A stretch of 64,000 nucleotides of DNA from Candidatus Methanomethylophilaceae archaeon. Its GTDB lineage: Archaea; Thermoplasmatota; Thermoplasmata; Methanomassiliicoccales; Methanomethylophilaceae. Below the pieces are notes generated by a model. It had not been told where the DNA came from. It searched no databases and saw only the letters and a list, made by a program, of their open reading frames with translations. The translations under genes were made by a program, and so were the position numbers. Shown piece by piece: positions 1-64,000 of this stretch; position 1 is the first letter of the stretch, and each line of letters opens with the position of its first letter. Where the stretch lies: the NCBI GenBank assembly GCA_050944155.1, contig JBMNQN010000005.1:1-64000 (forward strand), in the 5' to 3' direction.

Positions 1-15
1 CCTTCAGGCCCGCCA
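1..15 (+). tRNA. Probable 3' end of a tRNA gene (possibly tRNA-Lys), cut by the window edge
   Basis: CCTT-CAGGCCC-G-CCA fits the 3' T-stem strand, a 7-nt acceptor strand, discriminator G and an encoded CCA, as in archaeal GGGCCTG/GGGCCCG-type tRNAs. Only 15 nt are visible. Confidence 0.45.
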
Positions 16-164
16 TCCGAACCGGACAATCCCGGATATTTTTGCGTTATTACCGTATCGTTAAGACGACAGAGTCAATGCATTCTGAAAGAATTCGCCG
101 TTACGGTACATTGCCGGGCCGCCGGTACAAATGAATATAACCGAATTAAGCGATAACCGTAACG

Positions 165-641
165 ATGACGCAGCTTAAAGTAAGAGATCTTATGACGACG
201 CAGGTTGTCACGCTCAGACCGAGTGACACTATAAAGCGCGCGACCATCAGATTCGCGGTCGACGACATATCCGGGGCCCCGGTTGTCGACAACAGAAATC
301 ACCTGGTCGGAATCCTGAGCGAAGACGACATTCTCCATCTGATATTACGTCAGCAGGAAAAGATGGGCTCGACCGGAGACAAGATGCTTTCGTACACCCT
401 CGATTCCACCGTAGAAGACGAATCCCTGCGGCTGGCGGCGGACGCGGTTTCCAACACCAAAGTCGAAGAAATAATGACCCGCAGCGTACTTACGACGAGT
501 CCCGACGCGGCAATCATGGACGTACTGAAAGCGATGCTGGAAAGGAAAATCAACCGCGTACCGGTTCTGGAAAAAGGCGTTCTTGTCGGAATAATAACCA
601 GGGGAGACATAGTCTTCCACATTTACAAGAGAAAAATCTGA
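165..641 (+). CDS. CBS domain pair protein
   Basis: Two CBS repeats (VRDLMT...APVVD...LVGILS; VEEIMT...RVPV...LVGIITRGDI). Confidence 0.9.
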   Translation: MTQLKVRDLMTTQVVTLRPSDTIKRATIRFAVDDISGAPVVDNRNHLVGILSEDDILHLILRQQEKMGSTGDKMLSYTLDSTVEDESLRLAADAVSNTKVEEIMTRSVLTTSPDAAIMDVLKAMLERKINRVPVLEKGVLVGIITRGDIVFHIYKRKI

Positions 642-658
642 ACGACGGTGAGGGCGAG

Positions 659-1420
659 GTGTTCGAGGCACACATACTTGCCAGCGGAAGCGATGGCAAT
701 TGTACGGTGATAGAGTCGGACGGCGAAGCCGTCATGATAGACGCGGGGCTTAGCTGCCGCAAGATTCTGAAGCTCATGGAGCGGGAAGGAATCGACAGCG
801 GTTCAGTAAAAGCCATACTTCTGACCCACGAACATTCGGATCACGTTTCCGGCGCCGGAGCAACCGCCAGAAAACTCGATATTCCGATATACTGCAACGT
901 TCCGACATTTCTTTCGTGCAACCTGGGACAGGTGGATTTCAGGCCGATCAGTACGGGTGTGGAATTCGGAATATCCCAGATGAACATACTTGCTCTGCCT
1001 ACGTCACACAACGCGGCGGAACCCAACGCGTTTCTGACCGAATGCGACGGAAAAAGAGTGTTGGTTGCCACCGATACCGGAAAACTGACCCGCCGTGTGG
1101 AAGAAGCGCTGTCCGTTGCCGACGTTGCGATACTCGAATCGAATTACGACCGCAGGATGCTGATCGACGGTCCGTATCCGCCGAGTCTGAAAAAACTCAT
1201 AGAAAGCGACATCGGACACCTTTCGAACACAGCGTGCGCCGACGCAATCAAAAGAACTCACAGAGAGGGAAGAAAAATCTTTCTGGCACATCTCAGCAAA
1301 ACAAACAACACGCCGGATACCGCCAGGGAGACGGTCTCCTCGTTAACGGACATAAAACGGATTTTCATAGACTGTCTGGAATTTCCCGGAGACACGCGCA
1401 CAATCAAGGTGAAAGCTTAA
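659..1420 (+). CDS. MBL-fold metallo-hydrolase, YycJ/WalJ-like
   Basis: LASGSDGN, THEHSDH metal motif, TDTG, ESNYD, GHLSN, AHLS motifs; GTG start. Confidence 0.88.
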   Translation: MFEAHILASGSDGNCTVIESDGEAVMIDAGLSCRKILKLMEREGIDSGSVKAILLTHEHSDHVSGAGATARKLDIPIYCNVPTFLSCNLGQVDFRPISTGVEFGISQMNILALPTSHNAAEPNAFLTECDGKRVLVATDTGKLTRRVEEALSVADVAILESNYDRRMLIDGPYPPSLKKLIESDIGHLSNTACADAIKRTHREGRKIFLAHLSKTNNTPDTARETVSSLTDIKRIFIDCLEFPGDTRTIKVKA

Positions 1421-2153
1421 CGATTTCTGCTTTGTTGACGTTCACCAAAGTATCCGCCATGATTTTCGGAATGGTTGCCAGCTCTTCTTTTTTCAGATTG
1501 TAATCCCTGTCGGGGCCGGCAAACGGCGGAAGGTCTTCGAGAACGCGGATCAGCACGGTATCTTCGACTCCGCCCTTTTCCGTGACGTTCGGAACGGCTT
1601 CCGCAACATCTTCGATAATTTCTTCGGTAAAGGTTTCTTCGAAATCCGATTCGTCGGGATAGTCTTCGATAACGGGCATGTCGCGCAGAGTTTCGGGCAC
1701 GGCCGAAGGCGCGGGACGTTTGGGGGCGTCGATTCTGCTCACCTTGAATCTGGCTTTCCCTCTCTTTCTGTCCACGGCGCAAAGGTGGGAATCCGCGGCG
1801 GAAATCAGGGCATCATAGTATTCTTTTTCCTCTTCGGTAAGAATGTCCACGGAAATCTGCGAACCCTTCGCGGATATGAGTGCCAGAGTGCTGATTTTTC
1901 TCATGCGTTCTTCGGTAATGTCTCTTGCGATCTGTTCGGCTTTTCTTCTGCGCTGGTTCGCACCTTCGCTCATTATCGAGTCCGGGTCTTCGGAAAGAGT
2001 TTTTTCATATTCCGCTTTGAGAGCGGAAATGAGGTCGCACATTGCGGGATACAGATCTGGTCTTACTGCGGTGAGGAGCTTTTTGGTTCTTTCCTCCCGG
2101 TATACCGCGGTAAGATCTTCGAATTTCATAGGTTTATAAGATCCCGTCCTCAT
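1404..2153 (-). CDS. DNA replication GINS subunit (Gins51/Gins15-like)
   Basis: Helical A-domain (YREER...LTEEEKEYY), an acidic linker and a C-terminal B-domain (IRVLEDLPPFAGPDRDYNLKKEELATIP). Start may be 2129. Confidence 0.75.
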   Translation of the reverse strand: MRTGSYKPMKFEDLTAVYREERTKKLLTAVRPDLYPAMCDLISALKAEYEKTLSEDPDSIMSEGANQRRRKAEQIARDITEERMRKISTLALISAKGSQISVDILTEEEKEYYDALISAADSHLCAVDRKRGKARFKVSRIDAPKRPAPSAVPETLRDMPVIEDYPDESDFEETFTEEIIEDVAEAVPNVTEKGGVEDTVLIRVLEDLPPFAGPDRDYNLKKEELATIPKIMADTLVNVNKAEIVKLSP

Positions 2154-2240
2154 CGGAACGAGCTATGTCCTGTCGATATTTTAATTGTCTTCCGGCCCGA
2201 GTTGGGAAAAGAGGTTATTGTTCCAACCACATTACGCCGT

Positions 2241-2537
2241 ATGGAGCTTTCCGATATTTCCAGAAAAGTCCCCGAAGGACTCGAACTGGAAATTTACGTG
2301 TCGCCGCGTTCTTCCCGTTCCGGTCCCGAGGGCATAGACGAATGGAGAAAACGGCTCACGGTCAGAGTTAAGGCGCCGCCGCTCGACGGAAAGGCCAACC
2401 GGGAAGTCGAAGAAATATTCGCAGAAATAACCGGAATGAAGTCCGAAATCGTTAACGGCGTTACGGACAGAAGAAAAACGGTGCTTGTCAGGGGAGACCC
2501 GGAAACGGCACTGAAAAAAATCGAAGAGTGCATATGA
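2241..2537 (+). CDS. DUF167/UPF0235 (YggU-like) protein
   Basis: LTVRVKAPPLDGKANREV motif. ATG 2241 chosen over the long upstream extension; ATGA overlap with the next gene. Confidence 0.85.
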   Translation: MELSDISRKVPEGLELEIYVSPRSSRSGPEGIDEWRKRLTVRVKAPPLDGKANREVEEIFAEITGMKSEIVNGVTDRRKTVLVRGDPETALKKIEECI

Positions 2538-2932
2538 GCGATGAAGAGCGTTACGAACAGATTCTGCTGGTTCTCGAAGACCTGGAAGAGATGTCTTACG
2601 ACTGCGTCATTCTCGTGGAAGGACGCAGAGACGTTACCGCACTGAACCATCTGGGTATTTACGGAGATTTTTACACGGTACAGTCTTCCGGCGGACCTCT
2701 GAAAGCCGCGGAATACGTATTTTCCACGAAGAAAAAAGCGGTAATTCTGACGGATTGGGACAGGAAAGGAGACATCATAGCGTCGGATCTGGCAATCCAA
2801 CTGAGCGCTCTGGACATACAGTACGATCTGTCGGTACGCGACCGTTTGGCCAGTCTGTGCAGAATCGACATCAAGGACGTTCAGTCCCTGGACGAGCTGG
2901 TAAATCGTCTGGCGGAAATGAACATACGATAA
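2534..2932 (+). CDS. Small TOPRIM-domain protein (UPF0292-like)
   Basis: ILVEGRRD and ILTDWDRKG TOPRIM motifs. Confidence 0.85.
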   Translation: MSDEERYEQILLVLEDLEEMSYDCVILVEGRRDVTALNHLGIYGDFYTVQSSGGPLKAAEYVFSTKKKAVILTDWDRKGDIIASDLAIQLSALDIQYDLSVRDRLASLCRIDIKDVQSLDELVNRLAEMNIR

Positions 2933-2964
2933 TATACGGATTAAATCATTGGCAGATGTTGGGA

Positions 2965-3549
2965 ATGAAAGGCCGTTTCATAGTTTTCGAAGGCATCGAC
3001 GGTGCCGGAAAAACGACGCTCATCGGAAAACTTGTCGAATATATGGTTTCCGAGGGAAAGAAAGTAAAAACTACCGCCGAACCCACTTCCGAACCCATCG
3101 GCGCTCTCATAAGAAACGGTGCCGCCGGAATGTGCCAGAAGGCCGAAGCGCTGCTTTTCGCGGCCGACCGTGCCTGCCATACGGAACAGATTTCCGACTG
3201 GATGGAGGAAGGATACACAGTGCTGTGCGACAGATACTACGCCTCATCCATGGCGTATCAGTCGGCGGGTTTGGACGGGGATGCGGCGGACCGTGAATGG
3301 CTTGCCGAGATAAACCGTCCCATAATCCGCGAACCGGATATGACCGTACTCCTGGACATAGATCCGGAAACGAGCATGCGCCGCGTGGGGGAACGGGGAG
3401 AAGCGAGCAGATTTGAAAAGACGGAATTCCTGCGCAGAGTGCGCGCCGTATATCTGGAACTGGCATCGGAAAAAGGATTCCGGGTGGTGGACGCTTCCCG
3501 CCCGGAAGAAAATGTATTCGAAGAAGTGCTTAGAATAATAGGTGAATGA
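2965..3549 (+). CDS. tmk: Thymidylate kinase
   Basis: FIVFEGIDGAGKTT P-loop, LLFAADR, CDRYYASSMAYQ. Confidence 0.95.
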   Translation: MKGRFIVFEGIDGAGKTTLIGKLVEYMVSEGKKVKTTAEPTSEPIGALIRNGAAGMCQKAEALLFAADRACHTEQISDWMEEGYTVLCDRYYASSMAYQSAGLDGDAADREWLAEINRPIIREPDMTVLLDIDPETSMRRVGERGEASRFEKTEFLRRVRAVYLELASEKGFRVVDASRPEENVFEEVLRIIGE

Positions 3550-4741
3550 AATGCATCCCGCCGAAGAAATTTATTGCGAAAAGAGCAGCAGACTCAAAGG
3601 AAAAACAGTGGCTCTCGGAATAACCGGAAGCATTGCGGCAACGGAATGTTTCGGCACCGTCAGAGAACTGATCAGACACGGAGCGAAGGTAATCCCGGTA
3701 ATGACTCAGGCGGCCTGCGGCATAGTCACTCCACAAACCATGGAGTTTGCATCCGGAAACGAACCCGTAACCGAACTTACGGGGCAGACGGAACACATTA
3801 AACTGATGGGAGATTCCCGTTCCGCGGACCTTCTTATGATTTATCCGGCCACCGCCAACACGATTTCCAAAATCGCTTGCGGAATCGACGACACACCGGT
3901 CACGTCGCTTGCCACCGTTGCCATAGGAAACGGAATTCCCGTCGCGATAGCTCCCGCGATGCACGAATCCATGCTGAAAAATCCCGCCGTGGCCGCGAAT
4001 CTCGAAAAACTCAAAGAAATGGGTGTCAAAGTGATAGGTCCTTACTGCGAGGGAGGCAGGGCAAAAGTGGCGTCCAGGGAAGAAGTCGTTGCATGGGCGT
4101 TCAAACTTCTCTGCGGAAACGATCTTGACGGCCGTAGCATACTGATTATAGGCGGACGCAGCGAGGAACCCATAGACAGCATGAGGATCATAACCAACCG
4201 TTCCACCGGACTCATGTCCGCGTCTCTGGCGAGAAGAGCCTTCGAAAGGGGTGCCGACGTGGAACTTTGGATGGGAGGTTCCAGCGTAGAATATCCCGGA
4301 TACGTGAAAACCCGCAGATTCGAAACCGTTGCGGATCTTGTGAAAATGGTGGACGGAATAAATCACGAGATTGTAATCGTCCCCGCGGCACTGTCCGATT
4401 TCGCGCCTCTGAAGCCTTTCGAAGGGAAAATACCCAGCGATTCCAAATTCGAAGCGGATTTCACTCCCGTTCCCAAGGTTCTGCCTTTAATCCGCAAAAA
4501 ATGCGACAAAGTCATAGGATTCAAAGCCGAGTCCGGTCTCACGGACGCACAGCTTACGAAACGTGCCAGACAGCGCATGGAACAGTACGATCTGCGTGCA
4601 GTGGTGGCCAACGATATCGACGCGGCGGGAATGTCCGCTTCGTCAGCACTGCTGGTGACTCCAGATTCCGTAAAGGACATATCGGGAACGAAAATCCACA
4701 TTTCGGATTCGATACTCGACTACTGTTCGGAGAACCTATGA
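3542..4741 (+). CDS. coaBC: Bifunctional phosphopantothenoylcysteine decarboxylase/synthetase
   Basis: GITGSIAA, PATANTISKIACGIDD, APAMH, EPIDSMRIITNRSTG, GFKAE, VAND. Confidence 0.95.
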   Translation: MNEMHPAEEIYCEKSSRLKGKTVALGITGSIAATECFGTVRELIRHGAKVIPVMTQAACGIVTPQTMEFASGNEPVTELTGQTEHIKLMGDSRSADLLMIYPATANTISKIACGIDDTPVTSLATVAIGNGIPVAIAPAMHESMLKNPAVAANLEKLKEMGVKVIGPYCEGGRAKVASREEVVAWAFKLLCGNDLDGRSILIIGGRSEEPIDSMRIITNRSTGLMSASLARRAFERGADVELWMGGSSVEYPGYVKTRRFETVADLVKMVDGINHEIVIVPAALSDFAPLKPFEGKIPSDSKFEADFTPVPKVLPLIRKKCDKVIGFKAESGLTDAQLTKRARQRMEQYDLRAVVANDIDAAGMSASSALLVTPDSVKDISGTKIHISDSILDYCSENL

Positions 4742-5598
4742 TTTCGGCTTTCTGTCCGGGACACATAACTTGTTTTTTCCGGCCGGTCCGGTCGGCAAAC
4801 CCCCTGTCCGCGGGATCCGTGGGAGCCGGCATACGGATAAGTCTCGGTTCCACGGTCACTCTCGAACGCCGTGCCGACAGTGAAATAAAAACATCGGTAG
4901 ACGGAGAGCCCTTCGATGCAAAAATAATCGAAGACACGATAAGATATCTCGAACCCGCGGGCGGTTACGACGTCGAAGTACGCCGCGATCTTCCCGGCAG
5001 TCAGGGATTCGGAATGTCCGCGGCCGACGCGGTGGCTTCGGCGCTGTGCATATGCGCCCTGTCGGGAAAAAGCGAAGAGGAAGGATACAGAGCCGCCCAC
5101 GTCGCCGATATGAAAAACGGAGGGGGGCGCGGAGACGTGGCAGGCATAATGTCACACTGCCGCCAGCCCACAAGGACGGAAGCGGGAATCCCTCCGTTCG
5201 GAAAGACGGTCGATTTCGGAGTCGGACTGGACCGCATATCCCTGGCCGTTCTGGGAAATCCGACAGTCACTGGCACTGTTCTTTCGGACAGAGAAAAATC
5301 GATCAGAATAAGAAACGCGGGTTCCGAAGCCGTTAAACGGTATATCGGAAATCCGTCCGAGGAGTCACTTTACGGAATTTCCAACGTATTCTCCGCCGAA
5401 GCGGAAGTCAGAACCCCGGAAGTGAAATACGCACTGGAAAAACTGAGAGAAGAAGGTCTGAACGGAGCCATGTGCATGCTGGGAAACAGTATTTTTTCTT
5501 CCGCCAGTGAAGAAGTTCTTAGACAACTTCTTCCGGATGCTTACGTGGTTTCCTGCAGGGCAACGTCCGAACAGGCGAAAATCATTCGTAGAGAGTGA
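4738..5598 (+). CDS. Pantoate kinase (GHMP family)
   Basis: AFCPGHITCFF N-terminus, PGSQGFGMSAA GHMP loop, AHVAD...GRGDV, MCMLGNSIF; ATGA overlap with coaBC. Confidence 0.85.
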   Translation: MISAFCPGHITCFFRPVRSANPLSAGSVGAGIRISLGSTVTLERRADSEIKTSVDGEPFDAKIIEDTIRYLEPAGGYDVEVRRDLPGSQGFGMSAADAVASALCICALSGKSEEEGYRAAHVADMKNGGGRGDVAGIMSHCRQPTRTEAGIPPFGKTVDFGVGLDRISLAVLGNPTVTGTVLSDREKSIRIRNAGSEAVKRYIGNPSEESLYGISNVFSAEAEVRTPEVKYALEKLREEGLNGAMCMLGNSIFSSASEEVLRQLLPDAYVVSCRATSEQAKIIRRE

Positions 5599-5881
5599 AA
5601 AGAACGTCGTCCCCGCCGGTATCGAACAGACCTATTCTCGCTCCGCAGTCTATCCATCCGTGGGCGTAATTCACGGCGGCGAAAGCGGTCACGAAATCTC
5701 TGCTGTTGCGGAAATGGACTGCGTCTTTGTAATACGATTCCGCCATTTCCAGAAAGTCGTCCGCCAACCGTTTTCCGAAAGACCTTTCCGGCGGAGAAAC
5801 TCTGAGTTTTTCCAGAGCCCGTTTCGTGACGTCCAGATATCTGTCGATTTTTTCCTCGGATACCGTGCAGTTTCCGGCCAT
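5582..5881 (-). CDS. DUF357 protein
   Basis: MAESYYKDAVHF...AFAAVNYAHGWIDCGARIGLF is typical of DUF357. Confidence 0.85.
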   Translation of the reverse strand: MAGNCTVSEEKIDRYLDVTKRALEKLRVSPPERSFGKRLADDFLEMAESYYKDAVHFRNSRDFVTAFAAVNYAHGWIDCGARIGLFDTGGDDVLFTLYE

Positions 5882-5966
5882 GTTTACTCGATGGCAACGG
5901 CGGATTTAACGTTATTCGGTCCCCCTCGGCGAATAATATAATAGGCCGACATTCAATCGCGGTTTC

Positions 5967-6821
5967 ATGATAGTAGTGGGCGGGTCTTCATCCAGGGATC
6001 TTGCGAAAGAATTGGCGGGTCTTCTGGGCTGCGCTTACATTCAGGCAGCGACAACCAAATTTCCCGACGGAGAGTGTTATACCAGAATCGACCAGAGCGA
6101 GCTCGACGATGACGTGGTAATCGTTCAGAACACATATCCCGATTCGAATCTCATCGAGATGTTTCTCCTCCAGGACGCCGTGAGAAGACTCGGTGCCAGA
6201 AAAATGATTCTTGTGATTCCTTACTTCGGATACGCAAGGCAGGACAGGGTTTTCAAACCCGGAGAACCCGAGAGCGCCAAGGTGATGACCAAACATCTGG
6301 GTCTCGACTGCGACAGAGTCATAACCGTGGATATTCATAAAGAAGCCGTTCTCGACTACTTCGAGTGCGAACACGAAGATCTGAAGGCCGCCTCCGCAAT
6401 CGCGGACTATTTCAAGGACAGGGATATAGATTTGGTCCTGTCCCCTGATGTGGGAGCCCTTTCCAGAGTCAGGGACGTCGCAAACCGCCTGGGTCTGAAA
6501 TACGACCATCTTCAGAAAGTGCGTCTTTCCGGTTCGGAAGTCAAAATCATGCCGTCCGAGATGGACTGCAGCGGAATGAACGTTCTCATCGTAGACGATA
6601 TGATTTCCACCGGAGGAACCATAATCGCAGCCGCCCAGGCCCTCAGGGAAGCGGGAGCGGAAAGCATATCCGTTGCATGTACCCACGGCGTGTTCGTAAA
6701 CAATGCGGTGGAGCGTCTCACTGGGAGCGCCCTGGATACGGTTCTCTGCTGCAACACCATAGAAAACGAGCTGTCCCACATATCCGTGGCACCTCTCATC
6801 GCCGACGCCCTCAGGAGGTGA
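5967..6821 (+). CDS. prs: Ribose-phosphate pyrophosphokinase
   Basis: FPDGE, PYFGYARQDR, VDIH, SPDVG, LIVDDMISTGGT, CTHGVF. Confidence 0.96.
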   Translation: MIVVGGSSSRDLAKELAGLLGCAYIQAATTKFPDGECYTRIDQSELDDDVVIVQNTYPDSNLIEMFLLQDAVRRLGARKMILVIPYFGYARQDRVFKPGEPESAKVMTKHLGLDCDRVITVDIHKEAVLDYFECEHEDLKAASAIADYFKDRDIDLVLSPDVGALSRVRDVANRLGLKYDHLQKVRLSGSEVKIMPSEMDCSGMNVLIVDDMISTGGTIIAAAQALREAGAESISVACTHGVFVNNAVERLTGSALDTVLCCNTIENELSHISVAPLIADALRR

Positions 6822-6825
6822 ATCC

Positions 6826-8247
6826 GTGAAGAAGGAAGAGAACTTCGGCGAGTGGTACAACGACATCGTCGAAACGGCCGGACTCAGCGACAAACGCTAC
6901 CCGATTAAGGGAATGAACGTTTGGACCCCGTACGGCTGGAAAATCATGACGATGATCGATTCGTACATCAGAAGAGAGCTCGAATCCACCGGCCACGGGG
7001 AAGTGAATTTTCCTCTGCTGATTCCGGAAACCGAATTCAAAAAGGAAAAAGAGCACATCAAAGGTTTCGATTCGGAAGTTTACTGGGTAACCCGTGCGGG
7101 AAACAACGAACTGGACGTCCCGCTAGTCGTGAGACCCACTTCGGAAACCGCGATGTACCCCATGTTTTCTCTGTGGATAAGATCCCACCAGGACCTCCCC
7201 CTCAAGATATACCAGATTGTGAACACGTTCCGTTACGAAACCAAGCAGACCCGCGCCTTTATGAGAGTAAGGGAAATCCACTTTTTCGAATCCCATACCT
7301 GCCACGTTTCTGAGGAAGACGCACAGTGCCAGATAGAGGAAGACATACGCATGCTGGAAGAAATTTCCAGGGAACTGTGTCTCCCCCATTTTCTTTTGGT
7401 GCGCACGGACTGGGATAAATTCCCCGGCGCCCATTATACGGTGGGCATTGACACGGTCATGCCAGGCGGACGCACGCTGCAGATAGGTTCCATACATCAT
7501 TACCGCACCAATTTCTCCGTACCCTATGACATAACCTTCGAAGATCTGGACGGAGAGCACAAACACGTGCATCAGACGACTTTCGGAATGAGCGAACGTC
7601 TCCTCGGTGCGGTAATCGGCATACACGGCGACGACAAGGGACTGATTCTCCCTCCGCCCATAGCGCCGTATCAGGTCGTAGTCATTCCGATCATTTCGAA
7701 AAAGAGCGGAGAGGAAGTTCTCGACGTGTGCAGAATGGTCACCGATGTCCTCAACAGAAGCGGAATAAGAACCAAACTGGACAACAGCGACGCAAGGCCC
7801 GGAGCAAAATATTACGAATGGGAAATGCGCGGAGTCCCTCTCCGTATCGAGATAGGTGCCAGAGACCTGGAAAACAAGTCCGTCACCTTCGCCAGAAGGG
7901 ACACGGGCGAGAAGGGAACCATATCCCTGGATTCTCTCGTTTCCGGGATCCAACTGCTTTTCGATGATATTTCTTCCGTTCTTTACGCCAGAGCCAAAGA
8001 AGTTCAGGAATCCATGGTCACCGACATATCTTCGTACGAAGATGCACCAAAAGCTTCGGACGAGATCCAGAACGTTCCGGTTCTCAGATTCTTCTGGTGC
8101 GGAAGCGAGGAATGCGGCCATAAATTCGAGGATTCCACCGGATTCAAAATATTGGGAACCCCCTACGGAAAAGAAAAAACCGAAGGCAAATGCGCCGTCT
8201 GCGGCAAAAACGCAGGGAAACGTGCGTACGCGGCCCGCCCCATGTGA
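6826..8247 (+). CDS. proS: Proline--tRNA ligase (archaeal/eukaryotic type)
   Basis: RPTSETAMY, FRYETK...FMRVREI, HQTTFGMSER, anticodon domain and C-terminal Zn motif. Confidence 0.97.
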   Translation: MKKEENFGEWYNDIVETAGLSDKRYPIKGMNVWTPYGWKIMTMIDSYIRRELESTGHGEVNFPLLIPETEFKKEKEHIKGFDSEVYWVTRAGNNELDVPLVVRPTSETAMYPMFSLWIRSHQDLPLKIYQIVNTFRYETKQTRAFMRVREIHFFESHTCHVSEEDAQCQIEEDIRMLEEISRELCLPHFLLVRTDWDKFPGAHYTVGIDTVMPGGRTLQIGSIHHYRTNFSVPYDITFEDLDGEHKHVHQTTFGMSERLLGAVIGIHGDDKGLILPPPIAPYQVVVIPIISKKSGEEVLDVCRMVTDVLNRSGIRTKLDNSDARPGAKYYEWEMRGVPLRIEIGARDLENKSVTFARRDTGEKGTISLDSLVSGIQLLFDDISSVLYARAKEVQESMVTDISSYEDAPKASDEIQNVPVLRFFWCGSEECGHKFEDSTGFKILGTPYGKEKTEGKCAVCGKNAGKRAYAARPM

Positions 8248-8254
8248 TGATAAT

Positions 8255-9019
8255 ATGGCGTTCAGGGAGAACGAACTCGTATATGCCGAAGATTCTTCGG
8301 GAAAAAGACACTGGTTCAGAATGTCCGGAGGCATGATCAAGATACCTTCGCTGGGCACGCTCGACGGCGGAAGACTCATGGATTCCGAAGACGGCTCCGC
8401 GTTTTCTCTCGCAGGCGAAGAATTTTTCCTGTTCCGTCCCGGTGTCACAGAACTTATGGATTCCCTGGACAGGGGAGCACAGATTATCACTCCGAAAGAC
8501 GCGGCTTCGATTCTTCTGAACTGCGACGTAAAGTGCGGAGACACCGTTCTGGAAGTGGGAGCGGGTTCGGGAGGTCTCACCACCGCCCTTCTGCACGCAA
8601 CCGCGTGCAGCGGAAAAGTGGTCACCGTCGAACTGAAAGAAGAAAACGCCAAAATAACAAGAAGAAACGTTTCCCGCAGCGGGTGGAAAGAACGCTGGGA
8701 ATGCGTAATGGGCGACGCCAAATCCGTATCGTTGGATTTGACTGCGGACGTTCTTACCATGGACATGCCCGACCCGTGGCTCGCGTTGGACAATCTTCTT
8801 CCCCATCTGCGTTCGGGAGGCAGAATCTGCATCTACGTTCCCAACATGAATCAGATGGAATCTTCGGTACTGGCACTCCGCGAACGCGGGTTCGCCGGCG
8901 TGAGAGCCGTCGAGAACATACAGCGGGGAATGGACGTGCATCCGGGAGGGGTAAGACCTGCCTACGAGATGCTCAGTCACACGGGCTATCTGATATTCGG
9001 ACGCAAACGGACTTTCTGA
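8255..9019 (+). CDS. trmI: tRNA (adenine-N1)-methyltransferase
   Basis: RGAQIITPKD, LEVGAGSGGLT, DMPDPW, HTGYLIFGRK. Confidence 0.92.
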   Translation: MAFRENELVYAEDSSGKRHWFRMSGGMIKIPSLGTLDGGRLMDSEDGSAFSLAGEEFFLFRPGVTELMDSLDRGAQIITPKDAASILLNCDVKCGDTVLEVGAGSGGLTTALLHATACSGKVVTVELKEENAKITRRNVSRSGWKERWECVMGDAKSVSLDLTADVLTMDMPDPWLALDNLLPHLRSGGRICIYVPNMNQMESSVLALRERGFAGVRAVENIQRGMDVHPGGVRPAYEMLSHTGYLIFGRKRTF

Positions 9020-9075
9020 TGACTTTTTCCCGGTTCGGCGCATAACATATTAAGCCGTGTGCGATACGAGTTGTC

Positions 9076-9315
9076 ATGACAGTATTGGAAATCCGCATCG
9101 AACTCAAAAAGGGCGTAGCCGACCCCGAGGGAAGGAACACCAAAAAAGCCTTGGAGGCTCTCGGTTTCGAAGGAATTGGGGAAGTGAAGACGGTCAAGGT
9201 CTACGACGTGGAACTTGACTGCGGTCCCGAAGAAGCAGTCAGGGAAGGCGAGGAGATGTGCAGAAAACTCCTCGCGAATCCGGTGATTCAGAATTTCAAA
9301 GTAACCGTGAGATGA
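9076..9315 (+). CDS. purS: FGAM synthase subunit PurS
   Basis: LKKGVADPEG and MCRKLLANPVI motifs; first gene of purSLQ. Confidence 0.95.
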   Translation: MTVLEIRIELKKGVADPEGRNTKKALEALGFEGIGEVKTVKVYDVELDCGPEEAVREGEEMCRKLLANPVIQNFKVTVR

Positions 9316-9319
9316 TCCG

Positions 9320-11653
9320 ATGGTCGAAAGCCTGATGATCAGACGCGACAGGCCCTACGAACTGAGAGACGTAAAAATCGGGGAAGCATCCGACAAAGAT
9401 CTCGTGAAAATATCGGAAGCCATGTCGCTTAACCTCTCTCTGGAGGAGATGCAGACCATTAAGGAGTATTTTGCCGGCGAAGGAAGGGATCCCACCGACA
9501 TAGAACTGGAATCCCTTGGACAGGCATGGAGCGAACATTGCTGTTACAAAAGTTCCAAAGCCGTGCTGAAAGAGTTCGTTTTCGGCATCGACCGGGACGA
9601 CGTTCTTTCCAGAGGCGACGCCGGCGTGATGGCGTTCGACGACGAATACGGATACGCTCTGAGAATCGAGAGCCACAACCATCCGTCCGCGGTGGAACCT
9701 TACGGGGGAGCCGCCACGGGAATCGGCGGAATCCTAAGGGACGTCGTGTGCATGGGCGCACAGCCCATCGCTCTGGCGGACCCGCTGTGTTTCGGGTACC
9801 CTAACAGAAGGGGAGAACTTCCTCCCGGAACGAAACATCCGAAGTACCTGCTCAGCGGAGTGATTTCCGGAATAAGGGATTACGGAAACAGAGTGGGAAT
9901 CCCCACAATATCCGGAGCTCTGTATTTCGACGAACGCTACACGTCCAACTGTCTCGTAAACGTGGCGTGTCTGGGTCTTGTGAAAAGGGACGAGCTGCAA
10001 GTGAACCGCGCGGGGGGACCCGGAGAGGTTATGATACTCATAGGAGGCCGTACCGGCAGGGACGGAATACACGGAGTCAACTTCGCTTCGAAGGATCTTA
10101 CGGAAACTTCCGACGAAGATTCCCGCGGTGCCGTTCAGCTGGGAGACCCGATCATAAAAGAGCCGGTGATGCACGCCTGCCTGGAAGTGAGTTCCAAGAA
10201 GCTGATTACGGGAATGAAAGATCTGGGAGGCGGAGGTCTGAGCTGCGTCGTGGGCGAAATGGCCCTGGACGCGGGATGCGGAGCCGACGTGAATCTGGAA
10301 AAAGTTCCCCTTAAGGAAACGGGACTCGCTCCGTGGGAAATCTGGGTATCCGAATCCCAGGAACGTATGATGTGTACGTGCAAACCCGAAAACGTGGACG
10401 AAATACTGGCAATATTCGAAGCATGGGACGTCGAAGCTACGCCGGTTGCCGTAACCACGGACACGAAACGCACCCGCATATTCTGGAACGGAGACGAAAT
10501 ATTCGACATGGACCAGAAGTTCCTGACCACCGGTCCGCTTTACCACAGACCCTATACGGAACCGAAAGTTTCCACCCGTGAAGACGAAAGAGACCCGAAA
10601 CTTCCGGACGACCGTACCGTCATTCTCAAACTTTTGGCCGACCCCAACGTCGCTTCCAAAGAGTGGGCGATAAGGCAGTACGATTTCGAAGTGAGAGCTT
10701 CCACCGTGGTTTTCCCGCTGGTGGGCGAAGTCAACGCGGAGGGTCCGGGAGACGCATCGGTTCTCAGACCCGTGCATTCCAGCATGAAAGGACTTGCGGC
10801 GGCCATAGGCTGCAACCCCTGGTTTACATCCCTCGACCCGTACAACGGAGGAATGTCCTCCATGGACGAGGCGTGGAGAAACGTCGTTGCCGTGGGTGCG
10901 ATGCCGCACGCGATGACGGACTGTCTCAACTTCGGAAACCCGGAGAAACCGGACAGGATGGGCGAATTCAGGGAAGCGGTCAGAGGAATCGGCGATTTCG
11001 CAAGGTCGCTCAACATACCCATACCGTCCGGAAACGTGAGTCTGTACAACGAAGCGCCGGACGCGGCGGTTCTTCCCACGCCCATGATAATGTGTACCGG
11101 AATAATGGAGGACGTGTCCAAAGCGGTTACCGCGGATTTCAAGAAATCCGGCAGCAGAATTTATGTCATAGGCGAAACCAAGGACGAAATGGGCGGGTCT
11201 CTGCTTTACAGACTGTTCGGAGGAAAACAGGGCGTCGTTCCCTCGGTGGACACTGAAAACGTAAGAGACCTGACCGAAAAGATACTCAAAGCGATGGACA
11301 GAAGACTCATACTGAGCTGTCACGACTGTTCCGACGGAGGACTGGGCGTGGCGGTGGCGGAAATGTGCATATCCGGTCAGACGGGAGCGGTTCTCGATCT
11401 GAGGGGCATACCCGGAGACCTGTCTCCCCGCAGGAAACTCTATTCGGAAAGCAACACCCGCTGGATTGCGGAAGTCTCCGAGGAAAACGCCGCGGAATTC
11501 GAGAAAATAATGAACGGATCCGCCTACCACATCGGAAAAACCGGAGGAAATTCCCTCAGCATTAGGGATTCCGGAGCGATAATCGACACGGAAGAACTCC
11601 GCAAAGCGTGGAGTAATCCCCTCTGGGACATCATGGGAGGGAAACAGGCATGA
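9320..11653 (+). CDS. purL: FGAM synthase subunit PurL
   Basis: WSEHCCYKSS, ESHNHPS, GAATGIGG, TGRDGIHG, SESQERM, DCLNFGNP, GNVSLYNE, HDCSDGG. Confidence 0.97.
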   Translation: MVESLMIRRDRPYELRDVKIGEASDKDLVKISEAMSLNLSLEEMQTIKEYFAGEGRDPTDIELESLGQAWSEHCCYKSSKAVLKEFVFGIDRDDVLSRGDAGVMAFDDEYGYALRIESHNHPSAVEPYGGAATGIGGILRDVVCMGAQPIALADPLCFGYPNRRGELPPGTKHPKYLLSGVISGIRDYGNRVGIPTISGALYFDERYTSNCLVNVACLGLVKRDELQVNRAGGPGEVMILIGGRTGRDGIHGVNFASKDLTETSDEDSRGAVQLGDPIIKEPVMHACLEVSSKKLITGMKDLGGGGLSCVVGEMALDAGCGADVNLEKVPLKETGLAPWEIWVSESQERMMCTCKPENVDEILAIFEAWDVEATPVAVTTDTKRTRIFWNGDEIFDMDQKFLTTGPLYHRPYTEPKVSTREDERDPKLPDDRTVILKLLADPNVASKEWAIRQYDFEVRASTVVFPLVGEVNAEGPGDASVLRPVHSSMKGLAAAIGCNPWFTSLDPYNGGMSSMDEAWRNVVAVGAMPHAMTDCLNFGNPEKPDRMGEFREAVRGIGDFARSLNIPIPSGNVSLYNEAPDAAVLPTPMIMCTGIMEDVSKAVTADFKKSGSRIYVIGETKDEMGGSLLYRLFGGKQGVVPSVDTENVRDLTEKILKAMDRRLILSCHDCSDGGLGVAVAEMCISGQTGAVLDLRGIPGDLSPRRKLYSESNTRWIAEVSEENAAEFEKIMNGSAYHIGKTGGNSLSIRDSGAIIDTEELRKAWSNPLWDIMGGKQA

Positions 11654-12462
11654 AACCCGAAGACGTCAGAGTATGCGTGATGAGAATCGAAGGCACCAAC
11701 TGCGAAGAGGAGATGGCCGAAGCCTTCAGAACGGTGGGCGCATCCGCCGAAATGGTACATCTTAAACAGATGGAGAAAAACCCTCCCGCGGGACGCGGAA
11801 GGAGTCTGGAAGACTACGACATATTGGCGTTCCCCGGAGGCTTCTCCGCAGGCGATTACGTCAGAGCGGGAGCCATATTCGCCGCAAGGATGAAAAGTTC
11901 CGTCGGAAAACAGATAAAGGACTTCGTGGAAGCCGGAAAGCCCGTACTGGGAGTGTGCAACGGATTCCAGATTCTTGTGGAGCTGGGTCTTCTTCCCGCG
12001 ATGGACGAAACCATGTCCGAAGTGCCTACGGCTTCCCTGTACACCAACGATTCGGGAAGATTCGAATGCAGGTCCACGGTTCTCAGGAACGAAAGCCGCG
12101 GAAAATGCATTTTCGTTTCGGAAGTTCCCAAAAAAGGACTGCTCAGGCTTCCTGTCGCCCATGCCGAAGGAAAACTCATGAGCAGCGACCCCGATTTCAT
12201 ACAGAAACTGGAGGATAACGATCAGATTGTATTCCGCTACGTGAATCCGGACGGAAGTCCCGCGGTGTATCCGTGGAACCCCAACGGCTCTCCCACAGGC
12301 ATAGCGGGAATATGCAACCCCGCCGGAAACGTACTGGGTATGATGCCCCATCCGGAAAGGGTGATGACCCGCTACACCCGTCCCGACTGGACCCGCAACC
12401 CCGGTCCGGAAGAGGGAGACGGAATACAGATTTTCAGGTCCGTAATGAAAAATCTGAGATAA
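11650..12462 (+). CDS. purQ: FGAM synthase glutaminase subunit PurQ
   Basis: GTNCE, PGGFSAGDY, GVCNGFQ, AHAEG, NPNGS, MMPHPER. Confidence 0.97.
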   Translation: MKPEDVRVCVMRIEGTNCEEEMAEAFRTVGASAEMVHLKQMEKNPPAGRGRSLEDYDILAFPGGFSAGDYVRAGAIFAARMKSSVGKQIKDFVEAGKPVLGVCNGFQILVELGLLPAMDETMSEVPTASLYTNDSGRFECRSTVLRNESRGKCIFVSEVPKKGLLRLPVAHAEGKLMSSDPDFIQKLEDNDQIVFRYVNPDGSPAVYPWNPNGSPTGIAGICNPAGNVLGMMPHPERVMTRYTRPDWTRNPGPEEGDGIQIFRSVMKNLR

Positions 12463-12463
12463 A

Positions 12464-13117
12464 TCAGATGTTTATGCGGATCTCGATGGGATCTCCGTCG
12501 TTAAGACCCAGCGTACGCCTCAGGTGATACTCGCATATCACTTCGATAGTGTCCGAATAGTGGGACCTTTCGGGAGCCACCACGGCGCAGTTCTTGTTGC
12601 GTATCTTCGCTTTGTATGCCAGAACGTTTCCGAAAGTTCTTCCGTCCCTCTCGAAACCGTTTATGAGCTGTCCGGAGTTTCTGAGTATTTCCAGCTTGCT
12701 CACGTCTTCTTTGTCCACGAGAATGTTGAGTGTTCCCTCGAAAGGATAGAATCCCAGTTTGCTGCGGAACTGTTCCATGTACTCAGGCTGGCATATGTAG
12801 TATCCGCCCTCTCCCATTCCCGGAGTGACCTTACCTTTGAGAAGTATGTGGTCCGTCAGTTCGAATAACCTGCGGTAATCAGTATATTCTTTTTTCAGTT
12901 CGTCGATCCCCCTCTGAGTGAGTTTGATACGCTGCCTTCTCGCGCCGAGGTCGCGCAGAATGAGTTTGTTGTCCAGCAGCTCCAAAATGCGCTTGGACGC
13001 AGACTGCTGGCTCATGCCCAGCGCATCGCCCAGCTCTCTGGAGGAAATCACGATGTAGTCGTCCATTCCTCCGAGAAGGGCAATCCGCTTCAGTGCGAAT
13101 ATGTACTTTTCGTCCAC
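12464..13117 (-). CDS. ribK: CTP-dependent riboflavin kinase with N-terminal wHTH (RbkR-like)
   Basis: HTH (SSRELGDALGMSQQSASKR) followed by GMGEGGYY, PFEGTLN, PERSHY and LRRTLGL. Confidence 0.92.
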   Translation of the reverse strand: MDEKYIFALKRIALLGGMDDYIVISSRELGDALGMSQQSASKRILELLDNKLILRDLGARRQRIKLTQRGIDELKKEYTDYRRLFELTDHILLKGKVTPGMGEGGYYICQPEYMEQFRSKLGFYPFEGTLNILVDKEDVSKLEILRNSGQLINGFERDGRTFGNVLAYKAKIRNKNCAVVAPERSHYSDTIEVICEYHLRRTLGLNDGDPIEIRINI

Positions 13118-13170
13118 GTCCGTTTATGTTCTGCCAGGGTTATAAACATACTGGCTTTTTTGTAGATACC

Positions 13171-13188
13171 GCATATTAAGTAATATGC
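13171..13188. promoter_or_regulatory. Perfect inverted repeat upstream of ribK (candidate operator)
   Basis: GCATATTA-AG-TAATATGC, about 25 nt upstream of the minus-strand TTTATAA box (13140-13146) of ribK. Confidence 0.45.
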
Positions 13189-13221
13189 TCGGCCGGAAAA
13201 CGGAACGGAATTTCCGTCTTT

Positions 13222-13590
13222 TCAGGCGAGTCTGTCGGTACTGATCCAGCGTCCGGTTCTTGCGTTGGCGGCGATGAATATGACGGCTACTCCGATAACC
13301 GTCAGTATCGCTCCGATCCAGACATTGAGCGATCCGTAGATGACCGCGCCTATGGCGGAGGCGGTGGCAAGAGCGGCAAGGAAAACCGCGGATCCCCAGT
13401 TGCCCGGGCCGTGGTTCCAGAACATACCGCCGGCGGCGAAGAACAGAACGGAAACAAGCATGTTTACGCACGTACCGACTATTGCCGCGGTTTCGAAATC
13501 GAACGCGTCAATTATGCCTATGAAGGCTATGATTCCGCCGATAATGCCTAGCGCAAAACCTTTTTTCACGATTTTGGGTCTGTCTGTCAT
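13222..13590 (-). CDS. Small integral membrane protein (about 4 TM)
   Basis: Four hydrophobic segments; GGGGGT RBS-like sequence upstream. Confidence 0.7.
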   Translation of the reverse strand: MTDRPKIVKKGFALGIIGGIIAFIGIIDAFDFETAAIVGTCVNMLVSVLFFAAGGMFWNHGPGNWGSAVFLAALATASAIGAVIYGSLNVWIGAILTVIGVAVIFIAANARTGRWISTDRLA

Positions 13591-13631
13591 ATCTGTACCC
13601 CCGTAATCCGTCTTAATCTATATATGTTGGT

Positions 13632-14210
13632 TTACTCGGTAAAGCCCTTTACGCATCTGAGTGCGGTCCAGATCAGCACTCCGAGTATCTCGGCCATCTG
13701 AACTTTTGCGTCTGCGTGCGTGATGTAGGACGCAGCCATCATCGCGATGATAATCAAAGTGACGGAACCCCATACCATGTGGCGGTTCTTTCCGAAATCG
13801 TCAATCAGCGATGCAATCATGGCTGCGGCGAAAGAGAAGCATGCCAGAATGGCCGCATACGTGTGGATGTTTTCTCCGTGGTCGAAGAATCCGATCCATA
13901 CCATCGTTATTCCCGCTACGAGCAGCAACACTCCTTCGGCAGTTCTGGCGTAACGGCCTTCTCCGCCGGTTATCTTGCCTATCGAAGAAATCGCAAGGAG
14001 TATTCCGGAAGCGGCAAGTCCGAATACCAGATAGTTTCCGGAATCGGATGTTCTGAGCACATGAATCATGTCCTCTCCGAAAATCCACGAGGCGTTGTCG
14101 GCAATGGCAAAAAGCCATGCGATAAGGAATGTGAATACGGCTATTATTCCGAGCATCGGATAAAACGCGCTGCTCTTTTTCTCTGAATTCATAACACACG
14201 AATTAGTCAA
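13632..14210 (-). CDS. DUF998-like integral membrane protein (about 6 TM)
   Basis: Hydrophobic helices, W.FG motif and a His (IHTYAA) after the third helix. Start may be 14192. Confidence 0.65.
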   Translation of the reverse strand: MTNSCVMNSEKKSSAFYPMLGIIAVFTFLIAWLFAIADNASWIFGEDMIHVLRTSDSGNYLVFGLAASGILLAISSIGKITGGEGRYARTAEGVLLLVAGITMVWIGFFDHGENIHTYAAILACFSFAAAMIASLIDDFGKNRHMVWGSVTLIIIAMMAASYITHADAKVQMAEILGVLIWTALRCVKGFTE

Positions 14211-14321
14211 CGGGTTAATAACGGTAATCCCCGTTCAGCCCGCGGAACCCCTTTCCGCGGGACCGTCCGGCACGTTTCGGAGAAGAGCATCCTTAAATCG
14301 GGCGACGGTGTGTACGCAGGT

Positions 14322-15086
14322 ATGAAGAACATCTTTTTCGTCGGAACCGCGGGATGCGGAAAAAGCACCCTTGTCGCTTCCTACAAGAACTGGCTCGACG
14401 AGAGGGGCATCGATTCGCTGGTACTGAATCTGGATCCCGGAAGCGATGCGCTGCCTTACGTTCCGGACGTGGACATACGGGAATGGGTGAACACGGCAGA
14501 AGTGATGGAAGAGTACGGTCTGGGGCCCAACGGAGCGCAGGTGGTCGCGGCGGACCTTATGGCCATGAACATTTCGAAGATGACCGATATCGTGAATTCC
14601 ATGAGTTCCGATTATCTCCTGATAGACACTCCCGGACAGCTGGAACTGTTTTCCTTCAGAGAGTCTTCGAAAATAATCGTCGAAGCTTTCGGCACGGCGA
14701 ATTCCATGCTGTTTTATCTCTCGGACCCGAGTCTGTGCAAAGAAGCCAACGGTTTCGTCACGTCCATGATGCTGTCCGCGCTGGTTCAGTTCAGACTGAA
14801 TCTTCCCACGTTCGGCATTCTTTCCAAAGCCGACACCCTCTCCGACGAAGAACTCGAGAGAATCGAGACCTGGTTTTCGGATTCCGATTCCCTGTACTAT
14901 GCGCTGTGCGAAAGCGGGCACGACTCCCGTACGGTGGTTGGGGCGGAACTTTTCAAGGCAGTCGAAAACATAGGTCTGTTCGGTGAAATCAGAGCGGTTT
15001 CCGCGCAGGAAGCCTCCGGTCTCGAAGAGCTCTACGGAGCGATACAGCTGTGCTTTTTCGCCGGCGAGGACGCGGAAGACCTCTGA
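14322..15086 (+). CDS. GPN-loop GTPase
   Basis: GTAGCGKST, NLDPG, YGLGPNGA, IDTPGQLELF, SKAD. Confidence 0.93.
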   Translation: MKNIFFVGTAGCGKSTLVASYKNWLDERGIDSLVLNLDPGSDALPYVPDVDIREWVNTAEVMEEYGLGPNGAQVVAADLMAMNISKMTDIVNSMSSDYLLIDTPGQLELFSFRESSKIIVEAFGTANSMLFYLSDPSLCKEANGFVTSMMLSALVQFRLNLPTFGILSKADTLSDEELERIETWFSDSDSLYYALCESGHDSRTVVGAELFKAVENIGLFGEIRAVSAQEASGLEELYGAIQLCFFAGEDAEDL

Positions 15087-16304
15087 TCATCCGAACATAT
15101 ATGCCGGGGCGGCTCTGACTTTGTTGCGCCCGACATCCATGACCTTGTCCTTTCCTCTCATGAAGTCGCTCATGGTGACGGTGTCGCGGCCGTCTCTGAT
15201 GGCGAGCATGCCCGCTTCGGTGCATATGCTTTTGATTTCGGCACCGGACGCGGTATCGGTGGTTTCCGCGAGCAGTTTTATATCCACGTCGTCGGCGATA
15301 TTCATGCCGGAAGTGTGTATCCTGAAAATCTGAATCCTTCCGTCGACGTCCGGAAGACCCACGTCGATTATGCGGTCGAACCTTCCGGGTCTGAGCAGAG
15401 CGTCGTCGAGAATGTCGGGACGGTTTGTCGCCCCTATGATTTTCACGTCTCCGGTGGGTTTGAATCCGTCGAGCTCCGCAAGCAGCTGCATAAGGGTTCT
15501 CTGAACCTCTCTGTCTCCGGACGTTGCCGCATCGAGTCTCTTGGCACCCACGGAGTCGAGTTCGTCGATGAAGATTATGCTGGGAGCCTTTTCCCTGGCG
15601 AGTTCGAAGAGTTCGCGGACGAGTCTGGCACCTTCTCCGATGTACTTCTGCACGAGCTCGGAACCCACGAGTCTGATGAATGCCGCGTCGGTGGCGTTGG
15701 CGACGGCTTTGGCCATGAGCGTTTTTCCCGTTCCGGGGGGACCCACGAGAAGAACTCCCTTGGGCGGTTCTATGCCGACCTTTTCGTAAAGTTCGGGCCT
15801 CAGGAGAGGGTCTTCGACGGCTTCGCGCAGTTCGATCATCTGCTGGCTCAGTCCGCCTATGTCTTCGTAGGTAATGTCGGGCTTTTCGATTATTTCGGCA
15901 CCCGTAACTATCGGATCGAGGGATGCGGGAAGAACGTTCATCAGCACGAGAGTCTGCTTGTTTAGTGCAACTCTGGCACCCACTATCAGGTCTTCTTTGG
16001 GAACGTATTCGGAAACCCCGACCACGAAGTCGGGGCCGGTGGAACTTTTTACGGCGACCCTGCCGTCGGGCAGTATGTCCTTCAGAGTTCCGATTATGAG
16101 CGGAGGGCTTCTGAGCCTTTCCAGTTCGGTTCGGACACGGGCAAGGTCTTTCTGGAGTCTGAAGAGCTCGCTGTCCGAGAACCGTTTTTCGTTTTCGGCG
16201 TTCTGAAGATCCTCCATCAAGCGGACGTTTCTCTCTTCCAGCGACACTATCTTCGCCTTGAGTTCCGCAGTCTGTTCTTCGCCCTGGTTAGCCATCTCTA
16301 TCAT
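15087..16304 (-). CDS. pan: Proteasome-activating nucleotidase
   Basis: Coiled coil, OB fold (VKSSTGP), GPPGTGKT, LVQKYIGEG, IDELD, RPGRFDR; ends in an HbYX-like MFG. Start may be 16295. Confidence 0.96.
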   Translation of the reverse strand: MIEMANQGEEQTAELKAKIVSLEERNVRLMEDLQNAENEKRFSDSELFRLQKDLARVRTELERLRSPPLIIGTLKDILPDGRVAVKSSTGPDFVVGVSEYVPKEDLIVGARVALNKQTLVLMNVLPASLDPIVTGAEIIEKPDITYEDIGGLSQQMIELREAVEDPLLRPELYEKVGIEPPKGVLLVGPPGTGKTLMAKAVANATDAAFIRLVGSELVQKYIGEGARLVRELFELAREKAPSIIFIDELDSVGAKRLDAATSGDREVQRTLMQLLAELDGFKPTGDVKIIGATNRPDILDDALLRPGRFDRIIDVGLPDVDGRIQIFRIHTSGMNIADDVDIKLLAETTDTASGAEIKSICTEAGMLAIRDGRDTVTMSDFMRGKDKVMDVGRNKVRAAPAYMFG

Positions 16305-16401
16305 CGGGGTTTATGCGCTCCGTCTTTATTACGTTTCGTCTTTGACGAATTTTTCGTCAGGACGGCGGATATTAATATACGCCTTACTTTTAGAACAACC
16401 G

Positions 16402-16908
16402 ATGCTTTGCGAAATGTGCGGAAAGAAAGTGCCGTTTACGAAAACGGTAATCGTAGCCGGAGCCAAGATGGACGTTTGTACGGACTGTGCCAAGTTCGGC
16501 GACGACTACAAAGCCTCCTCCCAGGGCGCTTCCGCAGGCCCGTCCACCGGAGGCAGCAGAACCGTCATAGCCCAGAGGCTGGAAAAAAGAGAAAGGCGCA
16601 TGGGAACCCGCGACGTTTACGCGGAAGCCAAAACCGTGGAAGTAAGAGGCGATTACGCTAAAATAATCCGCGAGGCCAGGGAAGCCAAGGGCATGGATCT
16701 CGAACAGTTTTCGGACTCCATAAGCGAGAAAAAGGGAACCATAGCAAAAATCGAAGCGGGAAAACTGATTCCGGACGACAAATTGGCCAAAAAAATCGAA
16801 AAAGCGCTGGATGTCGTTCTTCTGGAAGCGGTTTCTTCGGGAGTCGTTTCGGGAACTGGAAGGTCTTCCGGAAAAATGACTCTGGGAGATTTCATCAAAA
16901 AGGAATGA
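16402..16908 (+). CDS. Archaeal multiprotein bridging factor aMBF1
   Basis: CEMCG...CTDC Zn ribbon, Cro-type HTH and C-terminal TLGDFI; next to pan, a known linkage. Confidence 0.92.
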   Translation: MLCEMCGKKVPFTKTVIVAGAKMDVCTDCAKFGDDYKASSQGASAGPSTGGSRTVIAQRLEKRERRMGTRDVYAEAKTVEVRGDYAKIIREAREAKGMDLEQFSDSISEKKGTIAKIEAGKLIPDDKLAKKIEKALDVVLLEAVSSGVVSGTGRSSGKMTLGDFIKKE

Positions 16909-16910
16909 AA

Positions 16911-17384
16911 TCACTTGGAAATCACGGTTTCTTTTACCGTTTCGTAAAGACCGGAAACGTCCGCGCCCGCATCCCTCAGGACCAGCAGTCCCGCGACTTC
17001 GATGTCAATCTCCAGGTCTTTCTGCAGCATGTTGCAGGCGGCGATGAAACTCTTCTTTTTCATTCCCGCTTTTTCCGCGGCGACGATCATCTCCGGGAAA
17101 ACGTTCTTTTTTTCCGAGGGAGGTTTTCCGAGGGACGCCACGAGATCTTTGGAGGGACGGTACGCTACGGGCAGTTCGGAAGTAAATTCCCGTGCCGGGC
17201 GGAGATAACCGTCCTTTCTTTCCAGAATACCGGAGGAAACCATCGCCGCGATGAGTTTTTTGGCGTCTTCGCCGGACATCCATCTGTAATCCAAAGAAAC
17301 GGTCATGACGAATTCGGTTTCCGTAACCACGTCTTTTCCCTTGTTTCGGAAGAAGGTGGCCGCACAGATCTCCAGCTCGGACAT
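16911..17384 (-). CDS. DUF2240-like protein
   Basis: FRNKGK...EFVMTVSLDYRWMS...AKKLI pattern of archaeal DUF2240. Confidence 0.75.
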   Translation of the reverse strand: MSELEICAATFFRNKGKDVVTETEFVMTVSLDYRWMSGEDAKKLIAAMVSSGILERKDGYLRPAREFTSELPVAYRPSKDLVASLGKPPSEKKNVFPEMIVAAEKAGMKKKSFIAACNMLQKDLEIDIEVAGLLVLRDAGADVSGLYETVKETVISK

Positions 17385-17532
17385 ACGGCCGTTATGTATG
17401 CGTCCGAAATAATAAACTTGCTCCCTCGCGCGCGTTGTTTGATTTCCACTAACTAAAAAAATAAGGAAACGTGCATTTTCGCGAAAGCTTTATATCGGCG
17501 GTCCCGATAGAGGGACATTCCCCGTGGTGACC

Positions 17533-17703
17533 ATGAAATACACCAGATTTGAAAAAGCAAGAATTATCGGTTCGAGAGCTCTGCAGATAGCGTTCGGTGC
17601 ACCCGTGCTCATAGATTATCCTGCGGACATGATCGACCCCATCGACGTAGCTCTGATGGAATTCGAAAAAGACCTGGTCCCCATAACGGTGGTCAGGAAC
17701 TGA
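17533..17703 (+). CDS. rpoK: RNA polymerase subunit K (Rpo6), 56 aa; absent from the ORF track
   Basis: Hand translation: [56 protein letters not shown]. Confidence 0.95.
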
Positions 17704-17715
17704 GAGGCAATTCAC

Positions 17716-18336
17716 ATGAGCGAAGACAGTGTCGAAATCCAAACAGAACTCCTGGTGCCCGAGGACATATACCTCACATCCGGAGTCCACATAGGAACGC
17801 AGCAGAAAAGCGCCGACATGAAAGATTTTATTTTCAAAGTCAGATCCGACGGCCTGTACGTTCTCAACGTCCAGAAAACCGACGACAGGGTCAGGGTTGC
17901 GGCGGCCATGCTTGCCCGTTTCGATCCCAAGAAAATACTCGTCGTGTCCGCGAGACAGTACGGACAGAGGCCTGCCAGGGAATTTTCCAAAGCGATAGGC
18001 GCTCCCGCGTTCGCCGGACGTTTCGTTCCCGGTACTCTTACCAACCCGGTAAGTCCCGCGTACATCGAGCCCGACGTCATTCTTGTGACCGACCCCGCGG
18101 CGGACAAACAGGCGCTCAACGAAGCGATTAACCTGGGCATACCCGTCATCGCAATGTGCGACGCGAACAACGAGACCCGCAACGTCGATCTGATCATACC
18201 CACCAACAACAAGGGAAGGCGCGCTCTCGCCTGCATATACTGGGTCCTTGCCAGGCAGGTACTCGTCGAGCGCGGAGATCTCAAAGACCCCGCGGACTTC
18301 AAGCTGGAAATCGAAGACTTCGAAGCCAAGCTCTGA
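17716..18336 (+). CDS. rps2: 30S ribosomal protein S2
   Basis: [42 protein letters not shown]. Confidence 0.97.
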
Positions 18337-18343
18337 AGCGAAA

Positions 18344-18375
18344 CTCTTTCCCTTTCAACCCCCTTACCTTTTTTC
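18344..18375 (+). terminator. Pyrimidine/oligo-T tract after rps2 (archaeal-type terminator)
   Basis: CTCTTTCCCTTTCAACCCCCTTACCTTTTTTC directly after the stop codon. Confidence 0.45.
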
Positions 18376-19191
18376 ATGAGGTATCCGGCAGTAGCGGGCA
18401 GATTCTATCCTTCGGGCAGAGAGGAACTTATCGAAAGCATAGAGGAATGTTTCCGCCACAGGCTGGGTCCCGGCATGCCCGGTCCGGAAGGAAACACAAG
18501 AAAAATCGTTGCAGCGGTGTCCCCCCACGCCGGATACATGGCGTCGGGAATGAACGCTGCGCACCTTTACAAAAAAATCAAAGAGGACGGTCTGCCTGAG
18601 TTTTACGTCATAATCGGTCCGGACCATCACGGGGTTCCGTACGATGCCGTGATGTGTTCGGACGAATACCTGACTCCGCTGGGTCCGTGCAAAATAGAAA
18701 AAGACGTGGCGTCGGAACTTGCGGAATACATTCCCGACAGTCCCCGCGCCCACATGCTGGAACATTCAGTGGAGGTGCAGGTGCCGTTCATACAGTACAT
18801 CGATCCCGACCCGCACATCATCCCTGTCATACTTTCCCGTCAGGATTCCCGTACCGCCGGCGTTCTTGCCGATATACTGTCCCGGGTATGCGCGGGAAGG
18901 GACTGCATAATCATCGCTTCCAGCGACCTTTCCCATTACATACCCAAGGGAAGAGCAGCATCCGAAGGTTCTTTGGTTCTGGAAAAAATCAAAGCCCTGG
19001 ATGCCGAGGGGGTTATCGAAACGGTAAGGAAAAACGGAATATCCGCCTGCGGCTACGGCCCCATATCCGCTGCAATCAGAGCTTCCGCTCCGTCCGAAGC
19101 GGAATTGCTGAAATATTCCGATTCCCACGATGCTCTCGGCGGAAGTTCCAACGAGGTTGTGGGATACGCGTCGGTCGCGATGTACCGCTGA
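18376..19191 (+). CDS. MEMO1 family protein (AmmeMemoRadiSam protein B)
   Basis: RYPAVAGRFYP, PHAGYMASG, EHSVEVQVPF, ASSDLSHY, CGYGP, VVGYAS. Confidence 0.93.
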   Translation: MRYPAVAGRFYPSGREELIESIEECFRHRLGPGMPGPEGNTRKIVAAVSPHAGYMASGMNAAHLYKKIKEDGLPEFYVIIGPDHHGVPYDAVMCSDEYLTPLGPCKIEKDVASELAEYIPDSPRAHMLEHSVEVQVPFIQYIDPDPHIIPVILSRQDSRTAGVLADILSRVCAGRDCIIIASSDLSHYIPKGRAASEGSLVLEKIKALDAEGVIETVRKNGISACGYGPISAAIRASAPSEAELLKYSDSHDALGGSSNEVVGYASVAMYR

Positions 19192-20094
19192 TCAGTCTAT
19201 GCGTTTCAGTCTCTTGAGATCCGGCTCGTAAATCGCTCCGTTGTCCATCAGCGCATCCGATATCTCTTCCAGTTCGGCGGCGGTGATGCCTTCGGCCTCA
19301 GCGTGTTTTTCGACTTCTTCCCTCAGAGCCCCTTTGCCGTCCATGTCCAATTCGCTGATCAGACGCAGAATCGTATCTTCCATATCCCTGCGCTCTGCCG
19401 CGGACTGCACAGGATCCAAATCGATTTCGTCCGGGGAGTCGTCAATGTCTTCGGGGAATCCGAAGTCGATTTCGCTGTCGGGCAGAAGCATTCTCAGGGC
19501 GTTCTGAATCGTTTTCATATAGGGCCCCGAATCGGGCATTCCGTAGTTGTTGAGGGCGGAATCGATTCCTTCGGCTTCTTCGGGAGAAAATCCCGCGGCA
19601 ATCAGTTCTTTCGAAGAAGTGCTGTTCACCGCAACGGCTTTTTTCATTTTGACGAGTCTTTCCCAAAGGGATTTCGCGGAACTGAGAATCCAGCGGTTTC
19701 TCGTTTCCTCGTCCACCTGAACAATCGTTTCCGGTCTGATCGAAACAAAGACGCGGCCGTCGTCCGACGTATACGTGCGAACTTTTCCCACCACGGCGAC
19801 GAAAGCCGGAACGTCTATATCGGCGATGGATGCCGCCGCTTCGGGTTGGAATTTCCCGACGTTTATGAAGAAATTACCGGAAACGTCCTGGATGCGGCCT
19901 CTCCACAGGGGCTCGTCTTCGCTTCCTATGTTTTCCTTTTCGGTGAGGACTCCCGCCACAAGAACGCGGTTCACCATCGCGCCCAGTCTCGTAATCAGAT
20001 ACGAAGGCGATTTTTCCTCGTCTCCCCTGACGGTGACGGAAGAACTGTTCAGCTCTCCCGCAAACATTCTCCATGCGGTTTCGCGGGCTATCAT
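19192..20094 (-). CDS. RPA-associated OB-fold protein with C-terminal winged helix
   Basis: RETAWRMFAGE, VNRVLVAGVLTE, FVAVVGKVRTY, SIRPE, GAIYEP; translationally coupled to rpa. Confidence 0.85.
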   Translation of the reverse strand: MIARETAWRMFAGELNSSSVTVRGDEEKSPSYLITRLGAMVNRVLVAGVLTEKENIGSEDEPLWRGRIQDVSGNFFINVGKFQPEAAASIADIDVPAFVAVVGKVRTYTSDDGRVFVSIRPETIVQVDEETRNRWILSSAKSLWERLVKMKKAVAVNSTSSKELIAAGFSPEEAEGIDSALNNYGMPDSGPYMKTIQNALRMLLPDSEIDFGFPEDIDDSPDEIDLDPVQSAAERRDMEDTILRLISELDMDGKGALREEVEKHAEAEGITAAELEEISDALMDNGAIYEPDLKRLKRID

Positions 20095-21416
20095 AGGGCT
20101 GCCTCCACTTTCTTCAGAAGCTCTTCCGCTTCCGATACTATGTCCTCTTTAACGATCTCTCCGTCGCGCACGATCATCATGGGTCCGTACTCGTCGCACA
20201 TGACGTTTCCCGTCAGAGACATCTTTTTGATTATTACGGTCTTCGCAAGTTCGCGGCCGACGGAATCCATGTTCCCTTTGGCCTTTGCCAGACCCTCCGC
20301 CATTCCCAGCGTGATTCCGGTGAGTTTTTCAGTCAGATCCCGGTTGATTATCGCATTGAGAGCTCCGGTGCCGTCGTCGACGGTCAGTTTCAGTCTGAGG
20401 TCCAGTACGGAATCCACGCTTCCGTGCATCTGGCACTCTCCGTTCATAATCGAACGTTTGCACTCGGGACAGCGTTCGATGAGTCCGCTCCCGCGCCTGA
20501 CGTCCATAACCGTTCCGACTATGTTTATGTCCAGTCCGCCGCCGTTTTTGACTATGTCCCCTATTTCCCTGGTTGCTGCGGTCTTTCCGACGGAGGCTCC
20601 GAACGTGTCGTCCACCCTGCTGACTTCGCAGCGGTCTCCCATGTTAAGCTGGGGAATGCCTTTCCAGCTGCGGATGTATGCGTTCTTAATGCACACGGTC
20701 TCGCCTTCTTTCAGCTGAAAATCGTTCCATGCGGAATACTGTATTTTTCCTGTGTCGTCGGCTATTATTCCGGAATACACCGTTTTCGGTTCGTTTTTCA
20801 CGATGATGTTTCTTTCTTCCGCGGAAAGGATTTTTCCGGTGACCGTAACGTTGCCCATTCCTCCGGTTATGTTTCCGATTTTAATTTCGGAAGCTTCCAT
20901 GGAGATGACCCTGTCGGGAACGTCTACGCGCATTCCTTCGGCGGGTTCGACGCGTCCGCGGGAACCCATGTTGATCTGTATTTTATCGTTCCAGAGTTTT
21001 ATGTAGGCGCTTCTGAACCAGTAGACGTCGCCTTTGTTTATCTCTGTGCTCTCGCCCTCCCATACGGTGAAGGACGCGGTGCCGGTTTCGTCGCCCACGA
21101 TTCCGGAGATGATCGTCTTGGGATTTCCTCTGACGGTGATTTCTTTCTTTTCGGCGTAAACGGCTTTGAGAAGCAGGTCCACGCTCTGCTCCGTTCCGTT
21201 GAGTTCGCTTATCTTCTTGGTGACTGCGGTGCTTTGAAAAGGATTCTGTTCCAGGGCTCCGAATTTACGGAGGATTCCTCTTTTCGCGGCATCCGGAGAC
21301 ACGTGGAATTCATTGACGTACTTTTTGAGTTCGCTCATTATCTGTTCGTCGTCGACTTTGTCTTTAAGCACCCTTTTCAGTTCTTCAAAATGGGGTGTCA
21401 GCTCTTCTTCGTTCAT
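20091..21416 (-). CDS. rpa: Replication protein A (ssDNA binding, three OB folds and a Zn finger)
   Basis: Repeated GDETG/ADDTG/DDGTG OB motifs; CPEC...CQMH zinc finger. Confidence 0.9.
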   Translation of the reverse strand: MNEEELTPHFEELKRVLKDKVDDEQIMSELKKYVNEFHVSPDAAKRGILRKFGALEQNPFQSTAVTKKISELNGTEQSVDLLLKAVYAEKKEITVRGNPKTIISGIVGDETGTASFTVWEGESTEINKGDVYWFRSAYIKLWNDKIQINMGSRGRVEPAEGMRVDVPDRVISMEASEIKIGNITGGMGNVTVTGKILSAEERNIIVKNEPKTVYSGIIADDTGKIQYSAWNDFQLKEGETVCIKNAYIRSWKGIPQLNMGDRCEVSRVDDTFGASVGKTAATREIGDIVKNGGGLDINIVGTVMDVRRGSGLIERCPECKRSIMNGECQMHGSVDSVLDLRLKLTVDDGTGALNAIINRDLTEKLTGITLGMAEGLAKAKGNMDSVGRELAKTVIIKKMSLTGNVMCDEYGPMMIVRDGEIVKEDIVSEAEELLKKVEAAL

Positions 21417-21481
21417 TTTATCGACCTCCGCCCAAGCGGTACGACTCCAAGGTTCTTAATGGTATAAAACCTAAACCTAGG

Positions 21482-21596
21482 GGTCGCCGAACGGGCCGAA
21501 AGTGGTACGGTTCCGCAATTTCCCGCATTCTTTTCCGATATGCGGAACATCGGCCGAATCCGTTCCCCGGGGAGACGTACCGCCGACCGCAGGGTT
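21482..21596 (+). ncRNA. Candidate structured RNA between rpa and purP
   Basis: Four nested complementary pairs plus a crossing 8-bp pair, read by eye. No Rfam identity established. Confidence 0.25.
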
Positions 21597-21639
21597 CCGG
21601 CAGTCCCAACGTTTAAATCCACGATATCTATAATCGAAT

Positions 21640-22713
21640 ATGGTTCCTAAGAAGAAGATCGATGAAATTCTCGACGGTTACGATCCTTCTGACATCACTA
21701 TAGCGACTCTGTGTTCCCACTCGTCGCTGCAGGTTTTTCACGGAGCCCGCAAGATGGGTTTTAAGACTCTGGGTCTTACGGTTTCCCACGATACCAGATA
21801 TTACGACGCGTTTCCGCTGGCAAAACCCGACAAGATAATCAAATACTCCGATTTCGACGAAATGGAAGAACGCATCGGCGAACTTCACGACCTGAACACC
21901 GTAATCATACCCCACGGTTCCTTCGTCGAATACATGGGAACGCGCAGATTCGAAGACTTCGCCGTGCCCTCGTACGGAAACAGGGCGGTTCTCTTCTGGG
22001 AATCCGACAGATCCAAGCAGAGGGAATGGATTACTTCGGCGGGAGTTCCCATGCCCCGTCTCATATCCGACGCAAGGGAAATCCGCGAACCGGTCATGGT
22101 GAAATACCACGGAGCCAAAGGCGGACGCGGATTCTTCATCGCGAAAGATTACCCGGACTTCAAGATGTCCATAGACAATACCCAGCCCTATACGGTGCAG
22201 GAATACTGTCTGGGTACCCGTTATTACATTCACTACTTCTACGACCGTTTCAAACACGACGGATATCTGTGCGACAACGGCGGATCCCTGGAACTGCTGT
22301 CCATGGACCGCAGGGACGAGAGCAACATAGATGAGATGTATAAACTCGGTTCCCTCGAAGATTCGAAGAGGCACGGACTGTATCCGTCCTTCGTCGTTAC
22401 GGGAAACACCCCCGTGGTTCTCCGCGAGTCCCTTCTTCCCAAAGCATTCGAAATGGGACAGAAGGTCGTCGACCGTGCGTTCGAAATGTTCGGCGGAATA
22501 TGGGGGCCGTTCTGTCTCGAGACGGTCGTAAGCGATAAACTTCAGTTCAAGGTGTTCGAAATCTCCGCGCGCATAGTGGCGGGAACGAACCCGTTTATTT
22601 CCGGTTCTCCGTACGCGGACCTGGTATATCCGGGTCTGAGCACCGGCGGGCGCATGGCTCTGGATATCAAAAACGCAGCCGAAAACGGAAGGCTGAAGGA
22701 AATTCTGACCTGA
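21640..22713 (+). CDS. purP: PurP-family ATP-grasp ligase (formate-dependent FAICAR synthetase family)
   Basis: ATLCSHSSLQ, IPHGSF, GAKGGRGFF, VTGNTPVVLRESLL, GPFCLE, FEISARIVAGTN. Confidence 0.93.
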   Translation: MVPKKKIDEILDGYDPSDITIATLCSHSSLQVFHGARKMGFKTLGLTVSHDTRYYDAFPLAKPDKIIKYSDFDEMEERIGELHDLNTVIIPHGSFVEYMGTRRFEDFAVPSYGNRAVLFWESDRSKQREWITSAGVPMPRLISDAREIREPVMVKYHGAKGGRGFFIAKDYPDFKMSIDNTQPYTVQEYCLGTRYYIHYFYDRFKHDGYLCDNGGSLELLSMDRRDESNIDEMYKLGSLEDSKRHGLYPSFVVTGNTPVVLRESLLPKAFEMGQKVVDRAFEMFGGIWGPFCLETVVSDKLQFKVFEISARIVAGTNPFISGSPYADLVYPGLSTGGRMALDIKNAAENGRLKEILT

Positions 22714-22744
22714 GTCAGCCATTATATAGATATAGTTCTCTGAC

Positions 22745-23920
22745 ATGGCGACTCGGGGCGCAAAAATGGTATCAAGAAGGGTTCAGGATATACTCGCATC
22801 GCAAACCGTTGCCATTTCAAATAAAGTAAGCAGACTCAAGGCCGAAGGACAGGACATAATTTCGTTCTCCATGGGCGAACCGGATTTCAACACTCCTCAG
22901 AATATCGTCCAATCCTGTATCGATTCCCTTAACAGCGGATTCACCCATTACACGCCGTCTCCGGGCATTCCCGAACTGAGAACCGCGGTGGCCGAAATCG
23001 CCTGCAGGGAAAACGGAATCGGATGCAAACCCGGCAACGTTCTCGTCACTCCGACCAAACACGCGATTTTCATGGCATGTCTGGCATATCTCGATCCCGG
23101 GGACGAAGTCATACTTCCCGACCCCGCCTGGGCATCCTACGAAGCGTGCATCCGTCTCGCGTGCGCCAAACCCGTATTCGTTCCCACCGAGTTCGAAAAC
23201 GATTTCGTCATAGACCCGGCACTTATAGAGGCGGCAATCACCCCGAAAACCAAAATGATGATAATCAACACCCCGTCGAACCCCACCGGGTGCGTCATTC
23301 CCGAAAAAGTTCTCAGGGAGATTGCCAAGATAGCCATAGAACACGACATCATGATTCTCTCCGACGAGATTTACGAGAAAGTCATCTACGAAGGAAAGCA
23401 CGTTTCCATGGCGTCGTTCCCCGGAATGTTCGGGAGAACCATAACCGTATCCGGATTTTCCAAAACCTATGCGATGACCGGATGGAGAGTCGGATGGGCC
23501 ATAGCCGACGAGGAACACATAATCAACATCAACAAACTCCAGTCCCATTCGATATCCTGCTGCGTGTCGTTCGCCCAGCAGGCAGCGGTGGAAGCCCTCG
23601 TAGGGCCCCAGGACGAACGCAAAAGATTCCTGAAAATTTTCAAACAGCGCAGGGATCTGGCTATCGATCTGATCGACGATATGAAGGGTTTGGACGTCAA
23701 CGTTCCCCAGGGAGCGTTCTACCTGTTCCCCAAATACAGCGCGGACATCAAATCTTCGGTGCTGGCACATAAGCTTCTCGACAGCGCTCACGTGGCGGTG
23801 ACTCCAGGCTCGGCTTTCGGCCCCGCGGGAGAAGGGTTCTTCAGGATTTCGTATGCCACCAGCGAAGACCAAATACGCGAAGGTTTTGCCAGAATCAAGA
23901 AGTTCCTCGACGAGTACTGA
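22745..23920 (+). CDS. PLP-dependent aminotransferase class I/II (aspartate aminotransferase-like)
   Basis: GEPDF, NTPSNPTG, SDEIY, GFSKTYAMTGWRVG, GAFY, RISYA. Confidence 0.93.
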   Translation: MATRGAKMVSRRVQDILASQTVAISNKVSRLKAEGQDIISFSMGEPDFNTPQNIVQSCIDSLNSGFTHYTPSPGIPELRTAVAEIACRENGIGCKPGNVLVTPTKHAIFMACLAYLDPGDEVILPDPAWASYEACIRLACAKPVFVPTEFENDFVIDPALIEAAITPKTKMMIINTPSNPTGCVIPEKVLREIAKIAIEHDIMILSDEIYEKVIYEGKHVSMASFPGMFGRTITVSGFSKTYAMTGWRVGWAIADEEHIININKLQSHSISCCVSFAQQAAVEALVGPQDERKRFLKIFKQRRDLAIDLIDDMKGLDVNVPQGAFYLFPKYSADIKSSVLAHKLLDSAHVAVTPGSAFGPAGEGFFRISYATSEDQIREGFARIKKFLDEY

Positions 23921-23997
23921 GCGTCCGCCAAAATAAATATAGGTTAGTTTATAGGCGTTCACGCTCCGCGCGCACGTGCGGTATAGAGGGATTCCGT

Positions 23998-25065
23998 TTG
24001 ATCAGAAAGTTGTTCACAGTAGGGCCTGTTAACGTGGAACCGGAAGTTCTGCAGGCCATGACCGCACCTATGATCACCCATAGGTCCAAAGAATACAAAA
24101 AATTGCACCAATCCGTTGTCGAAAAAATCAGGAAGGCGCTGGGAACTGATCAGGATGTTTTCCTTGCCGGCGGTTCCGCCACAGTCTTCATCGAAGGTGC
24201 GATGAGAAACGGAATTTCGTCAAAATCTCTCGGAATAACCGGAGGTTCGTTTGGCGACAGGTCCATCGAGGCCGCCGAACTCAACGGAAAAACCGTCGAG
24301 AAAGTAATCGTTCCGCCGGGAAAGAACATCAGGCCCGAATGCATCGAAGGGAAAGTCGGAAAGGACATCGAAGCCGTTCACTGGGTCAGCAACGAATCTT
24401 CAACCGGAGTTTTCTGCGATTCCTGTGCGATAGCGGACGAAGTAAGGAAACAGAATCCCGACGCCCTCGTATTCATAGACGCCGTGACTTCCGCTTTCGC
24501 CATGGACCTTAATGTCGGAAAGCTGGAACCGGACGCGCTGGTTTTCGGAACCCAGAAGGCTCTGGCACTCCCTCCCGGACTGGCACTTATGGTATGTTCG
24601 GAAAAGATGCTGAAAAAAGCGTCCGAGGTCAAAAACCGCGGATTTTACACCGATTTGTTGAAGATAAAGAAACAGAGCGACGTGGATTACGCTCTCACGA
24701 CCCCTCCCGTTTCGCTGATTTACGCGCTGGACTTCCAGCTCGACAGAATCCTTGCGGAGGGAATGCAGTCCAGGTACAGAAGGCACAAAGAGATGGCCGA
24801 CCTGGTAAGGAAATGGTCGTCCAAACTCGACGGAGTGTTTCCGGAAGAGGGCGCCCGTTCCAACACTATAGGCGTTCTGAACCGGGGAGAACTGGATTTC
24901 GATAAATTCCACACGGCGCTGAAAGCCCGCGGATACGAAATATCCGGAGGCTACGGAGCAATCAAAGAAAAAACTTTCAGAATAGGACACATGGGCGATC
25001 TGACTCCGGCGAGGGTCAAAGAACTCCTGTCCGTCATGGATGAAGTATTGGAGGAGATGGATTGA
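23998..25065 (+). CDS. Class V aminotransferase, probable archaeal phosphoserine aminotransferase
   Basis: LFTVGPV, NESSTGV, DAVTS, GTQKALALPPG, FRIGHMG; overlaps the serA start. Confidence 0.85.
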   Translation: MIRKLFTVGPVNVEPEVLQAMTAPMITHRSKEYKKLHQSVVEKIRKALGTDQDVFLAGGSATVFIEGAMRNGISSKSLGITGGSFGDRSIEAAELNGKTVEKVIVPPGKNIRPECIEGKVGKDIEAVHWVSNESSTGVFCDSCAIADEVRKQNPDALVFIDAVTSAFAMDLNVGKLEPDALVFGTQKALALPPGLALMVCSEKMLKKASEVKNRGFYTDLLKIKKQSDVDYALTTPPVSLIYALDFQLDRILAEGMQSRYRRHKEMADLVRKWSSKLDGVFPEEGARSNTIGVLNRGELDFDKFHTALKARGYEISGGYGAIKEKTFRIGHMGDLTPARVKELLSVMDEVLEEMD

Positions 25066-26651
25066 AAGCTAAAATTCTGGTCTCGGACCCCCTTGCCGAA
25101 GAAGGTCTGCAGATTCTCAAAGACTCGGGATTCCCGGTGGATGTTAAAACCAAACTTACCGAAGACGAACTGTGCGGAATTATCGGAGAATACGACTGTC
25201 TAATCGTAAGGTCCGGAACCAAAGTTACGAAAAAGGTAATCGAAGCCGGCAAAAATCTCAAAGTGGTCGGACGTGCCGGCGTGGGCGTAGACAACATAGA
25301 CGTACCCGCGGCGACCGAGAAAGGAATTCTCGTTATGAACACTCCGTCCGCAAACATTCTTTCGGCTGCCGAACACACGGTTGCCATGCTGCTCTCTCTT
25401 GCCAGAAACATTCCTTTCGCCCACGCTTCCATGCACAAAGGCGAGTGGCAGAGAGGCAAATACACCGGAGTCGAAATGAACGGAAAAACTCTGGGCGTCA
25501 TAGGAGTCGGACGCGTGGGAGGCGAGGTCATCAAACGATTCAAGGGTTTCAACATGAAGATGATCGGATACGACCCGTTCCTGCCCAAAGAAGTCGCAGA
25601 CAATCTGGGAGTCCGTCTGACTACCCTCGAAGAAGTTCTCAGGACCTCCGATTTCATGACCATTCACACTCCTCTGCTTCCCGACACGAAGAATATGATT
25701 TCGACGGAACAGTTCGAAATGATGAAACCCAACGCGAGGCTTGCCAACGTGGCCAGAGGAGGAATCGTGGACGAAGAGGCACTGTACCAGGCTCTGAAAA
25801 ACAAAAGGATTGCCGGAGCCGCTTTCGACGTATGGTGCGAAGAGCCTCTCTGCGAATACGAAAAGAAACTTCTGGAACTGGATAACCTGGTGACCACTCC
25901 CCATCTGGGAGCCAGCACCGTGGAGGCGCAGGAAAGGGTTGCCACCGAGATTGCTGAATGCGTCGTCGCCTATCTCAAAGACGGGACCGTGGCAAACGCG
26001 ATAAACGCTCCCCGCGGAAAACTGGATCCGGAAACCGAAGCTTACGCTCCCCTTGCGGAACGCATGGGAGTGCTGGCACAGAACCTTAACGGCAGTGCGC
26101 CCATAGACGAATTGGAAATCACCTACTGCGGCGGACTTGCCGGAAAGCAGACCAAACTCCTCACCATTTATACGGTAATAGGAGCGCTCAAAAACATAAT
26201 CGGTTCCGGACAGGCAAACCTCATCAACGCTCTGTCCATAGCCAAAGGAAAAGGAATCGCGATAAAAGAGTCCTCTACGGACGAAGCCAAGGAATACACG
26301 AACATAATCGAAGTCAAAACGGTTTCCGGCGGGAAATCCCGCGTAATTCGCGGTACCGTATTCGGAGGACAGCCGAGACTGGTCGGCATCGACGAATACA
26401 GTTTCGAAGTTCCCATGTCCGGCGATATGATTTACGTACGCTACAAGGACACCCCCGGCGTAATCGGAAGCATAGGAACCGCGCTGGGCAACGCCGGAAT
26501 CAACATCGCGCAGATGGCCGTGGGAAGACACGGAGACAGTGCTATGATGGTTCTGATTGTGGACCAGGACGTTTCCTCGGTAACCCTCGGAGACGTGGTC
26601 AGGGCTGCCGGCGCGGAAGATGCCAAATTCATAGATCTGGTTGAAAACTGA
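25062..26651 (+). CDS. serA: D-3-phosphoglycerate dehydrogenase (with ASB and ACT domains)
   Basis: GRAGVGVDNID, GVGRVG, NVARGG, TPHLGAST, DTPGVIG...INIAQM. Confidence 0.96.
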   Translation: MKAKILVSDPLAEEGLQILKDSGFPVDVKTKLTEDELCGIIGEYDCLIVRSGTKVTKKVIEAGKNLKVVGRAGVGVDNIDVPAATEKGILVMNTPSANILSAAEHTVAMLLSLARNIPFAHASMHKGEWQRGKYTGVEMNGKTLGVIGVGRVGGEVIKRFKGFNMKMIGYDPFLPKEVADNLGVRLTTLEEVLRTSDFMTIHTPLLPDTKNMISTEQFEMMKPNARLANVARGGIVDEEALYQALKNKRIAGAAFDVWCEEPLCEYEKKLLELDNLVTTPHLGASTVEAQERVATEIAECVVAYLKDGTVANAINAPRGKLDPETEAYAPLAERMGVLAQNLNGSAPIDELEITYCGGLAGKQTKLLTIYTVIGALKNIIGSGQANLINALSIAKGKGIAIKESSTDEAKEYTNIIEVKTVSGGKSRVIRGTVFGGQPRLVGIDEYSFEVPMSGDMIYVRYKDTPGVIGSIGTALGNAGINIAQMAVGRHGDSAMMVLIVDQDVSSVTLGDVVRAAGAEDAKFIDLVEN

Positions 26652-26660
26652 GGAGAAAAA

Positions 26661-27050
26661 ATGAAGACGATAATCACCGTCGAAGAGCTTACCCAGGCGA
26701 TAAGAAACGGAATTCAAGAGGCAAACTCCGAGATGGAAGAAGAGCAGGCCTACCAGCTGGTTCTTCACGTTCTCAATTTCTTCGGATATTCGGACAGAAT
26801 AATAGACAACATCCTCGAACCGGAAGACCGGGACGCGTTCTATATGCTCGAAGACGCGGGAATACTCACGACCGAGAGGGAAGAGACCACCCTCTACGAC
26901 GGAAGGGAGTGGAGAATACACTACTGGCTCTTCAGGAAAAACAGAATAGAGGAGCTCATATCCGAGACGGTGCCGAAAGAACCCGAAAAAGAAGAGGAGC
27001 AGTCTCTCTACGACGAGCTGCCCGATGACATATGGAAGAGAAGCGGCTGA
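26661..27050 (+). CDS. Conserved hypothetical protein (DUF6015-like, possible winged helix)
   Basis: NFFGYSDRIIDNILEPEDRDAFYMLEDAGIL...WRIHYW; GAGGAG RBS; overlaps xpd. Confidence 0.75.
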   Translation: MKTIITVEELTQAIRNGIQEANSEMEEEQAYQLVLHVLNFFGYSDRIIDNILEPEDRDAFYMLEDAGILTTEREETTLYDGREWRIHYWLFRKNRIEELISETVPKEPEKEEEQSLYDELPDDIWKRSG

Positions 27051-28987
27051 CGCCGGAAGACATATTCCCATATCCTTTCAGAACCGGTCAGAGAGAAATG
27101 GTCCGGTTTCTGTACGAAACCGCCGTAGTCGGAGGAGCTGCCGTAATAGAATCCGGAACCGGTACCGGGAAAACGATCTCTTCTCTCGCGTCTTCGGTCG
27201 TTGCCGCGGAAGCTGTCGGCTGCAAAGTAATCTATCTGACAAGGACAAAGTCCCAGCAGAAACAGATTGTTACCGAATGTTCCCGTATTTCAGAGAAGAA
27301 ACCTCTGGTATGTGCACCGATACAGGGACGCAGCGTTTCCATGTGTCCCATGATGTCCGGCAATCCGGAGCTTGCTTCGGGTTCGCCGGAAGAACTTTCC
27401 AAACTCTGTTCAGAATACAAGAAAAAGGAAGACGGAATCTGCGCCTGCAGATATTTTTCCAACGCCGAAAACGCGGACATCCTGGATTTGGTTTCTTACG
27501 TTAAGGAAAAGCATCCGACGCAGGAGGAATTTTCGGAATACTGCGCGGAAAAGGAAATGTGCGCCTACGAGACCATGAAAAGGATTCTGCCCGAAGCCGA
27601 TGTCATCGCCGCTCCGTATCCGTTCTTTTTCATGCCTCAGATACTTTACCGTTTCACGGAATGGACCGGTGTCTCTTTGGAATCGATAATTGTCGTCATA
27701 GACGAGGCCCACAACCTTCCCGATTACCTGAGGGAGGTCATGACCTCAGAGTACAGCCTGGAAGCACTGGCACTTGCGGAAAAGGAGGCGAGGGAACAGG
27801 GCGACCCGGAAGTGGCGGAGGGTCTGAAAATAACCGACGTTACGTCCGTAATCGGAGAAATAATGAGAGCCGCAACGGAATACATAATCGAAGACGACGG
27901 TCTTATTCCTCCGTATTTTCTCCAGGACGAACTGATGGAACGTCTGGGCACAACGTCAAGAACCATTTCCCGCATAATTGATTCCTTCGAAGTTCTGGGC
28001 GAAATCATTATCGAGTCCAAAAAACAGAAGAAAAAACTTCCCCGTTCTTACATAGGGTCCCTGGGCAGGTTTCTCAGAAACTGGTATTCAACGGAGGACG
28101 GATATTACGTCAGACTCGTTACGGGCGGAGAAAATGTGAGATTCAAACTCTACTGCATGGATCCCAGAGAGGCGTCCCGGCCCCTCTCGATGTGCCACTC
28201 GTCGATACACATGTCGGGTACTCTGGCACCTTTGGATCTGTACGTAAACGAATTGGGTCTGGAAGATGCGGAAACCCGTTTCTTCGCCTCCCCGTTCGAC
28301 CCTTCCAACATCACGGTAAGGCATGTCGAAGACATTTCCACGAAATACGACGAGATGATCAATCCCGAAAATCTGGCTGCGCTGGAACGGAAGACAGTCG
28401 AAATCGTAAAATCAGTAAACCGTAACACCGCCGTGTTTTTTCCTTCGTACAGGCTTATGGACACCTTCATAAGGGACGGAGTTCCGGACGGTATCGGAAG
28501 AGATATTTTCTTTGAACGGAGAGGAATGACCCAGACAGATCTGATGGAGACAGTGGAAGGATTCAGAAACACCCCCCAGAGCGTAATATTCGCGGTCACC
28601 GGCGGAAGAATCAGCGAGGGCCTGGATTTTCCCGACAAAGATTTGGAGGTCGCGGTTCTGGTGGGAATTCCGTACCCGAAACCCACGGCCAAGCATGCGG
28701 CGTTTACGAGGTACTGTGACATAAGATTCGGAGACGGTTTCGAATACGCGTCGAGGATTCCCGCGGAAAGGAAGATGAGACAGGCGATCGGAAGGCTGAT
28801 ACGGTCGGAAAACGACGTGGGAGCCGCGATTATATTGGACAGGCGGGCGGCCGTCATGCCGGGCCTGAATTCTTTTCCCACGAAAACTCCGTGCAGGGAC
28901 ATTGCGGACCATTTCGAGAAGAAAGAAAAACACGCATCCGCACCCATCTGCGATTACGGAACGGGCGATATCGCTCGAAGGGGTTAA
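27032..28987 (+). CDS. xpd: XPD/Rad3-family Fe-S DNA helicase
   Basis: Q motif, SGTGTGKT, Cys-rich FeS region, DEAHN, SGTL, SEGLDF, QAIGRLIRS, LDRR. Confidence 0.92.
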   Translation: MEEKRLTPEDIFPYPFRTGQREMVRFLYETAVVGGAAVIESGTGTGKTISSLASSVVAAEAVGCKVIYLTRTKSQQKQIVTECSRISEKKPLVCAPIQGRSVSMCPMMSGNPELASGSPEELSKLCSEYKKKEDGICACRYFSNAENADILDLVSYVKEKHPTQEEFSEYCAEKEMCAYETMKRILPEADVIAAPYPFFFMPQILYRFTEWTGVSLESIIVVIDEAHNLPDYLREVMTSEYSLEALALAEKEAREQGDPEVAEGLKITDVTSVIGEIMRAATEYIIEDDGLIPPYFLQDELMERLGTTSRTISRIIDSFEVLGEIIIESKKQKKKLPRSYIGSLGRFLRNWYSTEDGYYVRLVTGGENVRFKLYCMDPREASRPLSMCHSSIHMSGTLAPLDLYVNELGLEDAETRFFASPFDPSNITVRHVEDISTKYDEMINPENLAALERKTVEIVKSVNRNTAVFFPSYRLMDTFIRDGVPDGIGRDIFFERRGMTQTDLMETVEGFRNTPQSVIFAVTGGRISEGLDFPDKDLEVAVLVGIPYPKPTAKHAAFTRYCDIRFGDGFEYASRIPAERKMRQAIGRLIRSENDVGAAIILDRRAAVMPGLNSFPTKTPCRDIADHFEKKEKHASAPICDYGTGDIARRG

Positions 28988-29012
28988 TAACAGGAAGGCA
29001 TTATCGCCGTTT

Positions 29013-29273
29013 ATGGCTATAACCGTCGACGAAGATGTTAAAAGATTCATCGAGGAGAGAGGCGTCGATTACAGACTGTGTACCGCCTGCACCGGCCCGG
29101 CTCTGGTTCCCGTAACCGTCAAAGGCCCCAAGACAAGCGATATCAAAATACCGATCGGCAAAAACACTCTCTATGTTTCCGCCGTCCAGGCCAGATACGT
29201 TTCCAGAATCACGCTCAGTATGCTCTATGATTCGGACGACGTAGACCACTGTGTCGCATTCCATTACTACTGA
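29013..29273 (+). CDS. Small conserved hypothetical protein with CxxC motif (86 aa)
   Basis: MAITVDEDVKRFIEERGVDYRLCTACTGPALVP...; TTAATAA box about 25 nt upstream. Confidence 0.75.
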   Translation: MAITVDEDVKRFIEERGVDYRLCTACTGPALVPVTVKGPKTSDIKIPIGKNTLYVSAVQARYVSRITLSMLYDSDDVDHCVAFHYY

Positions 29274-29274
29274 G

Positions 29275-29901
29275 TCAGGAAATCCGGACTGCGGAACCGC
29301 AGGAAGCGGAAGCAAGACCGTCGGTATCCGCGGTTTTATCGAATTTTCTTACCGATGACATTCCTGCGTTGATTACGGGTCCTTTCGGAACGATAGTGCA
29401 GCCTTCGGCGGGACGGACGGATATTTCGTAAGTGCCGATTTTTTTGGCAATCTCTTCGATTTCCAGTTTATCCAGGCCGATAAGCGGTCTTACAATCGGA
29501 AAATCCAGATCCGCGCATTCCGCGCGTATGTTGGCGAGAGTCTGCGATGCCACCTGTCCCAGCGAATCTCCCATGACTATGGCCGAACATCCGTGTTCTT
29601 CGGCGAAAAGTTTCGCGGTTTTCTGCATTGTGCGCTTGCACATAACGCACTGATATCTTGGGTCGCACGTTTTCTTTATCGAAGTCTGGGACGGACCGTG
29701 GGCGGCGGAATAAAGGGGCATTTCCTGTCCCGTTTCTTCCCGCAGACGCTCCGCCAGGTCTTTTACGTTGCGAAGTGACGACGAATCGCAGTAAGGCGAA
29801 TTGTCCATGTGCAGCAGTATGACTTCCCCTCCGGCTTCTGCCGTAAGGTACGCCGCGACAGGAGAGTCTATTCCGCCCGAAATCAGGGCGACCAGTTTCA
29901 G
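29275..29901 (-). CDS. ThiI/TtuI-like PP-loop sulfurtransferase lacking a THUMP domain; probable CTG start
   Basis: The frame extends 31 codons upstream of the track ORF to (M)KLVALISGGIDSPVAAYL. It also has CVMCKR, GDSLGQVASQT, RPLIGLDK and a downstream Cys. Confidence 0.85.
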   Translation of the reverse strand: MKLVALISGGIDSPVAAYLTAEAGGEVILLHMDNSPYCDSSSLRNVKDLAERLREETGQEMPLYSAAHGPSQTSIKKTCDPRYQCVMCKRTMQKTAKLFAEEHGCSAIVMGDSLGQVASQTLANIRAECADLDFPIVRPLIGLDKLEIEEIAKKIGTYEISVRPAEGCTIVPKGPVINAGMSSVRKFDKTADTDGLASASCGSAVRIS

Positions 29902-30056
29902 GTTACGAACCTCCCCGGAGGGTAGGAAGTATCGTATTCCGATTCTTCTTCCTCGGCGAGCATGAGGTAGATGCTTCCCACCATCTCTCTGAGGTCGTTT
30001 ATTTCGGTTCTCAGCTGCAGGATTTCGGCTTTGAGTATGTCTATTTCGTTACTCAT
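29898..30056 (-). CDS. 52-aa coiled-coil/acidic small protein
   Basis: MSNEIDILKAEILQLRTEINDLREMVGSIYLMLAEEEESEYDTSYPPGRFVT; ATGA overlap with csl4, and its stop overlaps the thiI-like start. Confidence 0.7.
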   Translation of the reverse strand: MSNEIDILKAEILQLRTEINDLREMVGSIYLMLAEEEESEYDTSYPPGRFVT

Positions 30057-30613
30057 AGGATTACGTTTCCGTAGTCGTCGGCCAGCTTTCTGGACAGGGA
30101 ATATCTGCATTCGGGACAGTACAGTCCTTTTCCTTTCGGGACCATTTCGGTTTTGCAGGTTCCGCACAGCGATCTGATCACTCCGAGGTGGGGGTCCTTG
30201 GTGGTAAGCTGGAGCGAAGGTGAAATTTCGGTTACTCTGGCTCTTATGAAATCTCCCTTTCTGAGTTCTTTTCCCACGTCGTCCGTGTAGCCCGGGGAAA
30301 TCTTGGAAACGTGAATCGTTGCGTATGTGTCTCCGCCCACCTGTCTCTCCGTGCCTTCTTTGGCTACTACGTCGGCGGTTGCCATTGTGTTCCTTATGTC
30401 GGCAACCACCGCGTATACGATATCCCCTTCCTTCAGGATGTTGGGCGGATTGGGGGTTACCACCCTTGCGACGCATTCCTCGTTATCCAGAATCAGTTCT
30501 CCGATCTGGGATGCATATATTTTCCCGTTTTCCGCGAAGGTGCCGTCGGAAGCAAGATATTCTTCTTCGACCGCAACTTCGTCTCCCGGAAACACTTCGA
30601 TTTTTCCTGTCAT
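30053..30613 (-). CDS. csl4: Exosome RNA-binding subunit Csl4
   Basis: VFPGD...EEY, S1 domain (IHVSKIS...GDFIRARV), LGVI, CxxC...CPEC-RK Zn ribbon. Confidence 0.93.
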   Translation of the reverse strand: MTGKIEVFPGDEVAVEEEYLASDGTFAENGKIYASQIGELILDNEECVARVVTPNPPNILKEGDIVYAVVADIRNTMATADVVAKEGTERQVGGDTYATIHVSKISPGYTDDVGKELRKGDFIRARVTEISPSLQLTTKDPHLGVIRSLCGTCKTEMVPKGKGLYCPECRYSLSRKLADDYGNVIL

Positions 30614-30620
30614 AATAAAA

Positions 30621-31214
30621 TCACCTTATGTTGACCGCAGCCATCTCTATGCTGCGTTTCGCTTCTCTGTGAAATACGAAAGTATGAGGAATATCATACT
30701 TATAAACTTTACAAAGCGACGCCTTTCTGCCCTTCTTTCCGCAGTACTCTTCCACGAAGGGAAAAGTTTCGGCCTTGTGTAGAGAATACACGCATTCGGC
30801 GCATTCCATTGCCTTGTCCAGAAAAGGTCTGTCCGCCCTTCTCGTCTGGCAGCCGAACGGCGGATTCATGAAAACCGTGTCCGCACCTTCGGAGACATCG
30901 GATACGTCCGAAACAACGAATTCTATGTCCGCGCCGGCGGAGACTGCATTCTTTTTTGCCGTCTCTATCGCCTTTTCCGAAACGTCGAAACCGATAACCA
31001 GTCCGGCGCCCAGGAGGGCGGCTCCGACGGCGAAGATTCCTGTTCCGCATCCCAGGTCGATCACTTTCATGCCTTCCACGTCTCCGTCGGAATACGCGCG
31101 GAAGAGAATGTCCGCGGCCACCGAAGCAGGAGTGGGATACTGTTCCAGACGGGGATCGGGGTCGGAAAAAGCCTCCAGTTTTCCGAGAGCGATTTCCAGA
31201 TCTTTCTTTTTCAC
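30621..31214 (-). CDS. METTL5-family methyltransferase
   Basis: KKKDLEIAL, LEQYPTP, DLGCGTG, MNPPFG, YSLH; GTG at 31214 preferred as start. Confidence 0.92.
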   Translation of the reverse strand: MKKKDLEIALGKLEAFSDPDPRLEQYPTPASVAADILFRAYSDGDVEGMKVIDLGCGTGIFAVGAALLGAGLVIGFDVSEKAIETAKKNAVSAGADIEFVVSDVSDVSEGADTVFMNPPFGCQTRRADRPFLDKAMECAECVYSLHKAETFPFVEEYCGKKGRKASLCKVYKYDIPHTFVFHREAKRSIEMAAVNIR

Positions 31215-31281
31215 GGAACCCGAATGTACGCGGAGATAATCATAGTTCTCCCCGGGCGTATCATTTTCACGGTTGGTTATT

Positions 31282-31386
31282 TGATTCACATTCAATCATT
31301 AAAACGGGAAATCGTTAGACATTTGTCTATTCCATCCTTAAAAATAAGCCGTTCATGGGCATATTTAAATCGTGAAAATATATCAC
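31282..31386 (+). promoter_or_regulatory. AT-rich promoter region of the glutamate synthase-like gene with three short inverted repeats
   Basis: TGATT-N7-AATCA (31282-31298), TAGACA-TT-TGTCTA (31316-31329), a TTTAAAT TATA-like box (about 31364-31370) and GTGA-N7-TCAC (31372-31386). Confidence 0.45.
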
Positions 31387-31423
31387 ACATCAAGACAGCG
31401 GGAAGGCTGCCGGAGGAAATCCA

Positions 31424-33028
31424 ATGTATACAATCGAAAATTCCAAATCGACAACGGAAACCACCACGAGGGCCAAAGATGTGTGTCCCACCAACGGAAT
31501 GTGCCCCGTGTGCATCGAAGACTGTCCCGTTATGTGCGAAGTAAGCAAAGGCGCGATCAGAGGAAGAGAGGTTCTCTACCCCAGCCCGGAGCATTTCGGA
31601 AAAAGCACGGCCGCGTCCAACAAGGATTACTTCCTGGACTGGTCCCATTTCCAGATAATGTCCGAACTTCTCGGAGCCAAAGGCATAGAGCCGGATTCCA
31701 ATCTGGCATTCTTCGAAAACGCAAAAATCGATACGGTCGTGGGTTCCAGAGGAAAGAACCCCATCAAGATGGCCGTACCGGTTCACATCGCCGGACTGGG
31801 ATCCACCGCGGTAGCCAAAAAGAATTGGAAGGAGCTCGCTTCCGGCGCGGCGATGGCGGGAGTGTGCCAGGTAATAGGAGAAAACGTCTGCGGAATGGAC
31901 AGTGCAGCGGTATATTCCGGCGGTAAAGTTCAGAGTTCCGAAGACCTCGCATTCCGCGTATCTTCATACACCGACTTCTGGGACGGCGAACACGGATGCA
32001 TAGTCGTTCAGACCAACGTGGAAGACCGCAAGGGAGGCGTGGACGAGTATGCACTTTCCAAACTCAACGTGGACGTAATCGAAAGGAAATGGGGACAGGG
32101 TGCTAAAGCCATCGGAGGGGAAGTAAGACTTTCCACTCTCGAGAGAGCCCTGGAACTCAAGGCCCGCGGCTACATCGTCATGCCGGACCCCGAAGACCCG
32201 TCCGTTCAGGAGGCCTTCAAAGCCGGAGTTTTCAAAACCTTCGAGAGACACAGCCGCGTAGGCTTCCCGGAGCACGATTCCTTCGTCGAAGACGTGGAAA
32301 ATCTCAGATCCATGGGCGCCAAGAACGTTTTCCTCAAAACAGGAGCCTACAAACCCGAAGCCGTGGCATTCACGATGAAAGTCGCTTCGGAAGCTAAGCT
32401 GGATCTCGTTACGTTCGATGCTGCCGGAGGCGGAACGGGCATGTCCCCCGTTATGCACATGAATGAACTGAGCACTCCCACCATATGGCTGTACTCTCAG
32501 GTAATGCAATGTGCCAGAGTTCTGAAGGAGAGCGGAAGGTTTGTTCCCGACATATCCTTCGCGGGAGGATTCATCAACGAGTCCCAGATGTACAAAGCAT
32601 TTGCCCTTTCCGATATGGGAGACGGGCCCGTGTGCAAATCCATAGGAATGGCCCGCGCTCCGCTTACGGCAGCGATGAAAGGAAAGCATTATGCCAAACT
32701 GTCCGCGGAATCCAAACTTCCCGCCAACTTCGTAAAGCAGTACGGCAGCGACCCGTTCACGTACATGATCGAAGCGAAATCCCTGGCCGAAAAATACCCG
32801 GACCTGGAACTGGGCAAGGACATCCCGTGGGGAGGCGTGGCCCTTTACACATATCTGCACGACAGAATCGGAGAGGGTCTCAAACAGCTGATGGCGGGCA
32901 CCCGCAGATTCACTCTGGAATCCATCGAGTACGAAGACATCGTAGCTCTCACGGAAATAGCCAGCAGGGTTACCGGCGTGGAGACCCTGGAAGGCAGAGC
33001 CGCCCGCGTGATGAAAGAATTCCTTTGA
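31424..33028 (+). CDS. FMN-binding glutamate synthase family protein (stand-alone GltB domain 2-like)
   Basis: VIGENV, ERKWGQGAKAIGGE, LKTGAY, DAAGGGTGMSP, AGGF; N-terminal Cys cluster; GGAGG RBS. Confidence 0.85.
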   Translation: MYTIENSKSTTETTTRAKDVCPTNGMCPVCIEDCPVMCEVSKGAIRGREVLYPSPEHFGKSTAASNKDYFLDWSHFQIMSELLGAKGIEPDSNLAFFENAKIDTVVGSRGKNPIKMAVPVHIAGLGSTAVAKKNWKELASGAAMAGVCQVIGENVCGMDSAAVYSGGKVQSSEDLAFRVSSYTDFWDGEHGCIVVQTNVEDRKGGVDEYALSKLNVDVIERKWGQGAKAIGGEVRLSTLERALELKARGYIVMPDPEDPSVQEAFKAGVFKTFERHSRVGFPEHDSFVEDVENLRSMGAKNVFLKTGAYKPEAVAFTMKVASEAKLDLVTFDAAGGGTGMSPVMHMNELSTPTIWLYSQVMQCARVLKESGRFVPDISFAGGFINESQMYKAFALSDMGDGPVCKSIGMARAPLTAAMKGKHYAKLSAESKLPANFVKQYGSDPFTYMIEAKSLAEKYPDLELGKDIPWGGVALYTYLHDRIGEGLKQLMAGTRRFTLESIEYEDIVALTEIASRVTGVETLEGRAARVMKEFL

Positions 33029-33030
33029 AA

Positions 33031-33068
33031 CGGTATCGCGGGACGTCCTCCGGGACGCCCGCGTACCG
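33031..33068 (+). terminator. GC-rich stem-loop directly after the glutamate synthase-like gene
   Basis: CGGTA/TACCG, CGCGGG/CCCGCG and CGTCC/GGACG stack around a 4-nt loop; no U-tract follows. Confidence 0.45.
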
Positions 33069-33150
33069 GCGATGGCTAGATATTTGTACGGATAGCGTAT
33101 AGGGGTCATGCAACCCATCGGACTTGCGTATCTGAAGGGGAGGAATTCAG

Positions 33151-34698
33151 CTGGTAAAGATTAAGAGAGCGGTTATCAGTGTTTCCGACAAAACCGGCAT
33201 TGTCGATTTTGCCGGAGAACTGTCGTCGTCCGGCGCGGAGATAATTTCCACCGGCGGTACCTACAAACTTTTGAAAGAGAACGGAATAAATGCGTCGGAA
33301 GTTTCGGACGTTACGGGATTCCCGGAAATGCTGGACGGGCGCGTCAAGACGCTGCACCCGAAGATTCATGCAGGCATTCTTGCGAGAAGGGATATTCCCG
33401 AGCACATGAAAGCCATCAAAGACATGGCCATCGAAGCCATCGACATGGTCGTCATCAACCTCTATCCATTCAAGGAGACCGTGAAGAGCGGAGCATCCTT
33501 CGAAGACGTAGTCGAAAACATCGACATAGGCGGTCCCAGCATGATAAGGGCGGCCGCCAAGAATTACAAATCCGTAGCCGTGGTAACTAACCCGAAACAG
33601 TATCCCGGCATACTCGAAGAAATCAAAGAAAAAGGAGAGATTTCCGAACCGACGCTGGGAAAGCTCATGGCCGAAGCCTTCTCCGTCACCGCCGAATACG
33701 ATGCAATGATCGCTTCGAGAATGTACGGAAAATTCTGCGAAGGATTCCCCGATTTCTTCCCTCTGCCCAACGAAAAGGTCGGCGACCTGAGATACGGCGA
33801 GAACCCTAACCAGAAAGCCGCTTTTTACATGGATCCGTTCACCGAAGGAAACACCGTTGCGAAGATGAAGCAGCTCCACGGAAAGGAACTCTCTTACAAT
33901 AACATCCTGGATATGGACAAGGCGCTGGATATCGTAACGGACTTCGAAAAACCCACCGCGGTGATAATGAAACACACCAACCCCTGCGGTCTCGCTTCGG
34001 CCGCCACGATAAAGGAAGCTTTCGTAACAGCCTACGCCGTCGACCCCCTTTCCGCTTTCGGATGCGTCATCGCTCTGAACAGGGAATGCGATACGGAAAC
34101 GGCCCAGGAGATGTCCAAACATTTCATCGAAGTCGTCGTGGCTCCGGATTTCTCTCCCGAAGCCTACGAGATTCTGTGCAAAAAGAAGAACATAAGACTC
34201 ATGAAGGCGGGAGCCCCGATAGGACCTGCTTACAGAAAACGGGAATTCAAGATGAAAAAGGTCCAGGGCGGACTGCTGGTTCAGACCGACGAAGACGTTC
34301 CCGTGGACAGAAGCAATCTCAGGGTCATATCCGAGCGCGCCCCCACCGAGGAAGAGATCGACGCGATGCTGTTCGCCTGGAAACTGGTGAAGCACGTGAC
34401 TTCCAACAGCGTGGTTTACGTCAAAGGCGAAAGAGCCGTAGGAATCGGAGCGGGTCAGATGAGCCGCGTCGATTCGGCCAAAATCGCGACGATGAAAGCG
34501 AACGAACCCACCGAGGGGTGCGTCATGGCATCCGATGCGTTCTTCCCCTTCAGGGACGGAGTCGACGAAGCCGCACAGGCCGGCGTTACCGCAATAATAC
34601 AGCCCGGCGGTTCCATAAGGGACCAGGAAGTAATCGACGCGGTGAACGAACACGGAATGGCGATGGTTTTCACCGGATGCCGCGTGTTCAGACACTGA
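33151..34698 (+). CDS. purH: Bifunctional AICAR transformylase/IMP cyclohydrolase; probable CTG start
   Basis: (M)VKIKRAVISVSDKTG...STGGT lies upstream of the track ORF. Also GRVKTLHP, ENIDIGGP, LRYGENP, KHTNPCG, ASDAFFPF, PGGSIRD, RVFRH. Confidence 0.96.
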   Translation: MVKIKRAVISVSDKTGIVDFAGELSSSGAEIISTGGTYKLLKENGINASEVSDVTGFPEMLDGRVKTLHPKIHAGILARRDIPEHMKAIKDMAIEAIDMVVINLYPFKETVKSGASFEDVVENIDIGGPSMIRAAAKNYKSVAVVTNPKQYPGILEEIKEKGEISEPTLGKLMAEAFSVTAEYDAMIASRMYGKFCEGFPDFFPLPNEKVGDLRYGENPNQKAAFYMDPFTEGNTVAKMKQLHGKELSYNNILDMDKALDIVTDFEKPTAVIMKHTNPCGLASAATIKEAFVTAYAVDPLSAFGCVIALNRECDTETAQEMSKHFIEVVVAPDFSPEAYEILCKKKNIRLMKAGAPIGPAYRKREFKMKKVQGGLLVQTDEDVPVDRSNLRVISERAPTEEEIDAMLFAWKLVKHVTSNSVVYVKGERAVGIGAGQMSRVDSAKIATMKANEPTEGCVMASDAFFPFRDGVDEAAQAGVTAIIQPGGSIRDQEVIDAVNEHGMAMVFTGCRVFRH

Positions 34699-34893
34699 TC
34701 AGAGATCGTCCGGATCGTCCGGTATAATGGGCTGTCCAGCGGCCTTGCGCTTCATGTGGCCGCCGGGGCCTCCTCTTGCTTCGAAGGCTTTGTTCAGACA
34801 TTCCTCTTCTTCGCAGACGAATGCCGCGAAGGCAAAACCCTTGGCGGGTTTGCCGCAGAACTGACACTTGTACTCGCTGAAGTCCATGGTCAT
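34699..34893 (-). CDS. Small putative zinc-finger protein (64 aa)
   Basis: CQFCG...VCEEEEC; fills the gap between purH and the hdrC-like gene. Confidence 0.7.
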   Translation of the reverse strand: MTMDFSEYKCQFCGKPAKGFAFAAFVCEEEECLNKAFEARGGPGGHMKRKAAGQPIIPDDPDDL

Positions 34894-34957
34894 GAGAGGG
34901 TGGATTCGATTTCGGGGTAAATAAGTGTTCTTTATAGTTCCGAGGAGATTCGTTTCT

Positions 34958-35386
34958 ATGGACCTGCGGGAGATAGCCGGAATTTACGGATTGGAGAGAT
35001 GCATAGGGTGCCGTTCGTGTACCAAGAACTGCCCCAGCGCAAGGCACGGAGGCATAGTTCCGGACGAAACAATCAAGTCGGTAAGGGAAGGAACCTACGA
35101 CGGGGATCCGTGGAAATGTCTGCAGTGCCACAGGTGCAGTGCCGCGTGTCCGAAGAAGATCGACGTGGCATCCGTAATCATACGCCTTCGCAGAATACAG
35201 ACCGAAGCGGGAAACGTTCCCGAAAGGTTCCGGAGAGTCGGAAAAGTTTATTCGGAAACCGGCGGAACCATGAATGTTTCCCCGTCGGCCGACAGGAACC
35301 GCGGGATCCTGGGACTGGAGCCTCTGTGCGGAAGAACCGACATTCCGAAAAAGGCCGCGAAAATGGGCGGGAGGGAATCTCCGTGA
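34958..35386 (+). CDS. HdrC-like 2x[4Fe-4S] protein
   Basis: CIGCRSCTKNCP and WKCLQCHRCSAACP. Confidence 0.85.
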   Translation: MDLREIAGIYGLERCIGCRSCTKNCPSARHGGIVPDETIKSVREGTYDGDPWKCLQCHRCSAACPKKIDVASVIIRLRRIQTEAGNVPERFRRVGKVYSETGGTMNVSPSADRNRGILGLEPLCGRTDIPKKAAKMGGRESP

Positions 35387-36153
35387 GACTGTTTCCCGGA
35401 TGTACGGTAAATTCCAGACTTCCCTTTGTGGAGTCCGCGGTACGGTATACGGCAAACGTTCTGGGCGAAGAAATCCCCCCGTCCGGATGCAACATATGCT
35501 GTTTCGAACCTTCGGGACTGAAATCCATGAACCCCGAAATGTGGCTGGACGTAGGCAGTCTGATACATTCAGAATACGCCGGCGAAAAACTCGTTACATT
35601 ATGCGAAGGGTGCAACCTTTCCCTCACTTCTTCCGGAGAGATACTTTCGACAGAGGAAGGGCGGGACGCTGCGTCAGCGAGACTGAAAATCGTGAATGCG
35701 GAATACGGGGTGGCGGAAGTAAACGGTCTGCTGGAATTTCTTTATGAAAACAAAGACAAAATCAGAAGTCTGGCACATCCATATTCATACGGCACTGCGG
35801 CGGTATTTCCCGGATGCCACGGCGAATATGCCTACGGCAGAAGGGGACGCAAGGCCGGGGAAATGATGTCCGAAATTCTCGAGTCGATAGGGTGCGACAG
35901 CGTCGAACCGAAGAAACCCATGTGCTGCGGAGGAGGGCTGCAGGGTGTGGACGATAAAATCGCCTCGGAAATACTGGAAGAAACCGTCGGAGAGTTCCGC
36001 AGGACCGCGGACTTCGCGGTTGTTTCGTGCGTATTCTGCTTTCGCAGACTGGATATTTCCGCGAAATATCCCGTGATGCACATCTCGGAAATCGTCGCCC
36101 GTTCCCTGGGTTGGGACGAAGACATGTCCCCCTACCGCAGAACCCCGCTTTAA
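35383..36153 (+). CDS. HdrB-like CCG-domain protein
   Basis: FPGC...CCF...CEGC and FPGC...CCGGG...CVFC, then PVMHISE; GTGA overlap with the hdrC-like gene. Confidence 0.85.
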   Translation: MRLFPGCTVNSRLPFVESAVRYTANVLGEEIPPSGCNICCFEPSGLKSMNPEMWLDVGSLIHSEYAGEKLVTLCEGCNLSLTSSGEILSTEEGRDAASARLKIVNAEYGVAEVNGLLEFLYENKDKIRSLAHPYSYGTAAVFPGCHGEYAYGRRGRKAGEMMSEILESIGCDSVEPKKPMCCGGGLQGVDDKIASEILEETVGEFRRTADFAVVSCVFCFRRLDISAKYPVMHISEIVARSLGWDEDMSPYRRTPL

Positions 36154-36959
36154 TCCAAATCCATGGAAAACTGCACGGCTCTGACGGAATGTGTAAGGGA
36201 ACCCATCGAAATCAGATCGGCGCATCCGTATTCGGCAACGTTGTCCAAGGTTATGTTTCCGGAAGCTTCTACGAGAATGCGGGGATTGATTTTTCTGACC
36301 GCGTCCCTGAGTGCGGGTATGTCTTCCGGCGGCATGTTGTCCGCCATGATTATGTCCGCGCCCATCTCCGCCGCGGTGACGGCGTCTTCCGCGGAGCCGA
36401 CTTCAACCTCGATCTTGAACTGAAACGGAGCCTTCGAAACCTTTTCCATTGCCCCGCGGACGGAACCGCAGGTTTTGATGTGATTGTCTTTTATGAGAAT
36501 CATGTCGTCCAAACAGAACCTGTGGCACTCTCCGCCTCCGAGGGCTACGGCCTTCTTTTCGTATTTGCGGAAGCCGGGCGTGGTTTTCCTGGTTCCGCAG
36601 ACCTTCGCTTCGGATCCTGCGGATTTCAGAATCTCGTTCGCTTCGGATACCGCCGTTGCGATGCCGCTCATTCTCATAAGGAAGTTCAGCGCCGTGCGTT
36701 CCGAAGTTATCAGCCCGCGGGCGGGTCCGCTTACGGACATTATTCTCGTTCCGGCTTTCACGTGGTCGCCGTCCTTCGCGAAAGAAGAGACGTCGGCTCC
36801 GGCGATGGAAAATATTTCGGCGGCTTCTTCGACACCCGCAAGCACGGCGTCCTCTTCGCATACTATCGACGCCCTTCCGTTCACGTCGGGAACGGTGAGC
36901 TCGGCGGTTATGTCTCCCCTTCCGATGTCTTCTTTAAGAAAACGAATCAAATCGTTCAT
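36150..36959 (-). CDS. nadC: Quinolinate phosphoribosyltransferase
   Basis: EDIGRGDIT, ERTALN, TRKTTPG, HRFCLDD...KDNH, EVEV, EASG. Confidence 0.96.
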   Translation of the reverse strand: MNDLIRFLKEDIGRGDITAELTVPDVNGRASIVCEEDAVLAGVEEAAEIFSIAGADVSSFAKDGDHVKAGTRIMSVSGPARGLITSERTALNFLMRMSGIATAVSEANEILKSAGSEAKVCGTRKTTPGFRKYEKKAVALGGGECHRFCLDDMILIKDNHIKTCGSVRGAMEKVSKAPFQFKIEVEVGSAEDAVTAAEMGADIIMADNMPPEDIPALRDAVRKINPRILVEASGNITLDNVAEYGCADLISMGSLTHSVRAVQFSMDLD

Positions 36960-36960
36960 G

Positions 36961-38196
36961 TTAGACCTCTAATTCGAACACTTCGTCGGGGGACGGGAGT
37001 ATAACGTTGTAATCCTGCAGGTCGGGCAGGAAAAGATCCCTGGTTTCCGAGTGCATAATCACTACGTTTTCCGGGTCGCACCGTTTTACGAAGTCCACTA
37101 TCTCGCTGTGATCAGCGTGGGCGGAGAAATCGTATCTCTGGATTTCGCATTCTATTTTGTACGCTTCTCCGTCAATTACCATGCTGCGCTGTTCCAGCAG
37201 CATCCTTCCGTTTGTGTCTTCGGCCTGGAATCCCACGAGAAGTATGGCGCTGTTGGGATCGTTTTTCACTCTGTCGATGTATCCCAGAACTGGCCCTCCG
37301 TCCAGCATTCCGCCGGTCGTGACGATTATCTGACCCTTTGCCGCCTGGGCTCTCATGCGGGTGTTTTTGACGGTGTTGAAGTTTCTTTTCGCGGATTTGA
37401 GTCTCTTGACGTCGCGCAGGTATTCGGGATAGTCCAGGAACATGCGCGTCACCGTTCTGCCCATTCCGTCAACCCACATCTCGTAACCCAGATCTTTGAG
37501 GAGAAGCATTATTTCCTGCGTTCTTCCCACTGCGAAACACGGAATGATGCACGTGCCTCCCCTTTCCACGACCTGCCTCACCTTGTCGAGGAACTGAAGT
37601 TCGGTCGTTTTGCGGTCGGGGTGGTTTCTTCCTCCGTAAGTGCCTTCGATGAACAGATTTTCGCATTTTATGGGTTCGGCGCCGGAAACCAGGCGCTGGT
37701 CCGCCGTGTGCAGATCCCCGGTATAGAGGGTGGTCGTATCTCCTTCGAAAAGGAACATAGTAGCGCCTGGAATGTGTCCCGCACTGTAGAGCGTAATGTC
37801 CGCGCCTCCGATTTCGATTGTGTCTCCGAAAGTCAGCGGTACGACGCTTCTCATGGTACGGTCGATATCCGCCGACGTGTAAGGCAGGGGGTAATTTTCG
37901 GCTCTGGCTATCTTAAGCGAATCGTTCATCATCAGCTCGGAAACTTCCGCCGTGAGAGGGGTGGCAAAAAGTTCGGCATGCTGTCTTCCGCATACGGAAG
38001 GTACCATTCCGCAGTGATCCAGGTGACTGTGGGTAAGGAACACGTGATCGACCCGCGGGGCGGGAAGGGGGTACTCGGGAGGTTTGGTCGGTCCCATTCC
38101 GTATTCGACGAGAACGGTTTTGCGCGGTCCCTCCATTACCATACCCATGCGGCCCACTGTGTCGGCACCGCCTAAAAATCGGTATTTTGTTTTCAT
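36961..38196 (-). CDS. Beta-CASP MBL-fold ribonuclease (short aCPSF2-like, no KH domains)
   Basis: THSHLDH, AGHIPG, YTGD, EGTYG, FAVGRTQE, GMLDGGP, FSAHAD. Confidence 0.9.
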   Translation of the reverse strand: MKTKYRFLGGADTVGRMGMVMEGPRKTVLVEYGMGPTKPPEYPLPAPRVDHVFLTHSHLDHCGMVPSVCGRQHAELFATPLTAEVSELMMNDSLKIARAENYPLPYTSADIDRTMRSVVPLTFGDTIEIGGADITLYSAGHIPGATMFLFEGDTTTLYTGDLHTADQRLVSGAEPIKCENLFIEGTYGGRNHPDRKTTELQFLDKVRQVVERGGTCIIPCFAVGRTQEIMLLLKDLGYEMWVDGMGRTVTRMFLDYPEYLRDVKRLKSAKRNFNTVKNTRMRAQAAKGQIIVTTGGMLDGGPVLGYIDRVKNDPNSAILLVGFQAEDTNGRMLLEQRSMVIDGEAYKIECEIQRYDFSAHADHSEIVDFVKRCDPENVVIMHSETRDLFLPDLQDYNVILPSPDEVFELEV

Positions 38197-38227
38197 GTTA
38201 TCTTTTCCTTGTGTTGCCGTAGGCTGT

Positions 38228-38283
38228 AAAAAGAGGGACCCAACGGTCTCCCTTTGACTGTGAACAGAGACCGCAGGGGCCTC
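38228..38283 (-). ncRNA. Long hairpin plus U-tract in the 5' leader of the beta-CASP gene (attenuator or small RNA candidate)
   Basis: Minus strand reads GAGGCCCCUGCGGUCUCU-14-nt loop-GGAGACCGUUGGGUCCCUC-UUUUU; an ATAAATATA box lies at 38312-38304. Confidence 0.45.
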
Positions 38284-38394
38284 GATTGGCTATCCCGTCA
38301 CGGTATATTTATCTTATCAGCGGCGCCGTCCGTCCGAGGGACCGTTTTTTCAATGTGCCACAAATTTAATTACTATCACCGCGTAACAAGTTTT

Positions 38395-39480
38395 ATGGGA
38401 TACACTCGCACGAAGGCGGGATACTTCGGAGTCTTCGGAATACTCGCCGCAATAGTTTACGTTGCCGTGTTTTACACGGCTTCGGGATCGGTAAGCAACT
38501 GGACATTCGGATCGAGTGATACGTCCGTTTTCATGGAGATTGAAAGTTACAGGTACGGTCTGATGGCCGCGGGAACGCTCGGGGCTCTTTTCGGCCTGGG
38601 ATTCATAGCCCGCAGAGACAACGCGGCGCAGATAATCGGCGGAATAACCGCAGTTTTCGCGGGACTGACGCTCGTTATCGTAGGGTATCAGGCACCGTCC
38701 GTAAAAGATAATTTCATTCTGATATTTTCGGCGCTTCTGATTCTCACCGCGCTTCTCGACGCAGTCTCGGAAGCGCTGAACGGACAGTACATTTCGCTTG
38801 TAATTTCTCTGGTACTGGCAATTATTATGGCCGCGATGTATTACTTCAATACGATGTACGGCGCGGCATTCATAATCACCGCGCTGATTTGGCTACTGTT
38901 TTCGTCGCTGATTATGATCGTATACAATTCCGACCCGGATTCGGTTCCGTCGGGACGCAGAAAGAAAGATAATGCCATGACTCCGGAAGAGGCCCGTAAA
39001 GCCGAACTCAAAGCCAGAAGGGAAAAAAGGGCAGAGGCGAGGGCCGTTCAGCAGAAGTCCGCCGAGAAAAATTCGGAAAAAGAGTCCGGGAAAACAGAGG
39101 CCGTTCCGCGGGAACGGAGTTTCGAAGAAAACACCGAAAACGAATCCGAGGAAACTTACGATGTCGGCGAAGATATCTACACCGACACGTCCCCGGAAGC
39201 TCTCGTGAGAAGAGCGACGTGGAACAAGGGACTCAGATGCAGAAGGGACCACGGAAAATACGGCATTCCCGTAGCGTTCGTGGGAGCCAAGGTCGCCGTC
39301 TACGTCGTGCCCCGGGATACGGAGATCCCGGCAGAAGAAAAACTGAAATCCGAAGGATGGACGGTTTTCGTGTTCGACGAAGAAGAAGTGACGGACGGCG
39401 AGGCACAGGCGGAAATTGTCTTCGAAAAGGTCAAAGAAAAGGAGAAATCCAAAAAATCCAAGAAAAAATCCAAGAAATGA
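38395..39480 (+). CDS. Membrane protein: DUF998-like TM domain, charged linker, Vsr/DUF559-like C-terminal domain
   Basis: About 6 TM helices resembling 13632..14210; then DTSPEALVRRATWNKGLRCR...AKVAVYV...LKSEGWTVFVFDEEEV; Lys-rich tail. Confidence 0.75.
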   Translation: MGYTRTKAGYFGVFGILAAIVYVAVFYTASGSVSNWTFGSSDTSVFMEIESYRYGLMAAGTLGALFGLGFIARRDNAAQIIGGITAVFAGLTLVIVGYQAPSVKDNFILIFSALLILTALLDAVSEALNGQYISLVISLVLAIIMAAMYYFNTMYGAAFIITALIWLLFSSLIMIVYNSDPDSVPSGRRKKDNAMTPEEARKAELKARREKRAEARAVQQKSAEKNSEKESGKTEAVPRERSFEENTENESEETYDVGEDIYTDTSPEALVRRATWNKGLRCRRDHGKYGIPVAFVGAKVAVYVVPRDTEIPAEEKLKSEGWTVFVFDEEEVTDGEAQAEIVFEKVKEKEKSKKSKKKSKK

Positions 39481-39554
39481 GCCAGCACCAGCCCCCGTTC
39501 TGACAGAAACGGCAGAAAGTTATTAAGTCAACATGCGTCTATGACGGAAAGGGG

Positions 39555-40343
39555 ATGCACATGACCGGCAGGTTTGCAGTATTTGCGGAAAAATTGGACG
39601 GTACCGGCTCGGCCGGCAGACCGTACGATTCATGCAGGGCAGTATTTGCCGGCTTCATCCTCGCCTCCGTTCTCTGGTGGATTCCCGTACTGGGTCCGGC
39701 CGTGGCGGGATACTATTCCGGGCGCAAATCCGGTTCCTTTTTCAAAGGCGCGCTGTCTTCCGCGTTCGCCGGCGGTGTTCTTATCGGCCTGGTAATGCTG
39801 ATTTCGCATTTTCTGCTGATTCCGGCGGGATTTCCTTCGGTATCCGCGGATGCGGCCGCCGGAACTCTTACTGGATTCGGCGCTTACGCGGGCACGTATC
39901 TTACGTATTTCTACGCCGAAGGTTCGTCCGAAATATATCTTACGGCTTACGGCGTGATGGTGGCTTTCGGCTGTATCGGCGGTATGCTTTCGATGCAGGT
40001 CCGCCGCGAAACCGCAGCGCTTCTGGCAACCGGAGCAGTGGAAGGAGCCATCAGACCCCTTTCTAGGTCCGCCGCTCTGTACGAAAAGGGCAAGACTCTC
40101 GGTTTCGAATCCTACAACGACTGTATCACGTCTTCGGAAGTATCGGTCAACGCGATGGAAGAAGAGGTTTCCGCCCCCGAACCGTTCCTTAAAAAGAGAC
40201 CGGCGGCTTCGGCGGTTCAGACCGTAACGACCACCGTGGGGGAAAATCCGTCGGTAACCGTCTCCTCCTCTTCCGAGAAGAGCCAGAGCCCCTTCGCCGA
40301 TATTCTGAGACGTACGGAAGTCCGCGACGACGACAAAGAATAA
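39555..40343 (+). CDS. Membrane protein with soluble C-terminal region
   Basis: WIPVLGPAVAGYYSGRKSGS motif and Gly-rich TM helices. Confidence 0.7.
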   Translation: MHMTGRFAVFAEKLDGTGSAGRPYDSCRAVFAGFILASVLWWIPVLGPAVAGYYSGRKSGSFFKGALSSAFAGGVLIGLVMLISHFLLIPAGFPSVSADAAAGTLTGFGAYAGTYLTYFYAEGSSEIYLTAYGVMVAFGCIGGMLSMQVRRETAALLATGAVEGAIRPLSRSAALYEKGKTLGFESYNDCITSSEVSVNAMEEEVSAPEPFLKKRPAASAVQTVTTTVGENPSVTVSSSSEKSQSPFADILRRTEVRDDDKE

Positions 40344-40429
40344 GGATTACCCGTCTGTTTTATTCCAGTTCGGGCGCGCATCGGAACAAATTTTTATACA
40401 GATACCCATTGAGGGACAGTGGTGAAAGA

Positions 40430-40729
40430 TTGTTCTGTTCTGTATGCGGTTCATTGATGTTCCCGAAGGAAGGGAAGCATGTCTGCTGTTCATGCGGCAA
40501 CGAGGTCGAAATCGAGGGGTCGCACATTATCGTTACCGGCTCCGTCGACAAGGAAATAACGGTTATCGGGGACGAAGATAAAGCAACACTCCCCAAAACC
40601 CGTATCGAGTGTCCCGAGTGCGGACACACCGAGGCATATTTCGTGATAAGGCAAACCCGTGCGGCGGATGAACCCGAAACCAGAATATATCGTTGCTGCA
40701 AGTGCAATCACTCTTGGAGAGAGTATTGA
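40430..40729 (+). CDS. tfs: Transcription elongation factor S (TFS)
   Basis: Two Zn ribbons and the QTRAADEPET acidic hairpin; TTG 40430 behind GGTGA preferred over 40409. Confidence 0.93.
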   Translation: MFCSVCGSLMFPKEGKHVCCSCGNEVEIEGSHIIVTGSVDKEITVIGDEDKATLPKTRIECPECGHTEAYFVIRQTRAADEPETRIYRCCKCNHSWREY

Positions 40730-40743
40730 AAATTGGTGATGCA

Positions 40744-41481
40744 ATGTTCAAAGCAGAGATAAAGTCGGACGTACTGAAAGGGTTGGTAAACATCATATCC
40801 ACACTCGTGGACGAAGTGAAATTCAGCGTAGATCCCGAGGGCCTGAGCCTTAAGGCCGTAGACTCTGCGCACGTGGCTATGATGGAGCTCCGCGTAGGTT
40901 CCGGCGCCTTCGAATCCTATTCCGCGGACGAAACCGAAATCGGACTCGACCTGGACAAGGTGAAAAGCGTGCTCAAACTCGCGTCTTCCGGCGATATCAT
41001 AACCATGGAACAGGACAACGATCACGGAAGACTGATTTTCAAAGTCGGCAATATCACCCGTCGCATGCACCTGGTGGACACTTCCGGAATGAGCGACCCG
41101 AAAGTTCCGCAGCTGTCTCTCTCCGCAAAAATCAGAATCAAAGTGGACGAACTCCAACAGGGAATCCGTGCATCCGAGTCGATATCCGACCACATAACGC
41201 TTACGGCAGGTCCGGAGGGATTCGAACTGTCCTGCGAAGGCGACACGGACTCGGCGAGTCTTTTCGTCCAGAAAGACAAATTGGAGAGTCTGGAAACCGA
41301 CGGAGTCTACCGCAGCATGTTCCCTCTGGATTATTTCGCGAATCTGGTCAAAGCCATACCCGCGGGAACCGACGTGGATATCGAGTTGGACAAAGACTAT
41401 CCGATAAACATGAAATTCGACATGGCCGACGGCAACGGTCACGTAGACTACCTGCTCGCCCCCAGGATAGAGAGCGACTGA
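40744..41481 (+). CDS. pcn: DNA polymerase sliding clamp PCNA
   Basis: MFKAEI, AVDSAHVAM, YLLAPRIE. Confidence 0.96.
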   Translation: MFKAEIKSDVLKGLVNIISTLVDEVKFSVDPEGLSLKAVDSAHVAMMELRVGSGAFESYSADETEIGLDLDKVKSVLKLASSGDIITMEQDNDHGRLIFKVGNITRRMHLVDTSGMSDPKVPQLSLSAKIRIKVDELQQGIRASESISDHITLTAGPEGFELSCEGDTDSASLFVQKDKLESLETDGVYRSMFPLDYFANLVKAIPAGTDVDIELDKDYPINMKFDMADGNGHVDYLLAPRIESD

Positions 41482-41494
41482 TGCAGGTGTTCGG

Positions 41495-42331
41495 GTGACC
41501 CGCAGCGAGAACGAACTGAAAAAAATCGCCGACAAACTCAGACTCGACGTAATCGAGATGACGTCCGCAGCCGGTTCGGGGCATCCCGGAGGCTCTCTTT
41601 CTTCCGCGGAACTCATGGCCGTCCTCTACTTCAGGGTCATGAAGCACCGCCCCTCCGATCCTGAATGGGACGGAAGGGACAGATTCGTACTTTCGAAAGG
41701 TCACGTGGCCCCGATTCTTTACGCCGCTCTCGCCGAATCCGGATATTTCCCGAGAGAGGAGCTTCTTACGCTCAGAAAACTCGGAAGCAGACTGCAGGGC
41801 CATCCGGTCCGCGGCAAACTTCCCGGAATCGAAATGTCCACGGGATCGCTGGGTCAGGGACTCAGTATGAGCTGCGGGCTTGCTCTGGCGGCAAAAATGG
41901 ACGGCAAAAAACACAAAGTGTACTGCCTTCTGGGCGACGGAGAACTGCAGAGCGGAATGAACTGGGAGGCAGCGATGTTCGCTTCCCAATACAAACTCGG
42001 AAATCTTATCGCGTTCGTGGACCGCAACCGTCTGCAGATAACCGGTACCACGGACGAAGTGATGAGCATAGAACCTCTTGCACGCAAATTCGAATCCTTC
42101 GGATGGAAAACCATTATGATAGACGGCCACAGCATTCCGGCAATCATCAAAGCGTGCGGAATAGCCAGAAGATCGCGCACGGTTCCCACGGTAATCATAA
42201 TGAACACCGTGAAAGGGAAAGGCGTTTCGTTCATGGAGAACAACGCGGGATTCCACGGAAGGAGCTGCAATCCCGAAGAGTTCTGCTGTGCGGAAAACGA
42301 AATCAAAGAACGGATGGAGATGAAATGCTGA
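41495..42331 (+). CDS. Transketolase, N-terminal (TPP-binding) subunit
   Basis: SGHPGGSLS, DRFVLSKGH, LQGHP, GSLGQG, GDGE, KGKG. Confidence 0.95.
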   Translation: MTRSENELKKIADKLRLDVIEMTSAAGSGHPGGSLSSAELMAVLYFRVMKHRPSDPEWDGRDRFVLSKGHVAPILYAALAESGYFPREELLTLRKLGSRLQGHPVRGKLPGIEMSTGSLGQGLSMSCGLALAAKMDGKKHKVYCLLGDGELQSGMNWEAAMFASQYKLGNLIAFVDRNRLQITGTTDEVMSIEPLARKFESFGWKTIMIDGHSIPAIIKACGIARRSRTVPTVIIMNTVKGKGVSFMENNAGFHGRSCNPEEFCCAENEIKERMEMKC

Positions 42332-43266
42332 ACCGGAAAATCGCACAGAGGGATTATTACGGTAAAGCCCTCAGACAGCTGGCGTCCCGCGACGACATCG
42401 TGGTATTGGACGCGGACCTCGCCGGTTCCACGAAAACTTCGGAATTCAGAAAAGTAAGGCCGGAGCATTTCATAGAGGTGGGAATCGCCGAGCAGAACAT
42501 GATAGGCGTTGCTTCGGGTCTCGCGGCCGCGGGGAAAACGGTTTTCGCATCCACGTTCGGTGTTTTCGCCACGGGGAGATGCTGGGAGCAGGTACGTCTG
42601 GGAGTGGCGTACCCCGCGCTTGACGTAAAGATCGTTGCAACCCATTGCGGCATAAGTGTCGGAGAAGACGGAGCTTCCCACCAGGCTCTCGAAGACATGG
42701 CCATCATGCGCGCACTTCCGAATATGACGGTAATTTCTCCCGCAGACGCCTTCGAAACCTATGCGGCAACTATGGCCGCTGCGGACCACCGCGGGCCGGT
42801 CTACATGAGACTCGGACGTTCGGCCGTACCCGTAGTAACGGAAGAAGGCGCAGAATTCGAGATAGGAAAATCAGCCGTTATGAGGGACGGTTCTGATGTG
42901 ACTCTGTTTGCGACCGGTCAGATGACCGCGGGAAGCCTAGATGCGGCCGAAATGCTCGCGGAAGAAGGAATATCCGCCGAAGTCGTAAACGTACCGACAA
43001 TCAAACCTTTGGATTCCTACACGGTTCTTAAATCCGTAAGAAAAACCGGATGCGCCGTAACTTCCGAAGAACACAGCATAATCGGAGGGCTCGGTTCCGC
43101 GGTCTCCGAGACTCTTTCGGAAGAGTATCCCTGCCCCGTCGCAAGGGTCGGAACCAGAGATACCTTCGGGGAATCGGGAAGCCCCGACGAACTGTTCGAA
43201 AAGTACGGTCTCACCGCGAAAAACATAGCGGATGCCGCACGCGCCGTATTGAAGAGAAAGAGATGA
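42325..43266 (+). CDS. Transketolase, C-terminal subunit
   Basis: [35 protein letters not shown]. Confidence 0.95.
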
Positions 43267-43270
43267 TAAA

Positions 43271-43918
43271 ATGAAGATATTCATAGACACAGCAAACCTC
43301 GACATGATCAGGGAAATCAACAGCTGGGGAATACTGGACGGTGTAACTACCAATCCCAGTCTGATAGCGAAAGAAGGCACCGACGTAAGAACCAGAGTAA
43401 AAGAAATCGCGAAGATAGTGGACGGTCCGATTTCCGCCGAGGCAATGTCTCCCAAGTGGGAGGATATGGTAAAGGAAGGCCGCGAACTTTCGAAAATCCA
43501 CGAAAACATCAACGTCAAACTTCCCATGTGTGTGGATTCCCTGAAGGCGACCAAGGTTCTTTCTTCCGAAGGAATCGACGTAAACATGACTCTGATATTT
43601 TCTCCGCAGCAGGCCCTTCTCGCCGCGAAAGCCGGTGCGAGATATGTTTCTCCGTTCGTCGGACGCCTGGACGACATAGGAATGTACGGAACAGATCTGC
43701 TAGGTCAGATATGCGGCGTTTTCGGCAATTACGATTACGACACGGAAGTAATAGCGGCAAGCATCAGAAGCCCCACCCATGTGTTGGATGCGGCTTTGGC
43801 GGGATGCGACATCGCCACGATTCCCTACGACATTCTTCTGAAGATGGTCGCACATCCCAAGACGGACGAGGGCATCGCAAAATTCGTTTCGGATTACGAG
43901 AAATCCAAGAAGAAATGA
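43271..43918 (+). CDS. Transaldolase / fructose-6-phosphate aldolase family
   Basis: [35 protein letters not shown]. Confidence 0.93.
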
Positions 43919-45060
43919 ACATGCGCGATACGGTCGTAATAGGGGGCGGCCCCGCCGGCAGCATGGCGGCCCGACTGCTCGCCCCGGACCGCGACGTGCT
44001 GGTAATCGAAGAACATTCCTGTTCGGGAGAACCGGTTCAGTGTGCCGGGCTTCTCACCGACGAGGTTCTTTCCCTTTCCGGGGTACGTACCGAGGTTCTC
44101 AACAGGATTTACGGTGCCAACGTATTTTTTCCCGGAGGGGGAGCAATAACCGTAAGATCGAAGAAACCCAAAGTCAACGTCATAGACAGGGCGGAGCTCG
44201 ACAGACTCATGGCGGAAAAGGCTATGGATGCGGGCGCCGAATACCGTTACGGCGAGCGATATCTAAGCCACACGGTATCGAACAGAATATCCGTGAAAAC
44301 GGATTCCGGAACGGAAGACTGTTCTCTCCTGATCGGCGCGGACGGTCATTCTTCCAGAACCGCAATGACTCTCGGCGACAACAGACCCAGAGAGTATATA
44401 CGCGGGTATCAGATGGACGTCAGGAAGACTTCCGGCGAGGAAGACATGATAAACATAAGGCTGGGTTCGGAAACGGCCCCCGGGTTCTTCTCCTGGGAAG
44501 TCCCCTTTGAAGACTGCATCAGAGTGGGACTTTGCACTTCATGGTCCGCGGGCCCTCCCTGGAACTATATGAAAAAGCTGCTGGCGGAAACAGGATTGGA
44601 CAAAGCGCCGGCTGTGAAAAAATACTGCGGAAAAATTCCGTTGGGCGGAAGACCCAGATCATACGGCGATCGCCTTATGCTTATAGGAGACGCGGCAGGA
44701 CAGGTCAAACCCGTTTCGGCGGGAGGACTCCATCCCGCATTCAAATCGGCTCCGTTTCTCAAGAAAACCGCGGACGAAGCCTTCGCTTCCGATGATTTTT
44801 CGGCAAAAGTTCTTTCGCGGTACGAAAAAGGCTGGAAAAAGGAAACGGGAAAAGAACTCCGCAGAGGATATGCGCTTAGGAAAGCCTTCAAAAAAATGAG
44901 CGATTCTGATTTGGACAAAGCTTACGGATTGGCGACCAGTGATTCGGTGCTCAATGCTCTGAACGACATAGATTTCGACAGACCCAGCAGCGTAATCGAG
45001 AATGTTCCGAAGAGAGATCTGATAAGGTTCCTTCCCTTTGCGCTGAAGGTGATTTTCTGA
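43915..45060 (+). CDS. Geranylgeranyl reductase family flavoprotein
   Basis: [41 protein letters not shown]. Confidence 0.88.
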
Positions 45061-45065
45061 AAACC

Positions 45066-46076
45066 GTGCCCGCTTTGGAAATACCGGAAGAGGACGCGTC
45101 ATCCGTGATACCCATGCTGATTTCTTCCGGAATCGCCGACCGCACCGCAAAAATCTCTTCGAGAGGAAATTACAGAATAGTGCCGATTGTCAGAGAAAGA
45201 ATGCCGGACGCGGAAGCGCTGGGATACGGTATGACCGAAACCGAAGCGCATTCTCTGGAAAGAAGAACTCCCATGGAGCGGATTTACGACATGCTGGCAC
45301 ATCTTCCTTCCGAGGTCAGGGACAGCCTTCCCAGAAAGTGGGAATACGTGGGAGAAATCGTCATTCTCAAACTCGGTAGTCCGTGCGTTCCGTACAGAGA
45401 AGAAATCGGAAAAGCGTACGCTTCCGTACTCGGAGCGTCGACGGTGTGTGCGGACATCAAAGGAATTTCAGGGGAATTCAGAAGACCCAGTACCGAAATA
45501 ATATACGGCAGCACTACGGAATCGGTAAGGCTGGAAAACGGAATACTGTACGATTTCGACGTAACGGAAGTGATGTTTGCTTCCGGAAACACGGACGAAA
45601 GAATGCGCATGAGAAACACCGACTGCAAGGGGGAAACGGTTGTGGACATGTTCGCGGGAATAGGCTATTTCACGCTCCCCATAGCCAAGTATTCCGGCGC
45701 GAGAAGGGTATTCGCGTGCGAGAAAAATCCCGATTCCTACGGATACCTTCTGAAAAACATAAAACTCAACGGAGTATCCGACACAGTGATTCCGATTCTG
45801 GGTGACAACCGGTACATTCCCGGGAAGAAATTTGCCGATAGGATACTCATGGGATACGTTCAGAAAACTTCGGAATTCGTTCCCAAAGCATTGGAAATGA
45901 TACGTCCGGGGGGAATAATCCATTACCACGATACTTTCGCGGTCGGAACCCAGGAACGGAGAATAGACGAAATATTTTCCGGACTGTGCGGATACGAAGT
46001 ACTGGGTATAAGGGAAGTGAAATCCTTCGCCCCCTCCGTTTCCCATTATGTGGCGGACATCAGAATTTCAGACTGA
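45066..46076 (+). CDS. Trm5/TYW2-family SAM enzyme, probably Taw2 aminocarboxypropyltransferase
   Basis: ENGILY, MFASGN..ER, DMFAGIGYF, RILMGY and IIHYH (TYW2-type rather than the Trm5 NLP motif). Confidence 0.8.
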   Translation: MPALEIPEEDASSVIPMLISSGIADRTAKISSRGNYRIVPIVRERMPDAEALGYGMTETEAHSLERRTPMERIYDMLAHLPSEVRDSLPRKWEYVGEIVILKLGSPCVPYREEIGKAYASVLGASTVCADIKGISGEFRRPSTEIIYGSTTESVRLENGILYDFDVTEVMFASGNTDERMRMRNTDCKGETVVDMFAGIGYFTLPIAKYSGARRVFACEKNPDSYGYLLKNIKLNGVSDTVIPILGDNRYIPGKKFADRILMGYVQKTSEFVPKALEMIRPGGIIHYHDTFAVGTQERRIDEIFSGLCGYEVLGIREVKSFAPSVSHYVADIRISD

Positions 46077-47570
46077 TTCTCCGGAACTGCAGGCCGTCAG
46101 CATAGTGTTCATGTTGCTTCTGTAAGATGCGGGGTCCGATTCTATCAGCATTTTTGCGAAAGGAACCAGATATTCCATGAAACCGGTTTCTTCCTTCGAC
46201 ATGGTGAAGGGGTATTTCGCCGAAGGATCGCATGCCGCGAGAAACGCCGCGGAAATCGAACGGGAGCGGCTGTCCTTTGCGAAAGAGCGGTCCAAAGAAC
46301 CCAGAACGAGTTCCGCGCCTCCGACCTTTGCGGCCTTTGCCAAAGAGTCGCACATAACCGTAATCGGACCGGGTCTGCTGAAGGTCGGCAGAGCACCGGA
46401 AACATCCGCCAGAACATATCTCTTTCTCGCATCCGCCAGAACGTCCGAGGGAACGCTTTTGGAAACGTCTCCCATTTCGGCCGCAATCTCCGCCGAAGTG
46501 CTGAGTTCGATTATTTTGGAGTAATTGTTTTCCCAAAGGGCCGTCAGAGCTTCGTTGGATCTTTCCGTTCTTATGACCACGGGAACGGGATTCGCCGACA
46601 GGAATCTGCGGAGGGATTCGACATCCTCTGCGGGTCCTTTGAGTTCGGACAGGAATTTTTCCAGATTCGAACCGTAATTCTGTTTTCCTATTATGTACGT
46701 GGCGTCGCCGCTGCTTTTCAGATCTCCCATTCCGGTTTTCATAACCGATTCTATGAGGCTTCTGTCGGTAGTTTTGCCGGCGGCATACTTTTTCAGGTCT
46801 TCCCCGGTAATCGGAACTCTTCCGTCCTCTCCTTCTTTACGGTACTTGTGTACGACCGCCACCTCGAAATCGTCCAGAGGATCGACGGCCGATATTCTGG
46901 AAATGAGGAACTGAAGGGTGGAAATGTCTTTGGCGCATTCGGAACAGATACGGACTGTTTCGCCGAGGGATTTTATTTTGATACGGACGGACGCAAGGGC
47001 TTCGTGTCCGCAGTCCAATCCGTCGTTTTTGAATTTATACGGTGTTTCGCCGAACGTATCGCAGAGATAATCTTCCGGCATGTTCCTGGTATCCGAACAT
47101 ACCAGGTCGTCTCCGAAAGAGTAGAGATAAAGGTGGTTTTTCTTGACGAACGTGTTGTAAAGCATCAGGCGCTTTTTCGGGTCGTTGTGATACTGACAGC
47201 CAATCAGCTTGTCCGCACCCACCGTTCCCCTGACGGCATAAGAAATTTTTTCATCGCCCAGTTTGGCGGTTGCGAGCAGAGGAATGTTTCCGGCGGCGGC
47301 GAGAGAAATCGTTCCCGCATACGCTCTCGCTATGTCGTCTCCGCCTTTCGACGCACTCTTTATCAGCGTATCGGCGTCGCCCGCATGAGTCGAAATAATA
47401 TCTATTTCTTTGAAAACTTTGTCGAAATGGCATTTCCTGCAGTTTCCCGCGCACATGGGTCTCAAAATCCCGGGATTCGCCGCCAGCTCCGAAGAACAAT
47501 CCAAGAGTTCGTCTTCCAATCTTTTGGAAGTGTGGCGTACACCTCTCATCCTGACGCGTTTCCTTGCCAT
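46068..47570 (-). CDS. Hypothetical 500-aa protein with Cys/His clusters
   Basis: Long ORF with a GGAGG RBS; CAGNCRKCH, GCQYH, DCGH, CSEC. Confidence 0.8.
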   Translation of the reverse strand: MARKRVRMRGVRHTSKRLEDELLDCSSELAANPGILRPMCAGNCRKCHFDKVFKEIDIISTHAGDADTLIKSASKGGDDIARAYAGTISLAAAGNIPLLATAKLGDEKISYAVRGTVGADKLIGCQYHNDPKKRLMLYNTFVKKNHLYLYSFGDDLVCSDTRNMPEDYLCDTFGETPYKFKNDGLDCGHEALASVRIKIKSLGETVRICSECAKDISTLQFLISRISAVDPLDDFEVAVVHKYRKEGEDGRVPITGEDLKKYAAGKTTDRSLIESVMKTGMGDLKSSGDATYIIGKQNYGSNLEKFLSELKGPAEDVESLRRFLSANPVPVVIRTERSNEALTALWENNYSKIIELSTSAEIAAEMGDVSKSVPSDVLADARKRYVLADVSGALPTFSRPGPITVMCDSLAKAAKVGGAELVLGSLDRSFAKDSRSRSISAAFLAACDPSAKYPFTMSKEETGFMEYLVPFAKMLIESDPASYRSNMNTMLTACSSGESV

Positions 47571-47645
47571 ACAACCTCCAACGGCGAAGTAGGTAATAAT
47601 CTGCTTGGTCAGCGGGCTGAAATAATCGGTCGGGGATTACCGTAC

Positions 47646-48143
47646 ATGGATTGTGAGGAACTGCACGAAAGAAACGTAAGGGAGTTCCTGGCAAAACCCC
47701 CGTTCGGATACCGGAACATTCCCTCCGGACAAATCGGACTGTTCGCTTCCGCTTTCGTGCACGACAGCTATTCCAACGAATCGGGAGCAATCAGCAACGA
47801 ACGCCTCGAATTTCTCGGTGACGCGGTTCTGGAACTGGCGGCCTGCCGTTACGTGTACTCCCTGACGGATTACGGCGAAGGAAAAATGACCGATTTCAAG
47901 CAGAGCATAGTATGCAACCGCAGAATTTCGGAATCTTTGATTTCCTACGGTTTGGATATCGACGGCATAATGATGGTGGGCAACGGTCACAGAGATTAGG
48001 TTACCGGAATTCCGATTGTGAACGAAAACATGAGGGCGGACGCTTTTGAGGCACTGCTTGCCGCAATATATCTGACGTACGGTTTCGAAGAAGTTTTCAG
48101 AATAGTCCGGGATATTCTGATCGATCCGAAAAGGAACGGTTAA
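47646..48143 (+). CDS. rnc: Ribonuclease III catalytic domain (no dsRBD) with an in-frame TAG at 47997-47999, probably read as pyrrolysine
   Basis: HDSY...NERLEFLGDAVL precedes the TAG. The same frame continues VTGIPIVNENMRADAFEALLAAIYL...RNG-TAA; 165 aa in total. Confidence 0.88.
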
Positions 48144-48183
48144 CTAAGACACGTATATAAAAAGAGAAGGAGATTTCGGGGAC

Positions 48184-49107
48184 GTGACGGCAGCAGAGAA
48201 AACGGCAGAAGACATAAAAAGCATGAAAATCCGCGGTGCGGGGAGAATTGCCCGCGCATCCGCCGCGGCGATGGGAGACTTTGCGGAAAATTACACGGGC
48301 GGCAGTCTGGAAGATTTCCGTAAAGAAGCCGGGAAGAACGCAGAGATACTCATAGCCTCCCGTCCCACTGCGGTATCCCTCTGGAACGGCGTCAAAGCGT
48401 CGATGAAGGGACTCGAGGACGCTTCCGATCTGAACGAGGCGAAGGAACTCGTACGCAGAAACTCGGAAGCATTCGTCAAAGCCTCGTCCGAAGCCGTGGA
48501 CAGGATAGCGAAAATAGGCGCCAAGAGAATCGAATCCGGCGACGTCGTGATGACCCACTGCAACAGCAGTGCGGCTCTGGGCGTAATCAAGGAAGCGCAC
48601 AGGCAGGGAAAGGAATTCGAAGTCTACGCGACCGAGTCCCGTCCATGGAGGCAGGGAATACTGACGGTCAGAGAACTTGCCGCCGAAGGAATCCCCGTCA
48701 CGATAATCATAGACAGCGCCGTGAGAACCGTTATGAAAAAGACCGACAAAGTTTTCGTGGGAGCCGATACGATAACTTCGCACGGCGCACTGGTAAACAA
48801 AATCGGGACGTCACAGCTGGCACTTGCTGCCCACGAAGCCCGCGTTCAGTTTTACGTATGCAGCGAAACGTACAAATTTTCGCCTGCGACGATTTTCGGA
48901 GATCTGGTCACCATAGAAGAAAGAGATACCGGGGAAGTGGTGCGCGACGGAGAGATCCCCGATTCCGTGAAGATATTCAATCCTGTGTTCGACAGTACTC
49001 CGGCGGCATACATCGACGCAATCATAACCGAAGTGGGGGTAATCCACCCCGGCTCCGTTTACGAGATAATGGTCGGACAACTGGGAAGAAATATATTCGG
49101 AGAGTGA
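48184..49107 (+). CDS. Ribose-1,5-bisphosphate isomerase (eIF2B-like)
   Basis: IRGAGRIA, RPTAVSL, MTHCNS, TESRP, GADTI, NKIGT, NPVFD; adjacent to rbcL. Confidence 0.93.
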   Translation: MTAAEKTAEDIKSMKIRGAGRIARASAAAMGDFAENYTGGSLEDFRKEAGKNAEILIASRPTAVSLWNGVKASMKGLEDASDLNEAKELVRRNSEAFVKASSEAVDRIAKIGAKRIESGDVVMTHCNSSAALGVIKEAHRQGKEFEVYATESRPWRQGILTVRELAAEGIPVTIIIDSAVRTVMKKTDKVFVGADTITSHGALVNKIGTSQLALAAHEARVQFYVCSETYKFSPATIFGDLVTIEERDTGEVVRDGEIPDSVKIFNPVFDSTPAAYIDAIITEVGVIHPGSVYEIMVGQLGRNIFGE

Positions 49108-49111
49108 AAAT

Positions 49112-50353
49112 ATGACGGAATATTCTTATCTGCATTTGGGAGACGAAGCGGACCCGCATACCGACGTGGTCTGCAGATATAAAGTAACAACCGACCTGCC
49201 AATCGAAAAGGCGGCGGAAGCCATAGCGGCGGAACAGTCCACCGGAACGTGGACGGGAATATCGACCCTCACGGGCTCCATTCTGGAAAAGTACGGCGCA
49301 AGAGTTCTTGCCATAGAGGGAAACGAAGTAACCGTGGCGTTCCCGGACGCGGATTTCAGCATCGATGTGGGAGGAGTTCCGCAGATACTCAGCGTCATTG
49401 CGGGAAACCTCTTCGGCCTGGAAGCGCTGAAAGGCGTAAGGCTCGAAGACGTCGAATTTCCGACGAGCATAAAGTCCCAGTACAAAGGTCCCAGGTTCGG
49501 AGACGAAGGACTCCGTAAAATACTGAACAGACCCGAGAAGCCGCTTATCGGAACCATAGTCAAACCGAAGATAGGGCTTTCTCCGAAGGAAACCGCCAAG
49601 TACGTTTACGAAGCGGGCGCGGGAGGGCTCACCAACGGCAAGGACGACGAGACGCTCGTGAATCAGAAATTCTGTCCCATGCAGGACCGTACCGTCGCAA
49701 TCGCCGAATCCCTGGACAGACTGGCGTCAGAGGGCCACAGAATGATTCACGCAATCAACGTGAGCACAAACGGCGACAAAATTCTGGAAGTCGCGGAAAA
49801 AGCTCAGGAATGGGGAGCCTCGCAACTCATGGTGGACGTTATCACCTGCGGATTCGGAGCGGTTCAGGCTCTGGCCGAAGACCCGTCGATAAAGGTCCCG
49901 ATTCACGTTCACAGAACCATGCACGGAGCCATGACCAAAAATCTGGACCACGGAATCGCCATGCTTCCTATGGTGAAACTGGTAAGAATGTGCGGAGGAG
50001 ACGCTCTCCACATAGGAACCCTCGGAGCCGGAAAGATGACCGGCGACGTGAAAGGCGACCACGACAACCTGGACGCATGCCTCGATCCGTCCCAGCCCTA
50101 CAGAAAAGTCATGCCCGTATGTTCCGGCGGAGTTTATCCCGGAATGCTGGAGAAGATGGTGAAATCTTCCGGATTCAACGTTCAGATACAGGCGGGAGGA
50201 GGCGTTGCCGGCCATCCCGGAGGAGTGAGAAAGGGCGCAATGGCAATGAGCCAGGCGATAGATTCCATATTCGACGGAATCCCCCTGAAAGAATACGCAA
50301 AAACCCACAAAGAGCTGTCTCAGGCTCTCGACAAATGGGGACTGAAAGAATGA
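49112..50353 (+). CDS. rbcL: RuBisCO large subunit, archaeal form III-type
   Basis: AAEQSTGTW, AGNLFG, GTIVKPKIG, KDDE, HVHRTMHG, LHIGT..GKM, SGG, QAGGG...HP; catalytic residues are present. Confidence 0.92.
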   Translation: MTEYSYLHLGDEADPHTDVVCRYKVTTDLPIEKAAEAIAAEQSTGTWTGISTLTGSILEKYGARVLAIEGNEVTVAFPDADFSIDVGGVPQILSVIAGNLFGLEALKGVRLEDVEFPTSIKSQYKGPRFGDEGLRKILNRPEKPLIGTIVKPKIGLSPKETAKYVYEAGAGGLTNGKDDETLVNQKFCPMQDRTVAIAESLDRLASEGHRMIHAINVSTNGDKILEVAEKAQEWGASQLMVDVITCGFGAVQALAEDPSIKVPIHVHRTMHGAMTKNLDHGIAMLPMVKLVRMCGGDALHIGTLGAGKMTGDVKGDHDNLDACLDPSQPYRKVMPVCSGGVYPGMLEKMVKSSGFNVQIQAGGGVAGHPGGVRKGAMAMSQAIDSIFDGIPLKEYAKTHKELSQALDKWGLKE

Positions 50354-51864
50354 AGCTTAAAGTGAAATATTACGACCTGGACTCGTCCGAACCCACGGTA
50401 CTGCTCCATGACGACGACTGCATAGAAATCGGAGTCAAAGAGAACGACAGGGTGAAGATAGTCAACGGAAAAGGAATGGCCAGGGCTTTGGTCAGCAGAT
50501 CCGACACCCTTGTTGAAAAGGGAACTATTATGATGCCCGGAAATCTGATGAAGATTACCGGTTCGGAGGAAGGCGACACCGTAGACGTCGATTACGCTTC
50601 GGCACCGGAATCCGTGAGAACCATCCGCAAGAAAATGGATGGTCTGGCACTTACCGACGACGAGATTCACGGCGTAGTTATGGACATACTGGAAAACAAG
50701 CTCTCCAAAATCGAAGTATCCGCCTGGCTCACCGCCCTCTACATAAACGGAATGAACATCGACGAGATTGCCGACTTTGCGTCTTCCATGGTGGACACGG
50801 GAGAACGCATAATCTTCGACAGAAAACCCGTATTCGACTTCCACAGCATGGGCGGAGTTCCCGGAAACAAGGTGACCCCGATAGTGGTTTCCATAGTCGC
50901 CGCCGCGGGACTCATGCTTCCGAAAACGTCCTCCCGTGCGATAAGCAGCGCATGCGGAACTTCCGATTTCGTGGAAACTTTCTGCGATGTGGCTCTTTCC
51001 GCCGAACGTCTCAAAGACATCGGAGAACGCGTCGGAGGAACTCTGGCCTGGGGCGGAGCGATCAATCTGGCACCGGTGGACGACATCGTCATTAAAATCG
51101 AACATCCGCTGGGAATAAACCCCAGACCCCAGATGCTTGCGTCGATACTCAGCAAAAAAATGGCAATCGGTGCGGAGTATCTTCTCATGGACATTCCCAT
51201 GGGAGCGGGTACGAAAGTTCCCGACATAGAGACGGCACGTGCGTACGCCAGGGATTTCATGGATCTGGGCGAGAAGCTCGGTATGCACATAGAGTGCGCA
51301 ATCACTTACGCGGACCAGCCTGTAGGAAACGCCATAGGCCCCAATCTGGAAGCCCGGGAATGCATCCGCATACTGGAAGGAGACCCGCACCCAGCCAGCG
51401 TTGCTGAGAAAGCCTGCGACCTGGCCGGAATAATTCTGGAAATGGGAGGAATACGCGAAGGAAAGACAAGAGCCAGAGAGCTGCTTGCATCCGGCGCGGC
51501 CATGAAGAAATTCAGAGAAATCGTTAAGGCTCAGGGCGGAGACTACGATATCAAATCCGACGACCTGAAACCCGGAAAGTTCAAAACCGAAATCAAATCG
51601 ACCAAGAGCGGGTACGTGCACGCGATAAGAAACAAGGATATCGTGGCCATCGCAAAGGCAGCGGGTTCCCCCAACGACAAAGGCGCTGGATTGATTCTGT
51701 TCCGTAAAAAGGGACAGAGAGTGGAGGCGGGAGACGTCCTCATGGAAATATACGCCGACAACAAGGCGAAACTGGAACGCGCGAAAGACCTTGCCGAAAG
51801 ATACCAGCCGATGGATATCGAAGGAATGCTTCTGAAGCACATCACCGTGCCCAAAGCCAGGTAA
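50350..51864 (+). CDS. deoA: AMP phosphorylase (thymidine phosphorylase family with N-terminal extension)
   Basis: HSMGGVPGNK, PKTSSRAISS..GT, SILSKK, QPVGNAIGPNLEA; ATGA overlap with rbcL. Confidence 0.94.
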   Translation: MKLKVKYYDLDSSEPTVLLHDDDCIEIGVKENDRVKIVNGKGMARALVSRSDTLVEKGTIMMPGNLMKITGSEEGDTVDVDYASAPESVRTIRKKMDGLALTDDEIHGVVMDILENKLSKIEVSAWLTALYINGMNIDEIADFASSMVDTGERIIFDRKPVFDFHSMGGVPGNKVTPIVVSIVAAAGLMLPKTSSRAISSACGTSDFVETFCDVALSAERLKDIGERVGGTLAWGGAINLAPVDDIVIKIEHPLGINPRPQMLASILSKKMAIGAEYLLMDIPMGAGTKVPDIETARAYARDFMDLGEKLGMHIECAITYADQPVGNAIGPNLEARECIRILEGDPHPASVAEKACDLAGIILEMGGIREGKTRARELLASGAAMKKFREIVKAQGGDYDIKSDDLKPGKFKTEIKSTKSGYVHAIRNKDIVAIAKAAGSPNDKGAGLILFRKKGQRVEAGDVLMEIYADNKAKLERAKDLAERYQPMDIEGMLLKHITVPKAR

Positions 51865-51873
51865 AGGGCGGAG

Positions 51874-52683
51874 ATGAGGTATTTCTGTTTCACCGTGGAC
51901 GTGGACAGGGATGCCAACATCCCGGTTCCGGGAGAAATCTGCGCCGGGTCCGCGGACAGAGGAAAGGGGATATCGCCCAGATTCGAAGCTTCTGCGACAG
52001 GTCTCGAAATCCTGACGGAACTCCTGGATGAAATCGGCGTTCCCGCGACTTATTTCGCCGAAGGCAGAACCCTGCAGAACGTCGGCGGACGCAATCTGAT
52101 CGGACGCGAAGTGGGCATTCACGGATACGAACACGAGGATTTCACGGGACTGTTCCCTCCGGGAGGAAAAAGGGATGCCGTGACGAAGGTGATGGATGTC
52201 GCGGAAGACATCACGGGCAAAAGACCCAGATGTTCGAGAATGCCTTACATGAAAACATCTCCGGAAGTGCTTTCCATACTTTCGGAAGAAGGAATCCTTT
52301 ACGATTCCTCCGTTTACGCTGGACTGGAAAAAAGGATGATTCCGCACCGGGAGGAAGGGGTGACGGAAATACCAGTACCCGTCGGAAAGGACAAATCGGG
52401 AAAGAAAATATACGGATACCTTTGGCCCATGCACGAAAAGAAGCGTCCGTGGGAGGATTACGTAGACGCGGCATCGTTTATGGAAGAAGGAATTTTCGTT
52501 CTCGCAACACACAGCTGGCACATGACGGAATTTTGCGGCGGAGGGAGCATGACGGAAAAATACGCCGCAGAAAATCTCGAAAACGTCAGGAAAGTTCTCG
52601 AAGGAATTCTGGATTCCGGATACGAAGCGAAAACGATTCCCGAAGCCGCAGAAATCTTCGGGGACGGCCGTTCGCGTCCATAA
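51874..52683 (+). CDS. Polysaccharide deacetylase (NodB-fold) family protein
   Basis: FTVDVD, ATYF, EVGIHGYEH, RMPY, YDSS, THSWH. Confidence 0.82.
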   Translation: MRYFCFTVDVDRDANIPVPGEICAGSADRGKGISPRFEASATGLEILTELLDEIGVPATYFAEGRTLQNVGGRNLIGREVGIHGYEHEDFTGLFPPGGKRDAVTKVMDVAEDITGKRPRCSRMPYMKTSPEVLSILSEEGILYDSSVYAGLEKRMIPHREEGVTEIPVPVGKDKSGKKIYGYLWPMHEKKRPWEDYVDAASFMEEGIFVLATHSWHMTEFCGGGSMTEKYAAENLENVRKVLEGILDSGYEAKTIPEAAEIFGDGRSRP

Positions 52684-52715
52684 TGAATATAAGGGGCAGT
52701 TCGTTCTAAGTGCGC

Positions 52716-53612
52716 ATGGTTGCGGAACTTATCTCGGGTAAGGAGATATCTCAGGAAATTTACGGGGAGCTGAGGACAAGGATAGAGAACCTCAAATCCA
52801 AAGGATTCACTCCCGGTCTTGCGGTTGTGCTCGTGGGCGACGACCCGGCATCCCACACTTATGTGAGAATGAAGGGGAAGAAATGCGAAGAACTCGGCAT
52901 GGTTTCCAAAACGATCATTATGCCCGAATCGTCCACCGAAGCGGAAGTTCTCGACACCGTAAAAAAACTCAACGAAGACCCGGAAATCCACGGTTTTCTG
53001 GTTCAGCTGCCGCTGCCCGGACATATAGACGAAAAGAAAGTCATAAATTCGGTAAATCCGGACAAGGACGTCGACTGTTTCCACCCCTTTAACGTGGGAA
53101 AGATGATGATCGGAGAACCCGACTTCCTTCCCGCGACTCCGGCCGGGGTGCAGCAGATGCTTATCAGGTCCGGAATAGAAACCAAAGGCAAACATGTCGT
53201 AGTAATCGGCCGCAGCAACATCGTGGGAAAACCCATGGCCGCAATCATGATGCAGAAAGGAAAGGGAGCCGATTCCACGGTCACCGTCGTTCACTCCAAA
53301 ACGGAGAATATGAAATCGATAACCCTCCAGGCGGATATTCTGGTTGTTGCGATAGGCCGTCCGAAATTCGTAACCGCCGACATGGTCAAAGAAGGCGCGG
53401 TCGTTATAGACGTAGGAACCAACCACATACCGGATCCGACTTCCAAAAAGGGAACGCGTCTTGTCGGTGACGTGGATTTCGAAAACGTTAAAGAGAAGGT
53501 ATCGGCGATAACCCCCGTTCCCGGCGGCGTCGGTCCGATGACAATATGCATGCTCATGTCCAACACCGTCGCTGCGGCGGAGAAGGCTTACGAGAGGAAG
53601 TGTAACGAATGA
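52716..53612 (+). CDS. folD: Methylenetetrahydrofolate dehydrogenase/cyclohydrolase
   Basis: LVGDDPAS..Y..MK, VQLPLP, KDVDCFHP, GRSNIVGKP, PVPGGVGPMT. Confidence 0.96.
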   Translation: MVAELISGKEISQEIYGELRTRIENLKSKGFTPGLAVVLVGDDPASHTYVRMKGKKCEELGMVSKTIIMPESSTEAEVLDTVKKLNEDPEIHGFLVQLPLPGHIDEKKVINSVNPDKDVDCFHPFNVGKMMIGEPDFLPATPAGVQQMLIRSGIETKGKHVVVIGRSNIVGKPMAAIMMQKGKGADSTVTVVHSKTENMKSITLQADILVVAIGRPKFVTADMVKEGAVVIDVGTNHIPDPTSKKGTRLVGDVDFENVKEKVSAITPVPGGVGPMTICMLMSNTVAAAEKAYERKCNE

Positions 53613-54298
53613 TACGCGAGTGCGAAGAACACGGATATTTCCGTGGCGAAGAGTGCCCGCTCTGCGGAGAAGAAGGCAAATTCATAATGAGCGACTACGA
53701 AGTCGAGAGGCTCGGCAGAAGCATGGCCGCAATCCTCAGACACGCCAACGGCGAACCCAACATGGACATACAGGGCTTCGTCGACATCAGGGAACTGGTT
53801 TCCATGATAAGGGCCAAGGACGAACGCAGGTGGAAATGGCTCAGACCCAGGCACATAGAAGCCATGGTCATGACCGACCCGAAAGGGAGATACCAGATTG
53901 CGGGAGCAGACGTGAGAGCCACCTACGGTCACACGATTCCCCTGGAACTGGGTCTTTCCACCGAAAACATTCCCGAAGAGCTGTATTATCCCGTAACCGA
54001 AGAAGAGCTGGAGGACGTAATGGAATCCGGACTCGTACCGGGCGACAGGACTATGGTTCACCTTTCGCTGACGTACGACGATGCGATAGTGGCCGGTTCG
54101 GTTCATTCGGAAGTGCCGATAATAATCGCCGTGGATACGGCTGCCTGTTCCGAAGCGGGTTATCCCATCGGCAGGGCGTCCCGGACGGTATTCCTTTGCG
54201 ATGCAGTTCCGGCCGACTGCATATATGTCGCCGAGGAACCTGAAAACGATTACGGGGAAGAAGACGAAGATTACGAGAACGACGAAGGAGAAAATTGA
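53609..54298 (+). CDS. kptA: RNA 2'-phosphotransferase (Tpt1/KptA) with N-terminal Zn finger
   Basis: CEEHG...CPLC, ILRH, KGRY, RATYGHT, VHLS. Confidence 0.9.
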   Translation: MIRECEEHGYFRGEECPLCGEEGKFIMSDYEVERLGRSMAAILRHANGEPNMDIQGFVDIRELVSMIRAKDERRWKWLRPRHIEAMVMTDPKGRYQIAGADVRATYGHTIPLELGLSTENIPEELYYPVTEEELEDVMESGLVPGDRTMVHLSLTYDDAIVAGSVHSEVPIIIAVDTAACSEAGYPIGRASRTVFLCDAVPADCIYVAEEPENDYGEEDEDYENDEGEN

Positions 54299-55249
54299 AT
54301 GCCGGAAATACTCAGACCAGACCAGGTAAAGGTGAAATACGGCCCCATGTTCTGCCACGGTTTTTACACAATGGTGGACGAAGAAAACAATATGGCGCAG
54401 ATAATCGAAGTGTGTTCTTCCAGAGGTCCGGCGGAGTGGGACATTGTCAACCGCCGCCGTACCGGAGGGATTCTGAAAGATTTGGAACTGGACGGGCACA
54501 TGATTATAATGAACACCGATATAGGCGAAAAAGAGCTTAATTTCGGGCCGGTGGCTGCGGGCATCGGAGGTCAGGGGCTGTCATTGCTCAGGGTCGAAGG
54601 CGACAGAGTAAGGACCAGGTGGAGGGGTCTTGCCGGCGCGTCCGTGGGAATAGGCGCATGCATACCCCAATGTCCCGACGTTATCGAAACCGTATATCCC
54701 GACAATTTCAAGATAGGGGGCGCCAACTGCGCCGAAGTGGAGATAATCACCCCCAAGATGGTGCGTCTGGTAATCGGGATAGACGATACGGACAACAAGG
54801 AAAAAGGAGCGACCTGGGTCTTGGGAATGAAGCTGGGAAAAGCCTGCCCGTACGGCAAATTTATTCAGCACAAAATCATTCAGCTCAACCCGAAAGTTCC
54901 CAACAAAACCACCAACTGCTGCTCCACTGCCGTGTCCTTCGCGGTTACCGAAGAGGACATACCCAAACTGATAGAATTCGCCGTGGATTTTGTCAGAAAA
55001 GAATCTTATTCTGAGGGCGCAACCGTCACGGTGTTCAAGGGTCTGAAAATACCCAAAGCGCTGGCGGATTTCGGATGGGGCGCAAAATCCGTTCTGTATA
55101 CTCAGGAAGATGCGGTCAGAGTCGCATCGGAAAACGGAGTTCAGATAATTTCCGTGACCGGAACAAAAGGAGCAATAGGCGCCGTTGCGGCTATAGGCTG
55201 TTTCGATATGGGACTGCATTCCGCCGGAGTGCCGGAGGATTTTGAGTAA
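54299..55249 (+). CDS. Methanogenesis marker protein 11-like (TiaS-related domain)
   Basis: GLAGASVG, IGIDDTD..EKGATW, QLNPKVPNKTTNC, GAIGAVAAIG. Confidence 0.82.
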   Translation: MPEILRPDQVKVKYGPMFCHGFYTMVDEENNMAQIIEVCSSRGPAEWDIVNRRRTGGILKDLELDGHMIIMNTDIGEKELNFGPVAAGIGGQGLSLLRVEGDRVRTRWRGLAGASVGIGACIPQCPDVIETVYPDNFKIGGANCAEVEIITPKMVRLVIGIDDTDNKEKGATWVLGMKLGKACPYGKFIQHKIIQLNPKVPNKTTNCCSTAVSFAVTEEDIPKLIEFAVDFVRKESYSEGATVTVFKGLKIPKALADFGWGAKSVLYTQEDAVRVASENGVQIISVTGTKGAIGAVAAIGCFDMGLHSAGVPEDFE

Positions 55250-56030
55250 TTCCATGTCCCTGTCCAGAATTTTGAGCAACAAGGCCTATTCGACTTACGA
55301 ATCCAGGCTCAAAAAGGAAGTCATCGACGGCCCAATTCCCAACCATATAGCCATAATCATGGACGGCAACAGAAGATATGCCGAAGAGAGGGGAGAAACA
55401 GCCAAAGAAGGACACAATCTGGGCAAAGACAAACTGGAAGAGGTTCTGGATTGGTGCGTAGACACGGGCGTAAAGATACTGACCGTCTACGCGTTTTCGA
55501 CGGAGAATTTCAAAAGAAGCCAGGACGAAGTGGACCACATAATGGGTCTTCTGAAAATGTCTCTGGTGGAGATGGCGGACAGTCAGAAAGTCAGAGACAA
55601 TCGGGTGCGCATAAAAGTGATGGGAGATATGGATATGCTCCCCGACGACGTGGTGGAAGCGATAAGATACTCCGAAGAAAAAACGAAAGACTATTCGGAC
55701 TACTTTTTCAACATGGCCATAGCCTACGGCGGAAGGCAGGAAATCGTTTCCGCGGTGAAAAAAGTGGCACAGAAGGTTCTGGACGGCGAACTTGAGGTCG
55801 AAGACATCAACGAAGACACCTTTTCGTTCCATATGTACAACTCCGACATGCCGGATCCGGATCTGGTTCTCAGAACTTCCGGCGAAATCAGGATATCCAA
55901 CTTCCTGCTGTGGCAGATGGCATATTCGGAACTGTACTTTACGGACGTATACTGGCCGGGATTCAGGTACATAGATTTTCTCAGGGCAATCAGAACATAC
56001 CAGCAGCGTGCAAGACGTTACGGTGAGTGA
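55242..56030 (+). CDS. uppS: Polyprenyl diphosphate synthase (cis-prenyltransferase)
   Basis: HIAIIMDGNRR, YAFSTENFKR, YGGRQEI, RTSGEIRISNFLLWQ. Start may be 55254. Confidence 0.96.
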   Translation: MSNSMSLSRILSNKAYSTYESRLKKEVIDGPIPNHIAIIMDGNRRYAEERGETAKEGHNLGKDKLEEVLDWCVDTGVKILTVYAFSTENFKRSQDEVDHIMGLLKMSLVEMADSQKVRDNRVRIKVMGDMDMLPDDVVEAIRYSEEKTKDYSDYFFNMAIAYGGRQEIVSAVKKVAQKVLDGELEVEDINEDTFSFHMYNSDMPDPDLVLRTSGEIRISNFLLWQMAYSELYFTDVYWPGFRYIDFLRAIRTYQQRARRYGE

Positions 56031-57766
56031 ACATGTCCCGTTACGACGCGGTGTTTCTGCATGCTCCGAGCGTGTACGATTTCAGAAAAAAGCCTATTTT
56101 TTACGGACCTGTGAGCGACGTCATTCCCTCGTCGCCGGTGTTCGAAATGTATCCGATCGGGTTCATGACGCTGAGCGCCCATCTGGAAAGGGCGGGATTC
56201 AGGACCAGAATTCTGAATCTTGCGGTAAGAATGCTCATGTCTGAAAAATACGACGCGGAAAAGGCGATATCCAAGCTTGATTCCGACGTGTTTTTCATAG
56301 ACCTCCATTGGATGCCCCATGCCCACGGTGCTTTGGAAATCGCAAAAACTGTAAAAAAATACCACCCGGACGCAAAAATCGAACTGGGCGGTTTCACTTC
56401 TTCGTATTTCTGGGAAGAAATAATCCGGAGGCCGGAAATCGATTTCGTGATGAGAGGGGACTCCACGGAAATTCCCACGGTGGAACTGATGCGCACCCTG
56501 GAATCCGGGGGCGACCTTTCCGAAGTTCCCAACCTTGTGTGGAAAGATTCCGACGGAAGGATACACGCAAACGAAGTTTCCCATGTCCCGGACTCCCTCG
56601 ACGACGTGATTTTCGATTACGGAACCATGATAAAGGGAACGATACGGAACATGGACATCAAAGGGGCGTTGCCATGGTCGGGATGGGATTCCGATCCGCT
56701 GACAATGGCGCTTTCGGTACGCGGATGTTCCCTGAACTGCGCCGAATGCGGAGGTTCCCGTTACGCAAACGGAAAAGTCGTGTGCAGGAAAAAACCCGCA
56801 TTCAGAAGTCCCGAAAAACTTGCGGAAGATCTCGACCTGATTCAGAGTTACATGAGGGCTCCGATATTCATAGTGGGAGATCTGAGACAGAACGGGAAAG
56901 ATTACGCGGAAAGATTCCTGAAATCGGTGAAGGAACGCAGAATAAAAAATCACGTGGTTGTCGAACTTTTCGACAGTGCCAGCGAGGATTATTTCAAGTC
57001 CTTGGACAGTACGTTCGAGGGCGGTTACACAATAGAATTTTCTCCCGATTCCCACGACGAGTCGGTAAGGTCCGCTCTCGGAAAAGGATACACCAACGAA
57101 AGCATCGAAAAGACCGTGGTCAACGCGTTCCGCAGCGGATGCGAGCGTTTCGATCTGTTCTACATGACAGGCCTCCCCTTCCAGTCCAGAGACTCCGCGC
57201 TCGAAAGTGCCAGAGCATCAAAAAAACTGTGGTCTCTCGTGGACATGGACGACCCGCTTCTCATATACAATTCCCCGTTTTCGCCCTTCGTGGATCCCGG
57301 GAGCAGGGCCTTCGAAAATCCTGAAAAATGGGGATACAAATTTTATGCCAGAACGCTGGAGGAACACCGCGCTCTGCTGGACAGTCCCTCGTGGAAGCTG
57401 ACTCTTTCTTACGAAACCGACCTGATGACCAGAGACGATATAGCCGAAACTTCGTACGACGCGGCCAAAATACTTGCCGGATGCGAATACGAAGCGGGCA
57501 GAATTTCCGAGACGCAGTACGAAAGAAGAAACGAGCGTACGGAAACGGCCCGCGCTCTGATGCACGAAGTGGACGCCATCATGGCCGTCGAAAACCGGGA
57601 AGAAAGAGAGGCGGAACTGTGGAACATCCGGGAAAAAGGAAGACGCATCATGGATTCCACGGTATGCGAGAAATCGGACCTGAGCTGGAATGCGAAACCC
57701 GTTTGGACGGATACGTTCAGAATTGCGAAGAGACTTATTTTCCCCCTCGGAAGGAAAACCCCCTAA
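56027..57766 (+). CDS. B12-binding domain radical SAM protein (TIGR04190-like)
   Basis: LHAPSVYDFR...GPVSDVIPS, DLHWMPHAHG, RGCSLNCAECGGS, PFVDPGS. Confidence 0.88.
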   Translation: MNMSRYDAVFLHAPSVYDFRKKPIFYGPVSDVIPSSPVFEMYPIGFMTLSAHLERAGFRTRILNLAVRMLMSEKYDAEKAISKLDSDVFFIDLHWMPHAHGALEIAKTVKKYHPDAKIELGGFTSSYFWEEIIRRPEIDFVMRGDSTEIPTVELMRTLESGGDLSEVPNLVWKDSDGRIHANEVSHVPDSLDDVIFDYGTMIKGTIRNMDIKGALPWSGWDSDPLTMALSVRGCSLNCAECGGSRYANGKVVCRKKPAFRSPEKLAEDLDLIQSYMRAPIFIVGDLRQNGKDYAERFLKSVKERRIKNHVVVELFDSASEDYFKSLDSTFEGGYTIEFSPDSHDESVRSALGKGYTNESIEKTVVNAFRSGCERFDLFYMTGLPFQSRDSALESARASKKLWSLVDMDDPLLIYNSPFSPFVDPGSRAFENPEKWGYKFYARTLEEHRALLDSPSWKLTLSYETDLMTRDDIAETSYDAAKILAGCEYEAGRISETQYERRNERTETARALMHEVDAIMAVENREEREAELWNIREKGRRIMDSTVCEKSDLSWNAKPVWTDTFRIAKRLIFPLGRKTP

Positions 57767-57801
57767 GGTATCATATTAGGTAAAAGAAACTCGCGCGAGG
57801 G

Positions 57802-58608
57802 TTACTCTCCGCTCATTTTCCTGGATTTTATGATGCTTGCCTCGGTAGCTTCCGTCAGTTTTTCCATAGCATCCGAGTTCTGAAGTACTTTTACTCCTTC
57901 GATTGTGGTTCCTCCGGGGGAACATACTCCGTCTTTCAGTTCTTCGGGAGATTTTCCGGTTTCCAGAATCATTTTCGCGGCTCCCAGCATAGACTGTGCC
58001 GCCAGTTTCAGAGATATGTCTTCGGGAATCCCGTTCTTTACACCGGCTTCGGCCACCGCGTCCGCGACCATGTACATGAACGCGGGAGAGCTGCCGGATA
58101 TTCCCGTAACGGCATCCAGATCGCTTTCTTTCACTTCTACGGCCAGACCCGTTGCGGAAAGAACCGCATGTACCTTCCTTACGTCCGCGTCACCGGCTTT
58201 TGAGCCTCTGGAATAGCCTGCGGCACCCTCTCCGACAAGGCAGCAATGATTGGGCATAACTCGCACAATTTTTACATCTGGCACATACGCCTCCAAAGTG
58301 CTTATTTTCAGCCCTGCAACGATGCTCATGAGCAGGTGGGAAGGTCCGAATTTAAGTCCTTTCTCGGCAAAAAGTCCGGGAATCTGAGAGGGTTTTACGG
58401 CGATGACGACGAAATCCGTAACATTGGCAACTTCCGCGGCGGTTTCGTAAGTCTTTATTCCGAATTCCTCGGAAATTCTTTTTCTTGTTTCGGAACTCGG
58501 AGCGGCGGCGGCGATTTCGTCGTTTTTGCAAAGTCCTTTGGAAATTATCCCTCCGATCAAAGCCGAAGCCATTCTGCCGGCACCTATGAACCCGATTTTT
58601 ACACTCAT
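57802..58608 (-). CDS. proC: Pyrroline-5-carboxylate reductase
   Basis: GFIGAGRMA, AVKP, RVMPN, SGSSPA, VCSPGGTT. Confidence 0.96.
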   Translation of the reverse strand: MSVKIGFIGAGRMASALIGGIISKGLCKNDEIAAAAPSSETRKRISEEFGIKTYETAAEVANVTDFVVIAVKPSQIPGLFAEKGLKFGPSHLLMSIVAGLKISTLEAYVPDVKIVRVMPNHCCLVGEGAAGYSRGSKAGDADVRKVHAVLSATGLAVEVKESDLDAVTGISGSSPAFMYMVADAVAEAGVKNGIPEDISLKLAAQSMLGAAKMILETGKSPEELKDGVCSPGGTTIEGVKVLQNSDAMEKLTEATEASIIKSRKMSGE

Positions 58609-58721
58609 TTTAACCGTAATCCGTATTGCGGACCTCGTTTATAACCTGTTCCCGCGCGCGTCGCGCGCGTCCCGTTCTCCGGCTTAACCGTTATATACTT
58701 TTAAGGCATCGACTGCCCTCA

Positions 58722-59084
58722 ATGTCACTCGTTACGTACTACATTCCGCTGGTAGTGCTTGCCGCAGTATGTCTAGGGTTTGCACCGTTGGCGTGGCTGG
58801 TGTCGAGGTATATCAGACCTACGAAAACAACATCCTGGATGGAGTCAACTTATGAGTGCGGGACGGAACCGATTGGAGATGCACATGTTCAGTTCAGGTT
58901 CCAACACTACGCCTTTGCAATCATTTTCATCATTTTCGACCTTGTTGTGACGTTCTTGATGGTATGGGTGCTGGCGTTTTCCGGTTTCTCGACCGCAGCC
59001 CGCCTCTGGATGCTCATCTTCATGGGTGTAATGTTGCTGGGAGTCGCCTACGCGCTCAAGAAGGAGGAAAAAATATGGATATGA
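58722..59084 (+). CDS. fpoA: Fpo-like complex subunit A
   Basis: Three TM helices, TYECG.EP, FAIIFIIFD. Confidence 0.92.
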   Translation: MSLVTYYIPLVVLAAVCLGFAPLAWLVSRYIRPTKTTSWMESTYECGTEPIGDAHVQFRFQHYAFAIIFIIFDLVVTFLMVWVLAFSGFSTAARLWMLIFMGVMLLGVAYALKKEEKIWI

Positions 59085-59638
59085 GTCTCTACCCCCACGC
59101 GGTAGCCATGAGCGCCGAGGAGTTTATGGATTGGTCTACGGCCATCATAAACGATCTTCTCAGCGCAGGAACCAAACGAACCGTAGACAAACTCACCGGA
59201 CCTATCTGGACCTGGGCTATGAAGAACTCCATGCACCCCCTTCACTGGGGCCTTGCGTGCTGTGCTCTGGAAATGGCATCGGCCTCCGCGTCGAGACACG
59301 ACGCCGAACGTCTGGGTATTATTTACCGTTCTTCTCCGAGACAGACCGATATCCTTCTTATCAACGGCTGGATTTCAAAGAAAGTCCGCCCCTCCATAAG
59401 GCGTCTCTACGAACAGATGCCCAACCCCAAGTGGGTCGTGGCCATGGGAGAATGCGCCATATCCGGTGGACCTTGGTTCGATTCTTATAACTGCGTACAG
59501 GGAACCGATCAGATTGTTCCGGTGGACCTTTTCATCCCCGGATGCCCCGTGAAGCCCGACGCGATGATTGACGGATTCATGCTTCTTCAGAAGAAAATCG
59601 GAGACTACTTCCAGAGAGGAGTATTCATGGAGGACTGA
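59075..59638 (+). CDS. fpoB: Fpo-like complex subunit B
   Basis: GLACCALEM, SPRQTD, MGECAISGG, PGCP. Confidence 0.95.
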   Translation: MDMSLYPHAVAMSAEEFMDWSTAIINDLLSAGTKRTVDKLTGPIWTWAMKNSMHPLHWGLACCALEMASASASRHDAERLGIIYRSSPRQTDILLINGWISKKVRPSIRRLYEQMPNPKWVVAMGECAISGGPWFDSYNCVQGTDQIVPVDLFIPGCPVKPDAMIDGFMLLQKKIGDYFQRGVFMED

Positions 59639-59640
59639 AA

Positions 59641-60114
59641 ATGGATACGGAAGCCATTTATCAGCAACCTACCGTGGGAGAAATCCAGACCCTCCTGGAA
59701 TCCAAATTCCCCGGTGTCAAAGTTTACAAAACAGAAACCAGACGCATATACGCGGAACTGGCGGATAAAAAAGACGTTTTCGACGTGTGCAACTACATAC
59801 ACGACAACCTGACCTTCGAACACTGCTCGGTGGTCATGGGTGCGGACATGGGCGACCATCTCGAAGTCATCTACCTTCTCACCAATTATTACAGCGGAAC
59901 GGTGATAGAGCTGGATGTAAAACTTCCTATGGACGACCTTCACGTAAGCACCGTGTCGTACATATGGGAAGGAGCCAACTGGCACGAGAGGGAAACATAC
60001 GAACTGTTCGGAATCATTTTCGACGGACACCCCAAGCTCGAAAGGCTGCTCACGCCGGATACTTATAACTTCTTCCCTTTCAGAAAATCTTACAAGCTAA
60101 GGGGGCAGGAATGA
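59641..60114 (+). CDS. fpoC: Fpo-like complex subunit C
   Basis: ANWHERETYELFGIIFDGHP. Confidence 0.93.
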   Translation: MDTEAIYQQPTVGEIQTLLESKFPGVKVYKTETRRIYAELADKKDVFDVCNYIHDNLTFEHCSVVMGADMGDHLEVIYLLTNYYSGTVIELDVKLPMDDLHVSTVSYIWEGANWHERETYELFGIIFDGHPKLERLLTPDTYNFFPFRKSYKLRGQE

Positions 60115-60115
60115 A

Positions 60116-61282
60116 ATGGTCGTACCCAACACGATTGACACTTTCGACGTACCTCCCGAACTGAAACCCGGCGAAAAGAGAATGGAAACGGACTCCATGT
60201 GGATTTACATGGGTCCCCAGCACCCCTTCTCCCACGGACTGTGGACTCTTAAAGTCAAAGTCGACGGAGAAGTGGTCACGGATGCGGAGGCGATTATAGG
60301 ATATCTCCACCGCGGATGGGAGAAAGAAACCGAGAACAGAACATACCCCAGGATTATCCCTATGGCAGACCGTCTCTGCTATTCGGCTTCCATGACTTAT
60401 ACCCACCTTTACTGCATGACGGTGGAGAAAGCTCTGGGTATAGACATTCCGGAGAAGGCCAAGTACATCAGAATCGTCGCCGACGAGATCTGCCGCATTC
60501 AGTCCCACCTTATGTGGCTGGCGGCGGTGGGAACCGACCTCGGAAACCTTACCATCTTCCTTTGGGGAATGAGGGAAAGGGAATTCTGGCTGGATCTCAA
60601 CGTAAGACTCTGCGGTCAGAGGATGACCACCAACTATACCCGTATAGGCGGTGTGAGAAACGATACCACGGAACTTTTCGACAGGGACGTCATGAGATGT
60701 ACCGAGCGCTTCGAAAAGAGACTCTGGGACTTCGTGGGAATGATTGATGACAGCGCCGCTTTCGTGGGCAGGATGAAAGGCATAAGCTACATGACCCGCG
60801 AGCAGTGCGCCAACCTGGGAATAACCGGGCCGGCCATGAGAGGCTGCGGACTCGATTTCGATGCCCGTCGCGACGATCCTTACGACAACTACGACAAAAT
60901 CGATTTCGAAGTTCCCGTGCTTACAACCGGGGACACCTATGCCAGGTACATGATAAGAATCGAAGAGATGTTCCAGTCCTGCGAAATAATAAGACAGGCC
61001 GTCCGCAAAATCAGGGCTCTCGGCAAGAACGCCCCCTACAGGGTCAAGGTACCTTCCAAAGTACCTGCCGGCAGAGCGTTCACGAGACTCGAGGACCCCC
61101 GCGGAGAGTCCATAATGTATCTGATTTCCGACGGAACCGACAAACCCTACAGACTGAAGGTCCGTGCGCCTCTGTTCACGAACATAAGCGCATCCAGGCC
61201 CATGGTTCAGGGTATCAAAGTTGCGGACGTCCCCGCCGTCATGGCGATGATTGACGTCTGCATGGGAGAAACGGACAGGTGA
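60116..61282 (+). CDS. fpoD: Fpo-like complex subunit D
   Basis: GPQHPFSHG, GYLHRG.EK, RIQSHL, EDPRGE, D..MGETDR; no NiFe CxxC ligands. Confidence 0.95.
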   Translation: MVVPNTIDTFDVPPELKPGEKRMETDSMWIYMGPQHPFSHGLWTLKVKVDGEVVTDAEAIIGYLHRGWEKETENRTYPRIIPMADRLCYSASMTYTHLYCMTVEKALGIDIPEKAKYIRIVADEICRIQSHLMWLAAVGTDLGNLTIFLWGMREREFWLDLNVRLCGQRMTTNYTRIGGVRNDTTELFDRDVMRCTERFEKRLWDFVGMIDDSAAFVGRMKGISYMTREQCANLGITGPAMRGCGLDFDARRDDPYDNYDKIDFEVPVLTTGDTYARYMIRIEEMFQSCEIIRQAVRKIRALGKNAPYRVKVPSKVPAGRAFTRLEDPRGESIMYLISDGTDKPYRLKVRAPLFTNISASRPMVQGIKVADVPAVMAMIDVCMGETDR

Positions 61283-61286
61283 TATC

Positions 61287-62456
61287 ATGGGATTGAAAGA
61301 CTGGATTACATTTACGGACCCCCTGTCAAACCCGTACTATCCTTACGGGGACACATACAACATAGGTTACGACCTCTGTTACAAAATTTGGGAAATACTC
61401 GGAGGATTCGTAGCCTGGCTCTTCAATTTGCTGTTCCCGGGCAACGGATTTTCCACGTTCCTCGTGTCAGACGAAGTGGTCAACGCGTTTGCGATAATTC
61501 TGTTCGCACTCGTTGTGTTCCTCGTCATATTTACCGGTGTTCTGATTTCTTTGTGGCAGGAACGTAAGTTCCTGGGAAGGTTTATGGACAGAAGGGGAAC
61601 CATGATAGGTATGAAGGGTTTCCTTCAGTGCGTCGCCGACGGTTTCAAAACCTTCATGAAAGAAAACACCCTGCCCCGCAAGATTGACAAGATGACCTAC
61701 ATGTGGACGGTCACCCTGATTGTAGGAACGTCCGTTCTGGTGGCAACCATGCTGCCTCTGTCCGATCGTTTCTTCATAGTCAACTACGACTCGGGTCTGC
61801 TTATCGTGATGGCGATTTACGCGCTGGCACCTTTCTTCATACTTGTTTCGGGCTGGGCTCAGAACAACAAATATTCGCTTATAGGCGGAATGAGAGCCGC
61901 GCAGTCGATGATTGCTTACGAAATACCCATGCTGATAACCGTGTGTTCCGTGGCTCTCCTCGCCGGCAGTTTCAACATAGGAGAAATAGTGGCGGCTCAG
62001 AACGAGACCACCTGGTACATTATCCCGCTGGCACTCGGATTCATAGTGTTCTTTACATGTTCTCTTGCTGAATCCGAACGTTCTCCTTTCGACCTCGCGG
62101 AAGCAGAATCCGAATTGGTCGAAGGATGGCAGACGGAATACGCGGGAATGAAATGGGGACTCATAATGCTGGGAGACTATCTCAGAGGATTCGCGTCCTG
62201 TGCGATGCTGTCCATACTGTTCCTGGGAGGATGGAACATAGCTCCGTTCCTTTCCGACGAAGTCAACGCATTCTTCCCCGAAATAATACAGCTGCTTAAG
62301 GGATGGATTATGTTCGGACTCATGATCTGGGTCAGAGCCGCTCTCCCCCGTGTCAGAATCGATCAGATTCTCAACCTGGGATGGAAGGTCCTCATGCCGC
62401 TGTCCGTGGTTAACCTGGTGATAGCCGTTCTGCTCGTGAATGGAGGCGTGTTCTGA
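61287..62456 (+). CDS. fpoH: Fpo-like complex subunit H
   Basis: ERKFLGRFMDRRG, GGMRAAQ, PFDLAEAESELVEG, LPRVRIDQ. Confidence 0.95.
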   Translation: MGLKDWITFTDPLSNPYYPYGDTYNIGYDLCYKIWEILGGFVAWLFNLLFPGNGFSTFLVSDEVVNAFAIILFALVVFLVIFTGVLISLWQERKFLGRFMDRRGTMIGMKGFLQCVADGFKTFMKENTLPRKIDKMTYMWTVTLIVGTSVLVATMLPLSDRFFIVNYDSGLLIVMAIYALAPFFILVSGWAQNNKYSLIGGMRAAQSMIAYEIPMLITVCSVALLAGSFNIGEIVAAQNETTWYIIPLALGFIVFFTCSLAESERSPFDLAEAESELVEGWQTEYAGMKWGLIMLGDYLRGFASCAMLSILFLGGWNIAPFLSDEVNAFFPEIIQLLKGWIMFGLMIWVRAALPRVRIDQILNLGWKVLMPLSVVNLVIAVLLVNGGVF

Positions 62457-63196
62457 TGGCACTGAAATATCTCGACAAATATCCTAAAAATCCCGCCAGG
62501 AAACTGTGGGTTCTCAAGCCTATGTGGGTATCGATAAAACTGTTCTTCAAGACGGTGTTCCACAGGCCTGTGACCATTCTGTATCCTTACGAGAAGGAAT
62601 GGATTCCCGACAACTACCGCGGACGTCCCGGACTCAGGTTCGACATGTGCGTCGGCTGCGGAGTGTGCGTCAGAATGTGCCCCACGGACTGCATAAAGCT
62701 CGTGGAAGTTGACGACGACAACGGAAAGAAAGTGATGAGGCCCCAGATATTCGTCGGAAGATGCGCGTTCTGCGGCTACTGTTCCGAATACTGTCCCACC
62801 AACGCCATGACGGTCACTCCGGAATACGAGCTTGCGGAGCTGTTCAAGAAGGACATGATATACGATCCCCGCAGGCTGCACTTCGAAGACACCACTCCCG
62901 GAATGGAAGTACACCTGGAGATGACCCTCCAGTCCGACATCGATGCGGGCAACCCCGACAAGAGGGTAAAGCCCTACGAAGTCGACTACCCGGTCGTCGA
63001 CGAAGATCTGTGCATCGGATGCAAAAAGTGCCAGAGAGTATGTCCGGTGGACGCCGTAGAGATGGTGGAAAAAGGTGTGAACGCCAAAGGGAGACCCAAG
63101 CTGGTGCCCGTGTTCGACATCGAGAAGTGTATAGTCTGCAACAACTGCGTAATAGACTGTCCCAAATCCGTGATTCACATAGAGGAGGTGCTCTGA
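62456..63196 (+). CDS. fpoI: Fpo-like complex subunit I with four [4Fe-4S] motifs
   Basis: VTILYPYE plus four CxxCxxCxxxCP motifs. Confidence 0.94.
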   Translation: MALKYLDKYPKNPARKLWVLKPMWVSIKLFFKTVFHRPVTILYPYEKEWIPDNYRGRPGLRFDMCVGCGVCVRMCPTDCIKLVEVDDDNGKKVMRPQIFVGRCAFCGYCSEYCPTNAMTVTPEYELAELFKKDMIYDPRRLHFEDTTPGMEVHLEMTLQSDIDAGNPDKRVKPYEVDYPVVDEDLCIGCKKCQRVCPVDAVEMVEKGVNAKGRPKLVPVFDIEKCIVCNNCVIDCPKSVIHIEEVL

Positions 63197-63529
63197 GTGT
63201 CGGTTATAGGAAATGCATGGAACGAGTTCGTAAACTATCTGCAGTACCTCTGCGACAACGTGGATCTGATTATCTTCCTGGCCATAGCGGCCATAGGGAT
63301 AACCGCCGCGCTGTTCGTCGTAATAGACAAGGAAGCGATGCACAGCGCGTTCTACCTTGCGCTGACGTTCGTCATGGTTGCCGTGGTCTTCATAATTCTG
63401 GAGGCGGAATTCATGGCAATCGTGCAGATGTTCGTTTACGTCGGTGCGATAACGATACTCTTCGCGTTCAGCATCATGCTGACCAGAAGATACATCATGA
63501 AATCGGGAGGCGATAACGATGATGAGTAA
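63197..63529 (+). CDS. fpoJ: Fpo-like complex subunit J, N-terminal part
   Basis: HSAFYL, AEFMA..Q..VYVGAI..LF. Confidence 0.9.
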   Translation: MSVIGNAWNEFVNYLQYLCDNVDLIIFLAIAAIGITAALFVVIDKEAMHSAFYLALTFVMVAVVFIILEAEFMAIVQMFVYVGAITILFAFSIMLTRRYIMKSGGDNDDE

Positions 63530-63812
63530 GAGAAAGATCATAGGAATCGCGACGGCCGTTCTGGTCCTCGCGATTCTCACCCTCGCGATATTCGTGACGG
63601 GATGGGGAGACATAGTCGCATACAGCGGCCCGGTGTCCCTTCCCACGTTCAAACCCATGGTCGGAGGCGCCCTCTTGGAGGGGTCTCTGTCGTACGTGGT
63701 CTTCGAGGTTTACGGCCCTATTGTGGCTCTGCTCTCGACGATTATGTTCGGGGCCATGATAGGTGCCATATGTGTGGCAAAAGAGGAGGTCGATGACGAT
63801 GATTCCGATTGA
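63519..63812 (+). CDS. Fpo-like complex subunit J, C-terminal part (split J)
   Basis: Two TM helices ending [12 protein letters not shown], matching the NuoJ C-terminus. Confidence 0.8.
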
Positions 63813-64000
63813 GTACATACTCATGTTCTCGGCTATCCTGTTCGTGATAGGCATATACGGCATAATGACGAAAAACAACGCAATCATTGTGCTCATGTGC
63901 ATAGAACTTGTGCTGAACGCGGCAAACATCAACTTTGTTGCGTTTGCGGCATACAATGCGGCAATCATGGGTCAGGTTTTCGTACTGTTTACCGTGGCGG
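63799..64000 (+). CDS. fpoK: Fpo-like complex subunit K (partial, runs off the window)
   Basis: [49 protein letters not shown]...GQVF; GAGGAGGT RBS. Start may be 63793. Confidence 0.92.

Follow-up and report, generated by a model that had tools for sequence, protein, structure and literature searches.

An in-frame TAG codon, polymorphic with CAG, in an archaeal RNase III-domain gene is probably read as pyrrolysine

[quoted passage not shown] The same preprint describes Pyl as conserved and catalytic in MtmB, MtbB and MttB, and for 'Ca. Methanomethylophilus alvus', where TAG accounts for 1.6% of stops, Borrel et al. 2014 predicted a further 16 Pyl proteins (PMC4153887). The phenomenon is already known, and the general situation of TAG read as Pyl has been published for relatives in the family to which the archaeon analysed here belongs. 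RNase III, the other system with which our locus invites comparison, is described as only sporadic in Archaea (PMC3867540). Among the matches listed by a literature search on RNase III and Mini-III in archaea there was no Methanomassiliicoccales paper, and the words 'ribonuclease' and 'RNase' have no occurrence in the main text of the Code 34 preprint, whose tables S9/S10, with 1903 predicted Pyl proteins, may list the family.

Here we describe an RNase III-domain gene with an in-frame TAG in a genome of 1.04 Mb (27 contigs, rated 92% complete), located in the window, by which we mean the whole stretch of 64,000 nucleotides analysed; among the named homologues of the nuclease, the nearest carry the label Methanomethylophilaceae. 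The genome shares with the Code 34 archaea and 'Ca. M. alvus' the order, a full pyl cassette and the near-absence of TAG as a stop. The gene itself resembles the internal-TAG ('Category 1') genes of Code 34 in having homology on both sides of the TAG, an extension of more than 15 aa (47 aa in the nuclease), a presumed Pyl position that is not conserved and a standard annotation that truncates the protein. In contrast to the Code 34 cases supported by proteomics, its Pyl is predicted from sequence and its TAG is polymorphic with CAG, and whereas codon and decoding machinery are those of MtmB, MtbB and MttB, position 118 of the nuclease is variable. What is new is that the TAG is seen as a polymorphism against CAG inside one species; the place of the codon, in what would be an RNA-contacting loop, is likewise particular to this case.

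The frame begins with an ATG at 47646 on the plus strand, meets the TAG at codon 118 after ...GNGHRD, and remains open for 47 further codons up to the TAA at 48141-48143, in agreement with the frame and coordinates given in an earlier note on this DNA. Its features are as follows.

47646-48143, plus strand: RNase III-domain gene, read through the TAG; 165 codons and TAA, nuclease domain only.
47796-47822, plus strand: first catalytic signature NERLEFLGD (N51-D59), before the TAG; R53-D59 invariant and E52 at least 90% conserved among 48 sequences.
47970-48023, plus strand: inter-helix loop with codon 118 (residues 109-126), without a long helix by DSSP; block 111-120 has pLDDT 91.
47997-47999, plus strand: in-frame TAG, codon 118; base 47997 is polymorphic, T giving TAG and C giving CAG (Gln).
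48039-48050, plus strand: second catalytic pair D132...E135 (DAFE), after the TAG, in helix 127-145.

An opening of 47 codons has a chance of about 0.3, as estimated from the TAA, TGA and TAG frequencies of the genome, and is not significant alone, so it is domain continuity and not ORF length that lifts this reading above chance. In Pfam searches, residues 1-117 match profile positions 4-83 of the 128 in PF14622 (E 1.3e-14), and the 47 aa past the TAG match positions 93-125 (E 3.9e-5), resuming where the N-terminal part ends. The read-through product forms a single PF14622 stretch over positions 4-124 (E 9.2e-23), also matches PF00636 (E 2.8e-17), and passes the curated RNase III cut-offs of Pfam (PF00636/PF14622) with 81.3 bits (cut-off 35) and 63.8 bits (cut-off 27); taken by themselves, the 117 aa before the TAG also exceed both (54.9 and 44.4 bits). 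Mean identity to 40 archaeal homologues is 55.9% before the TAG and 55.8% after it, and identity to P0002, from the next species on record, is 83% on either side of the TAG; the extension after the TAG measures 47 aa.

The RNase III signature plus the second D...E pair is complete only if the TAG is read through, because D132 and E135, two of the active site's five acidic residues, are encoded downstream of it. E55, D59, F134, E135 and A136 do not vary across the 48 aligned rows, while D132 is at least 90% conserved. This bears out the earlier description of two intact catalytic motifs divided by the TAG, with E52/E55/D59 before and D132/E135 after. Residue 118 itself lies in the non-helical segment 109-126, directly ahead of the helix 127-145 that bears D132 and E135, in an AlphaFold2 model (helices by DSSP) that has the all-helical fold of the nuclease domain (mean pLDDT 93.8, pTM 0.90) and an extra N-terminal helix at residues 3-16. 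The counterpart of the codon 118 region in bacterial RNase III (rows P0108, P0112 and P0116) is the variable GKGE...GG loop, and among the 48 rows the column of codon 118 holds 16 gaps, 13 Pro, 9 Lys (one of them a placeholder), 5 Arg, 2 Gln, 2 Asn and 1 Ser. Both the variable column and the modelled loop accord with the variable loop that had been suggested for the TAG from the DNA. RBM4 has been described as a short segment of the nuclease domain that is not conserved and varies in both length and sequence; in Aquifex it contacts the RNA backbone via R97, ten residues ahead of D107 (PMC3074117, PMC3867540). From these passages and residue counting, codon 118 would fall in or beside the equivalent of this loop.

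The top Foldseek matches of the model are bacterial RNase III nuclease domains (1o0w with probability 1.00 and TM 0.73, 3o2r, 2a11, and the Aquifex and E. coli complexes). There are 51 PDB matches at E <=0.001 and, among those listed, all are titled RNase III, Ribonuclease-three-like, Dicer or Drosha, bar two mitoribosome chains. With bacterial class 1 RNase III (Aquifex aeolicus 2EZ6, E. coli 7R97, Thermotoga maritima 1O0W) the protein has in common the nuclease fold (Foldseek probability 1.00, TM 0.64-0.75), the ERLEFLGD signature and the D...E pair; it differs in a loop that is 2-3 residues longer, in the extra N-terminal helix and in its archaeal host. Unlike bacterial rnc, it is without a dsRNA-binding domain: there is no PF00035 match, and the TIGR02191 match, which covers profile positions 12-138 of 219, reaches 97.6 bits, below the cut-off of 166.25. 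Judged by these profile matches, the protein has an RNase III domain but is no classical RNase III. In outline it resembles Mini-III (MrnC) of Bacillus subtilis, which also has a lone nuclease domain, no dsRBD and a presumed homodimeric form. No Mini-III chain is named among 36 PDB sequence matches or among the Foldseek matches listed (E <=0.001). The closest PDB matches are classical RNase III and Drosha domains, and the Pfam and NCBIfam results contain no Mini-III-specific model, in databases where a separate model may not exist. The substrate described for Bacillus Mini-III, the 23S rRNA precursor (PMC3867540), is not transferable to the archaeal nuclease.

The pyl system that had been expected for this archaeon is present in the genome, with pylT, pylS, pylB, pylC and pylD all found. 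Contig C25 carries, in order, the 3' end of mtmB, a tRNA-like cloverleaf, pylS, pylB, pylC and pylD. PylS, which is the short form without the N-terminal domain, scores 273 bits, PylB 420, PylC 300 and PylD 205, and all exceed the NCBIfam cut-offs. We take the cloverleaf, which is 71 nt long with a CUA anticodon and lies about 20 nt upstream of pylS, to be pylT on the grounds of its shape, anticodon and position; its fold energy is no better than that of shuffles (z -1.02), and tRNA-Pyl was not detected by ARAGORN in the whole genome or on the pyl contig, nor by Rfam on the pyl contig. As a control for known Pyl proteins we looked for the methylamine methyltransferases and, in this 92% complete assembly, found neither MttB nor MtbB, and of MtmB a single copy cut off by a contig end, of which the last 159 profile positions are present; the assembly thus offers no Pyl codon of a known Pyl gene as a positive control.

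On the same contig, the TAG that closes pylB (1562-2617) is separated by one base from the ATG of pylC (2619-3779), and reading through it would add 19 residues to PylB and create a 59-nt overlap with pylC in another frame. With PylB ending in TAG, the starting enzyme of Pyl synthesis has a Pyl-dependent C-terminus in this genome.

We applied the genome-wide Code 34 criteria with a home-made gene caller and not with the authors' pipeline. Under the standard code, this weak caller, which is based on codon usage and start-trimmed and from whose output shadow ORFs were removed by eye, gave 1029 genes, of which 769 end in TGA, 253 in TAA and 7 in TAG; reading through the seven TAG ends produced an out-of-frame overlap of more than 60 nt in none of them (0/7). 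At least two of the seven, the nuclease gene and an MscS-type channel, end at what are internal TAGs. With TAG called as a sense codon, 38 of 1027 ORFs contain TAG, most of which we judged from the Pfam table to be over-long starts or shadow ORFs. Passes ranked by ORF length or raw codon-usage score were too noisy and were abandoned; they had given 182 and then 52 TAG-holding ORFs, again mostly shadows or over-long starts. Continuous Pfam alignment across an in-frame TAG was seen in three genes, namely the nuclease and the following two, which we regard as further candidate Pyl proteins of this genome.

Contig C12, 12291-13661: Orc1/Cdc6 replication initiator, TAG at codon 85, within an AAA_16 stretch (78-215) in the conserved N-terminal AAA region.
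Contig C16, 14497-15114: MIP-family channel, TAG at codon 124, within a Pfam stretch over 2-197.

As a control, ORF pairs were joined across a single stop, subject to a score of at least 0.15 per codon on each side. A Pfam stretch bridges the junction in 0 of 20 TAA, 0 of 88 TGA and 1 of 8 TAG cases; at the TAA and TGA junctions, domains finish just before the stop and new domains start just after it. The idea of a recoding device specific to this gene was not sustained, given that TAG is rare as a stop across the genome and that other conserved genes hold an internal TAG.

The TAG is not peculiar to the assembly in hand. A 117-aa protein identical to the N-terminal part (P0003) is on record from 29 contigs, so that the gene is already truncated by standard annotation, as had been anticipated. 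Assembled DNA contigs from two runs of other studies (X8 and X11; bioreactor and landfill) span the whole 1401-base stretch around the gene with 1 and 2 differences from the window elsewhere and none at 47997. In X8 the contig reaches a word depth of about 750, and 14 DNA runs contain half or more of the words sampled from the locus. These are assembled contigs, not raw reads, and since the TAG is kept in both, an error peculiar to one assembly is excluded. In the same 90% cluster, a 165-aa protein (P0122), on record from 8 contigs, is identical to the read-through product except for Gln118, so the TAG form is the commoner of the two on record (29 vs 8 contigs). The C allele also occurs in a metatranscriptome contig (X15; depth 2.8, with the base 33 letters from the contig end), which is the sole RNA contig that bridges codon 118; another RNA contig (X16) begins after the TAG and covers 48004-48172, so a transcript of the TAG allele is seen in neither. 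Codon 118 is a C/T polymorphism, TAG vs CAG, within the species. In the next species on record (P0002 and P0123; 81-82% identity) the residue is Pro, which makes a single-step path from Pro through Gln to TAG plausible. The TAG and CAG alleles encode otherwise identical proteins, and within-species dN/dS has no measurable value on either side of the TAG. Selection since the TAG arose is therefore not measurable, and a fresh null allele would look alike.

Searches with the read-through protein gave a match in every one of the 15 genus genomes sampled, in 21 of 24 sampled family genomes (the window's own not counted) and in 1 of 16 genomes sampled elsewhere in the order. The nuclease was not found in the other 3 of the 24 family genomes, all about 99% complete, nor in the remaining 15 of those 16 genomes, and over evolutionary time the gene has been dispensable. 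TAG stands at the site of codon 118 in none of 22 other orthologous loci, which, together with the CAG allele within the species, speaks against Pyl118 being a conserved residue. An orthologue in a sister species (genome G005, locus L013) has an independent TAG, which replaces a conserved Ser near the N-terminus (TCG in the sister species) 13 codons before the catalytic signature. The codons after its TAG differ from those of the nearest relative by 6 synonymous and 2 non-synonymous changes, a pattern that is consistent with continued constraint but undatable, and a weak stand-in for within-species dN/dS.

In six orthologues of the genus a TAG precedes the stop by three codons, with a conserved x-R-I after it. 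We rejected this tail as a sign of translation past the TAG, given that the same bases (ACGTAT[T/A]TAA) form a TATA-like box before the downstream gene, and this box is kept in all loci, including those that lack the TAG, as well as beyond the window's own stop. In the window, the ACACGTAT(A/T)TAA element lies at 48150-48163, just after the stop, whereas in most relatives of the genus it overlaps the last codons and stop of the nuclease; it is probably the TATA box of the downstream aIF-2B-family gene. Because the element lies after the stop of the window's nuclease, the C-terminus of this protein differs from those of its relatives.

The neighbours of the nuclease gene encode a TRM5/TYW2 methyltransferase, an aIF-2B-family protein and a RuBisCO-like protein. 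The last two lie at 48184-50353 of the window, where the aIF-2B-family protein (PF01008, E 5e-89) is followed by the homologue of the RuBisCO large chain (PF00016, E 3e-63), a pairing that we take to be the one of AMP salvage in archaea. An ORF of 500 aa on the minus strand at 46068-47570, divergent from the nuclease gene, scores well as coding sequence and matches no Pfam family at E <=0.001. Beyond the sampled genomes, a single-protein query for related loci returned no match, and the matches listed by an alignment-based locus search were mostly bacterial RNase III genes, with two Methanomicrobiales records and no close relatives. These two records, from a Methanoculleus sp. and a Methanomicrobiales MAG (L119 and L124), align at 35% identity over residues 8-159 and 11-154, and RNase III-domain genes in Methanomicrobiales place the family in more than one methanogen order. 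In another genome of the family (G018, locus L030, 1057-2013, minus strand), a 319-aa frame holds two tandem RNase III domains (PF14622, 2 stretches, E 4e-26), which is the Dicer/Drosha-like arrangement of an intramolecular dimer, in an archaeon.

Based on the domain continuity, the pyl cassette and the genome-wide TAG pattern, we propose that the TAG is most likely read as pyrrolysine, giving the whole 165-aa nuclease. The host is a small-genome methanogen with pylT, pylS, pylB, pylC and pylD in which TAG has been nearly purged from gene ends, and in which a recent C-to-T change would have turned CAG (Gln118) into TAG without killing the gene. Pyl-tRNA(CUA) would then place pyrrolysine at 118, translation would reach the TAA 47 codons on, and the 165-aa product would be expected to form homodimers and cleave double-stranded RNA as its family members do, with E52/E55/D59 and D132/E135 in its active site. 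Pyl would be tolerated at 118 because this surface loop varies in length and sequence among relatives. The TAG allele would be a recent, probably near-neutral variant alongside the Gln allele and not an adaptation; the existence of the Gln allele and the variable residues in relatives indicate that Pyl118 is recent and probably neutral, and not a conserved functional residue. We consider it likely that all of these steps hold jointly, from the recent CAG-to-TAG change and decoding by Pyl-tRNA(CUA) to a near-neutral Pyl118 protein that dimerises and cuts double-stranded RNA like its Gln118 sibling. The anatomy of the gene, the pyl genes, the genome-wide TAG pattern and the polymorphism are observed, and pyrrolysine insertion at codon 118, its efficiency and the activity of the product are what we infer. 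The Pyl-containing nuclease put forward in the earlier note is thus supported in part: it is no special device of this gene, and its residue is not conserved.

Read-through may be incomplete. In M. acetivorans, UAG is described as read both as stop and as Pyl (PMC12626013), and by this ambiguity part of the nuclease product may be an inactive 117-aa fragment. Taken to its extreme, this would make the TAG a null allele, at which translation mostly or always terminates, leaving a fragment without D132/E135; a common strain of the species would have lost a dispensable nuclease by a recent nonsense mutation, with downstream decay not yet visible. Such an allele is favoured by the identity of the TAG and CAG proteins elsewhere, by which the mutation is young, by the ambiguity of UAG in M. 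acetivorans, and by the failure to find the gene in 3 of 24 family genomes and 15 of 16 from the rest of the order, by which loss is tolerated; within the genus, however, the gene is kept in every sampled genome (15/15), and the TAG form is the commoner one on record and was found in several studies. Nor does the distribution of TAG look like that of random nonsense mutations, for it is avoided at gene ends (7/1029) and found inside other conserved domains, whereas TAA and TGA interrupt domains in 0 of 108 junctions. The sequence after the TAG has no PYLIS-like fold (z +0.88; 171 of 200 shuffles fold at least equally well), which would suit termination, but a PYLIS is described as unnecessary for Pyl insertion (bioRxiv 10.1101/2024.09.30.615893). 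We therefore regard simple loss of function as unlikely, while noting that termination and read-through can both be partly true if read-through is incomplete.

A role for the TAG in regulation, as raised in the earlier note, appears very improbable. Partial read-through would here track Pyl-tRNA supply or methylamine use, active nuclease and dsRNA processing would be tied to it, and the TAG would be maintained by selection. The general idea of Pyl-supply dependence had already been raised by Borrel et al. 2014 (PMC4153887); the expression of Pyl genes is described as tuned to demand in M. acetivorans (PMC12626013, PMC13663744), the pylB of this genome itself ends in TAG, and the TAG allele is frequent. 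Against this, the site is unconserved, with TAG in 0 of 22 orthologous loci, the species retains the CAG allele, residue 118 is variable, and no gene among the neighbours links the nuclease to methylamine metabolism. That TAG/CAG at codon 118 is a natural switch and not drift, whether because nuclease dose follows the charge of Pyl-tRNA or because the long electrophilic side chain of Pyl, in a loop that contacts the RNA backbone near the cleavage site, alters the choice of RNAs for binding or cleavage, is likewise a long shot; if true, it would be the first role of Pyl in nucleic-acid recognition or dosage control outside the methyltransferases, and the dose version would couple dsRNA turnover in TAG strains to methylamine metabolism. 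We give practically no credence to an artefact, be it a sequencing or assembly error at the TAG or a real gene on the minus strand at 47637-48224. The first two gene-calling passes, by length and by raw score, did choose this antisense ORF over the nuclease gene and were replaced by the start-trimmed version, but the ORF has no Pfam family at E <=0.001 and holds a TAG itself, while the plus strand matches RNase III at E 9e-23, and 29 contigs as well as two independent DNA assemblies show the TAG.

Decoding of the TAG as pyrrolysine, the reading that we prefer, has consequences both for annotation and for the view of how Pyl codons arise. The 117-aa record would be an artefact of translation table 11, and gene calling should treat TAG as sense at this locus. 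The proteins that probably carry pyrrolysine outside the methylamine methyltransferases would gain one more family, that of an archaeal nuclease with an RNase III domain. The Gln118 and Pyl118 forms in the same background would offer a natural pair for read-through efficiency and for the cost of Pyl in a protein that is not a methyltransferase. Borrel et al. 2014 postulated that, where suppression is strong, a newly arisen amber codon becomes stable as a mutation (PMC4153887), a step that the TAG/CAG pair exemplifies: with the TAG and its CAG parent coexisting in an identical protein background, the codon appears to have been caught on arrival.
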